A stretch of 64,000 nt of DNA, from the NCBI RefSeq assembly GCF_013167455.1, contig NZ_CP038328.1; one strand, written 5' to 3'. The notes below the pieces were generated by a model. The model had not been told where the DNA came from. It saw nothing but the letters and a program-made list of their open reading frames with translations, and did no database searches. This stretch comes from Escherichia coli O157:H7. Its GTDB lineage: Bacteria; Pseudomonadota; Gammaproteobacteria; Enterobacterales; Enterobacteriaceae. Numbering within the stretch: position 1 is the first letter of the stretch; every line of letters starts with the position of its first letter. The position numbers and the translations under genes are program-made. Of this stretch, positions 1 through 64,000 are shown piece by piece.

Positions 1-1537
1 CGAGTTTGTGTTTGTCGAAAACAACTCAGACGACAACTTTTTCGTCACTCCTGGCGGGGCGCTGGATCCGCGCCTGACCGGTGCCAACCGCTGGACCGGT
101 TTAAAATACAATGGTTCAGGAACCATCTATCAGCAAAGCCTCGGCTACATTGATAACGGTTACAACACCGGCCTTTATACCAACTGGAAGTTTGATATGT
201 GGCTGGAAAATTCACCAGTTTCATCTCCTTTAACTGGCTTGCGCTGCATCAACTGGTACGCTGGGTGTAATATGACCACCAGTCTTATCCTGCCGCAAAC
301 CACCGACACCAGTGGATTTTATGGCGCGACGGTGACCAGCGGCGGCGCGAAGTGGATGCACGGCATGTTGTCAGACGCGTTTTACCAGTATCTGCAACAA
401 ATGCCCGTCGGCAGCAGCTTTACAATGACCATCAATGCCTGCCAGACCTCTGTGAACTATGACGCCAGCAGCGGCGCACGCTGTAAGGATCAGGCCTCCG
501 GCAACTGGTATGTTCGCAACGTCACCCATACGAAAGCAGCAAATCTACGGTTGATAAATACCCACTCGCTGGCGGAAGTATTTATCAACAGCGACGGAGT
601 ACCGACTCTGGGCGAAGGGAACGCCGACTGCCGGACGCAAACCATCGGCAGCCGTTCAGGATTAAGTTGTAAGATGGTTAACTATACCCTGCAAACAAAC
701 GGACTCAGCAACACCTCAATCCATATATTCCCGGCGATCGCCAACTCGTCGTTAGCCTCGGCCGTCGGGGCGTACGATATGCAGTTCAGTCTGAATGGCA
801 GTTCATGGAAACCGGTGAGCAATACTGCCTATTACTACACCTTCAACGAGATGAAGAGCGCAGACTCGATCTATGTTTTCTTCTCGAGCAACTTCTTTAA
901 GCAGATGGTGAACCAGGGAATCAGCGATATCAACACCAAAGATCTATTCAACTTTCGCTTTCAGAACACCACATCACCGGAGTCTGGCTGGTATGAATTT
1001 TCTACCTCCAACACGCTGATTATCAAACCCCGTGATTTCAGCATCAGTATTATCTCCGATGAATATACTCAGACACCGTCGCGGGAGGGATATGTCGGCA
1101 GCGGCGAGTCGGCACTCGATTTCGGCTATATCGTAACCACCAGCGGTAAAACAGCTGCCGACGAAGTGCTGATCAAGGTGACCGGACCCGCGCAGGTGAT
1201 TGGCGGGCGCTCCTATTGTGTCTTCAGCTCCGATGACGGTAAGGCGAAAGTACCGTTCCCGGCGACGCTTTCCTTTATTACCCGCAACGGAGCTACAAAA
1301 ACCTACGATGCCGGGTGCGATGATAGCTGGCGGGATATGACCGATGCGCTGTGGTTGACCACACCGTGGACTGATATCTCTGGCGAAGTGGGGCAGATGG
1401 ATAAGACCACAGTCAAATTTTCGATTCCAATGGATAACGCCATTTCTCTGCGTACGGTAGATGATAACGGCTGGTTTGGCGAAGTCAGCGCTTCAGGAGA
1501 AATTCATGTTCAGGCGACGTGGCGTAACATTAACTAA
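1..1537 (+). CDS. ecpD: EcpD/YagW-like fimbrial tip adhesin of the common pilus (5' end cut by window start)
   Basis: Frame is open to the window edge; 509+ aa, Ser/Thr/Asn/Gly-rich secreted-protein composition; followed by chaperone, ykgJ, yagU, paoABCD in the conserved ecp-pao order (recalled synteny). Confidence 0.6.
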
Positions 1538-2216
1538 GGCCCTGCTGACAGCGGTCTGTATGCTGGCGGCACCTTTGACACAGGCGATTTCGGTCGGCAA
1601 TCTGACTTTTTCACTGCCGTCCGAGACTGACTTTGTCAGCAAACGTGTAGTGAATAACAACAAAAGCGCGCGGATATACCGTATTGCCATCAGTGCTATC
1701 GATAGCCCGGGCAGCAGTGAATTACGCACCCGACCGGTGGATGGTGAACTGCTTTTCGCCCCCCGCCAGCTGGCGTTGCAGGCTGGTGAGAGCGAGTATT
1801 TTAAATTTTACTATCATGGGCCACAGGATAACCGCGAGCGCTACTACCGGGTCTCATTTCGCGAGGTCCCCACTCGTAACCTGACAAAACGCAGCCCTAC
1901 CGGCGGTGAGGTTAGCACGGAGCCGGTGGTGGTGATGGATACCATTCTGGTAGTACGACCACGTCAGGTTCAGTTTAAATGGTCCTTCGATCAGGTGACC
2001 GGAACGGTAAGTAACACCGGCAACACGTGGTTTAAGCTACTGATTAAACCAGGATGTGATTCGACCGAAGAGGAAGGCGATGCCTGGTATCTACGTCCGG
2101 AAGACGTGGTTCATCAGCCTGAGTTACGTCAGCCGGGGAATCACTATCTGGTCTATAACGACAAATTCATTAAGATTAGCGATTCCTGTCCGGCTAAGCC
2201 CCCTTCGGCGGACTGA
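1506..2216 (+). CDS. ecpE: EcpE/YagV-like periplasmic pilus chaperone
   Basis: ATG at 1506 preceded by AGGAGA RBS; signal-peptide-like N-terminus ([15 protein letters not shown]); 236 aa, expected size and position after ecpD. Confidence 0.6.
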
Positions 2217-2528
2217 TACTTATCCATCGGTCGAGGGAAGAATTCCACCTCAGAGACTCAAAAATCGTTTAAATGATGTGGAAGCGATCGTCAATATCAC
2301 CTGTAACGATAGGCTTTCTCATATGCACACCACAGTGTTCAGGAGACACGGAAAGGTACCAGGCGGCCTGCTAACGAGTGGTTTCTTCACTAATTAGGAC
2401 GTAAAATCGGTAACGGCTGGAAATCATTCAATACTCACACTATCGAAAGTACACCAGCCAACCGCGATACGTCCCTGCATACGACGTACCGCAGTTCTCT
2501 TTACGATTTATAGCTGTACTGGTGAATT

Positions 2529-2858
2529 ATGAGCAATCTGAATCCATGCATGACGTGTGGTGCCTGTTGTGCATTTTTCCGCGTCTCTTTCTACTGGGCC
2601 GAAGCCGACGATGCTGGCGGCACTATTCCCGCCAGGCTCACTGAACAAATATCCCCTTTTCACCGATGCATGAGCGGAACTAATCAGAAAAACCCCCGAT
2701 GTATTGCCCTTGCAGGAACCCCGGGCAAAAATGCCTGCTGCACGATATATAAAAATCGATCGTCCACATGCAGAGAATTCGCCATGTCTGGTGAGAACGG
2801 AGTCGTCAATGAGGCTTGCAATCGTGCAAGGGCTAAATACGGGCTGACACCGTTATAA
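2529..2858 (+). CDS. ykgJ: YkgJ-like Cys-rich zinc/iron-chelating domain protein
   Basis: 109 aa with N-terminal CxxCxxCC motif ([11 protein letters not shown]); conserved position between ecp and yagU. Confidence 0.6.
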
Positions 2859-3105
2859 ATATACAATAATTATTTGCACTGCCCCGCCAGCTGTAATAGC
2901 GGGGCTTCGTTTTTCAGGGGTAACAAACCCCGATACTTCTTCTATTTGCCAGCAACAATGCCTCTCTTCTGTAGCGTTCTTCGGATCTACATCATCCTGA
3001 AGTAGCGCGATATACTCACTGACTATCTGAATCAGAATATAAAAAGCAATGTTTTTAACCTATAAAAATGGCGCTGTATTTGCGCCATTTTTATCATTCA
3101 ATGCA

Positions 3106-3720
3106 TTATCTGTTTGAGCCTAAAGGGATCTCAGGGTCTGGCTCATGAGTAATTCTGTTTCGTAAATCTCTGCGAATAATTTCAATGGACCAGAACCAGA
3201 CTAAATGTCCAAAAATTTCAGAAACATTCTCATACCACGGGAGATCAAACAGAGGTGGTGTCAGTCCCATGAGAGGGAATGAAATCATATGAACAAAAAG
3301 TTGGGCTAAAGCACCTGCCAGTAAGCCCTGCCAGAGTTTAATTTTTGGAAATACTTCTGCGACCACACAATAACCGACAGCAAACACTATCGAAAAGATA
3401 ATGTGCGTAACACCAACCCAGTTAAAGACATGCCCGGCAAAGGTATAAACAGCCGCATTGGGATCTGTCAGCCCCAGCCAGTCTCGAAGAAAAATATACG
3501 GAGGATTGAGAAAATTACGCGAGCAATCAATTTGCCCAGCAGCCCTGATTAATGATTCCGGGCCACACGCTGCATTAAACATATCCACCGGGCTACGTGG
3601 CGGCAATGGAACTTCAGCCCCCCACTTCACAAATGCGGAAACAACGCCAGCAATCAGCCCAATGAATGCAGCAAGACCATAACGTCTGCGGTTCGGTGGA
3701 GTTTGTTCAAATATATTCAT
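3106..3720 (-). CDS. yagU: YagU-like inner membrane protein (DUF1440)
   Basis: 204 aa with several hydrophobic helices; divergent from paoA as in E. coli. Confidence 0.6.
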
Positions 3721-4137
3721 ATCTACCCTGCTTGTACCATTATGTTATACACCTCTTTAGGAGTATTCATAAAACAAGGTAAATGTAAAGAACTGTATTG
3801 TTTTGTATAACAAGATGGTTGTCTAATCACCAAAGAATATAAGCACCATCATTTCTCCCTATTTTTATATTAGAAGTGACATAGATTTGCAGGGTGATGC
3901 AGAGCTGACAATCACAGGTTTCCTTATCGGTTTTTGCATCGTACAACTAAAGCAATAAACCAGCTCCCATCATCATCAACATCCCGGCGAACATGAATTT
4001 ATTAGCCGGGCTCATAGCTGCATTCGCGTTTTAAGAATAATCCTCCTGCTGTCGCCGACTATGCTTAACGTTTAAAAAAGCATCAGCACTCTCGCAACGC
4101 ACTCTTATTTTCCCCTTTAGAATACCGGAGGCCTGGT

Positions 4138-4827
4138 ATGAGCAACCAAGGCGAATACCCCGAAGATAATCGGGTTGGGAAGCATGAGCCGCACGATTTA
4201 AGTTTGACCCGTCGCGATCTGATTAAAGTGAGCGCCGCAACGGCGGCGGCCGCCGTGGTTTATCCTCATTCTACGCTTGCGGCAAGCGTTCCGGCAGCTA
4301 CACCCGCGCCTGAGATAATGCCCCTGACACTTAAGGTGAACGGCAAAACCGAGCAGCTTGAGGTGGATACCCGAACCACGCTACTGGACGCTTTGCGTGA
4401 AAATCTGCATTTGATCGGTACCAAGAAAGGTTGCGATCACGGACAGTGCGGAGCCTGTACCGTGCTGGTCAATGGTCGCAGGCTTAATGCCTGCCTGACG
4501 CTTGCAGTCATGCATCAGGGGGCCGAGATCACCACCATTGAAGGCCTGGGTTCACCAGATAATCTTCACCCCATGCAGGCGGCCTTTATCAAGCATGATG
4601 GCTTCCAGTGCGGCTACTGCACCTCCGGGCAAATTTGCTCATCAGTAGCGGTGCTAAAAGAGATTCAGGACGGCATTCCCAGTCACGTCACGGTCGATTT
4701 GGTTTCCCCTCCAGAAAGAACTGCCGATGAGATCCGTGAACGTATGAGCGGCAACATCTGTCGCTGTGGTGCATACGCTAACATCCTTGCCGCCATTGAA
4801 GACGCTGCGGGGGAGATAAAATCATGA
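4138..4827 (+). CDS. paoA: Periplasmic aldehyde oxidoreductase 2Fe-2S subunit PaoA (Tat-exported)
   Basis: Twin-arginine motif ([16 protein letters not shown]); ferredoxin cysteine clusters ([24 protein letters not shown]); 229 aa. Confidence 0.85.
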
Positions 4828-5780
4828 AGGCGTTTACCTATGAACGAGTGAACCCCCCCGCCGAGGCGGCACTTAGCGCTCAGCGCGTACCCGGCGCAAA
4901 ATTTATCGCGGGCGGGACCAATCTGCTGGACCTGATGAAGCTGGAAATTGAAACGCCCACCCACCTTATCGATGTGAACGGGCTCGGGCTCGATAAGATC
5001 GAAGTGACCGACGCGGGTGGGCTGCGCATCGGCGCACTGGTACGGAACACCGACCTGGTGGCTCACGAGCGCGTGCGTCGTGATTACGCGGTACTCTCCC
5101 GCGCCCTGCTCGCTGGCGCGTCTGGTCAGTTACGCAATCAGGCAACCACAGCAGGTAATCTGCTCCAGCGCACGCGCTGCCCCTATTTTTACGACACCAA
5201 TCAGCCCTGCAATAAGCGCCTGCCCGGGAGCGGCTGCGCGGCGCTTGAAGGCTTTAGCCGTCAGCACGCGGTGGTAGGCGTAAGCGAAGCCTGCATTGCC
5301 ACCCATCCGAGCGATATGGCGGTCGCAATGCGGTTGCTGGATGCGGTGGTGGAAACCATCACGCCGGAGGGAAAGACTCGCAGTATCACACTGGCTGATT
5401 TTTATCACCCACCGGGGAAAACGCCGCACATTGAAACCGCCCTGCTTCCCGGTGAGCTTATCGTTGCGGTGACGTTACCTCCGCCGCTCGGCGGAAAACA
5501 TATCTACCGTAAGGTGCGCGATCGCGCCTCCTACACCTTTGCCCTGGTATCGGTCGCGGCGATTATTCAGCCTGACGGCAGCGGGCGCGTCGCGCTGGGC
5601 GGAGTAGCACATAAGCCCTGGCGCATTGAGGCTGCGGATGCTCAGCTATCCCAGGGGGCGCAGGCCGTATATGACGCGCTGTTCGCCAGCGCCCATCCCA
5701 CCGCTGAAAACACCTTTAAACTCCTGTTGGCGAAGCGAACGCTTGCCTCCGTACTGGCTGAAGCGAGGGCACAAGCATGA
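4824..5780 (+). CDS. paoB: Aldehyde oxidoreductase FAD-binding subunit PaoB
   Basis: Overlapping start/stop with paoA and paoC; 318 aa CO-dehydrogenase flavoprotein-like; operon context. Confidence 0.8.
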
Positions 5781-7975
5781 AATTTGATAAACCCGCAGGG
5801 GAAAACCCGATCGATCAGCTGAAGGTTGTCGGTCGTCCCCATGACCGCATCGACGGACCGCTGAAAACTACCGGCACGGCACGCTACGCCTACGAATGGC
5901 ATGAAGAATCCCCCAACGCCGCCTATGGCTATATCGTCGGTTCCGCCATTGCCAAAGGACGCCTCACCGCCCTTGATACGGACGCCGCGCAAAAAGCGCC
6001 GGGCGTACTGCCTGTCATTACCGCCAGTAACGCCGGGGCACTCAGTAAAGGCGACAAAAACACCGCCAGGCTGTTAGGCGGCCCCACTATTGAGCACTAT
6101 CATCAGGCCATTGCTCTGGTAGTGGCCGAGACCTTCGAACAGGCGCGAGCGGCGGCCTCGCTGGTGCAGGCGCACTATCGCCGTAATAAAGGAGCTTACT
6201 CCCTGGCGGACGAAAAACAGGCCGTCAGTCAGCCGCCGGAAGACACGCCCGACAAGAACGTCGGTGACTTTGACGGGGCTTTCTCCTCCGCTGCGGTGAA
6301 GATTGATGCTACCTACACGACCCCGGACCAGAGCCATATGGCGATGGAGCCGCATGCCTCGATGGCCGTCTGGGATGGAAATAAGCTTACTCTCTGGACC
6401 TCAAATCAGATGATTGACTGGTGCCGCACCGATCTGGCAAAAACGCTGAAAGTGCCCGTGGAGAATGTGCGTATTATCTCCCCGTATATCGGCGGAGGGT
6501 TTGGCGGCAAGCTGTTCCTGAGAAGCGATGCGCTGCTGGCGGCCCTCGCCGCCCGAGCGGTGAAACGTCCGGTTAAAGTGATGCTCCCCCGCCCCTCTAT
6601 TCCCAATAACACCACGCACCGCCCCGCCACCCTTCAGCACTTGCGTATCGGTGCCGACCAGAGCGGGAAAATCACCGCTATCTCACATGAAAGCTGGTCT
6701 GGAAACCTGCCCGGCGGCACGCCGGAAACGGCGGTACAGCAAAGCGAATTACTCTACGCCGGGGCAAACCGTCATACCGGCCTGCGGCTCGCCACGCTTG
6801 ATTTGCCGGAAGGGAACGCCATGCGTGCGCCCGGCGAAGCCCCCGGTCTGATGGCGCTCGAAATCGCGATCGACGAACTGGCGGAAAAAGCGGGCATCGA
6901 TCCCGTCGAGTTTCGCATCCTGAATGACACTCAGATTGACCCCGCCGACCCGACGCGCCGCTTCTCTCGCCGTCAGCTTATCGAGTGCTTGCGCACCGGA
7001 GCGGATAAATTTGGTTGGAAGCAGCGCAACGCCACACCCGGACAGGTGCGCGACGGGGAGTGGCTAGTCGGCCACGGCGTCGCGGCGGGCTTTCGCAATA
7101 ATCTGCTGGAAAAATCGGGGGCTCGGGTTCACCTCGAACCAAACGGCACCGTTACCGTGGAAACGGACATGACCGACATTGGCACCGGCAGCTACACCAT
7201 TCTGGCCCAGACGGCAGCGGAAATGCTTGGCGTACCGCTGGAGCAGGTTGCGGTTCACCTCGGCGATTCCAGTTTCCCGGTTTCTGCGGGTTCTGGTGGA
7301 CAATGGGGCGCGAATACCTCCACCTCCGGCGTTTACGCCGCCTGTGTGAAGCTTCGCGAAATGATTGCCTCGGCAGTCGGGTTTGATCCTGAGCAGTCGC
7401 AGTTTGCCGACGGCAAGATTACCAACGGTACCCGAAGCGCCATACTACATGAGGCCACCGCAGGCGGCAGACTGACAGCGGAAGAGAGCATTGAATTCGG
7501 AACACTGAGCAAGGAGTACCAGCAGTCGACCTTTGCCGGGCATTTTGTGGAGGTCGGCGTGCATAGCGCGACGGGAGAAGTTCGGGTCCGGCGTATGCTC
7601 GCTGTGTGTGCTGCAGGACGCATCCTGAATCCGAAAACTGCACGCAGCCAAGTCATTGGCGCAATGACTATGGGCATGGGCGCGGCACTGATGGAGGAGC
7701 TGGCGGTGGATGACCGTTTGGGCTACTTCGTTAATCACGATATGGCGGGGTATGAGGTGCCGGTCCATGCGGATATCCCAAAACAGGAAGTGATTTTCCT
7801 GGATGATACCGACCCCATATCCTCCCCGATGAAGGCCAAAGGTGTCGGTGAGCTGGGCCTGTGCGGCGTGAGCGCGGCTATCGCCAACGCGGTGTATAAC
7901 GCCACCGGTATTCGGGTACGCGATTATCCCATCACTCTGGATAAGCTGCTCGATAAGCTGCCGGATGTGGTTTAA
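5777..7975 (+). CDS. paoC: Aldehyde oxidoreductase molybdopterin-binding subunit PaoC
   Basis: 732 aa xanthine-dehydrogenase-family large subunit; translationally coupled in the pao operon. Confidence 0.8.
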
Positions 7976-7984
7976 GGAGGAACA

Positions 7985-8941
7985 ATGTCATACCCGCTTT
8001 TTGATAAAGACGAACACTGGCATAAGCCAGAGCAGGCGTTTCTCACCGATGACCACCGGACCATTCTGCGCTTCGCCGTAGAGGCGCTAATGTCCGGTAA
8101 AGGAGCGGTGCTGGTGACGCTGGTGGAGATACGCGGCGGCGCGGCGCGCCCGCTCGGGGCGCAGATGGTGGTGCGCGAAGATGGTCGTTACTGCGGTTTT
8201 GTCTCTGGCGGCTGCGTGGAGGCCGCTGCCGCTTTTGAAGCGCTGGAGATGATGGGCTCAGGCTGCGATCGCGAAATTCGCTATGGCGAAGGTTCGCCGT
8301 GGTTTGACATCGTTCTGCCCTGCGGCGGTGGGATCACGCTGACGCTCCATAAACTACGCTCGGCACAGCCTCTGCTCGCCGTGCTGAACCGCCTGGAACA
8401 GAGAAAACCGGCGGGGCTGCGCTACGATCCGCAAGCACAATCGTTGGTGTGCCTGCCCACGCAAACCCGAACGGGCTGGAATCTCAATGGCTTTGAGGTG
8501 GGGTTCAGGCCATGCGTCAGGCTGATGATTTACGGACGTTCTCTTGAGGCGCAGGCAACCGCGAGTCTTGCAGCAGCCACAGGCTATGACAGCCATATCT
8601 TCGATCTTTTTCCGGCCTCAGCCAGCGCTCAGATCGATACCGATACGGCGGTCATTTTGCTGTGCCATGATCTCAACCGGGAGCTGCCAGTGTTGCAGGC
8701 CGCGCGAGAAGCAAAACCCTTTTATCTCGGCGCATTGGGCAGCTATCGAACCCACACGTTACGTCTGCAAAAGCTCCACGAGCTGGGATGGTCCAGGGAG
8801 GAGACAGCGCAAATCCGGGCACCCGTCGGGATATTCCCCAAAGCCCGGAATGCGCATACACTGGCCCTCTCCGTGCTGGCAGAAGTCGCCTCTGTACGTC
8901 TCCATCAGGAGGAGGATTCATGCCTGCCCCCGTCGTCCTGA
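7985..8941 (+). CDS. paoD: XdhC-like molybdenum cofactor insertion chaperone PaoD
   Basis: 318 aa directly after paoC with AGGAGG RBS; XdhC/CoxI-like; operon context. Confidence 0.7.
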   Translation: MSYPLFDKDEHWHKPEQAFLTDDHRTILRFAVEALMSGKGAVLVTLVEIRGGAARPLGAQMVVREDGRYCGFVSGGCVEAAAAFEALEMMGSGCDREIRYGEGSPWFDIVLPCGGGITLTLHKLRSAQPLLAVLNRLEQRKPAGLRYDPQAQSLVCLPTQTRTGWNLNGFEVGFRPCVRLMIYGRSLEAQATASLAAATGYDSHIFDLFPASASAQIDTDTAVILLCHDLNRELPVLQAAREAKPFYLGALGSYRTHTLRLQKLHELGWSREETAQIRAPVGIFPKARNAHTLALSVLAEVASVRLHQEEDSCLPPSS

Positions 8942-9119
8942 TCCTTGCGGCCGGGCGTGGAAAGCGCTTTCTCACCTCCGGGGGAAATACCATAAATTAA
9001 GAGAAAAATTTGCAGTAGCCGTTTTAGAAAATCACCTAAATCGTTTAAAAGAGCGCCCTACCCATAGTGGTTGCTCATCGCCTTGTGTAACTTTTTCAGC
9101 AACGCGCGCCCTCGCCGGA

Positions 9120-10313
9120 CTAAAGCGCACCGGCCTTCTGGCGTGCTGTAACAAAGGTCAGTACGCCCGCGCAAAGGAGCAGCACACTACTCATGGCAAA
9201 CGTACTCTGCCAGCCAAGGCGGTCAAACACGATGCCTCCTGCCGTTGATCCAAGGGCGATTGAGAGCTGAATCACCGCGACCATGAGCCCGCCTCCGGCT
9301 TCGGCGTTGTCAGGCAACGTACGCGCAATCCATGTCCACCATCCGGTTGGCGCGGCGGTGGCCAGCATGCCCCAGAGTCCTAACAGCAGCGAGACCATCC
9401 AGACGTGATGCCCGGTAAGCATCAGACCGATGGCAATGACGGCCATCAGTCCGGGTATGGCCATCAGCGTGGGGTAGAATTTTCTGTTGAGAAATATCGA
9501 AACAACCAGCGTGCCAATAAAACCGGCCACGCCGATAATCAGCAAAATCAACGACAAGCCTAAGGAATTAACCCGTGTCACCGACTCCAGAAATGGGCGC
9601 ACATAGGTGAATAGCGCAAACTGCCCCATGAAAAACAGGCCACAAGCTATCATGCCGACCACAACCATGCGGCGGCTAAATAAGCGGAATACCGCGCCAC
9701 ATGACGTGTGGCTTTTATTCGCATCCATGCTGGGCAGACTAATGCACTGCCAGATAAAGGCGACAACCGCCATGGGCACCAAGCACAAGAAAGCGCCTCG
9801 CCATCCGACCGTAGCCCCCAGATAGCTTCCCAGCGGCGCGGCCACGACCGTCGCCAGCGCATTACCGGCGTTGAAAATCGCCAGCGCACGCGTGACCTGA
9901 TGCTGCGGCACCAGACGAATCGCCGTTGCCGCTGACATCGACCAGAATCCGCCAATGGCCACACCAATCATCGCACGACCGACCATATACATCAGATAAC
10001 TGGTAGCCAGCGCAATAATAAGCCCCGATACGGCCATCAGAACCGTCATCCCCAGCAGCAGGAACTTACGATTCATCTTTCCAGCTAGCGTTGAAAGCGT
10101 CAGGCTGGTCAGAACCGCCAGCGCACCGGAGATAGCAATCCCCCGCCCTGCCAGCCCCTCCGTCACGCCCAGGTCACGGGCAATCGGCGTGAGCAGGCTG
10201 ACGGGCATAAATTCAGAAGCAATCAGCACAAACACGCACAGGGTCATGGCAAAAATACCGCCCCAGTATGCGTGCTGATGATGAGGTGATGGTGTTTGGC
10301 TTAGTGTCGACAT
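9120..10313 (-). CDS. MFS transporter (DHA1-like efflux permease)
   Basis: 397 aa, about 12 predicted transmembrane helices, MFS-type composition. Confidence 0.7.
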   Translation of the reverse strand: MSTLSQTPSPHHQHAYWGGIFAMTLCVFVLIASEFMPVSLLTPIARDLGVTEGLAGRGIAISGALAVLTSLTLSTLAGKMNRKFLLLGMTVLMAVSGLIIALATSYLMYMVGRAMIGVAIGGFWSMSAATAIRLVPQHQVTRALAIFNAGNALATVVAAPLGSYLGATVGWRGAFLCLVPMAVVAFIWQCISLPSMDANKSHTSCGAVFRLFSRRMVVVGMIACGLFFMGQFALFTYVRPFLESVTRVNSLGLSLILLIIGVAGFIGTLVVSIFLNRKFYPTLMAIPGLMAVIAIGLMLTGHHVWMVSLLLGLWGMLATAAPTGWWTWIARTLPDNAEAGGGLMVAVIQLSIALGSTAGGIVFDRLGWQSTFAMSSVLLLCAGVLTFVTARQKAGAL

Positions 10314-10388
10314 AGTGAAATTTCACAAAGATCAGGATAAAAGCCACCGGCCATAGACCGGTGGCTTTGCATCAATTCAGGGGAGGTT

Positions 10389-11546
10389 TTATTTCAGTTT
10401 GGTCTGGAAAAATTGTTCGAACTTCGCGAAAGGTATTTTTCCGGCCACGTTATCGTACAGGTCCACGTGATTTGCCCCTGGTACCACCACCAACTCTTTG
10501 TCTTTACTGCCAACCGCCTTGTAAGCATCTTCAGCAAAATAGCGTGAATGTGCTTTCTCACCGGTCACAATCAGCGTCGGAATGGTGATTTCACTGGCGT
10601 AGCTCAACAGCGGCATATTCATAAATAACAGCGGCATCGTTGCCGTCCACGCCCCGGTAGAGTTAACGGAACGTTCGTGGAAGCCGCGCGGCATGCGATA
10701 GTAGTCAAAGAACTCTTTCAGTACCGGATGAGGATTTGCCGGCAGCGTTTCTGGCAGAATGCGCTCGCCCGCACTGACCTTGCCGTTGCTATCGACATTA
10801 ATATCATGACCACCGTGAGCGAACGTTCCGCTCTGCGCATCCTTCCAGCGCTGTTCATTCAAATATTGCAGAACAGCACGACGGTCGGCGGTAGAATAAC
10901 GGTCTTCGCCATCCCCCACACCATGGCCCATCGCCCGGCTCATGTCATACATCACGCTGGTAGCAACCGCTTTAACGCGGGTATCCATCGCCGCGTCGTT
11001 CAGCGCCATGCCGCCCCAGCCACAAATACCGAGCAGCCCGATACGGTTGCGATCTACCTCTTTTTGCAGCCCTAAGAAATCCACCGCCGCGCTGAAATCT
11101 TCAGTGTTGATATCCGGTGAGGCGACATTTCGCGGATAGCCGCCGCTTTCCCCGGTGTAAGAAGGATCGAACGCCAGGGTAACAAACCCTCGTTCCGCCA
11201 GCGTCTGCGCATACAAGCCGCTGGATTGCTCTTTCACCGCGCCAAATGGCCCACTGACCGCAATCGCCGCCAGCTTGCGATCGCCACGGTCTTTAGGCAG
11301 GTAAAGATCGCCCACTAAGGTGATGCCATATCGGTTCGGGAACGAGACTTTACGGTGATCGACTTTCTGGCTCTCGGCGAACGTTTTATCCCATTTATCG
11401 GTCATGGACACAGGGGCATTAGGATTGGTTGAATCAGCATAACTCATTGTCGTGACTCCACTTAATGATGCGAAAAGCAGCATGACCGGCATCGCGGTTT
11501 TTAGCGTTCGGGTGAAGGCTTTCATAAAAATCCCCATAAAAAACAA
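10389..11546 (-). CDS. Secreted alpha/beta-fold hydrolase (dienelactone hydrolase / S15 peptidase-like)
   Basis: Signal peptide (AMPVMLLFASLSGVTTMSYA); nucleophile elbow-like GICGWGG; 385 aa. Confidence 0.55.
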   Translation of the reverse strand: MFFMGIFMKAFTRTLKTAMPVMLLFASLSGVTTMSYADSTNPNAPVSMTDKWDKTFAESQKVDHRKVSFPNRYGITLVGDLYLPKDRGDRKLAAIAVSGPFGAVKEQSSGLYAQTLAERGFVTLAFDPSYTGESGGYPRNVASPDINTEDFSAAVDFLGLQKEVDRNRIGLLGICGWGGMALNDAAMDTRVKAVATSVMYDMSRAMGHGVGDGEDRYSTADRRAVLQYLNEQRWKDAQSGTFAHGGHDINVDSNGKVSAGERILPETLPANPHPVLKEFFDYYRMPRGFHERSVNSTGAWTATMPLLFMNMPLLSYASEITIPTLIVTGEKAHSRYFAEDAYKAVGSKDKELVVVPGANHVDLYDNVAGKIPFAKFEQFFQTKLK

Positions 11547-11692
11547 CAGAGAGATACAGGTTTCCGACGGACAACGCTGCGGTGCTTTACTTTGATGGGG
11601 TCATTATAGTGAGCAGAATTAGTGCTGATTAGGGGGCGATTAATGCTAAGATTAATACCATATTGTTATAAATTAATGCTGAGATTGCCGGC

Positions 11693-12595
11693 ATGAAGGG
11701 GAATGTTTCAATGGCAAAAAGGGAGAACTACAACGAGCTATACCTGTTTATGCAGGTGGTGCGGGAAGGCAGCTTTACCGCAGCGGCTAAGCGGCTGGGT
11801 CTTGCTCAGTCAGGAGTCAGCCGTTCTGTTCGCGAGCTTGAAGAAAGGCTGGGCGTCCAGCTGCTGGTGCGCACCACGCGTAAACTGTCGCTGACGCAAG
11901 CAGGCGAGCAGCTCTACCAGAAGACGGCATCTGGATTTGAAATGTTAGATCTTGGGCTTGCCACGCTGGCGCACTATCGAGAGACGCCCTCCGGCACGGT
12001 GCGTATCAATGCCAGCCAGCACGCGATTGATAAATGCCTGCTGCCAAAGCTGGCGGTATTTAAACAGCGATATCCTGATATCCAGCTTGAACTGATAAAT
12101 GAGAGCCGGTTCGTCGATATCATCGAGGAAAGATTCGATGCAGGTGTCCGCCTGGGGCCTGAAGTCAGCCAGGGCATGGTCGCGGTACGCATCACGCCCG
12201 ATATGGAGATGGCAATTGTGGGGACTCCGGAACATTTTCGTCGCTATGGTTTTCCGCAAACCCCGGCGGATTTAAAGGCGCATCCCTGTATCGCCTATCA
12301 GTTTGCCGACGGCAGCGTATACCAGTGGGAACTCAATCAGGATGATAAAAAAATCACTCATCAACCCGAAGGACAATGGGCCTTTTCCGACAGCTATATG
12401 GAAGCAGAAGCCGCCCGGCTGGGCCTCGGGTTGGCCTATGTTCCTGTTGAACTGGTCGCGGATGATTTAGAACACGGTAAGCTTATCAGAGTGTTGCAGC
12501 GTTACAGCCTGCGAATGGAGGGATTGTTTCTCTATTACCCTCATCGCAACGTCTCCCCCGCTCTGCGGATGGTCATTGATACATTGAAAATCTGA
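11693..12595 (+). CDS. LysR-family transcriptional regulator
   Basis: N-terminal HTH (FTAAAKRLGLAQSGVSRSVRELEERLGVQLLVRTTRKLSLTQAG) plus substrate-binding domain; divergent from hydrolase gene. Confidence 0.8.
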   Translation: MKGNVSMAKRENYNELYLFMQVVREGSFTAAAKRLGLAQSGVSRSVRELEERLGVQLLVRTTRKLSLTQAGEQLYQKTASGFEMLDLGLATLAHYRETPSGTVRINASQHAIDKCLLPKLAVFKQRYPDIQLELINESRFVDIIEERFDAGVRLGPEVSQGMVAVRITPDMEMAIVGTPEHFRRYGFPQTPADLKAHPCIAYQFADGSVYQWELNQDDKKITHQPEGQWAFSDSYMEAEAARLGLGLAYVPVELVADDLEHGKLIRVLQRYSLRMEGLFLYYPHRNVSPALRMVIDTLKI

Positions 12596-13297
12596 ACGTT
12601 AACAACGACCGACTCTTCACTGTGCAATATTGTGTCAGGTAGTCACTCTGCGTTCAATTCCAGGGGCCGCTTTGAGCGAGAAAGAGCGGACTTATCTGTA
12701 CAAGGGGACTATCCAGCAATGGAGATCATCCAAAAGAAAAAACCACCTGGCTCCCCTCGACAACCTTAATCCGGGCATTTAGCCTCAATCAACATTTTCA
12801 TATCTGTCAGGTTACTTCATTATGAAAACCGATCAATACCGTTGTTTTTGTTGCAACAGTAGAATACGCGTATTTATCCCTCCATTTCTATTAATAACGG
12901 CAATAAACTGTTCATTTCACTGATATTTAAAATATGCATCCTTTTCAAGCTGTTCAGCGGCGTAAGAAAACGTATTAAATATGAATTCGACGATTTAACC
13001 ATTTCTGTCTGATTGGTAATCATCTGTGATTAATGCTGGTCTATTGATTACTCCAGCATTAACCGCTTAGGGATGTATTCTTCCTGTTGATATACAGCCC
13101 TCGAAAAAGAGAGAAAATAAAACTGTGTCCAATATTACTCTACCACTCCAGACCGAAGCATCGGTAGAATTAGCAGAACGACTGGTACAATAGATTGGGA
13201 TAGCGTCATTTGTCAGGTATTCCATTGCCTGACAAATGACAATTTTGAGTCAATAGACGTGCTTCTTGATCATGTCTTAAAAATTATACCATGAGCC

Positions 13298-13576
13298 TTA
13301 TGAAGCATCATTTTTACTGACTGGTGTTAACTTTGCTATCATATAAACTCTGTTCTTAAAAAACGCGCCCAGAATTTTATATGATTTCCCTTGTTTTTCT
13401 GCCTGTAAAGAAATTTCTTTTTCAGTGCTGTTAATGGTTGAACCGACGGCAGTAATCGTTTTGGCGACGCTACTGAATGATAATAAAGACAGTGCAACCA
13501 CAACAATTAAAGAACAGATAGTATTCACGCTAATTTCCCTGACAATTGAGAGGATGAGTTTTATATATAAAGACAT
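13298..13576 (-). CDS. Small secreted DUF1471 (YhcN/BhsA-like) stress protein (start uncertain)
   Basis: Signal peptide then about 55-aa domain ending SYKILGAFFKNRVYMIAKL, typical of DUF1471; AT-rich. Confidence 0.45.
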   Translation of the reverse strand: MSLYIKLILSIVREISVNTICSLIVVVALSLLSFSSVAKTITAVGSTINSTEKEISLQAEKQGKSYKILGAFFKNRVYMIAKLTPVSKNDAS

Positions 13577-13742
13577 TAAACATGAGTCATGTTTACTTCC
13601 TGTGAAAAATAATCTTTCTGTAATTAAACCTTCATCTCCTTCGGGGTGAGCAATACATAATGTATCTTGCTATGAAAAACACAGGGATATATAAATATTC
13701 CTTCTGACCTATTTAATAAAACGTGAATGTAAAAGTTATTCT

Positions 13743-14480
13743 TCAGTTTGCAGATGCAGTGGGTCTGATGGTAATTTCGGTTGTATCAACGCTTTCGGGA
13801 GATTCAATAATATGCCTTACAGCACGGGCAATATCCGCGGGTTGAAGTGCAACAGAACGGTAGGCGTCCATTGCCTTCATGGTTTCCACATGGGTAATGG
13901 TTGAAGCCAGTTCACTTTCGACAACGCCAGGATTTACGCAGGTCACACGGATTTTCGAGCTTTCCTGCCGTAAGCCATCAGAAATAGCCCGTACTGCAAA
14001 TTTTGATGCACAATAGACTGCGCCTGTGGGCACAACAGAAAGGGCACCAATAGAACCAAGATTGATTATCTGACCGGAACCCTGTGCTTCCATCACCGGA
14101 AGTACAGCGCCAATTCCCCACAGTACACCTTTGATATTCACGTCAATAGTGAGCGCCCATTCATCTTGTTTTCCTGCTGCAAGCGGTGAAAGCGGCATAA
14201 CGCCCGCATTATTGATAAGAACATCAACTCGCCCCCAGCTATCCAGCGCTGCTTGCACGAAATCGGCCATGGACTGTCGGTCTGTGACATCCAACTCCCG
14301 CGCTTTAGCAATTCCTCCTGCGCGGCAGATTTCGGTTGCAATGGCTTCGATACGCTCAACTCTGCGTGCTCCCAGTAAAACCTTTGCACCTGTCATTCCA
14401 AGCTCTCTGGCAATACCTTCCCCAATACCACTTGATGCGCCGGTAATTAATATGACCTTATCCATTACGTTCTCCTTCAA
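13743..14480 (-). CDS. Short-chain dehydrogenase/reductase (SDR) oxidoreductase
   Basis: TGASSGIG Rossmann motif, NNAG motif, catalytic YxxxK (YCASK); 245 aa. Confidence 0.85.
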   Translation of the reverse strand: MKENVMDKVILITGASSGIGEGIARELGMTGAKVLLGARRVERIEAIATEICRAGGIAKARELDVTDRQSMADFVQAALDSWGRVDVLINNAGVMPLSPLAAGKQDEWALTIDVNIKGVLWGIGAVLPVMEAQGSGQIINLGSIGALSVVPTGAVYCASKFAVRAISDGLRQESSKIRVTCVNPGVVESELASTITHVETMKAMDAYRSVALQPADIARAVRHIIESPESVDTTEITIRPTASAN

Positions 14481-14563
14481 ATGTGTTCGGAGAGAGAATA
14501 GAACTTTATGATTGGTTCCAGTATCCTGCTTTCAATGTACTCAGTGGTTAGCGGCATTAAACA

Positions 14564-15463
14564 ATGAAAATCGATCTTAATCTTTTACCCATTTTTATCG
14601 CGGTAGCAGAAGAGAGTAATTTTAGTAAAGCCGCCGCACGGCTGGGCGTTACCCGTTCAGCGGTCAGTCAGGGAATAAGACGCCTTGAAGATGCATTCGG
14701 GACAATGCTTGTAATGCGGACCACGCGCTCAGTTAATTTGACAGAAGCGGGAGAACGGCTGCATAAATCGCTGTCATTACCTTTATCCGGTATTGAGGCA
14801 GCGTTCGAAGAGATGGTTTCTGACCATGTGCCACGCGGACTTCTCAGAATCGCGGTGACGTCAATAGCTGAAGAATTTCTTTCAGGTCCGCTAATCGCTT
14901 CGTTTGCAGCAGCCAATCCAGCCGTTACGCTTGATATTGTTGTCACGGATGAGGAATTCGATATCGTGGCCGCAGGTTACGATGCTGGCGTAAGGCTCGG
15001 AGAGGTCATTGAAAAAGACATGATTGCTGTGCCCCTTACCGGCAGGCAGCGTGAAATGGTCGTTGCCTCTCCCTCCTATCTCGCAGCCAACAGCACACCT
15101 GTTCATCCGCGTGAACTTGTGAATCATAAGTGTATCGGCTGGCGTCAGTCCCCGGAGGTTGCGCCTTATCGCTGGCCATTTGAAGAAAACGGGAGAGCTT
15201 TCGACCTTGCGATTGAACCGCAGATTACGACTAATGATCTGCGTCTGATGTTGAGGCTGGCTCTTGCCGGCGGAGGAATAACAATTGCCACTCAGGAAAC
15301 TTTCAGGCCGTATATTGAAAGCGGTAAGCTTGTATCTCTGCTTGATGACTTTCTTCCACAATTTCCGGGCTTCTATCTGTATTTCCCACAGCGTCGCAAT
15401 ATTGCACCAAAGCTCCGCGCTCTGATTGACCACGTTAAGGAATGGCGGCAGCAATTGGCTTAA
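14564..15463 (+). CDS. LysR-family transcriptional regulator (divergent from SDR gene)
   Basis: HTH (FSKAAARLGVTRSAVSQGIRRLEDAFGTMLVMRTTRSVNLTEAG); 299 aa; classic divergent LysR-target arrangement. Confidence 0.8.
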   Translation: MKIDLNLLPIFIAVAEESNFSKAAARLGVTRSAVSQGIRRLEDAFGTMLVMRTTRSVNLTEAGERLHKSLSLPLSGIEAAFEEMVSDHVPRGLLRIAVTSIAEEFLSGPLIASFAAANPAVTLDIVVTDEEFDIVAAGYDAGVRLGEVIEKDMIAVPLTGRQREMVVASPSYLAANSTPVHPRELVNHKCIGWRQSPEVAPYRWPFEENGRAFDLAIEPQITTNDLRLMLRLALAGGGITIATQETFRPYIESGKLVSLLDDFLPQFPGFYLYFPQRRNIAPKLRALIDHVKEWRQQLA

Positions 15464-15589
15464 ATGTCTGCACCTGCATTGCCTGATGTCAGAACAGTAT
15501 TTTGATTAATTGCCAGGGTTACAATGGCACAAATGCGGCACAGGAGGAAACGTGGTGTATTTAAATATGGGGTAACTACTTGATTTAAA

Positions 15590-15608
15590 TGGTGCGATAA
15601 TAGGAACC
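15590..15608 (-). repeat. Degenerate direct repeat of the tRNA-Thr 3' end (distal att of the P4-like island)
   Basis: TGGTGCGATAATAGGAACC matches TGGTGCCGATAATAGGAGTC at 28475 with one deletion and two mismatches. Confidence 0.45.
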
Positions 15609-16138
15609 AATAATCGCCACCAACACAATGATTTTAATACATAAATTAAAATAGAAGATTTAAACTACACACACCCCTATACACATTGGTGAAGGCGTTC
15701 GCTTTCCGCGCATTCTCAAGGCAGAAAAAACTTTTTTTGGGGGAAAACTGTTCATACTACTCATTGTGTTTTTTTTCATTAATATTCAAAAAGATATGAA
15801 ATTAACGATTGATAAGAAGTGAACACTTTACTGTTCACCTTGACTGATTAATAAGTGCATAAAAACCTAATTTTTGAGCACGGAAGGTATTTGTTCCTTA
15901 CCCCATTTTTTCTCTTTAGTCCAGTACAACAAAAAATGCGCCCAACAGAAAACTGTTTTGAATTTAAATGCAATCGCTTTGTAGTGATTGTAACGTAAGT
16001 TGATTTGATGGGTGCGATTTTGTTTAGCGATAATGGTATGTTGTAAAAATCATTTCGTTGCAATAAAATTGCATCGCTACATTTTATAGACAATATCAAT
16101 TAAATTTTAATACTCATTATTAATTTTGAGGCTAACAA

Positions 16139-17095
16139 GTGACTAGTTATTCAAACTTTTCCAATCAAATAAAAGAAACCATCAATAATAAATTCGATCA
16201 TGAAATTCATGATTGGGACATTATAAAAAACTCAATCACAACTTTAATAAATAAAAATATCCATGGTGCAGGTAGAAATATCGTTGATTTTATAGATTTA
16301 GGTAACTGGGATTTTATTTCAAACTTTTCCTTTGATGACTCTACAAGAAGACTTGAATTAGAGTGGCACCCCAATGATAAATTCCATATATATATTGAGT
16401 CCGTTGTGTTTGTCGAGTTTAATGACACTATATATGCTTTCTTAAAGGGATACTATCACAATCAGTTATCTCTAAATAGAATATATAATACAAAATGCTC
16501 TTCATGTTCATTTGAAAACTCAGGTTCTTATATGGTAGACGTTTATAGAACGGTTAAAAGAGTAAATGAGACAATCCAGACCCCAAATATAAATTGCTAT
16601 ACTACATGTATTTTAACAAGGCCCGCAAATGGTCATGTTACATCTACAGGCTTCTCACGAAACCTCATGGATGCGATAAATATTTCATTAGCAGAGCACA
16701 AAATAGCCTCTTTACATAATGAAGTCATGAGTATTGAGGAATATGATCGTGATTCTTTACAAGAGAAAGGAAATACTGCCAGGAGATATTTAGAATATAT
16801 TCTCATGCTTGTTAATATTCGTATAATGCATTTAAACAACGTTCAATACCAAGAGCAAATGCTAGGTAGTTTAGTTTCTGTTATTGAGGCTCTGGACTAT
16901 GAACCATTAATGAAAAATGATGTTGAAATTACAAAGGACATCCTTAATGCTTGCAGCCACCACGGGGGGGTTAGAATTGAAAAGAAAGATGTAATTTTTT
17001 CTTTGGAAGTTATTGAAAACTTAATTAAAGCCATAAAGAAAACCGACATAAATAAATTACAACTCGATGGGATGTTTAAATCAATTCAAAAATAA
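16139..17095 (+). CDS. Hypothetical protein, very AT-rich orphan cargo gene inside the satellite island
   Basis: 318-aa ORF with GTG start, no recognisable motif, Asn/Ile/Lys-rich; lies between the distal att repeat and the primase 3' end. Confidence 0.45.
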   Translation: MTSYSNFSNQIKETINNKFDHEIHDWDIIKNSITTLINKNIHGAGRNIVDFIDLGNWDFISNFSFDDSTRRLELEWHPNDKFHIYIESVVFVEFNDTIYAFLKGYYHNQLSLNRIYNTKCSSCSFENSGSYMVDVYRTVKRVNETIQTPNINCYTTCILTRPANGHVTSTGFSRNLMDAINISLAEHKIASLHNEVMSIEEYDRDSLQEKGNTARRYLEYILMLVNIRIMHLNNVQYQEQMLGSLVSVIEALDYEPLMKNDVEITKDILNACSHHGGVRIEKKDVIFSLEVIENLIKAIKKTDINKLQLDGMFKSIQK

Positions 17096-17227
17096 ACATC
17101 ATCTAACAATGAATTAGATGCATTTTCCGCTGACGCCTTAGCATATAACTTTTAAATTTTATCGATATATATTTTGAGATAATTTCCTGTAGCGGATTTA
17201 AGACCGGCACAGCCGGTCTTAGGTCAG

Positions 17228-19618
17228 TTATTTCGCTGCAAACTCATCGCATTTTGGCAACCAGTCAGCATTGCTTTCCTCTCTTAGGGCCAGATTAGTC
17301 TGCATTCCTTGATTGGTCCGTCGTTTCTCATACTGCAGCCCATATTCCTTGAGCATTAACGGTAGCCCCTTGCCAAACATGGTCAGACTGAGCGTATTTT
17401 TATAGCCGTTAGCCTCCATGTAGACCAGATAGGCATGGTAGAGGTAAGTTCGAGGCTGACGTGGAACAATATTAGCGTTCCCCATAAACATGCCCGTGGT
17501 GTCAGGTAGGACCTCAAGGTAGCCGCAAAAATCAAAAGCTGAATCAGCATCACGTTTGATGGTGAGCGCTTCATCGGAGTTCTGCTGTGACTGAAGCAAT
17601 GTCCTGGCACTCATTGGGTCGCTGAAACGCTGCATAAGCTGGCGAACAATCACCGCTAGCTCACTGGCAATTTTCTCTTTGAGCTGGGTATCGCGTTCCT
17701 CCGGGGCTATCTGGTCGGGGAAATGCAGGATCACCCTTCGGCGTGAAACTCCACCACTACGATCAGTGAAGCGCATCGGATTATTGTTCACAGCCAGGAT
17801 GACCGCCGGGATGTGGGTTGAATAGGCGTTCTGATATTTGGGATCAACGGATACCGCATCGCCGCCAGTGATGGCTTTTAGTCCGGCCCCGTCACCGCTC
17901 CACTTTTCCTGGTCGGGAAGTCGAATCAGTGAAAAACCTATTAACGCAGCTCGTTCTCTTGGCGACTCAAGCATTTCAATGGTTGCCGAGGTCGCGTTAT
18001 CTTCACCCGCCAGCATGGTTGCTATTTCAGCAAGAATACTCTTTCCACTTCCGCCAGGGCCAGTGACCTCCAGAAACAGCTGCCAGTCATAACGGTTAGC
18101 CAGCACCATAAACAATGCAGCCAGAATAATGTCCCGTTTTTCAGGATTAAAACCTGCGGCACGATCCAGCCAGCGCCAGAATGCCGGGGCATGGGTTTCC
18201 AGTGACTCACCGTCAACGGGCTGCGTGTAATCCACCTCGCACAGCGTACGTAACCAGTGCTTCTTATCGTGCGGGCTGAACAATCCTGTCCGGGTATCGA
18301 GCACACCGTTGCGAAATCCGATAAGTTGCCGCGCCGGATTCTGCTGTTGCGGAACGATCAGTTTGAGGGTTTCCACGAGAGACGCAATTTTCGCGGATGA
18401 AAAAGGTGCGTCGAGGCGCTGAAACAGCGCAGCGACATCACGGGCAAAATCGGCGTAATAGATAACTTTCCAGGCCCCCGCCTCATAGCGTGAAAGGAGC
18501 TGCCCGTTCGGGTCTACTGCCAGTGAATTTTTATAGTGATCCACTACCCTCTGCGCTTTTTCGCTGACGCTCAGCGCGGTAAATTCAGCTTCGCTCATTG
18601 TGTCGAAGGGGCTGGCAACAGCTGGTTTTATTACTTCATGAATTGCATGCCGGGTGGCTTCTTCGCCGTTTTGCGTGAATGCATCGTTCCAGTCACCAAA
18701 CACAGGCGGGAGCGCCATTGTGCAATTGCAGGCCCCGGTAACAGCTGCGCCCCTTGTTTGCCCCGCACCGTTGAGATCGCGGTCAGCAGCAATAATTATC
18801 TGGTGCGTTGGGTACTCACTGCAGGCAATGCTCGCCAGGGAAAGGAAATTGACGGACGAAAAGGCCACCATGACAGCATCGCCAGTCAGATAGTTGATAG
18901 TAAGTGCGGTGGCATATCCTTCCGCTATCCAGAGCCGTTTGGCTGCTTTGGCAGTACCTTCAACCAGGTAAAAGGCATTCTTAACCTGACCGCCTTTAAG
19001 GAAGCATTTGCCCCCATTAGCGTTGATTAACTGCAGATTTACCAGCTCTCCATCTGCATACAATGGAACGACAAGATCTCCCGCGCGAAATGCCACACCA
19101 CCGACTTTATGCATAGCGGTTAATTCCCGGCAAGGCAGTGCAGGAAACCCTTTACTCGTCAGATAGGCATTGCCAGTGGTCTGGCGGGACTTATCAAACA
19201 AACGGGCAGCCAGCACTGCTGCAGCTTTTCTCCCGTCCTCTTTTTCAGGAGAACCAGATTCAAGCATTCCCTGAGATACTGGCAGCAGGTTTCCGATAAT
19301 GCCGTTTATTCTGTCTGCCGCTTCACTAATGCCTACATCCAGTACTTTACTTACAAGCGCCAGGCCATCACCTGCCCCGCACTGGTTACAGAACCACGTT
19401 CCCCGCCCTTCCTGGTCATCAAATCGAAAGCGGTCTTTCCCGGCACAGACCGGGCAGGGCTGGTGCCGATTTTTCAGTACATTTACGCCCAGCGCAGGTA
19501 AAATTCTTGACCAGTGACCCCGAGCTGCTTTCTCAGCCTGGCTAACTTTCATTCCTGACATTGTGCGGCCCTCCTTAGTGCAGCGCTGGTTTGTTGAGGT
19601 GACGGGAACAAAGTTCAT
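17228..19618 (-). CDS. P4 alpha-like primase/helicase (N-terminal start uncertain)
   Basis: Zinc-binding [14 protein letters not shown]...CNQCG motif, primase/Toprim region and P-loop ([11 protein letters not shown]) in a roughly 780-aa protein. Confidence 0.85.
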
Positions 19619-19898
19619 CCATGACCGTCATTCCGAGCAGTGAGAGAACCGGACAGGCTTTAAGCGGCCCCGACTCCATCAGATCCGAAAGCAACGCGCA
19701 GGCAATTTCCAGCCCTCTTTGCTGCCCATGCTGGCGCAGATAGAACCCTTCCAGCTCGCGGGCTATGGCATCTTCAAGTTCAGCGAGCGTCAGGCCGGAA
19801 TAACGTTCCTGATGATTGCTTAGAGCCAGCCAGGCACAGGCAACGGCACGGCGATACAGAGCGGCACGAAGTGCCAGAAGAGATTCACAGCATATCAT
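19575..19898 (-). CDS. Hypothetical satellite-phage protein upstream of primase
   Basis: 107-aa ORF with start overlapping the stop of the upstream ORF; left-operon position. Confidence 0.35.
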
Positions 19899-20119
19899 CA
19901 GGCCACCTCCGCATTCATCAGGTCGTCATGGCAGCGTTGCACCACTCCATCCAGTTGCTCTGTCATCAGATAAATGAGGGAAACCAGTTGTTCGCATTGG
20001 GCACCTGCTGGCTTTTCATAACAGTCCTGCAGGGCTGCCATGCCAGTTACATACTCACCCACATTGCGTAAATGTTTCAGCCTTACAACATCGTCGTAGG
20101 AAATCTCAAACTGGTTCAT
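19898..20119 (-). CDS. Hypothetical small satellite-phage protein (epsilon-like position)
   Basis: 73-aa ORF translationally coupled to downstream ORF. Confidence 0.35.
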
Positions 20120-20669
20120 AGCGTCACCTCCCCGGCAGGCAGCCGTGCAGAAAGGGAGAGTACATAATCTCGGACTAGCAAACGGCGCGCGGAACGCTCA
20201 TCGCAGGAGACAGTGCGAAGCATACAGATGCGGGGGTGAGTGTCAGCACGGCGGATTGCGGCAAACACAAAGACATATTGCGGGTGTGACGGGGTGAGGA
20301 TTGTAGCCATGATGGCAGCCTCCAATAAGTAGCGGTTATTGCTACCACCGGAAACGCCAATTTCACTGGTGGCAGCCCGAACGGGGTTGGCGTAACCGGC
20401 CTTATTGGAAACCGGCCAGCCCGAAGGCTGCCCCGCCCGGACTACCATTATCTCGATAGAACCATGGTGTAAGCATAAACACCACAGCCCTGAAAATGGT
20501 TGTGCCTGAGCTACGACGTAAAAAAAGACGCAAGGGGCGTCAATTGTCGCCAATAAGTTATACGGAACGCCAATTCCGGCTGCCGATTTTGCGACAGCGG
20601 AAAAACTATACCTGGAAATGACGACAGTAAGCAAGCCAGAATAAAGGTATTTAATGTATGCAGGTATCA

Positions 20670-20930
20670 TCATGCATCACATCCCCGCCCACGGGCGCTG
20701 ATGCGGTCCGCCATCCATGCGCTGACCTCAGACTGTGCCCAGGCGACATTTTTACCGCCAAGCGGGATCTGCTTCGGAAACGCATCGCGGCTGATCAGGT
20801 CGTAAACGGTCGAACGGGACAACCCGCATAAGTGCATCACCTCAGGCAGGCGTAAAAATCGCTCATGATGGTTCGATACAGGAAATAATGGCGCAGCAGG
20901 AGCTGGCGCAGACACAGAAATATTACGCAT
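20670..20930 (-). CDS. alpA: AlpA-family phage transcriptional regulator / excisionase-like
   Basis: [40 protein letters not shown] matches AlpA/MerR-like HTH. Confidence 0.7.
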
Positions 20931-21863
20931 TTATCTACCCTCTTTAATTTCCACAACAGTCCGGATGAATTTATCCGGGTTCAGGTAGTTCCTTATTATG
21001 TGTATATAAACCACCTGCGCACGCATTTTTTATTTAGCGTCACATATTGATTTTATGGAATTTAAAGCCCGATTAAACCATATAAAATGACATAATAAAT
21101 ACCATGCCTGCGGACTATAAATACAGGAGCATTAATAGGAACTACCATTCACCCAGGGTTTACTATCCTATGGGTCATTGCACCTGATAGTGCTAACCCC
21201 ACCGCCAATACAGCAAGGCAGTACAACTTCTACACGAGGCCTTGCATTGCAGGCCCCAATTTCCGGGCATATTTTTGAATCGCATCCAACTTATAAACAT
21301 TGGGCCTGCATAAAAACCTTGATATTAAATAACATCACCTTAAATCGTAAAATATATCCGAATGAATCCATAAAGAACCGGACAGATCTAGTTTTATAAA
21401 AATCAGTATGAAATGCAACACCATGGCCAGAGGCGAAAATGTTATTCCCCGGCAAAAACATGCAGTCTATTTATGTGCCTGTTGAATACTCCTGAATAAG
21501 GGTGAATAGTGGTGAGGAGCAAAAAACAAATAGCTACGAGGAATAAAAAAACCACCCATTATGAAAAAATACCATAAATAATTTTATTCCCATGTGAACA
21601 GTTATGAACAGTCGATGAATACTGCCATGCCAACCCTTCACCTTATAACCTTCTGTATTACCTATTTTTTTTACCTAAGTGAATAGTAGTGAATAGTTAA
21701 GGTAAGTCTGAAACAGCCTTAGTTAAACGAGGCCTTTTCTGGCTAGCCAAAAGAGGTCCGGGGCGGTTCAGTCTTTGTCTTGTCGCTCGCACAATGGCGT
21801 TCAATGGCAGCTTTGTATGCATCACAGCACAATTGACACCACGACAAACCACTAGGTGCTGAC

Positions 21864-22616
21864 ATGACAATCCCAGAACAGAACAATAACCCGATCGTTG
21901 AAATTTCTATCCCTGTTTCGACGCAACAGGCGCTTGAGAAAGTGAATGCCACCAAATCTGCATGGCTTGAAGCACGTCGTCAGCAAAAAGCGGCAGCGGA
22001 TAATATTGCGACAATCCGCCAGCGCCGCGCTGAAATGGAAGCCACGACGAACGCCCTGAATGAGGAGTGGCGCACGCTATTTCGTGAAAGTCAGGGCGTA
22101 GTCTCAAAGGAAATGAAAAAACTGCGCACGGAAATTGCGCTGGGACGAGAAACGCTTGAGGATTTTGATGAGCTGCTGGCGGCTCAGGAAAGCGAAAATG
22201 CACTTTTGCCGCAGGAGGCTGCGGAATTAGCCGGAAAGTATATCCACGCGCACGACACCCTTGTGGGTATTCGCGCAAAACAAATCTGGGAAGATTTTAT
22301 GCAGTCGCATGGAAAAGCACTAATCCAGACACTAAGCCTGCTCAAATCAACAATGGGCAGGGAAGCCAGCGCAGTTGTCGGTGTGGTGCATTCAGTTAAT
22401 GACCCGGACACACTGCTGAAAGATTTTATTCATAAACATATCACCAGACCGGCTCTGACTAACGATGCGATGCCCGAACAGGACCCCGTGTTTAAACTGG
22501 CGGGAGTTGCCCCGGATTATGCGGCCCGTCTGGATTTCAGTAATAAACTCTCTCCAGCAGCTATGCATAAAATGAAGGTTCGTCAGGAACGTGCTGAGAA
22601 GGAGAAAGCAGTATGA
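21864..22616 (+). CDS. P4 Sid-like (capsid size determination) or Psu-family helical protein
   Basis: 250-aa strongly alpha-helical protein, first gene of the rightward satellite operon; size matches Sid. Confidence 0.4.
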   Translation: MTIPEQNNNPIVEISIPVSTQQALEKVNATKSAWLEARRQQKAAADNIATIRQRRAEMEATTNALNEEWRTLFRESQGVVSKEMKKLRTEIALGRETLEDFDELLAAQESENALLPQEAAELAGKYIHAHDTLVGIRAKQIWEDFMQSHGKALIQTLSLLKSTMGREASAVVGVVHSVNDPDTLLKDFIHKHITRPALTNDAMPEQDPVFKLAGVAPDYAARLDFSNKLSPAAMHKMKVRQERAEKEKAV

Positions 22617-23164
22617 TGGCCCGAGTCACTCCAGACCAAGCGCTTATCAGTTTTAGAAATGCCCGTATTCTGTGGGCTGGACATAGTGAGAGCCGAAAAG
22701 CCGTTGAACAACAGATAGAATCACTCCTCACTGCCATGGAAAAACCAGCAGATTATGCTCGACAGCTCGAATTACAGCGGGAACATCTGGATGTGCTGAA
22801 ATGGCAAATTAACTGTGCTGCGCGCGAATGCATTTACTCGCAGCATCAACTGATGGAGGCCTGCACAGAAGACGCTCTCAGCAATTTTATGCAGGCGAAT
22901 GGAGCAGCCCTGACATCTGCACTGGCTCCGTTCCTGAAGGGGCGCGGAGGGGTTGACGTTGCGTCCCGTATATTACGCAATGCTCTGGTTCGCCAGCTGG
23001 CAATAACACCGCCTGAAATTGCCGGGGATTATCGTATGATTCTGGATGAATCCGGTGTGATGCCTGACCCCATGATGGTTCGTGATTGCCAGAGCTCTTA
23101 CACCCCTGCACAACAACTGCGCTTTCAGCAACGTCTGGATTACATTAACGGCATGCAGGAGTAA
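22613..23164 (+). CDS. P4 Psu-like (polarity suppression) protein
   Basis: 183-aa helical protein translationally coupled to preceding gene; size and position match Psu. Confidence 0.4.
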   Translation: MMARVTPDQALISFRNARILWAGHSESRKAVEQQIESLLTAMEKPADYARQLELQREHLDVLKWQINCAARECIYSQHQLMEACTEDALSNFMQANGAALTSALAPFLKGRGGVDVASRILRNALVRQLAITPPEIAGDYRMILDESGVMPDPMMVRDCQSSYTPAQQLRFQQRLDYINGMQE

Positions 23165-23169
23165 TATTA

Positions 23170-23442
23170 ATGGCACTTAAATGTCCCGAATGCGGTACGA
23201 CGGCACACGCCAGAACCTCCGCCTATGAAGCACCATCGGTTAAACGCTCATGGTATCAGTGCCAGAATCTTGAATGTTCCTACACATTTACCGCACTGGA
23301 AAGTGTGGATACGATAATCATGAAGCCCCGGCGCAATGAACAGGAATCAGAGAAAGCACAAATGCCGGAAAAACAACAGCAAACTCTCAATCGCTATGGC
23401 TCCGCGTCAAAGCTGTCAAGCCGTCAGCAAATTCCTGTCTGA
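23170..23442 (+). CDS. Ogr/Delta-family zinc-finger late transcription activator
   Basis: CPECG...AHARTS...YQCQNLECSYTF matches the Ogr/Delta C4 zinc finger. Confidence 0.8.
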   Translation: MALKCPECGTTAHARTSAYEAPSVKRSWYQCQNLECSYTFTALESVDTIIMKPRRNEQESEKAQMPEKQQQTLNRYGSASKLSSRQQIPV

Positions 23443-23462
23443 TTAGCAAAAAAAGCCCACGT

Positions 23463-23489
23463 AATCCCGGTCCAGTACTGGGATTTTTT
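23463..23489 (+). terminator. Rho-independent terminator after the ogr/delta gene
   Basis: AATCCCGGTCCAGTACTGGGATTTTTT: GC-containing palindrome followed by T6. Confidence 0.55.
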
Positions 23490-23851
23490 ACGCCTTTTCC
23501 CTGGCTGGCCTGAGAGCGCATGAGTGCATGTCTATAGCGCATGAAAACGCATGATTCTCATGCACCATTTTTGACGCGAAAGCCCTTGTGTGGTGGCTTC
23601 TGAGACGATTTGCGGAATGCATGAAAACCAGTCTGTTAAGCGAAGCGAGCAGGCGTGGGGGGCTGCGCGCGCTAAGGGGTTAGATTATAAAATATCAAAC
23701 GCCGGTGAGATCCATTATTGTGGAACCACCCGAAGGAAGTGTAGAGGCGAAAGTACCCAAAATAATTTTGCAAATTATTTAGAAATGAACTGAGCGCTCG
23801 AAACGAAATATAATTTCGAGCACCCCAATTAGCAGTTATATTTTTAATGTA

Positions 23852-24418
23852 TTAAACAGGATAAAAACCAGAGCTTCCATTCTTATTTAAGTTATGGATT
23901 TTATTTGCATCATTAATTTTTATTTGGAACGTCGGACCTTTATTCTCAAGAATTACAATCTGGAAATTATAGTCCCTTTTGATTAATGCGTGATAAAATG
24001 AATCACTGAGACTGACGCTATTAACATCCGATAGAGAACCCCCTCTATCTTTATCAAAGTGCGTCACTAATGGACTATCAAGCACAACAAATCCAATGAA
24101 TGGATTCCCTTTTCTTGATAAAAATTCCGCAAAGCAAATGGTAAATATAGCATGCATTACTGCACGGGTACCTTTACCAAACATTCCTCGGCGTTTCCCA
24201 TTGATATTAAAGTCATATGTATCTTCGTCAAATCGCACTTTGTTATCTTTAGAATTTTCAAAATTTATATCATTCAAAAAGTCTTGCATCGCTATTTCTA
24301 TATCATACAAATCAGCTACTGTTAAGGAGTCAAAGTCCTCGGCGGAGTATTTAAGTTCGTCAACATCATCTTCTTTATCTTGTAATGAAGATAGAATGCT
24401 ATGTTTTGTGTGATCCAT
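23852..24418 (-). CDS. Cargo ORF F: C-terminal ABC/SMC-like ATPase half (signature-like motif + Walker B-like)
   Basis: GKGTRAVMHAIFTICFAEFL followed by FIGFVVLDSPLVTHFD resembles ABC signature/Walker B/D-loop; start overlaps stop of ORF E (TAATG). Confidence 0.5.
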   Translation of the reverse strand: MDHTKHSILSSLQDKEDDVDELKYSAEDFDSLTVADLYDIEIAMQDFLNDINFENSKDNKVRFDEDTYDFNINGKRRGMFGKGTRAVMHAIFTICFAEFLSRKGNPFIGFVVLDSPLVTHFDKDRGGSLSDVNSVSLSDSFYHALIKRDYNFQIVILENKGPTFQIKINDANKIHNLNKNGSSGFYPV

Positions 24419-25008
24419 TAAAAGATTGTCTTTATATTCATAAAGTGATTCAAGAGATGAATGTATTGTTTTATATTTTTATCTTCTAACGTCTTAAAAT
24501 CACTTTTTTCTGATTGATAAATTTCATTAACATCATTTTTTCTTAACATAATTAATTCATGTTCGCGAACATTAGATCCGATTGATTCAATTAATCCTTT
24601 CAGCTGGCTTTTGATTTTCAATTTTTCTGCATTACACGACAAAAAACAATCATCATATGATATTTCATTTTCTTTTTTTTGCGGTGTATTACAGAACTCA
24701 CAATAAATATCTGCAAAATTATTTAAATAGAAATTCGCCTGTGATACAACATCTATTCTTTGTAGATCTATAAAGTATTGGTCTTTAAGAAGACTAAATC
24801 TTTCAATGAGTAATGATAAGTATTTTTCCCTGTCACTGATTGAATATAATTCATCACTTAACTCTTTTAATAATTGCTTCTTATCATCAAGTGCATCAAC
24901 AATACCTTTCAATATATCTTTCGATGATTCAATATCTTGCTCTACTTTCTCAAGTTCTCTTGAAACAATGACTTGATCATATTCAGGATAAATTAATTGC
25001 GCTTTCAA
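24418..25008 (-). CDS. Cargo ORF E: coiled-coil segment, likely middle part of the same ATPase
   Basis: 196 aa, K/E/L/D-rich helical composition; only TTG start; same frame as ORF D, separated by one TAA. Confidence 0.45.
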   Translation of the reverse strand: MKAQLIYPEYDQVIVSRELEKVEQDIESSKDILKGIVDALDDKKQLLKELSDELYSISDREKYLSLLIERFSLLKDQYFIDLQRIDVVSQANFYLNNFADIYCEFCNTPQKKENEISYDDCFLSCNAEKLKIKSQLKGLIESIGSNVREHELIMLRKNDVNEIYQSEKSDFKTLEDKNIKQYIHLLNHFMNIKTIF

Positions 25009-25038
25009 TTCCTCATAAATATTTGCAATTTGATTTTT

Positions 25039-25698
25039 TTAAAAATATCTTGCTTTTTTATTTGGTTTTTCTGCTAAGGAGTTAGTATCATCTCTCTGAG
25101 TTAAAAGGAATTTAAATTCAGACTTTCTTTTTGTCTCCTCGCTAGGAATATCAGAAAGAATTAACGACTTCTCAGTTAACACTCTTAATTCATCAATACA
25201 AAAAAATTCAAAAACATTATTAAGATTAAATTTATGAAGAGTATTACTTAAGTTTGTTCTTACTTTAGCCTCTTTGAAATTCAACCTACCATAAAAGTAT
25301 GATGAAAAACTCTTTTTAGACGAAGCACTTTTGGAAAAAACCATCAACAGATTAGCTTCACTAACATTTTCAATGCTCGAATCATATAATCTGTAATGGG
25401 CGCTATCCTGAAGAGACCTCTCAATTGTCATTACCCTACCTTGAAAATTAAATTCCAGATAGGCTAAATCATAACCTTGAGCATGATCGATATCTTTATT
25501 TTTTAGTTTTTCACTCCCTAATAAATATCGAATCAAATAATATATGTATGTTTTTCCAGAGTCAGAACCACCATATAAAATAGTCAATTTAGAACCAAAT
25601 TCAATTATAGCATCTAATTTATTGAATCCGGTTACCTTTATTTTTCTGAACGTAAAAAAATTGTCATTCATAATTAAATTCCATATCATATTTGCCAA
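25039..25698 (-). CDS. Cargo ORF D: N-terminal ABC/SMC-like ATPase head (Walker A)
   Basis: FRKIKVTGFNKLDAIIEFGSKLTILYGGSDSGKTYIYYL: SMC/AAA_15-like N-terminal strand plus Walker A GxxxxGKT. Confidence 0.55.
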   Translation of the reverse strand: MANMIWNLIMNDNFFTFRKIKVTGFNKLDAIIEFGSKLTILYGGSDSGKTYIYYLIRYLLGSEKLKNKDIDHAQGYDLAYLEFNFQGRVMTIERSLQDSAHYRLYDSSIENVSEANLLMVFSKSASSKKSFSSYFYGRLNFKEAKVRTNLSNTLHKFNLNNVFEFFCIDELRVLTEKSLILSDIPSEETKRKSEFKFLLTQRDDTNSLAEKPNKKARYF

Positions 25699-26137
25699 TT
25701 TTATTTTTTATAATTGATTGCAACTGCTCATCAGGAATATCACTATATAACTTAACCACCAAATTTATATTATGCTCCATCTGCGCAACATATTCATTAT
25801 GTAGAGAATTTGTAAATGCATATGTTTTTTCAGAAGCTTTATATACAAAACCACGATGTGTATAAATTTTTGAGGCTAGTTCATAGCCTTGCAACAAAGC
25901 CAATGATTCTAAAACAATCTCTCGTTTTAGGGCTAACTGAGCATCTCTACGGGGTATTGGAGGATGAAGACTAATCTCTTCAGGTAAAAAATCCTTAAGA
26001 TTTACTAAAATAAAATCAAAACAAATAAGCCGTTCAAGGCTTAATGAAGAAGGATAAATAGCGACGAGCACTTTCGCCATTCGACATGCCACTTCTAAAC
26101 TTGAATTATAAATTCTAACCATTATCTCACCGTCCAA
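25664..26137 (-). CDS. Cargo ORF C: hypothetical protein
   Basis: 157-aa ORF, AT-rich, overlaps neighbours by 16 and 35 nt; no recognisable motif. Confidence 0.4.
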   Translation of the reverse strand: MDGEIMVRIYNSSLEVACRMAKVLVAIYPSSLSLERLICFDFILVNLKDFLPEEISLHPPIPRRDAQLALKREIVLESLALLQGYELASKIYTHRGFVYKASEKTYAFTNSLHNEYVAQMEHNINLVVKLYSDIPDEQLQSIIKNKIGKYDMEFNYE

Positions 26138-26739
26138 ATTACTTCACCATCATTAACCAAATGATGGCATATTCCTTTTTTATCATTTGCTTCACATATT
26201 TTTGATAGTACTGAATGTGCAATTGGTGTCAGAACAGCCTGCTTCAAGACTGCATTACACCTAATAAATGCATAATTATGGTCTTCATAAAAGACGGGTT
26301 CAATTGAAGATGAAATGTAACATTTCAATGCTTTGAATACATCATCTTTAAATACTTCGCGGACAAAAACCTCAAGCGAAGATGCAAAATAAAAATCATT
26401 TCTACTATTATTAAAGTGTCGTCTGTATGGATCATCAAGCTCTAAGAAAGAACTATAAGTTTTATTTCCATGCTCTGAATAGGCTTGAAGCAGTGCATTA
26501 ACATATACAGACTCTTTTTTTGAATTGTATGTTGGAATTTCATTTGGAGGGATTCTCACGACATACAGCTCGTTAAAGTACTTAAAATAAAGGTGTGTAT
26601 TTGCAATATCATTTAAAATCAATGATAAGGGTAGAGAGTAAAAAATACTAAAATCAAAATCCTCAATATATTTTTTTATTTCATCATCTAATGGAATATC
26701 AATCTTTTTAGTTATTTTTTTGAAATTGCTGAATCCCAT
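26122..26739 (-). CDS. Cargo ORF B: hypothetical protein (possibly C-terminal part of a frameshifted gene with ORF A)
   Basis: 205-aa ORF overlapping ORF A by 28 nt across an A7 homopolymer. Confidence 0.4.
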   Translation of the reverse strand: MGFSNFKKITKKIDIPLDDEIKKYIEDFDFSIFYSLPLSLILNDIANTHLYFKYFNELYVVRIPPNEIPTYNSKKESVYVNALLQAYSEHGNKTYSSFLELDDPYRRHFNNSRNDFYFASSLEVFVREVFKDDVFKALKCYISSSIEPVFYEDHNYAFIRCNAVLKQAVLTPIAHSVLSKICEANDKKGICHHLVNDGEVIWTVR

Positions 26740-27017
26740 GAATCAAGGACTGCTTTTTTAAGCTCGTTTTTATTTTTCAATAAATTAGAAAATGTAGTAG
26801 ATAAATCATAGGGTGCCACAAAAAAGTACTTCTGAGGGATGGGATAATCACCATTCAGAGTAAAATAGATAAGTTTTCCAAACTCAACTACAACATCAGA
26901 GAACCCTAAACTTTTTTTGTACAGTTTGCATTGATAATTATCCCAAGAATAACCTTCTACGTTAGGATCCGATTTATATCCAACAACGTCTCTACCTTTA
27001 TCTCCAGCTCCTCCCAA
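26712..27017 (-). CDS. Cargo ORF A: Mrr-cat-like PD-(D/E)xK nuclease motif protein (no ATG start; possibly disrupted)
   Basis: GGAGDKGRDVVGY ... YQCKLYKK resembles the Mrr catalytic motifs (GDGGIDG ... QxK); frame stays open upstream to ATG GGA TGA TGA at 27087-27098. Confidence 0.4.
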   Translation of the reverse strand: MGGAGDKGRDVVGYKSDPNVEGYSWDNYQCKLYKKSLGFSDVVVEFGKLIYFTLNGDYPIPQKYFFVAPYDLSTTFSNLLKNKNELKKAVLDSWDSAISKK

Positions 27018-27130
27018 ACGTTCGCTCCACGGGTAATCATCTGATTTACAGACAATAAGCCAATCATGGACAAATACCTCCCATGTTCATCATCCCATGT
27101 CAATATTTCCGAAAGTGGTTGAGACACAAA

Positions 27131-28312
27131 TTAACTCCTTTTTAGTCTTTCAAATATCAAATTACTGTACCAGTCCATCATAGACTTCCTTCCACTAAAA
27201 TATTGAGCATGGTTATAAGTCCCCCTAATAGAATTTTTATCTACATGAGCCAACTGGATTTCAATCCAAGCACTCTCAAAACCTTGCTCATGCAGGATTG
27301 TAGAAAGGGTATGACGAAAACCATGTCCAGTGACTTTTCCTCCATACCCAATACGCTTAATGGCTTGATTTATACTCGCTTCGCTCATTGGCCTATTCGG
27401 ATCGTTCCGCCCTGGAAAAACATAACGATAGTTCCCTGTCATGATCTTGAGTTCATTGAGTAAATCTACCGCTTGAGATGATAAGGGCACAAGATGTGGC
27501 CTACGCATTTTCATCCTTTCAGCAGGAATTTCCCAAATAGCGTTATCCAGATCAAATTCTTGCCATAATGCCGCGCGTAATTCGATGGTTCTCACACCCG
27601 TAATCATCAGTAATTTCGTGGCTATCTGGACAAGCTTACTCCCGGAGTAACCCTCTAAGGCACGTAGAAAATCAGGTATCTCATCAGCTTTTAGGAATGG
27701 GAAATGATTGGATTGGTGTACTTCGAGAGCGCTGGAGAGATCAGCCGCAGGATTGTACTCCGCCCTACCCGTTGCAATTGCGTAGCGAAACACTTCGGAG
27801 CAACGCTGCCGCACTTTGCGCATTTTCTCCAACGCACCACGTTTCTCAATTTTACGCAGAACGTTCAGCAGCTCTAGCGGTTTAATCTCTCCCACAGGCC
27901 TTGTTCCGACATAAGGAAAAATGTCGTTCTTAAACGCTTCCATGATGTCTGATGCATATCCCGCCGACCATTTAGCAGATTTAAGTTGATGCCACTCTCT
28001 GGCTATCTTTTCGAAGGCGTTCTCTGACTCTGTTTGCATAGCTAGCTTTTGCTCTTTTCGAACCTCACTAGGGTTCTTTCCTTCTGCCACAAGTTTTCGA
28101 GCTTCATCACGACGGGAACGAGCATCGGCAAGGGTGATCGTTGGGTAAACACCAAGCGAGATCATTTTGGGTTTGCCGGCATAGCGATAGCGGAACCGCC
28201 AACTCTTGCTTCCATTAGGTTCTATAAGTAATGACAACCCTAGCCCATCTCCAAATGTATAGGCTTTAGCTTCAGGCTTAGCGCGGCGAATCTGCATATC
28301 GTTTAAAGGCAT
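27131..28312 (-). CDS. int: P4-type tyrosine integrase
   Basis: N-terminal P4-integrase-like region (AKAYTFGDGLGLSLLIEPNGSKSWRFRYRYAGK); C-terminal catalytic region with RxxHGFRHT..Y residues; adjacent to tRNA-derived att. Confidence 0.85.
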   Translation of the reverse strand: MPLNDMQIRRAKPEAKAYTFGDGLGLSLLIEPNGSKSWRFRYRYAGKPKMISLGVYPTITLADARSRRDEARKLVAEGKNPSEVRKEQKLAMQTESENAFEKIAREWHQLKSAKWSAGYASDIMEAFKNDIFPYVGTRPVGEIKPLELLNVLRKIEKRGALEKMRKVRQRCSEVFRYAIATGRAEYNPAADLSSALEVHQSNHFPFLKADEIPDFLRALEGYSGSKLVQIATKLLMITGVRTIELRAALWQEFDLDNAIWEIPAERMKMRRPHLVPLSSQAVDLLNELKIMTGNYRYVFPGRNDPNRPMSEASINQAIKRIGYGGKVTGHGFRHTLSTILHEQGFESAWIEIQLAHVDKNSIRGTYNHAQYFSGRKSMMDWYSNLIFERLKRS

Positions 28313-28474
28313 GTGTATAGGAATCCAGACCGAACAGGAACATATACACAATCCTATACACATTCAGTACCGGATTCTACTGGATGGTTACGGACTACTA
28401 TGGACTTAAAAGAATAAAAAATGTTATAAATCAGAGATTTTATGGACTAATACGGACGTTTGAGGAAGTTGAGA

Positions 28475-28520
28475 TGGTGCCGATAATAGGAGTCGAACCT
28501 ACGACCTTCGCATTACGAAT
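28475..28520 (-). repeat. 46-nt 3' fragment of tRNA-Thr (thrW-like): integrase-proximal att of the P4-like island, not an intact tRNA
   Basis: Reverse complement ATTCGTAATGCGAAGGTCGTAGGTTCGACTCCTATTATCGGCACCA is the anticodon-to-CCA part of tRNA-Thr(CGU) as recalled; 5' half absent. Confidence 0.7.
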
Positions 28521-28559
28521 TATAAGAATCCGCTTCTAATTCAAAGCATTACCCCATCA

Positions 28560-29273
28560 ACACTGCGCTCACACGTCCCACCACATCAAAACATGTAAAG
28601 CCTTGCAAGCCATTGCGAGGCCTTATGTGTCTCAGTTTTGTCCCACCTTGTATTACGACTTGCATAGCCAATGAAGATAAACGTGACGACAAACGGCGCA
28701 GCAGTCTTCTTTTCTTTCACGACTTCTCCAGCATGCATACCTTTCTGCCATGACTGAAGTGAATGCCTGTTATGAGCGAGGATTGGCCCAGATGAATCGC
28801 CCTGGACTGTTGCGATCGTGAAGCCATAGACTGGGCCGCAAGCACGGGAGGTTACGATAAAGCGACAGTGCAGGATGTCATGTTAGGAGCGATAGAAAAA
28901 CGCTTTGGCGATAAAGTACCGGAACAGTCCATCCAGTGGCTGACAGATAACGGTTCAGCGTATAGAGCGCATGAAACACGGCAGTTCGCCAGAGAGTTGA
29001 ATCTGGAGCCCTGCACAACGGCAATCAGCAGTCCTCAGAGTAATGGAATTGCAGAAAGGTTCGTGAAAACGATGAAGGAAGACTATATCGCGTTCATGCC
29101 GAAACCGAATGTAAGAACGGCATTGCATAATCTTGCAGTGGCGATCGAACATTACAATGAAAACCATCCGCACAGTGCGTTGGGTTATCGCTCTCCGCGA
29201 GAATATCGACGTCAGCGGGTAACGTTAACTTAAGATACACCCCCTGTCTGGAAATAAGGGGGCAAGAACAATG
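28560..29273 (+). mobile_element. 5'-truncated IS2-like (IS3 family) element with terminal inverted repeat
   Basis: OrfB C-terminus ([21 protein letters not shown]...[14 protein letters not shown]) followed by IS2-like end TGTCTGGAAATAAGGGGGCAA; left part degenerate, starts next to tRNA fragment. Confidence 0.55.
28868..29233 (+). pseudogene. IS3-family transposase OrfB C-terminal fragment
   Basis: 121-aa ORF covering only the end of the DDE integrase core; upstream frames broken. Confidence 0.6.
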
Positions 29274-29274
29274 A

Positions 29275-30027
29275 TCAGATTCCCTGGTGAGTAAGAATTT
29301 TACTTTCTGAACTCCTCTGAGAGTATTGACTTGGAGAAACACCAAAATAACGTCTAAATACATAAGTAAAGTATGAGACACTGGCATAACCACAGACCTT
29401 AGCTACTTTACTAATAGGATAACAACGAGTGCTGAGTAAATATTCAGCCATTTGCATCCTCTCATCAAGTATGATCTTACTGAATGATACCCCCTCTTCT
29501 TTCAATTTCCTCTTTAGTAAACTTTCGCTGAGATATAATCTTGATGATATATCCTTAAGACGCCATGGTGCAGATAAATCCGTATGAATAATCGTTTTAA
29601 CTTTAGCCCCTGTGCTTTTCAAACATCCAAACAGAAATACTCCAAATTGTTTTTCAGAAGAAAATGCAGAGAGACATGTAAAAGCAATAGACTCATCAAA
29701 AATTTCTATGTATTCAGCACAGTGATTAGCCCAACTAATTAATCCTTTAATTAAACTGAAGTCAGCAAAGTTTATTTTTAAATAAGATGGATATTCCCTA
29801 CAATCAGAAATATCCCTTAAGTTATTAGCTTTCAAATAGCGACTAATAAACTCAGCGCCAAAATCCGCCACTATCACTCTTTCAGGATATGTCAGGAAAA
29901 AATCTCTAGAGCTAGAGTCGACAAGTACAGATGAACCTCTCTCCAGAAACACACTCTCTTTTCCGAAATAAACATCAAAGGACTCCAAAATCAATATAAC
30001 TGAACATGTAGTTGCCATATCATCCAC
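29275..30027 (-). CDS. AraC-family transcriptional regulator (AT-rich, horizontally acquired)
   Basis: C-terminal dual HTH region (ISKVAKVCGYASVSYFTYVFRRYFGVSPSQY); 250 aa. Confidence 0.7.
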   Translation of the reverse strand: MDDMATTCSVILILESFDVYFGKESVFLERGSSVLVDSSSRDFFLTYPERVIVADFGAEFISRYLKANNLRDISDCREYPSYLKINFADFSLIKGLISWANHCAEYIEIFDESIAFTCLSAFSSEKQFGVFLFGCLKSTGAKVKTIIHTDLSAPWRLKDISSRLYLSESLLKRKLKEEGVSFSKIILDERMQMAEYLLSTRCYPISKVAKVCGYASVSYFTYVFRRYFGVSPSQYSQRSSESKILTHQGI

Positions 30028-30746
30028 CCAATTTAACTGAAACCAGGATGAAGTATATGTATATAAAGTTCACTTTGCCAAACTTCAGTATAAAAAACCA
30101 CTAAAAATAGGGTGTGATAAAAAATACCGTAACAATAAAGCAAAGGATTATAAATTCCGTTACAGTTACAAATGATACTCAAGAAACAATTCCTTAGGAA
30201 AAACTTATTTACAGCCAATAAGTAAGACACTTATATGATATCAAGTTTTCATAAAACATAACTAGGCTAAATAGCTGCGCCTAATACCGCTACACTTTTG
30301 CCAGCCCATGTTTGCCTCCGGGTATTGACCCCTTCTCTACGCAACTTCAGTTCCCACCACCAACTTTGCGGCAGCTTTGTAGGATCAATGTCTAAAAGAA
30401 TAATGGTGACCGATAAGAAAACGACTGAATAACTGCAGATTTTCGCTCGAAACCTTCCTGTCAGATCCATAGCGAATCAAGTGCTGAATGTCACAGTATC
30501 GAACAGAAAACAGTGACGATCTAACCCTTCAAGAATATTCTACGATTGTTCTGTTTAGGAAAAGCAAGGCGGGAAGTCGGGAGATAAGTCATTGATAAAG
30601 TGGCGGAGAGAGGGGGATTTGCCCCCCCGGTAGAGTTGCCCCTACTCCGGTTTTCGAGACCGGTCCAATCATCAAACGAAACATAAAATTAATTCACATT
30701 ATGAGGAAAAGTATCTTTTTTGTACTATGTAAATTCAAAGACTTAG

Positions 30747-31616
<870 letters not shown>

Positions 31617-31676
31617 GTCTTTAAGTGATAAGCATAAACCGCAGCACGATCTTCTTGCATACGACGTGCTACGGTT

Positions 31677-32231
31677 TCATTTATCTCCGACCGGAAACTT
31701 CTTATACAGTGTCGATATACCAACATCATAGATGATCGCCACCTTTTGGCGAGGAACGCCTGATGCAATTAATCGCCCGGCCTGCGCCCATTGTTCTGGT
31801 GTAAGTTTGGGACGACGTCCACCAATTCGTCCCTGTGCGCGAGCTGCTTCCAGTCCAGCTTTTGTTCGTTCAACAATCAGTTCACGCTCCATTTCAGCCA
31901 GGGCACCCATCACATGAAAGAAAAAGCGCCCCATTGGGGTACTGGTATCAATTGAATCCGTCAGACTACGAAAGTTGATGCCTCGTTCGCGCAACTCCTC
32001 CACCAGCACGACAAGATGCCGCATACTGCGCCCCAGTCGGTCCAGTTTCCAGACCACCAGCGTGTCACCTGCCGATAATGTCCTGAGCAGCTTTTTCAGT
32101 CCTGGTCTGTCGGACTTTGTACCGCTTATCTTGTCTTCAAAAATCAGCTCACATCCTGCACACTCCAGCGCATTACGCTGTAATTCCGTATTCTGGTTAT
32201 TTGTTGATACGCGGACATAGCCAATAAGCAT
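31677..32231 (-). CDS. Serine recombinase DNA invertase (Pin/Gin/Hin family)
   Basis: MLIGYVRVSTNNQNTELQ N-terminus with catalytic serine, resolvase fold, C-terminal HTH; adjacent to inverted-repeat-flanked tail-fibre segment. Confidence 0.85.
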   Translation of the reverse strand: MLIGYVRVSTNNQNTELQRNALECAGCELIFEDKISGTKSDRPGLKKLLRTLSAGDTLVVWKLDRLGRSMRHLVVLVEELRERGINFRSLTDSIDTSTPMGRFFFHVMGALAEMERELIVERTKAGLEAARAQGRIGGRRPKLTPEQWAQAGRLIASGVPRQKVAIIYDVGISTLYKKFPVGDK

Positions 32232-32258
32232 GAGCATTCCCCTGAGTAAAAACCGGGG

Positions 32259-32672
32259 ATGATGCCAGTTAGCCATAATCTCTGCATTTTCTTAAACGTT
32301 GGTTTGGGAGAAGCGGCAAAACGGGATGTGGGGACAGGGGAAAATCAGATACCGGACATGGCCTCTTTTGCCAGTGGTGATGGATGGATGAAATTACCCA
32401 ACGGGAAAATCCTGCAATATGGTCGTGGTGCGGTTACGCCGACATTATCGACGCAAACAATGAGAATTACATTCAGCATCCCTTTCTCCAAAAAAGCGGA
32501 CTGCGCCATGCTTACTCATTCTGGTGATGGCGGTGCGCCTTTAGGCGCTGGGCGAGGGTTCGTGATGACTGCAGAAGGCCCAACGTTAACCGGCTTTAAT
32601 TCTGCTTACAGAACGTCATCAACCAGCGACACGGTATCGATGAATTACAGTTGGTGGGCTGTTGGTGAGTAA
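32259..32672 (+). CDS. Alternative tail-fibre C-terminal variable cassette (silent orientation)
   Basis: ORF begins at the crossover site (…NVGLGEAAK…) and lacks its own N-terminal domain; followed by its own assembly chaperone. Confidence 0.5.
   Translation: MMPVSHNLCIFLNVGLGEAAKRDVGTGENQIPDMASFASGDGWMKLPNGKILQYGRGAVTPTLSTQTMRITFSIPFSKKADCAMLTHSGDGGAPLGAGRGFVMTAEGPTLTGFNSAYRTSSTSDTVSMNYSWWAVGE
32287..32312 (+). repeat. gix/pix-like recombination site (left inverted repeat of the invertible segment)
   Basis: TTTTCTTAAACGTTGGTTTGGGAGAA; its reverse complement matches 34178-34203 over the first 14 nt and about 20 of 26 overall. Confidence 0.6.
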
Positions 32673-32683
32673 TTTTATTCAGG

Positions 32684-33136
32684 GTGATTTATATGAATGA
32701 ATATGTTTATAGCGCAAGGCATAATGCTTTTTTCCCTGTGGATATGATTGATAAATATAAATCAGAGGGATGGGATTTATCAGACGCTAAGGAAGTAAAT
32801 CAAAATATTATCAGTGAGTTTATGGCTGAACCGCCACAAGGAAAAATCCGTATTGCCGGAGATGATGGGCTGCCTGCGTGGGCAGATATTCCTCCACCCA
32901 CGCATGAAGAACTTATTGAAATTACTGAATCAGAAAGACAGCTACTAATTAACCAGGCCAACGAATACATGAACAGTAAACAATGGCCCGGTAAAGCCGC
33001 TATTGGTCGTCTGAAAGGTGAGGAACTGGCGCAATATAATTTGTGGCTGGATTATCTGGATGCACTGGAGCTGGTTGATACCTCCAGTGCGCCAGATATT
33101 GAATGGCCTACGCCTCCGGCAGTTCAGGCCAGATGA
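32684..33136 (+). CDS. Tail fibre assembly protein (alternative cassette)
   Basis: 150 aa; conserved Tfa-like C-terminus (…DYLDALELVDTSSAPDIEWPTPP) shared with the convergent Tfa ORF. Confidence 0.6.
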   Translation: MIYMNEYVYSARHNAFFPVDMIDKYKSEGWDLSDAKEVNQNIISEFMAEPPQGKIRIAGDDGLPAWADIPPPTHEELIEITESERQLLINQANEYMNSKQWPGKAAIGRLKGEELAQYNLWLDYLDALELVDTSSAPDIEWPTPPAVQAR

Positions 33137-33710
33137 CATCCGGCGCGGTGCTGGTATCTGTTGCCGTCACCGCGTCAATGTAATCCAGCACAGCGTTAAG
33201 TCTGGTTGTTTCTGCCTGCGTCGGTTTACGTCCGGCCTGCAATTTCAGTTGAATCAGACTGATGGAAGCCATTGCTGCATCAATCAGTGACTGGCGCTGT
33301 GCTTCTGCCGCTTCTACTGCGGCACCGTGTTGTGCCTCAGTATCTGTCACCCATTTTTCACCATCCCATTTATCGAATGGCGTTAACGGGGCGATAGTGG
33401 TTGTATTTTCAGGATAATCACCCGGAGCTGTGATTTCTTTGGCGTCTCCCGTTTCGGTGTTATAGACGATTTCACCGCGATGGTCTGGCACATATTCCCA
33501 TGAGTTTAAATCCATCGAACGGCAGATAGCATAACCCGCCTTATGTATACCAGGTTCATCCAGACAGGAATATGCAGGGATACCGACACCAATGGCAAGA
33601 TATTCATTTGAAGTAGAAATATATTCCCGAGTTTTACCATCATAGTTATAGACGGTAATATTCCCCGCCTTCGTGGCAATAAGCTCGCTATTTAATACGG
33701 CGTTATCCAT
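33108..33710 (-). CDS. Tail fibre assembly protein (expressed cassette)
   Basis: 200 aa; C-terminus …LDYIDAVTATDTSTAPDVIWPELP, a paralogue of the opposite-strand Tfa. Confidence 0.65.
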   Translation of the reverse strand: MDNAVLNSELIATKAGNITVYNYDGKTREYISTSNEYLAIGVGIPAYSCLDEPGIHKAGYAICRSMDLNSWEYVPDHRGEIVYNTETGDAKEITAPGDYPENTTTIAPLTPFDKWDGEKWVTDTEAQHGAAVEAAEAQRQSLIDAAMASISLIQLKLQAGRKPTQAETTRLNAVLDYIDAVTATDTSTAPDVIWPELPEA

Positions 33711-44363: not shown

Positions 44364-44866
44364 CTGCGTCGTCGCTCAGGCTTCAGTGATTTACGTAATT
44401 CTCGCGCCAGAAAATAGCGTGTCCAGCTGCGGTTCTTTTCAAGCGTTTCCACCATAAAGTTATTACGTGGAGCCAGCCGCCAGCCGCTGCCACCGGATGC
44501 ACCACGATGATGACTACGACGACGTTTTGCTCCTCCCCGGACACCAAAAAACAGAAACGCCGGATAGAAGTCACCAGAGATCATCCGGTTCCCCTTCCCG
44601 TTGCGCTGGTTAGGGGCAATGCGTGTCATAAAACCGGCTCGCTTTTTACTGGCTCTCGGCACCATGTAACCAATCGAACGAGCCAGGCGTCCGGTCTGAT
44701 AACCGGGGTTTTCACCCGGTGCCGACCGCGCACGGCGCATCACCAGCCGACGGGCATCACGCATATGACGCTGCCCAATCGTGACAAACGCCCGCCGGAC
44801 ACGGGCGCGGTTAAAGCGCATCTCGGCGGGCTGCTGAACATCAACGTGAAAAAAGGGAGTCGCCAT
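44360..44866 (-). CDS. Phage virion morphogenesis protein (Mu G-like)
   Basis: 168 aa, basic, translationally coupled. Confidence 0.4.
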   Translation of the reverse strand: MATPFFHVDVQQPAEMRFNRARVRRAFVTIGQRHMRDARRLVMRRARSAPGENPGYQTGRLARSIGYMVPRASKKRAGFMTRIAPNQRNGKGNRMISGDFYPAFLFFGVRGGAKRRRSHHRGASGGSGWRLAPRNNFMVETLEKNRSWTRYFLARELRKSLKPERRRR

Positions 44867-45251
44867 TGCTGCCTCCGTGACTCTGCGTAAATTCGCCCAG
44901 TTCCGTACACTCCAGCAGCAGAAAGCGCCGCGCCCCGTTCAGATCGCGCTGACGTTTCACCCGGTACACACTGTCATCACAGACCACCTCATAATCAGCA
45001 GTGATCCCGCGGCGGTAGCGAATGGTGATGTAATGGGTGATGGCGTCCCCGGTCTGCGCGGTTTCCTGCCAGGTGGTGGCACTGGTCTGGATAACCTTCG
45101 CCCATGCCCGGAACGCAACCGGGTATTGAGGCTCCACGCCAAAGTTATCCGCGGGCATATCCACCCGCTGGCGGATCAGGACGCGTTTATTCAGTTCGCC
45201 GGGGTCCGGCAGTATGTAGGTTGCGCTGGTCTGCGCCTGACGAATTTTCAT
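44841..45251 (-). CDS. Head-tail joining protein
   Basis: 136 aa downstream of capsid gene. Confidence 0.4.
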   Translation of the reverse strand: MKIRQAQTSATYILPDPGELNKRVLIRQRVDMPADNFGVEPQYPVAFRAWAKVIQTSATTWQETAQTGDAITHYITIRYRRGITADYEVVCDDSVYRVKRQRDLNGARRFLLLECTELGEFTQSHGGSNGDSLFSR

Positions 45252-45616
45252 AGTGGTATAAGGCGATAAGGAGCAACCAACCAGTTAAAACTCATTGGCA
45301 ACTCCATTTTCTCAACGTCTGTAACCGTTGAGCGGTTTTCGTAGAAATGGCTGACAAGTAGCAGAAGTGCCAGCTTCACATCATCAGATATCACAAGCCC
45401 ATCAGGATCATCCGCAGGCCTGTCATCTGCGGTTGCATACAACTTACGGTTAAGGAAGTTTTCCGTACGACTCTGAGCGGCCTTACCAAGCAGTTCAAGC
45501 AACTCATCTTCATCAGAGAAATCATCATCCAGACGGAGCTGAAGCTTAATCTCTTCCATTTTTAACAGCATAAAACCTCCTGTGCCCGCCAGAACGCGGG
45601 CACAAAAAAACCGCAT
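45248..45616 (-). CDS. Head-tail connector / DNA-packaging protein
   Basis: 122 aa, acidic; gene order. Confidence 0.4.
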   Translation of the reverse strand: MRFFCARVLAGTGGFMLLKMEEIKLQLRLDDDFSDEDELLELLGKAAQSRTENFLNRKLYATADDRPADDPDGLVISDDVKLALLLLVSHFYENRSTVTDVEKMELPMSFNWLVAPYRLIPL

Positions 45617-45649
45617 TACGCGGCGTGCTGTATTACGTAAAAAGACTAA

Positions 45650-46879
45650 TCAACCACCAACGCTACCTTTCCCCACCAGCGCTTTAATGGCAGAGGTGTC
45701 TTCCAGGATACAGTCAAAACGATGGAAGGCCAGAAAACCGGTCTGATCATATTCCGCGTAACGCTCAACCAGACGTTTAAGAATCATGTATCGCACACGA
45801 CGGATAATGAAGCGATCAAAGTCACCACAGAACATGAATTTTTTACCCGCCCCGATATCATCAATTTCCTGATCAATGACATACGGTACATTCAACACTG
45901 AAGCAGGTGCCACACCAACAATATCCGGCAACCATAAAGGGCGTCCCTGACCGTCTTCCATCTCACTGATCAGTTTCAGCGTATTATCGTTAAACGCCAG
46001 GCGGAATTTCGGTCCGCGACGATATGCAGGATCAATGCTGTGTTTCAGAGCCAGAATTTCCTGCCACTTCACCGTATTTGCCGCGGCAGTCTGTGTTGTG
46101 CCGGTCACAGATGCGACCAGCCCTTTGGGTTGTTTAGGCGTACCAGCACCAGTTCCCTGAATCAGATAACGGGCTTCACCACGACCAATACGTTCAGCAA
46201 TGCGACGGGCAAGATAAGCTTCCATATCGATCGCACTGTCCTGCAGCAACTCATTAGACACACGAATTATTTTCGATGTCATTTTGAGCGCCCCAAGGCT
46301 TCCCATACCGAAATCGGTGTCTTCTTCACCGGCTTCTTCATTTTCGCCCAGCAGAACACCAACTTCGGAAGTACCATCAGCTGTTGCCCACTCCATAGTG
46401 CGACCGTCAGAAGTGGTAAGAATCTGCGCCACACTGGCGATGCCACCGTAGGATTTCATCTTCTCAACAACTTTCGCCAGGAATGTTTCTGGTACGGTAT
46501 ATCCGCCCTTTTCATCCTGAGCTACGCCCTGGGCACGAAGTTCACGCAACGCCTTTCGTTCTTCTGATGTCAGCTCACTGGCACCGTGACGCATCCACTT
46601 ATCAAAAACCTGAGCTCGTTTCTCATCCTGTTGTGGATTGTTTTCCGGATCAAGATTCTGACGCTGCTCTTCCTCATTGCTTTCAATGTACGCCTGATCC
46701 TGACGACGCAGTTCTTCTTCGCGTGCAATTCGTTCATCAAGCGCTTCCAGTTCGGATTTTGCTTTGTTCCACTCAGTGCGCTGCTCTTCCGTCCATGCGT
46801 TATCACCAATTTTTTCATTCAGGGCGCGCATGTCAGTTGCGATAGTATTACGTTTCTGTTTCAGTTCATGCAGTTTCAT
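45650..46879 (-). CDS. Major capsid protein (HK97 fold, N-terminal coiled-coil delta domain)
   Basis: 409 aa; coiled-coil N-terminus (…ELEALDERIAREEELRRQDQ…); follows protease and portal. Confidence 0.75.
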   Translation of the reverse strand: MKLHELKQKRNTIATDMRALNEKIGDNAWTEEQRTEWNKAKSELEALDERIAREEELRRQDQAYIESNEEEQRQNLDPENNPQQDEKRAQVFDKWMRHGASELTSEERKALRELRAQGVAQDEKGGYTVPETFLAKVVEKMKSYGGIASVAQILTTSDGRTMEWATADGTSEVGVLLGENEEAGEEDTDFGMGSLGALKMTSKIIRVSNELLQDSAIDMEAYLARRIAERIGRGEARYLIQGTGAGTPKQPKGLVASVTGTTQTAAANTVKWQEILALKHSIDPAYRRGPKFRLAFNDNTLKLISEMEDGQGRPLWLPDIVGVAPASVLNVPYVIDQEIDDIGAGKKFMFCGDFDRFIIRRVRYMILKRLVERYAEYDQTGFLAFHRFDCILEDTSAIKALVGKGSVGG

Positions 46880-46889
46880 GATGTTTCCT

Positions 46890-47507
46890 TTACGCGTTAA
46901 GAAGGGTCAGGACGCGTTCACGCGCCATACGTTGATTAATGGCTTTCTGTAGCGCGCCGCTGTTGCGCGCCTCCTGCCATGCTTTCATGGAGCGAACAGC
47001 CGAGTCAGCCTCCTGATAGGCAGGATATGTCACAGGACTGACATCCAGCAGACGGGAAAAGCGGGTTATCTCGCGAATAACAACCCCGTCCTCATCCTGA
47101 TACCACTCCTCGCCGTCACGGGCGACACGGAAAGCAAAAGATGACTGGTTAATATCTCCACGTTGCATCGGGGCCAGCACCAGATCACGAATGGTCTGTG
47201 TCTCCGGAGCCTGGATGTCATAGCGCAATCCGCGCTCATCAACTGAAAGATTCAGCGTGCCTGCTGCACTACGCCCAAGAATAAAATTAGGATCGTGGTT
47301 AAACAGTGCGCGTACATCATCACCAAGCACATCGTCAAAAGCGCCGGGCCGGATGATTTCGCGGAATGAACCAAATATCAGCTCAGAACGACAGTCAAAC
47401 ACCGATCCATAACCGATAATGTGCGCAGGGTTATCGTCATGCCGCTCAGCACGCACCTCACCGCTGTAACAACGGATTTCACGGTCATTCATTGGTTTTT
47501 CCCTCAT
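46890..47507 (-). CDS. Prohead protease (HK97 family)
   Basis: Position between portal and capsid; about 205 aa from internal start. Confidence 0.7.
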   Translation of the reverse strand: MREKPMNDREIRCYSGEVRAERHDDNPAHIIGYGSVFDCRSELIFGSFREIIRPGAFDDVLGDDVRALFNHDPNFILGRSAAGTLNLSVDERGLRYDIQAPETQTIRDLVLAPMQRGDINQSSFAFRVARDGEEWYQDEDGVVIREITRFSRLLDVSPVTYPAYQEADSAVRSMKAWQEARNSGALQKAINQRMARERVLTLLNA

Positions 47508-48711
47508 CATTTTTTGGGGGCTTAAAATCTCCTGCCGGGTTAGCAGCATTCACGCTTACCAGCATCTCATCCAGCCCTTCAACCGGATTCATATCCTCGA
47601 ATGCGCGGGCTTCATTACGGCTCATCCATCCATCGGTAATAGCGAAGTGATAGAATTGCGCGCGCTCCTGCGGAGTTCCGCGTAAAAGCCCCGTCAGATT
47701 GAACCTAACGTAATACCCGGCGGCTAACTCAGCGCGGGTAAACAAGCGACGGTTAAGCTCCTGCTCCCAGTTCGTTACCCACGGCATCATCGTGTAGCGG
47801 ACAAACTGAATCGCCTGCGCAGAAATATTGGAGAAGGTGGCTTTTTCGAGGTCATTAATCATGTGCGCAGGAATATTGAAAATACCGGCAATCATTGAAC
47901 GGTTCAGTTTCATCATGTCAATGATCTGAGCGTCAACTGGCGACACAGTCAGTGCCTTGTAATCCAGATCGGCTGGCAGCAGCATGGTTTTGTTTTCCTG
48001 GCTGCGTAACGCCTGCGATGCCTTCTGCCACTGATCTTTAAGCCAGCCCCAGCTGTCCTTATTGAGTCCGCTTTTAACGGATACTATCCCCGCCGGACGG
48101 GCATTACCGCTGAAGAAGCTTTCTGTGTATTTCTGACCGCTCATCCCCATGCCTATTGTTTCGGCATGTTGCATAATCGGACTCAGCCCCATCTTCTGAT
48201 TATTACCCAGCGCACGGATGTGGATCATATCGTCGGGGCTGATCGCAAACGCCCCATATTCGTTGTACAAACCGTAGGTATATCGGCCACCAGTATTCAT
48301 CAGCGTCGTTTCCCACGGCATACAGCAATCCAGGGATATGACTTCACCGCGACGATTACGTTTCACCCAGGTATACCCATTCCCCCAGCCAAGGATGTGA
48401 CGTTGCTTCAGTTCGCGCCATTTGTAACTGGTTTGCCAGGTATTGGGCTCATCATGAACCAGATAAAACGCCGGATGATCGCGTGCGGGCTCAACCTTCC
48501 CATTGTGCCTGCGCATAACATGCAACGGCATCTGGGCAAGGCTGGAAGACAGGACATAGATACAGGAATACACCGCAGCCAGTTTCATCGCAGTTTCAGG
48601 ACTGACATAAACGTCTGTCCGGAACAGCCCATCAGTATCAACGGCATCCCCGGTTATCGGGGTGGAAGGATTCTCCAGTGATTTACTTCTGAACAGAGCA
48701 TCAAGCAGCAC
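47485..48711 (-). CDS. Portal protein (HK97 family)
   Basis: 408 aa downstream of terminase large subunit. Confidence 0.7.
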   Translation of the reverse strand: MLLDALFRSKSLENPSTPITGDAVDTDGLFRTDVYVSPETAMKLAAVYSCIYVLSSSLAQMPLHVMRRHNGKVEPARDHPAFYLVHDEPNTWQTSYKWRELKQRHILGWGNGYTWVKRNRRGEVISLDCCMPWETTLMNTGGRYTYGLYNEYGAFAISPDDMIHIRALGNNQKMGLSPIMQHAETIGMGMSGQKYTESFFSGNARPAGIVSVKSGLNKDSWGWLKDQWQKASQALRSQENKTMLLPADLDYKALTVSPVDAQIIDMMKLNRSMIAGIFNIPAHMINDLEKATFSNISAQAIQFVRYTMMPWVTNWEQELNRRLFTRAELAAGYYVRFNLTGLLRGTPQERAQFYHFAITDGWMSRNEARAFEDMNPVEGLDEMLVSVNAANPAGDFKPPKNDEGKTNE

Positions 48712-48858
48712 GCGTCCCCCTTCTGGCCATAGCCAGTGCGCCCACCAGCAGTAAACCGCCGGACAGCATCAGAGCCGGAGCCATACCAAACTGCAGGTAA
48801 AACCCGCACGTAAGCAGGCCAAAACCAGCCAGCCCGATAACATCAGCAATTAGTGATT

Positions 48859-50592
48859 TCATAGAATTAAGAGAGCATCGTCCGGATCAAGAGATGAGAG
48901 GAAATCGTCGGGTTCTTTGAGCATTGCCCGACCGATCGCCATAATCAGCGCAACCGCACCATCGATTTTGTTTTCCGCCTGCTCCTTGACAGGCTTCACC
49001 ACATCATCGTTACCCGGAATGGTTTTGCCGACCACGTTGCCGATACACCAGGTCATGATGGGATTGCCGTCATGATGAAAGCGCCCCGATTCAATCGCCG
49101 CTTCCAGCTCTTTCATCGGATCGGACATGTTGGTGTAGTTCTGAATGATGGTGATGGGGTTCAGGTCTTCATCAGCAAGGTCATGCGACAGCCCGGTCGC
49201 CCCGAAGGGGTCGATGGGTGACTCACTGACCGGGCTGATTTTGTTCGCCGCTTTGGCCTCCTCGAGGATGTACCGATAATCCACCTCCGCACCAGCGGTA
49301 ACAGTCAGAACGCCCATTTCCACCCATTTCTGAAAGCGTTCGGCTGTCCGGCGATCTTCATTTTTCTCGACGCTGTACACCGTGTCATACGGTACCCAGA
49401 AACGCGGGGCCACACTGTAGTAATGCGTTTTACCGTCAATCTCGCGGGTATAAAGTCGCGCCATGCTGTTCATATCCAGCTTACGCGCCAGGTCAAAGGC
49501 CAGAATGCACGGCTGCCCCTCGAACTGCTCAAGGGTCAGTGATTTATCCTCGCAGCTCTGCCAGCTCACCAGGTTGAAATACGCCGAACGCGCCGACACC
49601 CAGATATTGAGGTGTTTTGTTTTAAAGACGTTTGCCAGACGGGCGTTATTTTTCGCACGCTGCTGCTGACTTAACAAAAATTCGCGATAAACCGACACGC
49701 CAATATTTGGATTGGCTTTTTCCAGCACCTGCGGGTCGATCCAGTCGTCACCTTCATCAACGGTATAGATGATCCCGAACAGTTCATCGTTGGGTACCGA
49801 ACCGTTGAGCATCTCGATAACTTCCCGCCGCTTGTCGTAGCACGGCCCCTCAATGTTGTACCCGGCGGTGGTGATGGCCCACATCAGTGGCTGACGTCGC
49901 GCCCCCATCCCGGTAAGCATCGTGGTATAAAGCGCATCGGTGGCGTGCTCGTGATATTCATCCACCACCGCACAGTGGGGTGATGAACCATCACCAGGGT
50001 TACCGATCAGCGGTTCAAACCGCGCACCATCCTCCGGACGGTTCATGTTTGAGGCGTTAACCTCAATCCCGAACGCTTCCGTCAGCATGGGTGTGCGTTT
50101 ACACATCAGTCGTGCCGGACGAAAGACTTCCCATGCCTGTTTCTCCGTCGTGGCACCGGAATACACTTCCGCGCCGAACTCGTTATCACAGGCAAAACAA
50201 TACAGGGCGACACCGGCAGAGATTGCCGATTTGCCGTTCTTACGGGGGATTTCGGTATACACCTCCCGGAAGCGGCGCAGCCGGGAGCCTTTATTGACCC
50301 AGCCAAACGCGCAGCAGATCACAAAGAGCTGCCACGGCTCCAGCGTGATGGGCATCCGTTTGAATGCCCACTCACCCTTGGTGTGCGGCAACAGCTGAAT
50401 AAATTTCGCGGCCCGTTCAGCCAGGTCCTTGTCGAAGCGGTAACGAAACGACTTACTTTTTTCCGCCATCAGGTCATCAAGATGGCGCTGGCAGGCCTGA
50501 ATCACAAACTGGCAGGCCACAATCTTTCCGCGCACGACATCACGGGCATACTGATTTGCAGCATTTACGTTGGGGTAAGATTTCCGGCTCAT
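48859..50592 (-). CDS. Terminase large subunit
   Basis: 577 aa; ATPase and nuclease regions; overlaps small subunit stop. Confidence 0.8.
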
Positions 50593-51092
50593 GATTCGAT
50601 AATTTTCAGAAACGGGTTAGTGGCTTTCTTCTGCCCCGCCAGGCCAATCAGACGCTGGCGGCTGCTGGGGTCGAGTCCGAGCATTGCCCCCGTACTGCTC
50701 ATCTCGGACTCCTGTTCTTTTTTGGCGGTCAGCTCCGGATTTTTGACCATGCCGCCCATTGCACCGGTGATGGTGTTGCCCTGTCTGGCAATATTTTTCA
50801 CGGCACGTCGCCAGAACTCATAGGCCACGCACCACCGCTCAAGCACCGCGAGGTCAGTCACGCACAGCAGGCCCTGACCGCAGAGTTCTTTGGTTGTCAG
50901 TTGCCACATGATCGTGGCGAGAGGGAGATCTTCTTCAGCGAACCACTCCGGTGGCTCAACACCTTTGATGGGCGTAAAAACAGGTTCATCTTTGTTCAGG
51001 GCTCGCTTGCCGGGGTTTCCGGCCAGCGCCTTGCGCGCCGTTGGCTTGGGGCGACGCCCGGAACGCCCCGCCGTTCCAGCCATATGCGGCAC
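50589..51092 (-). CDS. Terminase small subunit (P27 family-like)
   Basis: 167 aa, basic N-terminus; coupled to large subunit. Confidence 0.6.
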
Positions 51093-51208
51093 TCCTGGTT
51101 AAATTTCATTTTTCGCGGGTATAAAAAAACGATGGGGCGGGCAGTCCGGAAGACGTCAGGTCACAGGGATTTGACCCGCCCCTCCCCTCTGGCAGTGGGA
51201 ACTGGTTC

Positions 51209-51559
51209 TTACTTCAGCCGTTCACGGGCCGTCTTCGCCTTATGACACGGCCAGCACAGGCTCTGCAGATTGCTGTCGGCATCAGTGCCGCCATGCGCTT
51301 TAGGGATGATGTGGTCAACGGTTTTCGCCTCGCGCACCACACCGGCACGCAAACACAACTGACACAGGCCTTTGTCACGCTTTAGTACACGCCCCCGGAT
51401 AACATCCCATTTCGAACCATAACCGCGCTGGTGTCGGGACTGGCCTGGCTTGTATTGCTTCCAGCCCTCGCTTTTGTGGCTTTCGCAATAACCTGACGGG
51501 TCAGTCGTGGTATGGCGGCAGCCGCGAACTCGGCAGGCTTTTGGGGTTCGTGGTGGCAT
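51209..51559 (-). CDS. HNH endonuclease (packaging-associated)
   Basis: CxxC ... HIIPKAHGG ... CWPCH zinc-finger HNH motif; immediately upstream of terminase genes. Confidence 0.7.
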   Translation of the reverse strand: MPPRTPKACRVRGCRHTTTDPSGYCESHKSEGWKQYKPGQSRHQRGYGSKWDVIRGRVLKRDKGLCQLCLRAGVVREAKTVDHIIPKAHGGTDADSNLQSLCWPCHKAKTARERLK

Positions 51560-52084
51560 ATGTACTCCAATGAAGAAGCTACCGACATAGCCTCCTCCAT
51601 TCGTCGTGAAACTATTTTCATCTACCCAGTAATGAATTCTTTGAAGAGTTGTAATCAATACAACTCGCTAATGGAGAGGCTTGTCTCACACGTGAGACAA
51701 GCTTCCTGTTTGATTTACTGGACACTATAGAAGGACAGAATGCCTTCCTCACTCGAATCACATCAATTAAGGAGGTTCAACATGTTTCATTCCACAAGTC
51801 ATCAGGCTGTAATTATGGCAGCATCAGTTTGTGCCACAGACCTTTTCCGCTTCACTTTGAGCCTGATTCATTTCTACCTGACCGGCTCGCCTCTATCTTT
51901 TTAATCCCCGCTTTATCCAAATTGCATTGCCAGAATGCCGACAACAGACTGACATTCAAATCCTGACTACCTCCAATAGTCTGACCGTACACCTATATAG
52001 TTTTAATTTTCATCAATCCATTTAACTATCGTTTAATTGTTGTCACATAGGATTCTGCCGTTTTTAACAATGCAGGATAATAAG

Positions 52085-52378
52085 ATGAAAAAAATGTTAT
52101 TTTCTGCCGCTCTGGCAATGCTTATTACAGGATGTGCTCAACAGACGTTTACTGTTGGAAACAAACCGACAGCAGTAACACCAAAGGAAACCATCACCCA
52201 TCATTTCTTCGTTTCGGGAATTGGACAGGAGAAAACTGTTGATGCAGCCAAAATTTGTGGCGGCGCAGAAAATGTGGTTAAAACAGAAACCCAGCAAACA
52301 TTCGTAAATGGATTGCTCGGTTTTATTACTTTAGGCATTTATACTCCGCTGGAAGCGCGGGTGTATTGCTCACAATAA
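52085..52378 (+). CDS. bor: Bor-family outer membrane lipoprotein (serum-resistance moron)
   Basis: MKKMLFSAALAMLITGCAQ lipobox; about 97 aa; opposite strand to the lysis genes. Confidence 0.7.
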   Translation: MKKMLFSAALAMLITGCAQQTFTVGNKPTAVTPKETITHHFFVSGIGQEKTVDAAKICGGAENVVKTETQQTFVNGLLGFITLGIYTPLEARVYCSQ

Positions 52379-52409
52379 TTGCATGAGTTGCCCATCGATA
52401 TGGGCAGCG

Positions 52410-52868
52410 CTATCTGCACTGCTCATTAATATACTTCTGGGTTCCTTCCAGTTGTTTTTGCATAGTGATCAGCCTCTCTCTGAGGGTGAAATAATCCCGT
52501 TCAGCGGTGTCTGCCAGTCGGGGGGAGGCTGCATTATCCACGCCGGAGGCGGTGGTGGCTTCACGCACTGACTGACAGACTGCTTTGATGTGCAACCGAC
52601 GACGACCAGCGGCAACATCATCACGCAGAGCATCATTTTCAGCTTTCGCATCAGCTAACTCCTTCGTGTATTTTGCATCGAGCGCAGCAACATCACGCTG
52701 ACGCATCTGCATGTCAGTAATTGTCGAGTTCGCCAGCTTCAGTTCTCTGGCATTTTTGTCGCGCTGGGCTTTGTAGGTAATGGCGTTATCGCGGTAATGA
52801 TTAGCCCATGACAAGCAAACGATGATGCAGATAACCAGAGCGGAAATAATCGCGGTTACTCTGCTCAT
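52410..52868 (-). CDS. Rz i-spanin
   Basis: N-terminal TM helix then coiled-coil periplasmic domain; follows endolysin. Confidence 0.75.
52469..52651 (-). CDS. Rz1 o-spanin lipoprotein embedded in Rz (+1 frame)
   Basis: Lipobox LVVVGC followed by proline-rich [15 protein letters not shown]; entirely within Rz. Confidence 0.7.
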
Positions 52869-53341
52869 ACCTCAATCTCTCTGACCGTTCCGCCTGCTTC
52901 TTTGAATTTTGCAATCAGGCTGTCAGCCTTATGCTCGAACTGACCGTAACCAGCGCCCGGCAACGAAGCCCAGATATTGCTGCAACGGTCGATAGCCTGA
53001 CGAATATCACCACGATCAATCATCGGTAAAGCGCCACGTTCTTTAATCTGCTGCAATGCCACAGCGTCCTGGCTTTTGGGGGAGAAGTCTTTCAAACCAA
53101 GCTGTTTACGGTAAGCATCCCACCAACGTGAAAGAAGCTGGTAACGTCCGGCGGCTGTTGATTTGAGTTTGGGGTTTAGCGTGACAAGTTTGCGAGGGTG
53201 ATCGGAGTAATCAGTGAAGAGTTCACCACCGACAATAACGTCATAACCGTGGTTACGTGTCGGTTGTCGTCCGTTATCCGTTCCTTCTGACCAAGCCACC
53301 ATATCAAGGAAAGCTTTACGCTGGGAATTTAGTACCTGCAT
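52865..53341 (-). CDS. Endolysin (lambda R-like lytic transglycosylase / lysozyme)
   Basis: 158 aa with …[10 protein letters not shown]… catalytic region; between holin and Rz. Confidence 0.8.
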
Positions 53342-53344
53342 AAA

Positions 53345-53680
53345 TTACTCCTTAGAGCCACCAAATTTGTTACCGATTACTCGCATTGCAGCCCCACGAA
53401 TAGCATCGACACCGATCAGCCCCACCCCACCACCAATGGCAACAGAAAGTGATTTAGGCCATCCGACATACTCAAGAGCGGATGCAAAGGTCAGCGTCAG
53501 AGCGCCACATAGCAAAATCTCGAGCGTTTTTCGCTTCCAGCCACCACCACCGCCAAAATAGGCGATGCGCAAACCAGCCATAACGATCGACATAATCACT
53601 GCACCCAGCGGTGTGTCTCCACGCCACCAGCTCTGAAACAACTCCAGCCAGTCCGGCCAGGTATTTGGGTTATGAGGCAT
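53345..53680 (-). CDS. Holin (class I-like; start uncertain, ORF open to 53776)
   Basis: Three hydrophobic segments and charged C-terminus; immediately upstream of endolysin. Confidence 0.55.
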   Translation of the reverse strand: MPHNPNTWPDWLELFQSWWRGDTPLGAVIMSIVMAGLRIAYFGGGGGWKRKTLEILLCGALTLTFASALEYVGWPKSLSVAIGGGVGLIGVDAIRGAAMRVIGNKFGGSKE

Positions 53681-53816
53681 TTCGTCATCTCTCACCTCGC
53701 GATATTTGCGGGTGCTGTGTTGGAAATAAAAAGGCCACGCAACGTGGCCACCAGAATTATTTCCCCACCAGTTCACTTACCTCTTTCACCGTCTGATTAA
53801 ACCGCTCTGACTCAAG

Positions 53817-54131
53817 TTAAACACCTAACGCCCGACGCCCCAGCGCCATTGCTGCTTTTATTGTGGAACCGAATCCCATAAAGAAATCAGCAACCAGATC
53901 ACCAGGTCGACTACTGGCATTGATTATTTGCCTGAGCATATCCGCCGGTTTCTCGCACGGATGTTTACCCGGGTAGAACTGAACGGGCTTATGCGTCCTG
54001 ACATCGGTATAAGGCACGGAGACTGATACGGAGAAATAGCGCCGGTGAGATTTAAACTCATCCAGCAATTCAGAAGATTTGCAATTCAGTGAATCATGAG
54101 ATACCACCAACTGGTGGTAGGATTGTCTCAA
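53817..54131 (-). pseudogene. Fragment of N6-adenine DNA methyltransferase (C-terminal part only)
   Basis: HPCEKP and DFFMGFGSTIKAA resemble MTase catalytic and SAM-binding motifs; 104-aa ORF with no N-terminal domain. Confidence 0.45.
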
Positions 54132-54302
54132 CTAGTGAGCTTTATACATTTAAGTGCGATGCACAGATAATAACCACGCCAATGGAATATCACACACAAA
54201 ATTGATAGAACACTAACAATAAGCCACAAAATAATTCACAATTTATTTTTACAGTGGATAAGTAGCAAAGTAGTGAATGTGAATAACGGCTAACTAAGAT
54301 GA

Positions 54303-54330
54303 AACAAAAAGCCCCACAATATGTGGGGCT
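54303..54330 (-). terminator. Rho-independent terminator downstream of the moron genes
   Basis: Minus strand AGCCCCACATATTGTGGGGCTTTTTG hairpin plus T-run. Confidence 0.5.
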
Positions 54331-54388
54331 CCTTCGCGATTTATAGTAAAATAATCGATTCTCTAGCTGAAAAAATCTTTAAAAATTA

Positions 54389-54622
54389 TCAGCAATACGC
54401 AAGTTTTTTACCGTCATCCGGTACTAGTTTGATCACTACACCAGGATTCTTACGCTCTAACATCTGAGTTTGACTCCATGTAATACCAAAGGTTTCCATT
54501 GGAGATGCATTGCCAGCAAAGAGTTCGGCGACGACTTTAGCTGCCTCAATCTCTATCTGCTCATGATGTTTCATAAAAATCCCCTTGTTCAGCACTAAGC
54601 TGTAGTTGCTTCTTTGAAGCAT
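54389..54622 (-). CDS. Hypothetical small protein (moron; probable start at internal Met, about 61 aa)
   Basis: ORF between Q and lysis cassette, bracketed by terminators; no motif. Confidence 0.35.
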   Translation of the reverse strand: MLQRSNYSLVLNKGIFMKHHEQIEIEAAKVVAELFAGNASPMETFGITWSQTQMLERKNPGVVIKLVPDDGKKLAYC

Positions 54623-54765
54623 AAAGGCAACAAAGTTTGTTACCTGAAGATGTATAAAGTAAAGCGTAGTACATTTTGTGTGTGCTTTGTGTGGATCCAG
54701 ATTGCATCAACTAAAAGAGGTTTTCAATACTTTTGTAATGATTCTGGAGAAATTAAGAATCTAAC

Positions 54766-55308
54766 TCACACTGATTGGTTAGGTAAAACGCTCCTAAGCA
54801 CCATTGCGCAACCACCTCGTTCGTAATCAGCAATGTACTCAAAACCACTTTCAGTATAGTATCTTATTGCCCCATCAACTGGACTAACTAAAGCTATCGA
54901 ATCAATAGATTCACCCTGAAGGTTCAGAAATCGTGCATATGCAGAGAAGCAATCCAAAACGATACCAAGCATCTGATGGTCTAGGTCTTCATGTGCATCA
55001 TTACGTTTTTCCATCCAGCAAATATGCACCGCATTTTTCGGCTTACAGTAACACCCAAATGCAAATCCAATAGGCTCCCCACGATAATAAACAACTAGTT
55101 TTATCGGGTGTTCTTCCATCATATCCATAAACACTCGCGACTTTAGTCCGGGATCCCACCGCAGTTTATTGTTAGCCTTGAGGAACTCCATATCTTTTAG
55201 TACCAGCTCGTCGGCATATACGAGCCCTAACGACTTATGAGGGAAGCGCCCTTTTAAATACTCTGCAACATTTTTAAATACTGCTGTTTGGAAGGCTTGA
55301 AACATCAT
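54766..55308 (-). CDS. Hypothetical protein, possibly GNAT-fold acetyltransferase-like (moron)
   Basis: C-terminal …DGAIRYYTESGFEYIADYERGG… resembles GNAT motif B; 180 aa. Confidence 0.35.
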   Translation of the reverse strand: MMFQAFQTAVFKNVAEYLKGRFPHKSLGLVYADELVLKDMEFLKANNKLRWDPGLKSRVFMDMMEEHPIKLVVYYRGEPIGFAFGCYCKPKNAVHICWMEKRNDAHEDLDHQMLGIVLDCFSAYARFLNLQGESIDSIALVSPVDGAIRYYTESGFEYIADYERGGCAMVLRSVLPNQSV

Positions 55309-55386
55309 GTCGATCCAGACGAGACGAAAGTTTAAATTCTACCTACTCGCCGAATACCATTTCAATGCCACACATCTAAAATTCCG

Positions 55387-55414
55387 AAAAAAAACCCGCA
55401 CATCAGCGGGTTTT
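55387..55414 (-). terminator. tR'-like rho-independent terminator just downstream of Q
   Basis: Minus strand AACCCGCTGATGTGCGGGTT followed by T8. Confidence 0.6.
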
Positions 55415-55519
55415 CTACTTTTTATTAAAGCCGGACACACAATGCCTATCATTGAGAAAATATTATCCATTTTTTTTGAAAAATGCAAGCATCATGTCGC
55501 CATTTTCGTCGAAAATCAT

Positions 55520-56272
55520 TCATCTCGTCACTTTCCTCAATTGTGTCTCAGCATACGCTTCTTCCTGCCAGCACTTTGTAACCAGTTTATCAATGACATC
55601 TGCATATCCTTTGTACCACTGATAATCCGTCAGGTCTGGTACCAGCTTCTGGACATGAAGCCGCGCCAGTGTGGTTGGTAAACGGCTAAACCGGTTTCCA
55701 TTGCAACGCCCACAAACCTTATAAACAGGCGTGCCATGAAGCCTGGTTCTTTTTTCATCCAGGACAATACCTTTACCCTTACACCCTCTGCACGCTGTGC
55801 TGACTTCTCCCTTACCATGACAATGCTGACACAGTTCCTTCACCCACTCTTCCTTGATAACAGATTCCCCGCTTCTGGAGTGTTTCACCACCTCGCGCAA
55901 TACATCATGAAATCCAGTACCAGCACAATGCTCACAGCGAGCCTTACTTGCCGCAGACCTGGAATAATCAGCAAAGGCAAAATTCACAAGGTAAGGAATG
56001 ATCTGTAGCCGGGTTTCTTCACTCAATTTGTTCAATGTCGGGTTATCCAGTGCCATCGCGTAATTGAGCAGACCTTCAATCGCAAACTGAGGATCCTGAA
56101 CACCAACTTTTGCCAGGAATAAGGCAAACCCAAGCGGTGCTTTCGACTGCACCATCCCCTGCGCAGCCATTACATCCGTAATTGTTAAACCACCAGAGCC
56201 TGTCGCCGGTGCGTCATCGCTCAATTTTGGAGATTTTGGGGAGTAATATTTCGGTAAGGCTTCAAAGTTCAT
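55520..56272 (-). CDS. Q: Late antiterminator Q
   Basis: 250 aa; Cys-rich zinc-binding region (CEHCAGTG…CQHCHGKG…CRGCKGKG…CGRCNG); position before tR' and lysis genes. Confidence 0.75.
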   Translation of the reverse strand: MNFEALPKYYSPKSPKLSDDAPATGSGGLTITDVMAAQGMVQSKAPLGFALFLAKVGVQDPQFAIEGLLNYAMALDNPTLNKLSEETRLQIIPYLVNFAFADYSRSAASKARCEHCAGTGFHDVLREVVKHSRSGESVIKEEWVKELCQHCHGKGEVSTACRGCKGKGIVLDEKRTRLHGTPVYKVCGRCNGNRFSRLPTTLARLHVQKLVPDLTDYQWYKGYADVIDKLVTKCWQEEAYAETQLRKVTR

Positions 56273-56285
56273 GCTCGTTCTCCAC

Positions 56286-57281
56286 TTACGCCAGTACGCC
56301 TATTGCCAGCGCACGATCGATAAAACGAAATATCAGCTCCAGCTGGGAGCCATACTTCTCTTCAAATGCCACGGTATCCGCATGCAGCTCGTCGTGATGC
56401 TTTCTGCACAAAGGCAACACAAAGAGGTCATGCGCTTTTGTACCCATTCCTCCCTGACCGTGACCTATCAGGTGGTGGGGATCATCAGCAGGCTTTCCAC
56501 AACATGCACACGGCTGTGTCTTAACCCAGCGCGTGTACTTTTCATTAACCCAGCGGCGACGTTTTGGGCGTAACATAAAAGACTCCGGCGACTCAGGATC
56601 CACTTTCAGCGCCAGCACCTTTTTCGCTTTATCCTGGATGATGCTGGTGGCAGGAACCGAAGGCACAAGGTCACTTTCCCGGGTAACAGACGGCACAACA
56701 GGCTTCGGTAATCTAAGTGCCTTACGGGCTGCACTTTCCGGTAAGGCATCCGCCAGGTCATTACGAATCAGCCACCAGCACAGTTCCGGCATTGTCACAA
56801 CGTGACTGTCATCAAAACCGAGATCCCGACGCACAACAGACAACACCCAGCGGGCACAGTTATCCGTTGCCATTGATTCCAGCCGTTCCGTGAACTGATC
56901 GCGCAGCTGGTTATCGCAGTGCCAGCACAGACGGATTGCGCCCGGAGCGTGTCGCATTGTGGTCATGTTCTCGCTGTGCCAGTCGGAATGAGGCCACTGG
57001 CAGCCTTTTTCACGAAGTAACCAGCTTTCAAGACATTCCACGCCACCAGCACGACGGATCACTGCCTCATTGCGGAACACGGCCCGAACGGCAGGATCAT
57101 CCGCCAGCGGTTGTGATGCCGCCGGAACGGCACCACTGGCGAAAGATGAATAACGTTCCGGCTCAGGCTCCAGCAGGACACGCCCCTGCATAAACAGGGG
57201 CATCAGCTCTGAACCTGGCCTGAACAATACGATCCCCATACGCGGGGCAATTTCAGGAGTCAGTAGTGCTCTCACGGTCAC
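56286..57281 (-). CDS. DUF968-family phage protein (YdfU-like)
   Basis: 331 aa; C-terminal Cys/His cluster (CACCGKPADDPHHL…CRKHH); lambdoid Nin-region position. Confidence 0.55.
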   Translation of the reverse strand: MTVRALLTPEIAPRMGIVLFRPGSELMPLFMQGRVLLEPEPERYSSFASGAVPAASQPLADDPAVRAVFRNEAVIRRAGGVECLESWLLREKGCQWPHSDWHSENMTTMRHAPGAIRLCWHCDNQLRDQFTERLESMATDNCARWVLSVVRRDLGFDDSHVVTMPELCWWLIRNDLADALPESAARKALRLPKPVVPSVTRESDLVPSVPATSIIQDKAKKVLALKVDPESPESFMLRPKRRRWVNEKYTRWVKTQPCACCGKPADDPHHLIGHGQGGMGTKAHDLFVLPLCRKHHDELHADTVAFEEKYGSQLELIFRFIDRALAIGVLA

Positions 57282-57282
57282 C

Positions 57283-58092
57283 TCAATGAACGGTATCGAG
57301 CAGCTTTAACAGCTCAGGGAATCGGGATTCGAAGAAATGCGGCTGCGTCTCGCGCGGATTTGCGGGACTGGTGATGTTCTTGCCGAACATGCAGCCTTTC
57401 GCTGTCAGCGACCAGAATTTTTTGATGTTGTTAATCGCAGTGCGGCTGTATCGTTCACGTTGTTCAACGATCCCCAGCTTCGCCATCTGGTGATATGCCT
57501 GATTAGCTGTCAGGCGGATACCATACTGCTTCAGCAGTGCACTCAATGATAGCGTGGGGCGGCTTGAGCCATCAGGCGCGTCAGCAGGAGCATCAATGGC
57601 ATAGCGCGGTGCCAGATTCGGTAAGCCAACAGCCTCCTGGAGTTTCTGACAGGCACCAAGCACTGAAGAGTTAGACAGGTTTAACTCCCGGCGCATAAAG
57701 TCCAGCAGGATCACGCCAGCCTGCATCTTGTCAGCAGCCTGTCCGGATAATTTTTCCGGTGCGCTGGTTACCATATCGAAAGTACGGATCACCTTCAGAT
57801 GGAATGACGGGCTGATCCACATTGCATAGGCATACACCAGTTCCTTGCAGACATACGTTCCCCGTTCATTTCCCCCATGAATCACACTCACCGGGTCAAC
57901 ACCCAAATTCTGGGTGTTGGTCAATTCATGAACAAGCTCAACAGTTTGTTGGCTGGAAAGAAACTTTCCCGGCTCCTTGGTTCTGGCATTTGCACCAGAT
58001 GCTACTGCTGCGCGATGCAGATCGTTCAGGCTGTAACGCCCATAAGCATCACGACGAACTTCAATACCATCAATGACCATCAGATTATTCAT
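57283..58092 (-). CDS. KilA-N domain protein
   Basis: N-terminus MVIDGIEVRRDAYGRYSLNDLHRAAV typical of KilA-N/APSES. Confidence 0.6.
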   Translation of the reverse strand: MNNLMVIDGIEVRRDAYGRYSLNDLHRAAVASGANARTKEPGKFLSSQQTVELVHELTNTQNLGVDPVSVIHGGNERGTYVCKELVYAYAMWISPSFHLKVIRTFDMVTSAPEKLSGQAADKMQAGVILLDFMRRELNLSNSSVLGACQKLQEAVGLPNLAPRYAIDAPADAPDGSSRPTLSLSALLKQYGIRLTANQAYHQMAKLGIVEQRERYSRTAINNIKKFWSLTAKGCMFGKNITSPANPRETQPHFFESRFPELLKLLDTVH

Positions 58093-58111
58093 ACTTCGTT
58101 TCTCCTCTTAA

Positions 58112-58501
58112 TCAGGCGGCTGCACCCGCCGTTTTCTCGTACTTACTGATAGTGATCTCGACCTTCCCTTCCGGGATAACCGGTCCCCACTCCACCAGCA
58201 TTCTTTTCACCTGACTGTCGTCTTCCCACACACCCGCGTGGGTCAGGGCGTCAAACAGCGCCTTGTTATAGTTGTCCAGATCGCGGATCCGGTTATCCGG
58301 AGGAAACAACACGATCTCCACTGAAGCAGGTGCCGACGTTGGTTTCGGCAGACGACGTAACTGCTCAACTATTGCTGCGCACGCCGCGCTCTGGAATTTT
58401 CGCCCCGCCGCGCTTATCAGGCTCTTACCAGCAAACGCCCCTTTGTTGGGGTGTCGCCAGTACGTGTTCACGCTGGGCGGAAAAGGCAGGATCAGCTTCA
58501 T
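58112..58501 (-). CDS. rusA: RusA-like Holliday junction resolvase
   Basis: MKLILPFPPSVNTYW… characteristic RusA N-terminus; 129 aa. Confidence 0.8.
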   Translation of the reverse strand: MKLILPFPPSVNTYWRHPNKGAFAGKSLISAAGRKFQSAACAAIVEQLRRLPKPTSAPASVEIVLFPPDNRIRDLDNYNKALFDALTHAGVWEDDSQVKRMLVEWGPVIPEGKVEITISKYEKTAGAAA

Positions 58502-58824
58502 ACTTTCAGGTCCCTCTCATGTAACCAGTGGGTTGCACGCAGCCTTGCGTTTTCCTCACCGGCAAGCAGTGCGCGGATAATCCCGACCGCCTCGCTGTCG
58601 TCGTCCTTCACCGCGGTATGAAGCGTTATCCCCCGGGCCACGCCACGCTTTATCGTGATGACGCCTTTTTTCTCCAGTGCGCGAAGATGCTCCACCGCTG
58701 CATTCACTGAACGGTATCCCAGCATGGTTGCCACCTCCTGATTGGTTGGCGGGAAGCCACGTTCTTTCTGATAAGAAATCAGCATATCCAGCACCTGCTG
58801 CTGGCATTGAGTTAACGTCGTCAT
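58498..58824 (-). CDS. LexA-N-terminal-like winged-helix DNA-binding protein
   Basis: LTQCQQQVLDMLISYQKERGFPPTNQEVATMLGYRSVNAAVEHLRALEKKGVI resembles the LexA DNA-binding domain; no peptidase domain. Confidence 0.5.
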   Translation of the reverse strand: MTTLTQCQQQVLDMLISYQKERGFPPTNQEVATMLGYRSVNAAVEHLRALEKKGVITIKRGVARGITLHTAVKDDDSEAVGIIRALLAGEENARLRATHWLHERDLKV

Positions 58825-59474
58825 GCCGCCATCTCCCTGACCAGTTTTTCTGCCTGCTGGCGAACCTGCGCCAGAAAGGCCTCACCACATGCCTCAAGTT
58901 CATAGCGCCCGATGTAGCTGATTGCCGGTCCCTTCCAGGTCTTGTCGAAAACAGCAATAGCACCAGCGAAGAAAGCGCCTGTCGGCACCTGCTTCTCATC
59001 CTTCGGGATAAACCAGGCAGGCAGTTCAAAACCAATACGCCCGCGAATAAAAGCAATATGATCTGCATCTTCCGGCCACCACACTTCGCTGGTGGCAGCT
59101 TTGATCAGGAAAACATAGCGCCCGCCTTTATCACGCATGGCACTGGCATGCTTCATGATGTAACGCATGCCGGTGATGTATTGCCCCTCATGCTGACTGG
59201 CGCGGCTGTATGGGGGATTACCAAAGGCAGCACCTTTAAGCTCCGCAAGACGTTCTGACCAGTCATGCGCCAGCGCGTTGTCTTCCGCAGTGTAATAAGC
59301 GGCACATTTGGCGTTATCACCGTCAGTGAACAGATCCAGAACAAACGGGCCAAACAGGGTGTTAATTCCCCAGAAAATGTTGTCCGGCGTGCGCCACTGA
59401 TCGCCCACTTCCTTCAGTTCATGGGCTGGTTTGTTCCGCAGCTCCACCAGCGCCTGGCAATATTTATTACTCAT
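58821..59474 (-). CDS. Phage N6-adenine DNA methyltransferase (Dam-like)
   Basis: NPPY catalytic motif (AAFGNPPYSRA); ORF open to 59507, ATG at 59474 preferred. Confidence 0.7.
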   Translation of the reverse strand: MSNKYCQALVELRNKPAHELKEVGDQWRTPDNIFWGINTLFGPFVLDLFTDGDNAKCAAYYTAEDNALAHDWSERLAELKGAAFGNPPYSRASQHEGQYITGMRYIMKHASAMRDKGGRYVFLIKAATSEVWWPEDADHIAFIRGRIGFELPAWFIPKDEKQVPTGAFFAGAIAVFDKTWKGPAISYIGRYELEACGEAFLAQVRQQAEKLVREMAA

Positions 59475-59968
59475 TAAGCCCCCACGTAATTCCCTGACAG
59501 ATACCACTCTTCACCCGATACAGCGCGCTTGCTGCTTTTCCGTAAGCACCGCTCACGACGCGCCAGAAAATTGTTTCGTTCTGGCTGGGAGTGGCTTTCA
59601 CGGAATGCCGCCATCCACACCGTTGCAGCACGACGGTATAAGCCCCTGGACTCCAGTTCTTCAGCCTGGCGGGTCAGGCACAAAATCACCCGGGGATCGT
59701 TAGTGCCGACATAGAAATTGCGCACAGGTCTGGTTTCACGAACTGGTTGTGGTTCCGGCTCCTGCGCTCTCTCAGTCAGGCGCGGGAAATGTCTGCGTGT
59801 ATCCCCTTCACAACGGTGAGCCACACGCCCACTCTGACGTAACTTGCTTGCAGACTGCAGAACGCGCTGCCGTGAGTAACCTGCAAAAGCATCCGCAATG
59901 TCTCCGGAAGTACAGCCCGGATGGGCTTCAATGAATTTCTGAACGTCATTCAAAAGACTCATGCTCAC
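59474..59968 (-). CDS. Hypothetical phage protein
   Basis: 164 aa, basic, between replication and methylase genes. Confidence 0.35.
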   Translation of the reverse strand: MSMSLLNDVQKFIEAHPGCTSGDIADAFAGYSRQRVLQSASKLRQSGRVAHRCEGDTRRHFPRLTERAQEPEPQPVRETRPVRNFYVGTNDPRVILCLTRQAEELESRGLYRRAATVWMAAFRESHSQPERNNFLARRERCLRKSSKRAVSGEEWYLSGNYVGA

Positions 59969-60906
59969 CCCCTGAATCCTGCCGGGATCTGGCTGTAGTC
60001 CACGTTGTCGTAACTGGCTTTGAAGTACGGGTCCTCGCGTTTTTCGGTGTACGTGCTGACGGACGGCGATAAGCGCAGGGAAAGCTCATCCCATTTTTCC
60101 CGCAGCTTCGACGGGCTGAGCACGTTACGGCACCAGAACGGATCGCGACTGACGCGGCTGTACATCTCGCAGATTTGTTTATGAGTACGACCATCCTGCA
60201 CACACATCAGGCGAATTTCGTTTGCCCAGGCTGTCCAGTTCGGTTCTTTGGGACGAACCACCTCGCCGTCACATTCGGCGGCATGCTCGTACAGGGCGAT
60301 GATTTTTTTCCAGAGCCACTGTGCACAGGTCAAATCATCCTGCGTCCCCCACTGGCGCTTTTTAGGGCTGAATACAACCGCATCAGGATGGCGAGTTAAA
60401 AAATCCTGTTCATCCGTCTGCGTGTCCGGTTGCGAAGCGTCCGGACGAGAAGGTTTTTTATCTGACGGATCATGTTTTGATTTTACTGACGGATCCCCGC
60501 CAGATTCTGACGGGTGAAAACCCGCTTTTTTGCCAGATTTCGACGCATCAAATTTTGACGGGTCAGATTTTGATGCGTCAGATTTTGACGGGTCAGAATC
60601 TGACAGTTGAGAAAATGCCGCTGCCTGAAGCTTCGCAACGTTAAGCTGATAAACATTCGACGCATTGCGGTTACCCTGGCGACGCGCCTTACGCGTTAAC
60701 CAGCCTTCTGCTTCCAGCCGTGCGATAGCCGTTCTGACGGTGCTCATCCCCGCGCCAATCTGGCGGGCAATGGTTTCAATTGATGGCCAGCACACACCTT
60801 CGTCATTACTGAAATCAGCCAGGCGGGCCATAATTGCCACGCTGGATAACTTCATGCCTGACGCAGCGCAACCATCCCATACATAGCCGGTTAATTTAGT
60901 GCTCAT
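59965..60906 (-). CDS. Replication initiation protein (lambda O-like, iterons embedded)
   Basis: N-terminal winged-helix region, internal repetitive SKSD/ASKS linker encoded by DNA iterons, C-terminal domain. Confidence 0.6.
   Translation of the reverse strand: MSTKLTGYVWDGCAASGMKLSSVAIMARLADFSNDEGVCWPSIETIARQIGAGMSTVRTAIARLEAEGWLTRKARRQGNRNASNVYQLNVAKLQAAAFSQLSDSDPSKSDASKSDPSKFDASKSGKKAGFHPSESGGDPSVKSKHDPSDKKPSRPDASQPDTQTDEQDFLTRHPDAVVFSPKKRQWGTQDDLTCAQWLWKKIIALYEHAAECDGEVVRPKEPNWTAWANEIRLMCVQDGRTHKQICEMYSRVSRDPFWCRNVLSPSKLREKWDELSLRLSPSVSTYTEKREDPYFKASYDNVDYSQIPAGFRG
60450..60610 (+). repeat. Iteron array (putative phage replication origin) inside the replication gene
   Basis: About eight tandem copies of TGACGG(A/G)TCA-like units (e.g. 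GATTTTGACGGGTCAGATTTTGATGCGTCAGATTTTGACGGGTCAGAATCTGACAG). Confidence 0.55.
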
Positions 60907-60915
60907 GACCGACCT

Positions 60916-61254
60916 CTATTTCCCTGAATTTACGACGAAACTGTTCGAGCGGGCTGAAGCACTCATGCTCATAGCCTTCGCGGAGGTAGATAACCCGTTG
61001 TGTTTCCGGTTCCCAACGAATGACTCTGACGGGCACTCCGTAGTGATCTTTGAACCAGCGGTTAACTTGTCGCAAAGGACTGTCTCCTTTTGCCTGTTGA
61101 AATCACCCACAGCCCACTCTGCAAAGCTGTGGGTTACAATTTCCCTGTCACCTGGTACATTCACTGCATAGCAATACTCCACCTTCGCTTTTCCACCCGG
61201 TACAGGAAGTGCAATCAGTTGCGAGCGACGGTAGTGTGTTGTTAAACTGTTCAT
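60916..61254 (-). CDS. Hypothetical phage early protein
   Basis: 112-aa ORF between cII-position gene and replication gene; no motif. Confidence 0.3.
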
Positions 61255-61802
61255 GCGTTAGTTTCTCCACAGTCACGACACGCCACGGCGCCCGGAGCTG
61301 CACACTCGCGGGCGTCATTACTTTCTGAAATGCAAAAAATTTTGTAGACCAGTGCTGCATGCTCCTGCAGCTTCGAAATTGAGAGGTACAGCTCGTCGTT
61401 AATTGCTGTCTTCTCATGCGGTTCCACTACACCGTCTTCAATTGCTGAACGAATCTGTTTTGAATAACTGCCGATCTGTTCAATGACCTCCAGCAGGCGT
61501 TGGTTGATATCGGCGTTGTCCACATCCTCGACATCAGGAAGAGACACAAAGACGCCATTTGCAGACTGCGCCACAGCGTCAGCAATGAAGTGAGTTCCAC
61601 CAGCACGTTGCAAAATCATTGCCCATCCCAGCGGGAAAATCTGATCGCCATCGGCACGAAGGCGGTTAAATAATGCGTTCTCTGTTACATCCAGCCAGTC
61701 AGCAGCTTCAGCGTACCCCCCCGGCAACGCTGCGATAGTTTTTCTGACAGCTTTCACGTACCACTCAGGCTGTTTTTCTACTTTCCAGTGATGCTTACCC
61801 AC
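61251..61802 (-). CDS. Phage early regulatory protein (cII-position; YdaT/CII-like?)
   Basis: 183 aa directly downstream of cro-like gene with start/stop overlap. Confidence 0.35.
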
Positions 61803-62055
61803 GGTTCACCTCCTGTTCCTGTGGTTTAAACCCATTCTGGTTTTGGCTAGATTGAAAACGTGCCGGATAAAGAATCTGCATTTCGCTGACTTCACCCTTA
61901 AAAAAATTGGCTAAACGTTCTGCAAGCTCGATAGATGGAATCTGCTCCAGCCTCTCAATACGACTCAACGTCGCTGGATTGACTTGAACACCCGCAGCAA
62001 CATGCTGCAAAGTGAAACCATGCGCCTTACGCACATTTCGTAATGGTGATTGCAT
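61795..62055 (-). CDS. cro: Cro-like HTH regulator
   Basis: HTH (HGFTLQHVAAGVQVNPATLSRIERLEQIPSIELAERLANFF); divergent from cI across an operator-rich spacer. Confidence 0.6.
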   Translation of the reverse strand: MQSPLRNVRKAHGFTLQHVAAGVQVNPATLSRIERLEQIPSIELAERLANFFKGEVSEMQILYPARFQSSQNQNGFKPQEQEVNRG

Positions 62056-62152
62056 ACGCCCTCCAAATATTGCGCGTTATGCATGTTATTTCACGCAATT
62101 ATTTTGCGCAAGTTGATTTGCTTATCACGCAATAAAGAAATGTAATAAACGC
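62056..62152 (+). promoter_or_regulatory. cI/cro divergent promoter-operator region (OR-like)
   Basis: Repeated CACGCAA / TTGCGCA half-sites including palindrome TTGCGCAA and two TCACGCAAT copies. Confidence 0.5.
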
Positions 62153-62845
62153 ATGAACATAGGAAACCGAGTCAGACAACTTCGCCAAGCGAAGAACATG
62201 AAAATCGCCGATCTCGCTGAAGCGATAGGAGTAGATGCGGCGAACATCTCGCGCTTAGAAACGGGTAAGCAAAAACAATTTACCGAACAAACACTGAGTA
62301 ATATTGCCAAGAGCTTAGGTGTTGATATTGCTGATCTCTTTACCTCTGCCCACAAAAGTAATACTGTATATAAAAACAGTAATAATGAGGATGTTGCGCA
62401 GGTGAAGGATGTGTTCCGTATTGAAATGCTGGATATCAGTGCCAGTGCGGGAAATGGCCTTATCCAGGGCGGTGATGTCATTGATGTGATTCATGCCATC
62501 GAATACAGAACTGATAATGCTGTATCAATGTTCGGCGGACGACCAGCCAATCACATCAAAGTTATCAACGTTCGTGGGGACAGTATGTGTCCAACCATTG
62601 AGCCAGGAGATCTCATCTTCGTTGATGTCAGCATCAATCAGTTTGATGGTGATGGTATATATGTCTTTGGTTTTGATGACAAAATATACGTTAAAAGACT
62701 TCAAATGATTCCTGACAAACTGCTGGTGATTTCTGATAACCAGATTTACCGTGAATGGGGAATTACTAGCGAAAACGAACACCGATTCATGGTCTTTGGA
62801 AAGGTCTTAATCAGTCAGTCGCAAACCCTTAAGAGACATAATTAA
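62153..62845 (+). CDS. cI: CI-like prophage repressor (HTH + S24 LexA-like peptidase domain)
   Basis: N-terminal HTH (VRQLRQAKNMKIADLAEAIGVDAANISRLETGKQ); C-terminal S24 motifs (VRGDSMCPTIEPGDLIFVD … VKRL). Confidence 0.85.
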   Translation: MNIGNRVRQLRQAKNMKIADLAEAIGVDAANISRLETGKQKQFTEQTLSNIAKSLGVDIADLFTSAHKSNTVYKNSNNEDVAQVKDVFRIEMLDISASAGNGLIQGGDVIDVIHAIEYRTDNAVSMFGGRPANHIKVINVRGDSMCPTIEPGDLIFVDVSINQFDGDGIYVFGFDDKIYVKRLQMIPDKLLVISDNQIYREWGITSENEHRFMVFGKVLISQSQTLKRHN

Positions 62846-62863
62846 CCTCAATATCCCATCCAT

Positions 62864-62887
62864 CGGCCACCGAAAGGTGGCTTTTTA
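62864..62887 (+). terminator. Rho-independent terminator after cI
   Basis: GGCCACCGAAAGGTGGC followed by TTTTT. Confidence 0.6.
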
Positions 62888-62899
62888 TTACCTATAAAT

Positions 62900-62936
62900 T
62901 TGCATATCTCGCAAATACCACTTGCATATCTCGCAA
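62900..62936 (+). promoter_or_regulatory. Two direct repeats of TTGCATATCTCGCAA (candidate OL operators / PL promoter)
   Basis: Identical 15-mers at 62900-62914 and 62922-62936; second gives TTGCAT -35 with 17-nt spacer to TATCTT. Confidence 0.4.
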
Positions 62937-63122
62937 TTTAATTTTATCTTTTATTCCAGACCAACTACAGGATTACAACAAAATCTGGTTGCAACACGGT
63001 GCATGTGTCGTAAGCAGTCAGTAAATGTCAAAAACGAACAGGCAGGACGCCCACGAAGTAGCCGCCTGGGGCATATGAAGTCCAGGATGATTCGTTGAGT
63101 CATGTTGTGCCACTAGGCACTC

Positions 63123-63419
63123 ATGTTAAAGCAGGTGTATGAAATGAAAGTCCAGATTTTAAACAATAACTGTGAAGTCGTTTGGTCATACGACATAGCC
63201 GCCCCTGTAGATCAGAGCGGCGATAGCTGGACCAATGGGAAACATCAGATTATGGCTGGAGTTGTGTTCTCTTTACGCCGTGCTTTAGAACAGGCTGAAG
63301 TCTTTCCATCAGACCCTGAATGGAAATGGCCTTTTTCTATTTGTCCAAATTCGGAGAGTACATTTCAGAAAATTGGTCAGAAAGTCGCACTCGAAGAGCA
63401 TCAGCCAACTGTTTCCTGA
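63123..63419 (+). CDS. Hypothetical phage early-left protein
   Basis: 98-aa ORF downstream of the PL-like promoter. Confidence 0.3.
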   Translation: MLKQVYEMKVQILNNNCEVVWSYDIAAPVDQSGDSWTNGKHQIMAGVVFSLRRALEQAEVFPSDPEWKWPFSICPNSESTFQKIGQKVALEEHQPTVS

Positions 63420-63582
63420 TTTTTTCAGGTAACTCGTCGGCATCGCAGAAACAACAACGCTCGATCATGTTGAAAGCCGATTCGTAGAACTGTTTTTGCT
63501 GAGTGTCGCTGAGACAGGAAAAGAGCGACGTTACGATGATTTTATTAATTGCATTATCAAGTTCTTTTTCATCAAAAGTCAT
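63337..63582 (-). CDS. Hypothetical small acidic phage protein
   Basis: 81-aa ORF; partly overlaps the opposite-strand ORF, so at most one may be real over the overlap. Confidence 0.3.
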   Translation of the reverse strand: MTFDEKELDNAINKIIVTSLFSCLSDTQQKQFYESAFNMIERCCFCDADELPEKIRKQLADALRVRLSDQFSEMYSPNLDK

Positions 63583-63837
63583 TTGATTTTCCTTTTATGT
63601 ATACGGGCTTAAAAGGATACCACCGAGCCTGAAGTGGTGAAAAGACAGGCACATAACAGCTAAGTATTTTCAACCAGAGAGAATCCTTAGCGTTGTGGTG
63701 AATGCGGCTCAGCGCACGCGGGTTAAGGTTGAGGCTGACAGTCGACCTTCTGTGGATACCCACCCGCCTGGTGTGCAACCTTCGCCAGGCACCGGGAGGC
63801 ACCCGGCACCACAACTTTATGCTGTGTGTAGTCTTAG

Positions 63838-63885
63838 CGGTACCAGCTTGTACCCTTGCTTCCGGCTGGTACCGTCCTTTTTACA
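63838..63885 (+). terminator. Putative rho-independent terminator / structured RNA element
   Basis: CGGTACCAGC … GCTGGTACCG arms followed by TCCTTTTT. Confidence 0.35.
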
Positions 63886-64000
63886 AAACAGAGAAGAGCA
63901 TCACCGGACGACGGGCTCATAACCCAATCCATCCGGGCGGCTGCCACCGCAGGTGTTCTTCTCTGTTTTGTGGAGAAACTAACCGCCCCTACGGGGGCAT

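Follow-up and report, generated by a model that had tools for sequence, protein, structure and literature searches.

The window analyzed here is a 64,000-nucleotide stretch of DNA from Escherichia coli O157:H7, and its last segment, 63600-64000, is the distal untranslated leader of the early-left (PL) operon of an SfV/ST64B/e14-like lambdoid prophage whose insertion point adjoins tRNA-Thr and proA. A cI-like repressor gene, its terminator and OL/PL lie to the left (Table 1), so that everything rightward belongs to the early-left operon and is read on the + strand. Positions 63000-64000 are 100% identical to many O157 chromosomes. The context cut off at the end of the window was filled in from identical O157 records and from SfV, mEp460, ST64B and e14, the flank being read from a full O157 record (L001; window position = L001 position + 56999), in which the operon ends with yfdR, yfdS, yfdT, xis and int. 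The first-pass annotation of this DNA had called the segment non-coding, structured and part of an early-left operon, a placement that the repressor, OL/PL and the xis-int genes downstream bear out.

The nearest phages are SfV (98.6% over 63030-63988), SfII, mEp460 and Stx2c-converting phages, ST64B being more distant, and the same synteny is found in SfV, mEp460, ST64B, phiNP, LLS, Eeyore and e14. In all of the nearest phages the yfdP-yfdQ-yfdR block begins 600 to 1000 nt past the repressor gene, and the interval carries hardly any annotated genes, or none, on the operon strand. In SfV-type phages yfdP starts ~30 nt after the small GC hairpin that closes the leader; in the present prophage yfdP-yfdQ are deleted, yfdR starts at the window-equivalent position 64096, and homology to SfV stops at ~63984-63989. 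The yfdP locus of K-12 CPS-53 was uninformative as a comparison, the three-way junction described below being deleted there, and nothing relevant was found in the literature on ymfH and yfdP.

Table 1. Features of the early-left region and its distal leader, in window positions
Feature	Position	Strand	Description or basis
cI-like repressor	62153-62845	+	
Repressor terminator	62865-62882		3' of the cI-like repressor
OL/PL	~62890-62950		Marked by two copies of TTGCATATCTCGCAA
Separate covarying RNA, ~65 nt	63040-63100		Directly 3' of PL
Hairpin with 13-nt arms	63659-63691	+	Adjoins the 5' side of the STnc100-like domain; inverted-repeat and fold analysis
Domain B, STnc100-like/tRNA-like, multi-helix	63662-63815	+	Rfam STnc100 match, fold, conservation
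A/U-rich linker and putative seed of DicF-like RNA	63816-63837	+	UUUAUGCUGUGUGUAGUCUUAG
Rho-independent terminator	63838-63882	+	Stem 63838-63847 / 63865-63874; U-run 63878-63882
Element E, three-way junction	63880-63974	+	Closed by a 23-bp stem (63880-63902 / 63952-63974); fold, covariation
Inner hairpin 1 of E	63904-63936	+	Invariant core GACGGGCUCAUAACCCAAUCC (63910-63930)
Inner hairpin 2 of E	63937-63950	+	Variable sequence and length
3' tail at the foot of the long stem	63972-63983	+	GGAGAAACUAAC; nearly invariant in alignments
Small GC hairpin	63985-63998	+	Just 5' of the next gene's ribosome-binding site

Two structures had been noticed from the sequence beforehand: a hairpin with a T-run at about 63838-63885, and a long inverted repeat with arms near 63890 and 63950 enclosing about 45 nt. 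Both are real and correctly located. The hairpin has perfect 10-nt arms, which extend to ~12 bp when folded, and is followed by UCC and then TTTTT. The arms of the inverted repeat turned out to be longer than described (25 nt, 63883-63907 and 63947-63971, 84% complementary and 39 nt apart), and they close not a simple hairpin but a three-way junction, which we call element E. Neither structure is a chance palindrome, since both are conserved and covary in relatives.

Element E is a real RNA structure of the + strand. The RNA of 63880-63974 folds at -61.1 kcal/mol, against -33.2 +/- 3.6 for shuffled sequences (z -7.8; none of 200 as good), and the fold of the - strand is weaker (-56.4 kcal/mol). 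In the window copy the 23-bp stem includes four G·U pairs and no mismatch; a mid-stem mismatch (column 21/115) is conserved in most members of the family. At 63893/63961, where the window copy has G-C, most relatives have C·C. A search pattern built from the inner hairpin retrieved more than 120 viral contigs and 90 distinct variants of terminator plus E; E alone gave 69 variants, represented by 26 sequences at 95% identity. Across 24 diverse sequences, 95% of the cells form a standard pair, compared with 38-49% when the 3' partner was slid as a control. Compensatory changes affect nine pairs (for example A-U to G-C in 11 sequences, G-C to C-G in 7), and the observed covariation values were reached by none of 500 shuffles; folding and covariation analysis of homologous prophages, which the first-pass annotation had proposed as a check, thus finds the structure conserved. 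Wobble cells are asymmetric, 37 being G·U and 7 A·C, which identifies the folded strand as the + strand, the sense strand of the operon. A covariance model of E likewise scores 122.5 bits on the + strand and 48.8 on the opposite one. With this model E is present as a single copy in the 64-kb window; there is no second copy in the window and none in HK022 or Qin, where the model gives nothing significant (9.5 bits, E 0.25, at a different hairpin of Qin).

The remaining parts of the element differ in how far they are constrained. Hairpin 2 ranges from 14 to ~40 nt in relatives, with compensatory changes at three of its four pairs. The tail GGAGAAAC and the GC hairpin that follows are constant features, and the tail has no start codon at Shine-Dalgarno distance. 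The GC hairpin, a further structure that the earlier annotation had not listed, is always present and has a different sequence in each relative (CCGCCCCUACGGGGGC, CGACCUUGCAGGGUCG, GGCGGUGGCAGCCGCC and others). Nothing in Rfam 15 matches element E, and we regard it as a new, undescribed, conserved three-way junction.

Element E is widespread. By BLAST, 2775 of the 5426 complete E. coli genomes have it, five being the highest copy number in one genome, and the covariance model scores 100-141 bits in 23 species genomes, the species-representative genomes with E belonging to Citrobacter, Enterobacter, Klebsiella, Kosakonia, Mixta, Mangrovibacter, Phytobacter, Atlantibacter, Pseudescherichia and Pseudocitrobacter. 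It almost always lies directly 3' of a terminator (171 to 184 of 186 distinct loci) and 5' of the first downstream ORF. In K-12 the whole arrangement is present in e14, beneath the CDS 'ymfH' (88.7 bits); this CDS and the pseudogene that PGAP places at the present locus are most likely not genes.

Upstream of the terminator lies domain B, closed by a helix between GUUGUGGUG (63692-63700) and CACCACAAC (63807-63815). The Rfam STnc100 model (RF02076) aligns with 63662-63884 over its full length (model positions 1-206 of 206; E 2.2e-7) at 43.0 bits, short of the gathering score of 47, a threshold that none of 14 related loci passes. The domain folds with a z of -4.2. Its closing helix and 3'-proximal hairpin are kept in 107 of 127 related loci; in the relatives the helix reads GUUGUGG/CCACAAC and the interior is very variable. 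In one relative (L112) this interior holds canonical D and T arms and scores 28.5 bits with the tRNA model, against a threshold of 29, and on these grounds domain B is tRNA-like in design. Neither ARAGORN (60000-64000) nor the Rfam tRNA model (scanned window sequence) detects a tRNA, and tRNA gene callers return only unrelated tRNA-Ser genes from 44 related loci. At gathering threshold, Rfam has no match in the leader of 14 relatives or of the window, and elsewhere in these sequences only C4, isrK and IS009. The Rfam scan that had been suggested earlier gave the STnc100 match near threshold, nothing for E and no DicF. Domain B, the three-way junction and the homology to dicF that follows were all absent from the earlier annotation.

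The linker and the terminator together (63816-63882) form a module related to DicF. With the DicF model (RF00039), 61500-64000 gives no match at a cut-off as loose as E<=10, nor does any part of the window at the gathering threshold of 48 bits; near-identical relatives, mEp460 and e14 among them, tie the window copy to the DicF family. Linker plus terminator of the best relative, L112, reach 29.6 bits (E 2.4e-4), the linker aligning with the 5' part of the model. A profile of 113 distinct linker-plus-terminator sequences of the family matches dicF of the K-12 Qin prophage (L225 2894-2941, E 3.1e-5), inside the annotated gene (L225 2883-2935). The part common to dicF and the family reads UUUGGCGGUAyCAGUUU...CCGCCCUUUUU; the window copy of the terminator is more diverged (AGCGGUACCAGC, with a 17-nt loop). 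The T-run is present in 184 of 186 distinct related loci and the hairpin stands directly 5' of it in 171, the stem sequences differing among relatives. A simple terminator scan missed the window hairpin only because its 17-nt loop exceeds the limit of 8 set in that tool. Given the score of L112 and the profile match to K-12 dicF, we read the hairpin as the Rho-independent terminator of a divergent DicF-family module.

Two of the functions that had been offered for this stretch, transcription terminator and small RNA, agree with that assignment: the hairpin is an intrinsic terminator, and its place as the 3' module in a DicF-family RNA makes a small RNA the preferred interpretation. The linker consensus UUGCUGUGUGUAGUCUUGG is kept in most relatives, and the linker/seed sequence differs from the seed of K-12 DicF. 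In a duplex test against the ftsZ leader the window seed gave a z of -0.4 relative to shuffles, the test being of such low power that genuine DicF itself reached only -1.3. EcOnc22-24, from the Hfq-CRAC table of O157 Sakai, seemed promising but were set aside, EcOnc22 sitting among tail genes.

We propose, with about an even chance of being right, that 63600-64000 is a chain of RNA modules of the dicBF-leader kind, in which E serves as an RNase III site on read-through RNA. Transcription from PL would produce the STnc100-like, tRNA-like domain and then the DicF-family module, linker/seed before terminator. Transcripts ending at the terminator would be trimmed at the 5' side (in Qin by RNase E, with RNase III acting further upstream) to a small trans-acting RNA with a seed unlike that of DicF. 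Transcripts that read through would form element E, whose stem starts in the U-tract of the terminator and ends just before the next ribosome-binding region. If RNase III cleaved the 23-bp stem, a second form of the small RNA would arise with its 3' end ~10-20 nt further on, and the same cut would leave the mRNA (yfdP...xis-int; here yfdR...int) with a new 5' end carrying the small GC hairpin as protection. Release of a small RNA and any effect on expression of the downstream genes are, like the cleavage, predictions.

The role of RNase III is proposed because the dicBF leader of Qin follows the same grammar and published work points to RNase III there. The order in Qin is a long hairpin (L225 2673-2758, a longer equivalent of the window hairpin at 63659-63691), domain B, dicF with its terminator, and a 24-bp stem. 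One arm of this stem begins within the dicF U-tract (L225 2939-2961) and the other, 3075-3098, lies just 5' of the dicB Shine-Dalgarno sequence, with an STnc100-like domain between them. RNase III cleaves the upstream hairpin, which sets where the 190-nt DicF precursor begins, and the mature 5' end is produced by RNase E (bioRxiv 10.1101/2023.04.14.536235). A 72-nt end falls within the left arm of the stem (PMC5069750), and an RNase III-dependent site 'dicF-dicB intergenic' is given at 1649470 (PMC5371410 supplement); the RNase III cleavage map in the same supplement has no site in e14. By position and architecture, element E is the counterpart of the Qin stem, to which it is not homologous. 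Its own stem offers the roughly two turns (at least 20 bp) of near-continuous double-stranded RNA that characterize RNase III sites.

Several points tell against this model, whose analogy is with a non-homologous stem: among them are the missing DicF-model match of the window terminator module and its differing seed. RNase III has little sequence specificity, and its action cannot explain why the 21-nt core of hairpin 1 and the GGAGAAAC tail hardly vary. The mismatch conserved at mid-stem in most family members could either direct cleavage or prevent it.

A nuclease blind to sequence cannot account for the invariant tip of hairpin 1, which therefore points to an additional, specific partner that would be conserved across bacteria. 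Positions 63913-63925 read GGGCUCAUAACCC, that is GGG-CUCAUAA-CCC, three consecutive G-C pairs closing a CUCAUAA loop; 63908-63924 match the anticodon arm of the metY tRNA-fMet at 16 of 17 bases, with these three pairs and the loop included. The 13-mer made of GGG, the loop and CCC was left free in the search pattern and yet is GGGCTCATAACCC in 186 of 218 matches, with recurrent variants changing only at the last two loop positions. Moreover, the 21-nt core GACGGGCUCAUnnCCCAAUCC recurs outside the E family on helices of unrelated sequence that pair perfectly over 6-10 bp (CUCCAAUC/GAUUGGAG, CGCGAUCGC/GCGAUCGCG, GCCGCGGGC/GCCCGCGGC). These lie on contigs assigned to Acidobacteria, Planctomycetes, Phycisphaerae, and Alpha- and Deltaproteobacteria, and also in Raoultella, Pantoea and Serratia. 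About two random matches to a 19-base pattern are expected in that collection, but without such flanking helices. The distant cores have phage genes as neighbours (lambda-type portal, GP88, inovirus-type Rep, holin-endolysin cassettes), and no tRNA gene lies at their sites. Homology to the metY-rimP-nusA leader was considered and rejected, direct comparison giving only the 17-nt match to the anticodon arm.

Mimicry of initiator tRNA is the obvious lead for the tip, though only a lead. Operators in mRNA that mimic tRNA anticodon arms are known, thrS being an example, and so are the features that distinguish initiator tRNA and the cleavage of tRNA-fMet by VapC. Pressed further, the likeness would make E work mainly through its tip, the stem merely presenting it to the 30S P site or IF3, to MetRS, or to a VapC/MvpT-type toxin that cleaves tRNA-fMet, with E as a decoy, sensor or translational operator. 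The 16-base match, the constancy of GGG, CUCAU and CCC, and the recurrence of the core among phage genes, in unrelated covarying helices across phyla and in other enterobacterial contexts, are what a copy of an invariant host molecule would show. We nevertheless consider this reading rather unlikely: loop positions 37-38, fixed in the real initiator tRNA, vary here (AA, UA, UC, AC, CC), of the five anticodon-stem pairs only three remain, the flanks GAC and AAUCC, though conserved, correspond to nothing in the tRNA, and the likeness was spotted post hoc. The loop is also mutated in K-12 e14 (GGGUUAAUAACCC), although that prophage is defective. Equally speculative, and to be held with similar reserve, is the broader idea that GACGGGCUCAUnnCCCAAUCC, set on a helix of any sequence, is an unrecognised RNA motif of phages and mobile elements, spread over bacterial phyla, that would act by imitating the anticodon arm of initiator tRNA. 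It might decoy or sense toxins that cleave tRNA-fMet, or provide a hold on the 30S P site, IF3 or MetRS. In enterobacterial lambdoid phages it would have become embedded in a processing stem beside a DicF-like small RNA.

An anti-termination site had also been suggested for this stretch, and we find no indication that the inverted repeat is one: it follows the terminator and is not similar to the put RNAs of HK022 and HK639. In its wider form, with E as a put-like RNA that acts in cis on RNA polymerase, or against Rho, for processive antitermination or anti-pausing in the long downstream operon, the idea seems to us improbable. As in the phages with put RNAs, which are likewise cis-acting structured RNAs in early leaders of lambdoid phages without N, no N gene is recognisable at the N position; E heads a long operon, copies of the core precede lysis or structural gene blocks in other phages, and a polymerase conserved across phyla could explain an invariant core. 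But E sits 3', not 5', of the only evident terminator of the leader. The put RNAs lie just downstream of an early promoter, whereas E is ~900 nt from PL, and it resembles HK022 putL/putR or HK639 putL neither in sequence nor in their two-stem architecture. A better-placed candidate for an antiterminator-like RNA of the operon is the separate covarying RNA at 63040-63100, which is not a put homologue by sequence or architecture either. About half of the loci with E lack this RNA, so that the two are independent modules.

That the inverted repeat acts as DNA, as a cruciform or single-stranded hairpin for recombination or module exchange, for replication priming or for protein binding, is in our judgement very unlikely. 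Phage homology breaks just past E, where yfdP-yfdQ are missing, one distant copy of the core (L280) adjoins an inovirus-type Rep gene, a setting in which folded single-stranded DNA signals are common, and GGG-7 nt-CCC resembles the core site of a recombinase. The wobble asymmetry, the better fold of the + strand and the gap between 122 and 49 bits on the two strands nevertheless speak for RNA, as do the orientation, constant relative to transcription and directly after the terminator and small-RNA module, and the conserved unpaired nucleotides and three-way junction, which are typical of RNA. Least credible of all is a small protein with incidental structure, even though annotation pipelines do call CDSs at the locus (a 75-aa ORF at 63695-63922, the 'frameshifted hypothetical protein' of PGAP, and ymfH in e14). 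The ORFs have no Pfam match that passes threshold and a single weak, partial PHROG match (23 residues, E 9e-6); across the stem, substitutions compensate each other and are not of the synonymous kind; indels in hairpin 2 span 1-26 nt and are not multiples of three; and the ORF is frameshifted or absent in relatives. We rejected a coding explanation on the Pfam, PHROG and substitution evidence.

The locus is thus a variant of the dicBF-type leader with an undescribed and very widespread structured RNA. DicF is among the bacterial small RNAs that have been known longest. In 2016, phage genome databases were reported to contain no match to DicF or DicB (PMC5069750); in contrast, the family described here is carried by the active phages SfV, ST64B and mEp460 and by Stx2c phages. 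The combination of a dicF terminator module, an STnc100-like domain and a long stem that depends on read-through emerges as a reusable leader design fitted with different seeds, found in active temperate phages (SfV, ST64B, mEp460, Stx2c-converting) and in about half of the complete E. coli genomes. This makes it likely that DicF-like regulators in EHEC and other strains are not limited to the four canonical copies. CDS calls such as ymfH in K-12 e14 probably denote RNA, not protein. The tip of E, initiator-tRNA-like and recurrent in distant phyla, indicates a specific interaction.

Several known systems share parts of this arrangement. STnc100/PasD (RF02076) aligns with the window over the entire model, including UGGUGAAU, the CACCGGGAGGCACCCGGCACCA hairpin and the terminal terminator, and is likewise prophage-borne and in sense orientation within a long phage operon. 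The window copy scores below its gathering threshold, however, and STnc100/PasD normally lies in the late region, downstream of Q, stx or an esterase gene, whereas the window copy occupies an early-left leader; the terminator absorbed by the STnc100 model is, at this locus, the DicF-like module. With the anticodon arm of tRNA-fMet, hairpin 1 shares GGG-CUCAUAA-CCC, identical to tRNA positions 29-41 and exposed at a helix end within an mRNA leader. Element E is nonetheless no tRNA (ARAGORN finds none), in hairpin 1 an internal loop takes the place of the lower anticodon stem, and positions 37-38 are free to vary.

RNase III sites that exist only on read-through RNA are known from the sib/tI retroregulation of lambda, from the lambda N-leader and from the metY-rimP-nusA leader. 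In these, as in E, a long duplex lies at or just past a terminator, so that only read-through RNA is a substrate, and it marks the boundary between a structured RNA upstream and an mRNA downstream. They share no sequence homology with E (the metY-rimP leader was compared directly) and lack the sequence-invariant branch that E carries, and cleavage of E is a prediction.

A close parallel is the dicBF leader of Qin. The seed differs in the window, and targeting of ftsZ, xylR and pykA cannot be assumed for it; a compact three-way junction follows the terminator where Qin has an STnc100-like domain; and the genes downstream are yfdP/yfdR...xis-int in place of dicB. Both leaders nonetheless lie on the sense strand of a repressor-controlled operon of the early-left type, between small upstream ORFs and the first downstream gene, and both combine an STnc100-like or tRNA-like domain upstream, a homologous terminator hairpin (GGCGGUAyCAG...CCGCCCUUUUU) and a stem of ~23 bp that runs from the U-tract to the ribosome-binding site of the next gene.

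Two annotated CDSs, ymfH in the K-12 e14 prophage and a PGAP 'frameshifted hypothetical protein' at the end of the window, coincide exactly with domain B (the STnc100-like multi-helix domain), the DicF-like terminator and element E (the three-way-junction RNA), and both are probably annotation artefacts lying on top of structured RNA. In e14, the loop of element E is mutated (GGGUUAAUAACCC). In the window, a short module carries a hairpin whose GCCUG loop is able to pair with CAGGC downstream, giving a pseudoknot-like fold; e14 and Eeyore carry it too, as do several viral contigs, some of its copies lie immediately 5' of the DicF-like linker, and a terminator scan reported its hairpin on the - strand.

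Coordinates of the features discussed (L225, K-12 Qin record; L229, K-12 e14 record; L112, related locus; L001, full O157 record)
Feature	Location	Strand	Remark
IS009	window 2901-3100		above Rfam gathering score
C4 antisense RNA	window 20365-20452		above Rfam gathering score
isrK	window 20521-20598		above Rfam gathering score
Conserved RNA, ~65 nt	window 63040-63100	+	short distance 3' of PL
ORF	window 63123-63419	+	PHROG match, phrog_3195, function unknown
ORF	window 63337-63582	-	PHROG match, phrog_3311, function unknown
Module CCACCGAGCCUGAAGUGG-UGAAAAGA-CAGGC	window 63615-63657	+	hairpin
PGAP 'frameshifted hypothetical protein'	window 63695-64014		annotated CDS
Deletion junction vs SfV, mEp460 and e14-type phages	window ~63984-63989 onward; L001 6985-7097
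ymfH (b1142), K-12 e14	L229 5070-5381		annotated CDS
24-bp stem, K-12 Qin	L225 2939-2961 / 3075-3098		immediately 3' of dicF
Second long hairpin, K-12 Qin	L225 2673-2758		upstream
Domain B variant	L112 4897-5021		canonical tRNA D + T arms

The Qin leader holds two long pairings. A second STnc100-like domain lies within its 24-bp stem, which stops at the Shine-Dalgarno sequence of dicB and contains, in the left arm, the reported 72-nt DicF 3' end. The upstream hairpin overlaps domain B on its 5' strand, where the 190-nt precursor starts. The L112 variant of domain B, which has a 57-nt insert and an AUCAUAA loop, scored 28.5 bits with the tRNA model (gathering score 29), and ARAGORN called no tRNA there.

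In other contigs (L258, L252, L280, L245/L301 and L234), the 21-nt core of hairpin 1 of element E lies 20-260 nt 5' of a small ORF followed by phage genes: in a Planctomycete contig a lambda-type portal, in a Deltaproteobacteria contig GP88, and in others an inovirus-type Rep G2P or holin-endolysin cassettes (Raoultella, Pantoea). A further contig, L344, encodes a KwaB-like protein ~1 kb downstream of the core. In the window's prophage, yfdP and yfdQ are absent at the deletion junction, leaving a 3-codon remnant (ATGGAAATGTAA), and yfdR comes next, at 64096 in window numbering. The junction is shared by SfII and by several viral contigs.

Elsewhere in the window, C4 antisense RNA and isrK together form an antirepressor control region of the P1 immI type; the same pair occurs in ST64B and one viral contig.

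The two leader ORFs are convergent and overlap by 83 nt, and the one on the - strand must be traversed antisense by the PL transcript. Upstream of them, the conserved RNA, for which Rfam has no entry, lies ~95 nt from PL in the window and directly after the promoter in most relatives, downstream of many differing operator and immunity types; it is also present in phages of Yersinia, Pantoea, Pectobacterium, Klebsiella and Salmonella. Covariation is seen in its closing helix and second stem, with compensatory changes at 6 of 15 pairs. Found in phages without N, this RNA resembles the put RNAs in position, but the only sequence it has in common with those of HK022 and HK639 is CGAAC and CAGGAUGA.
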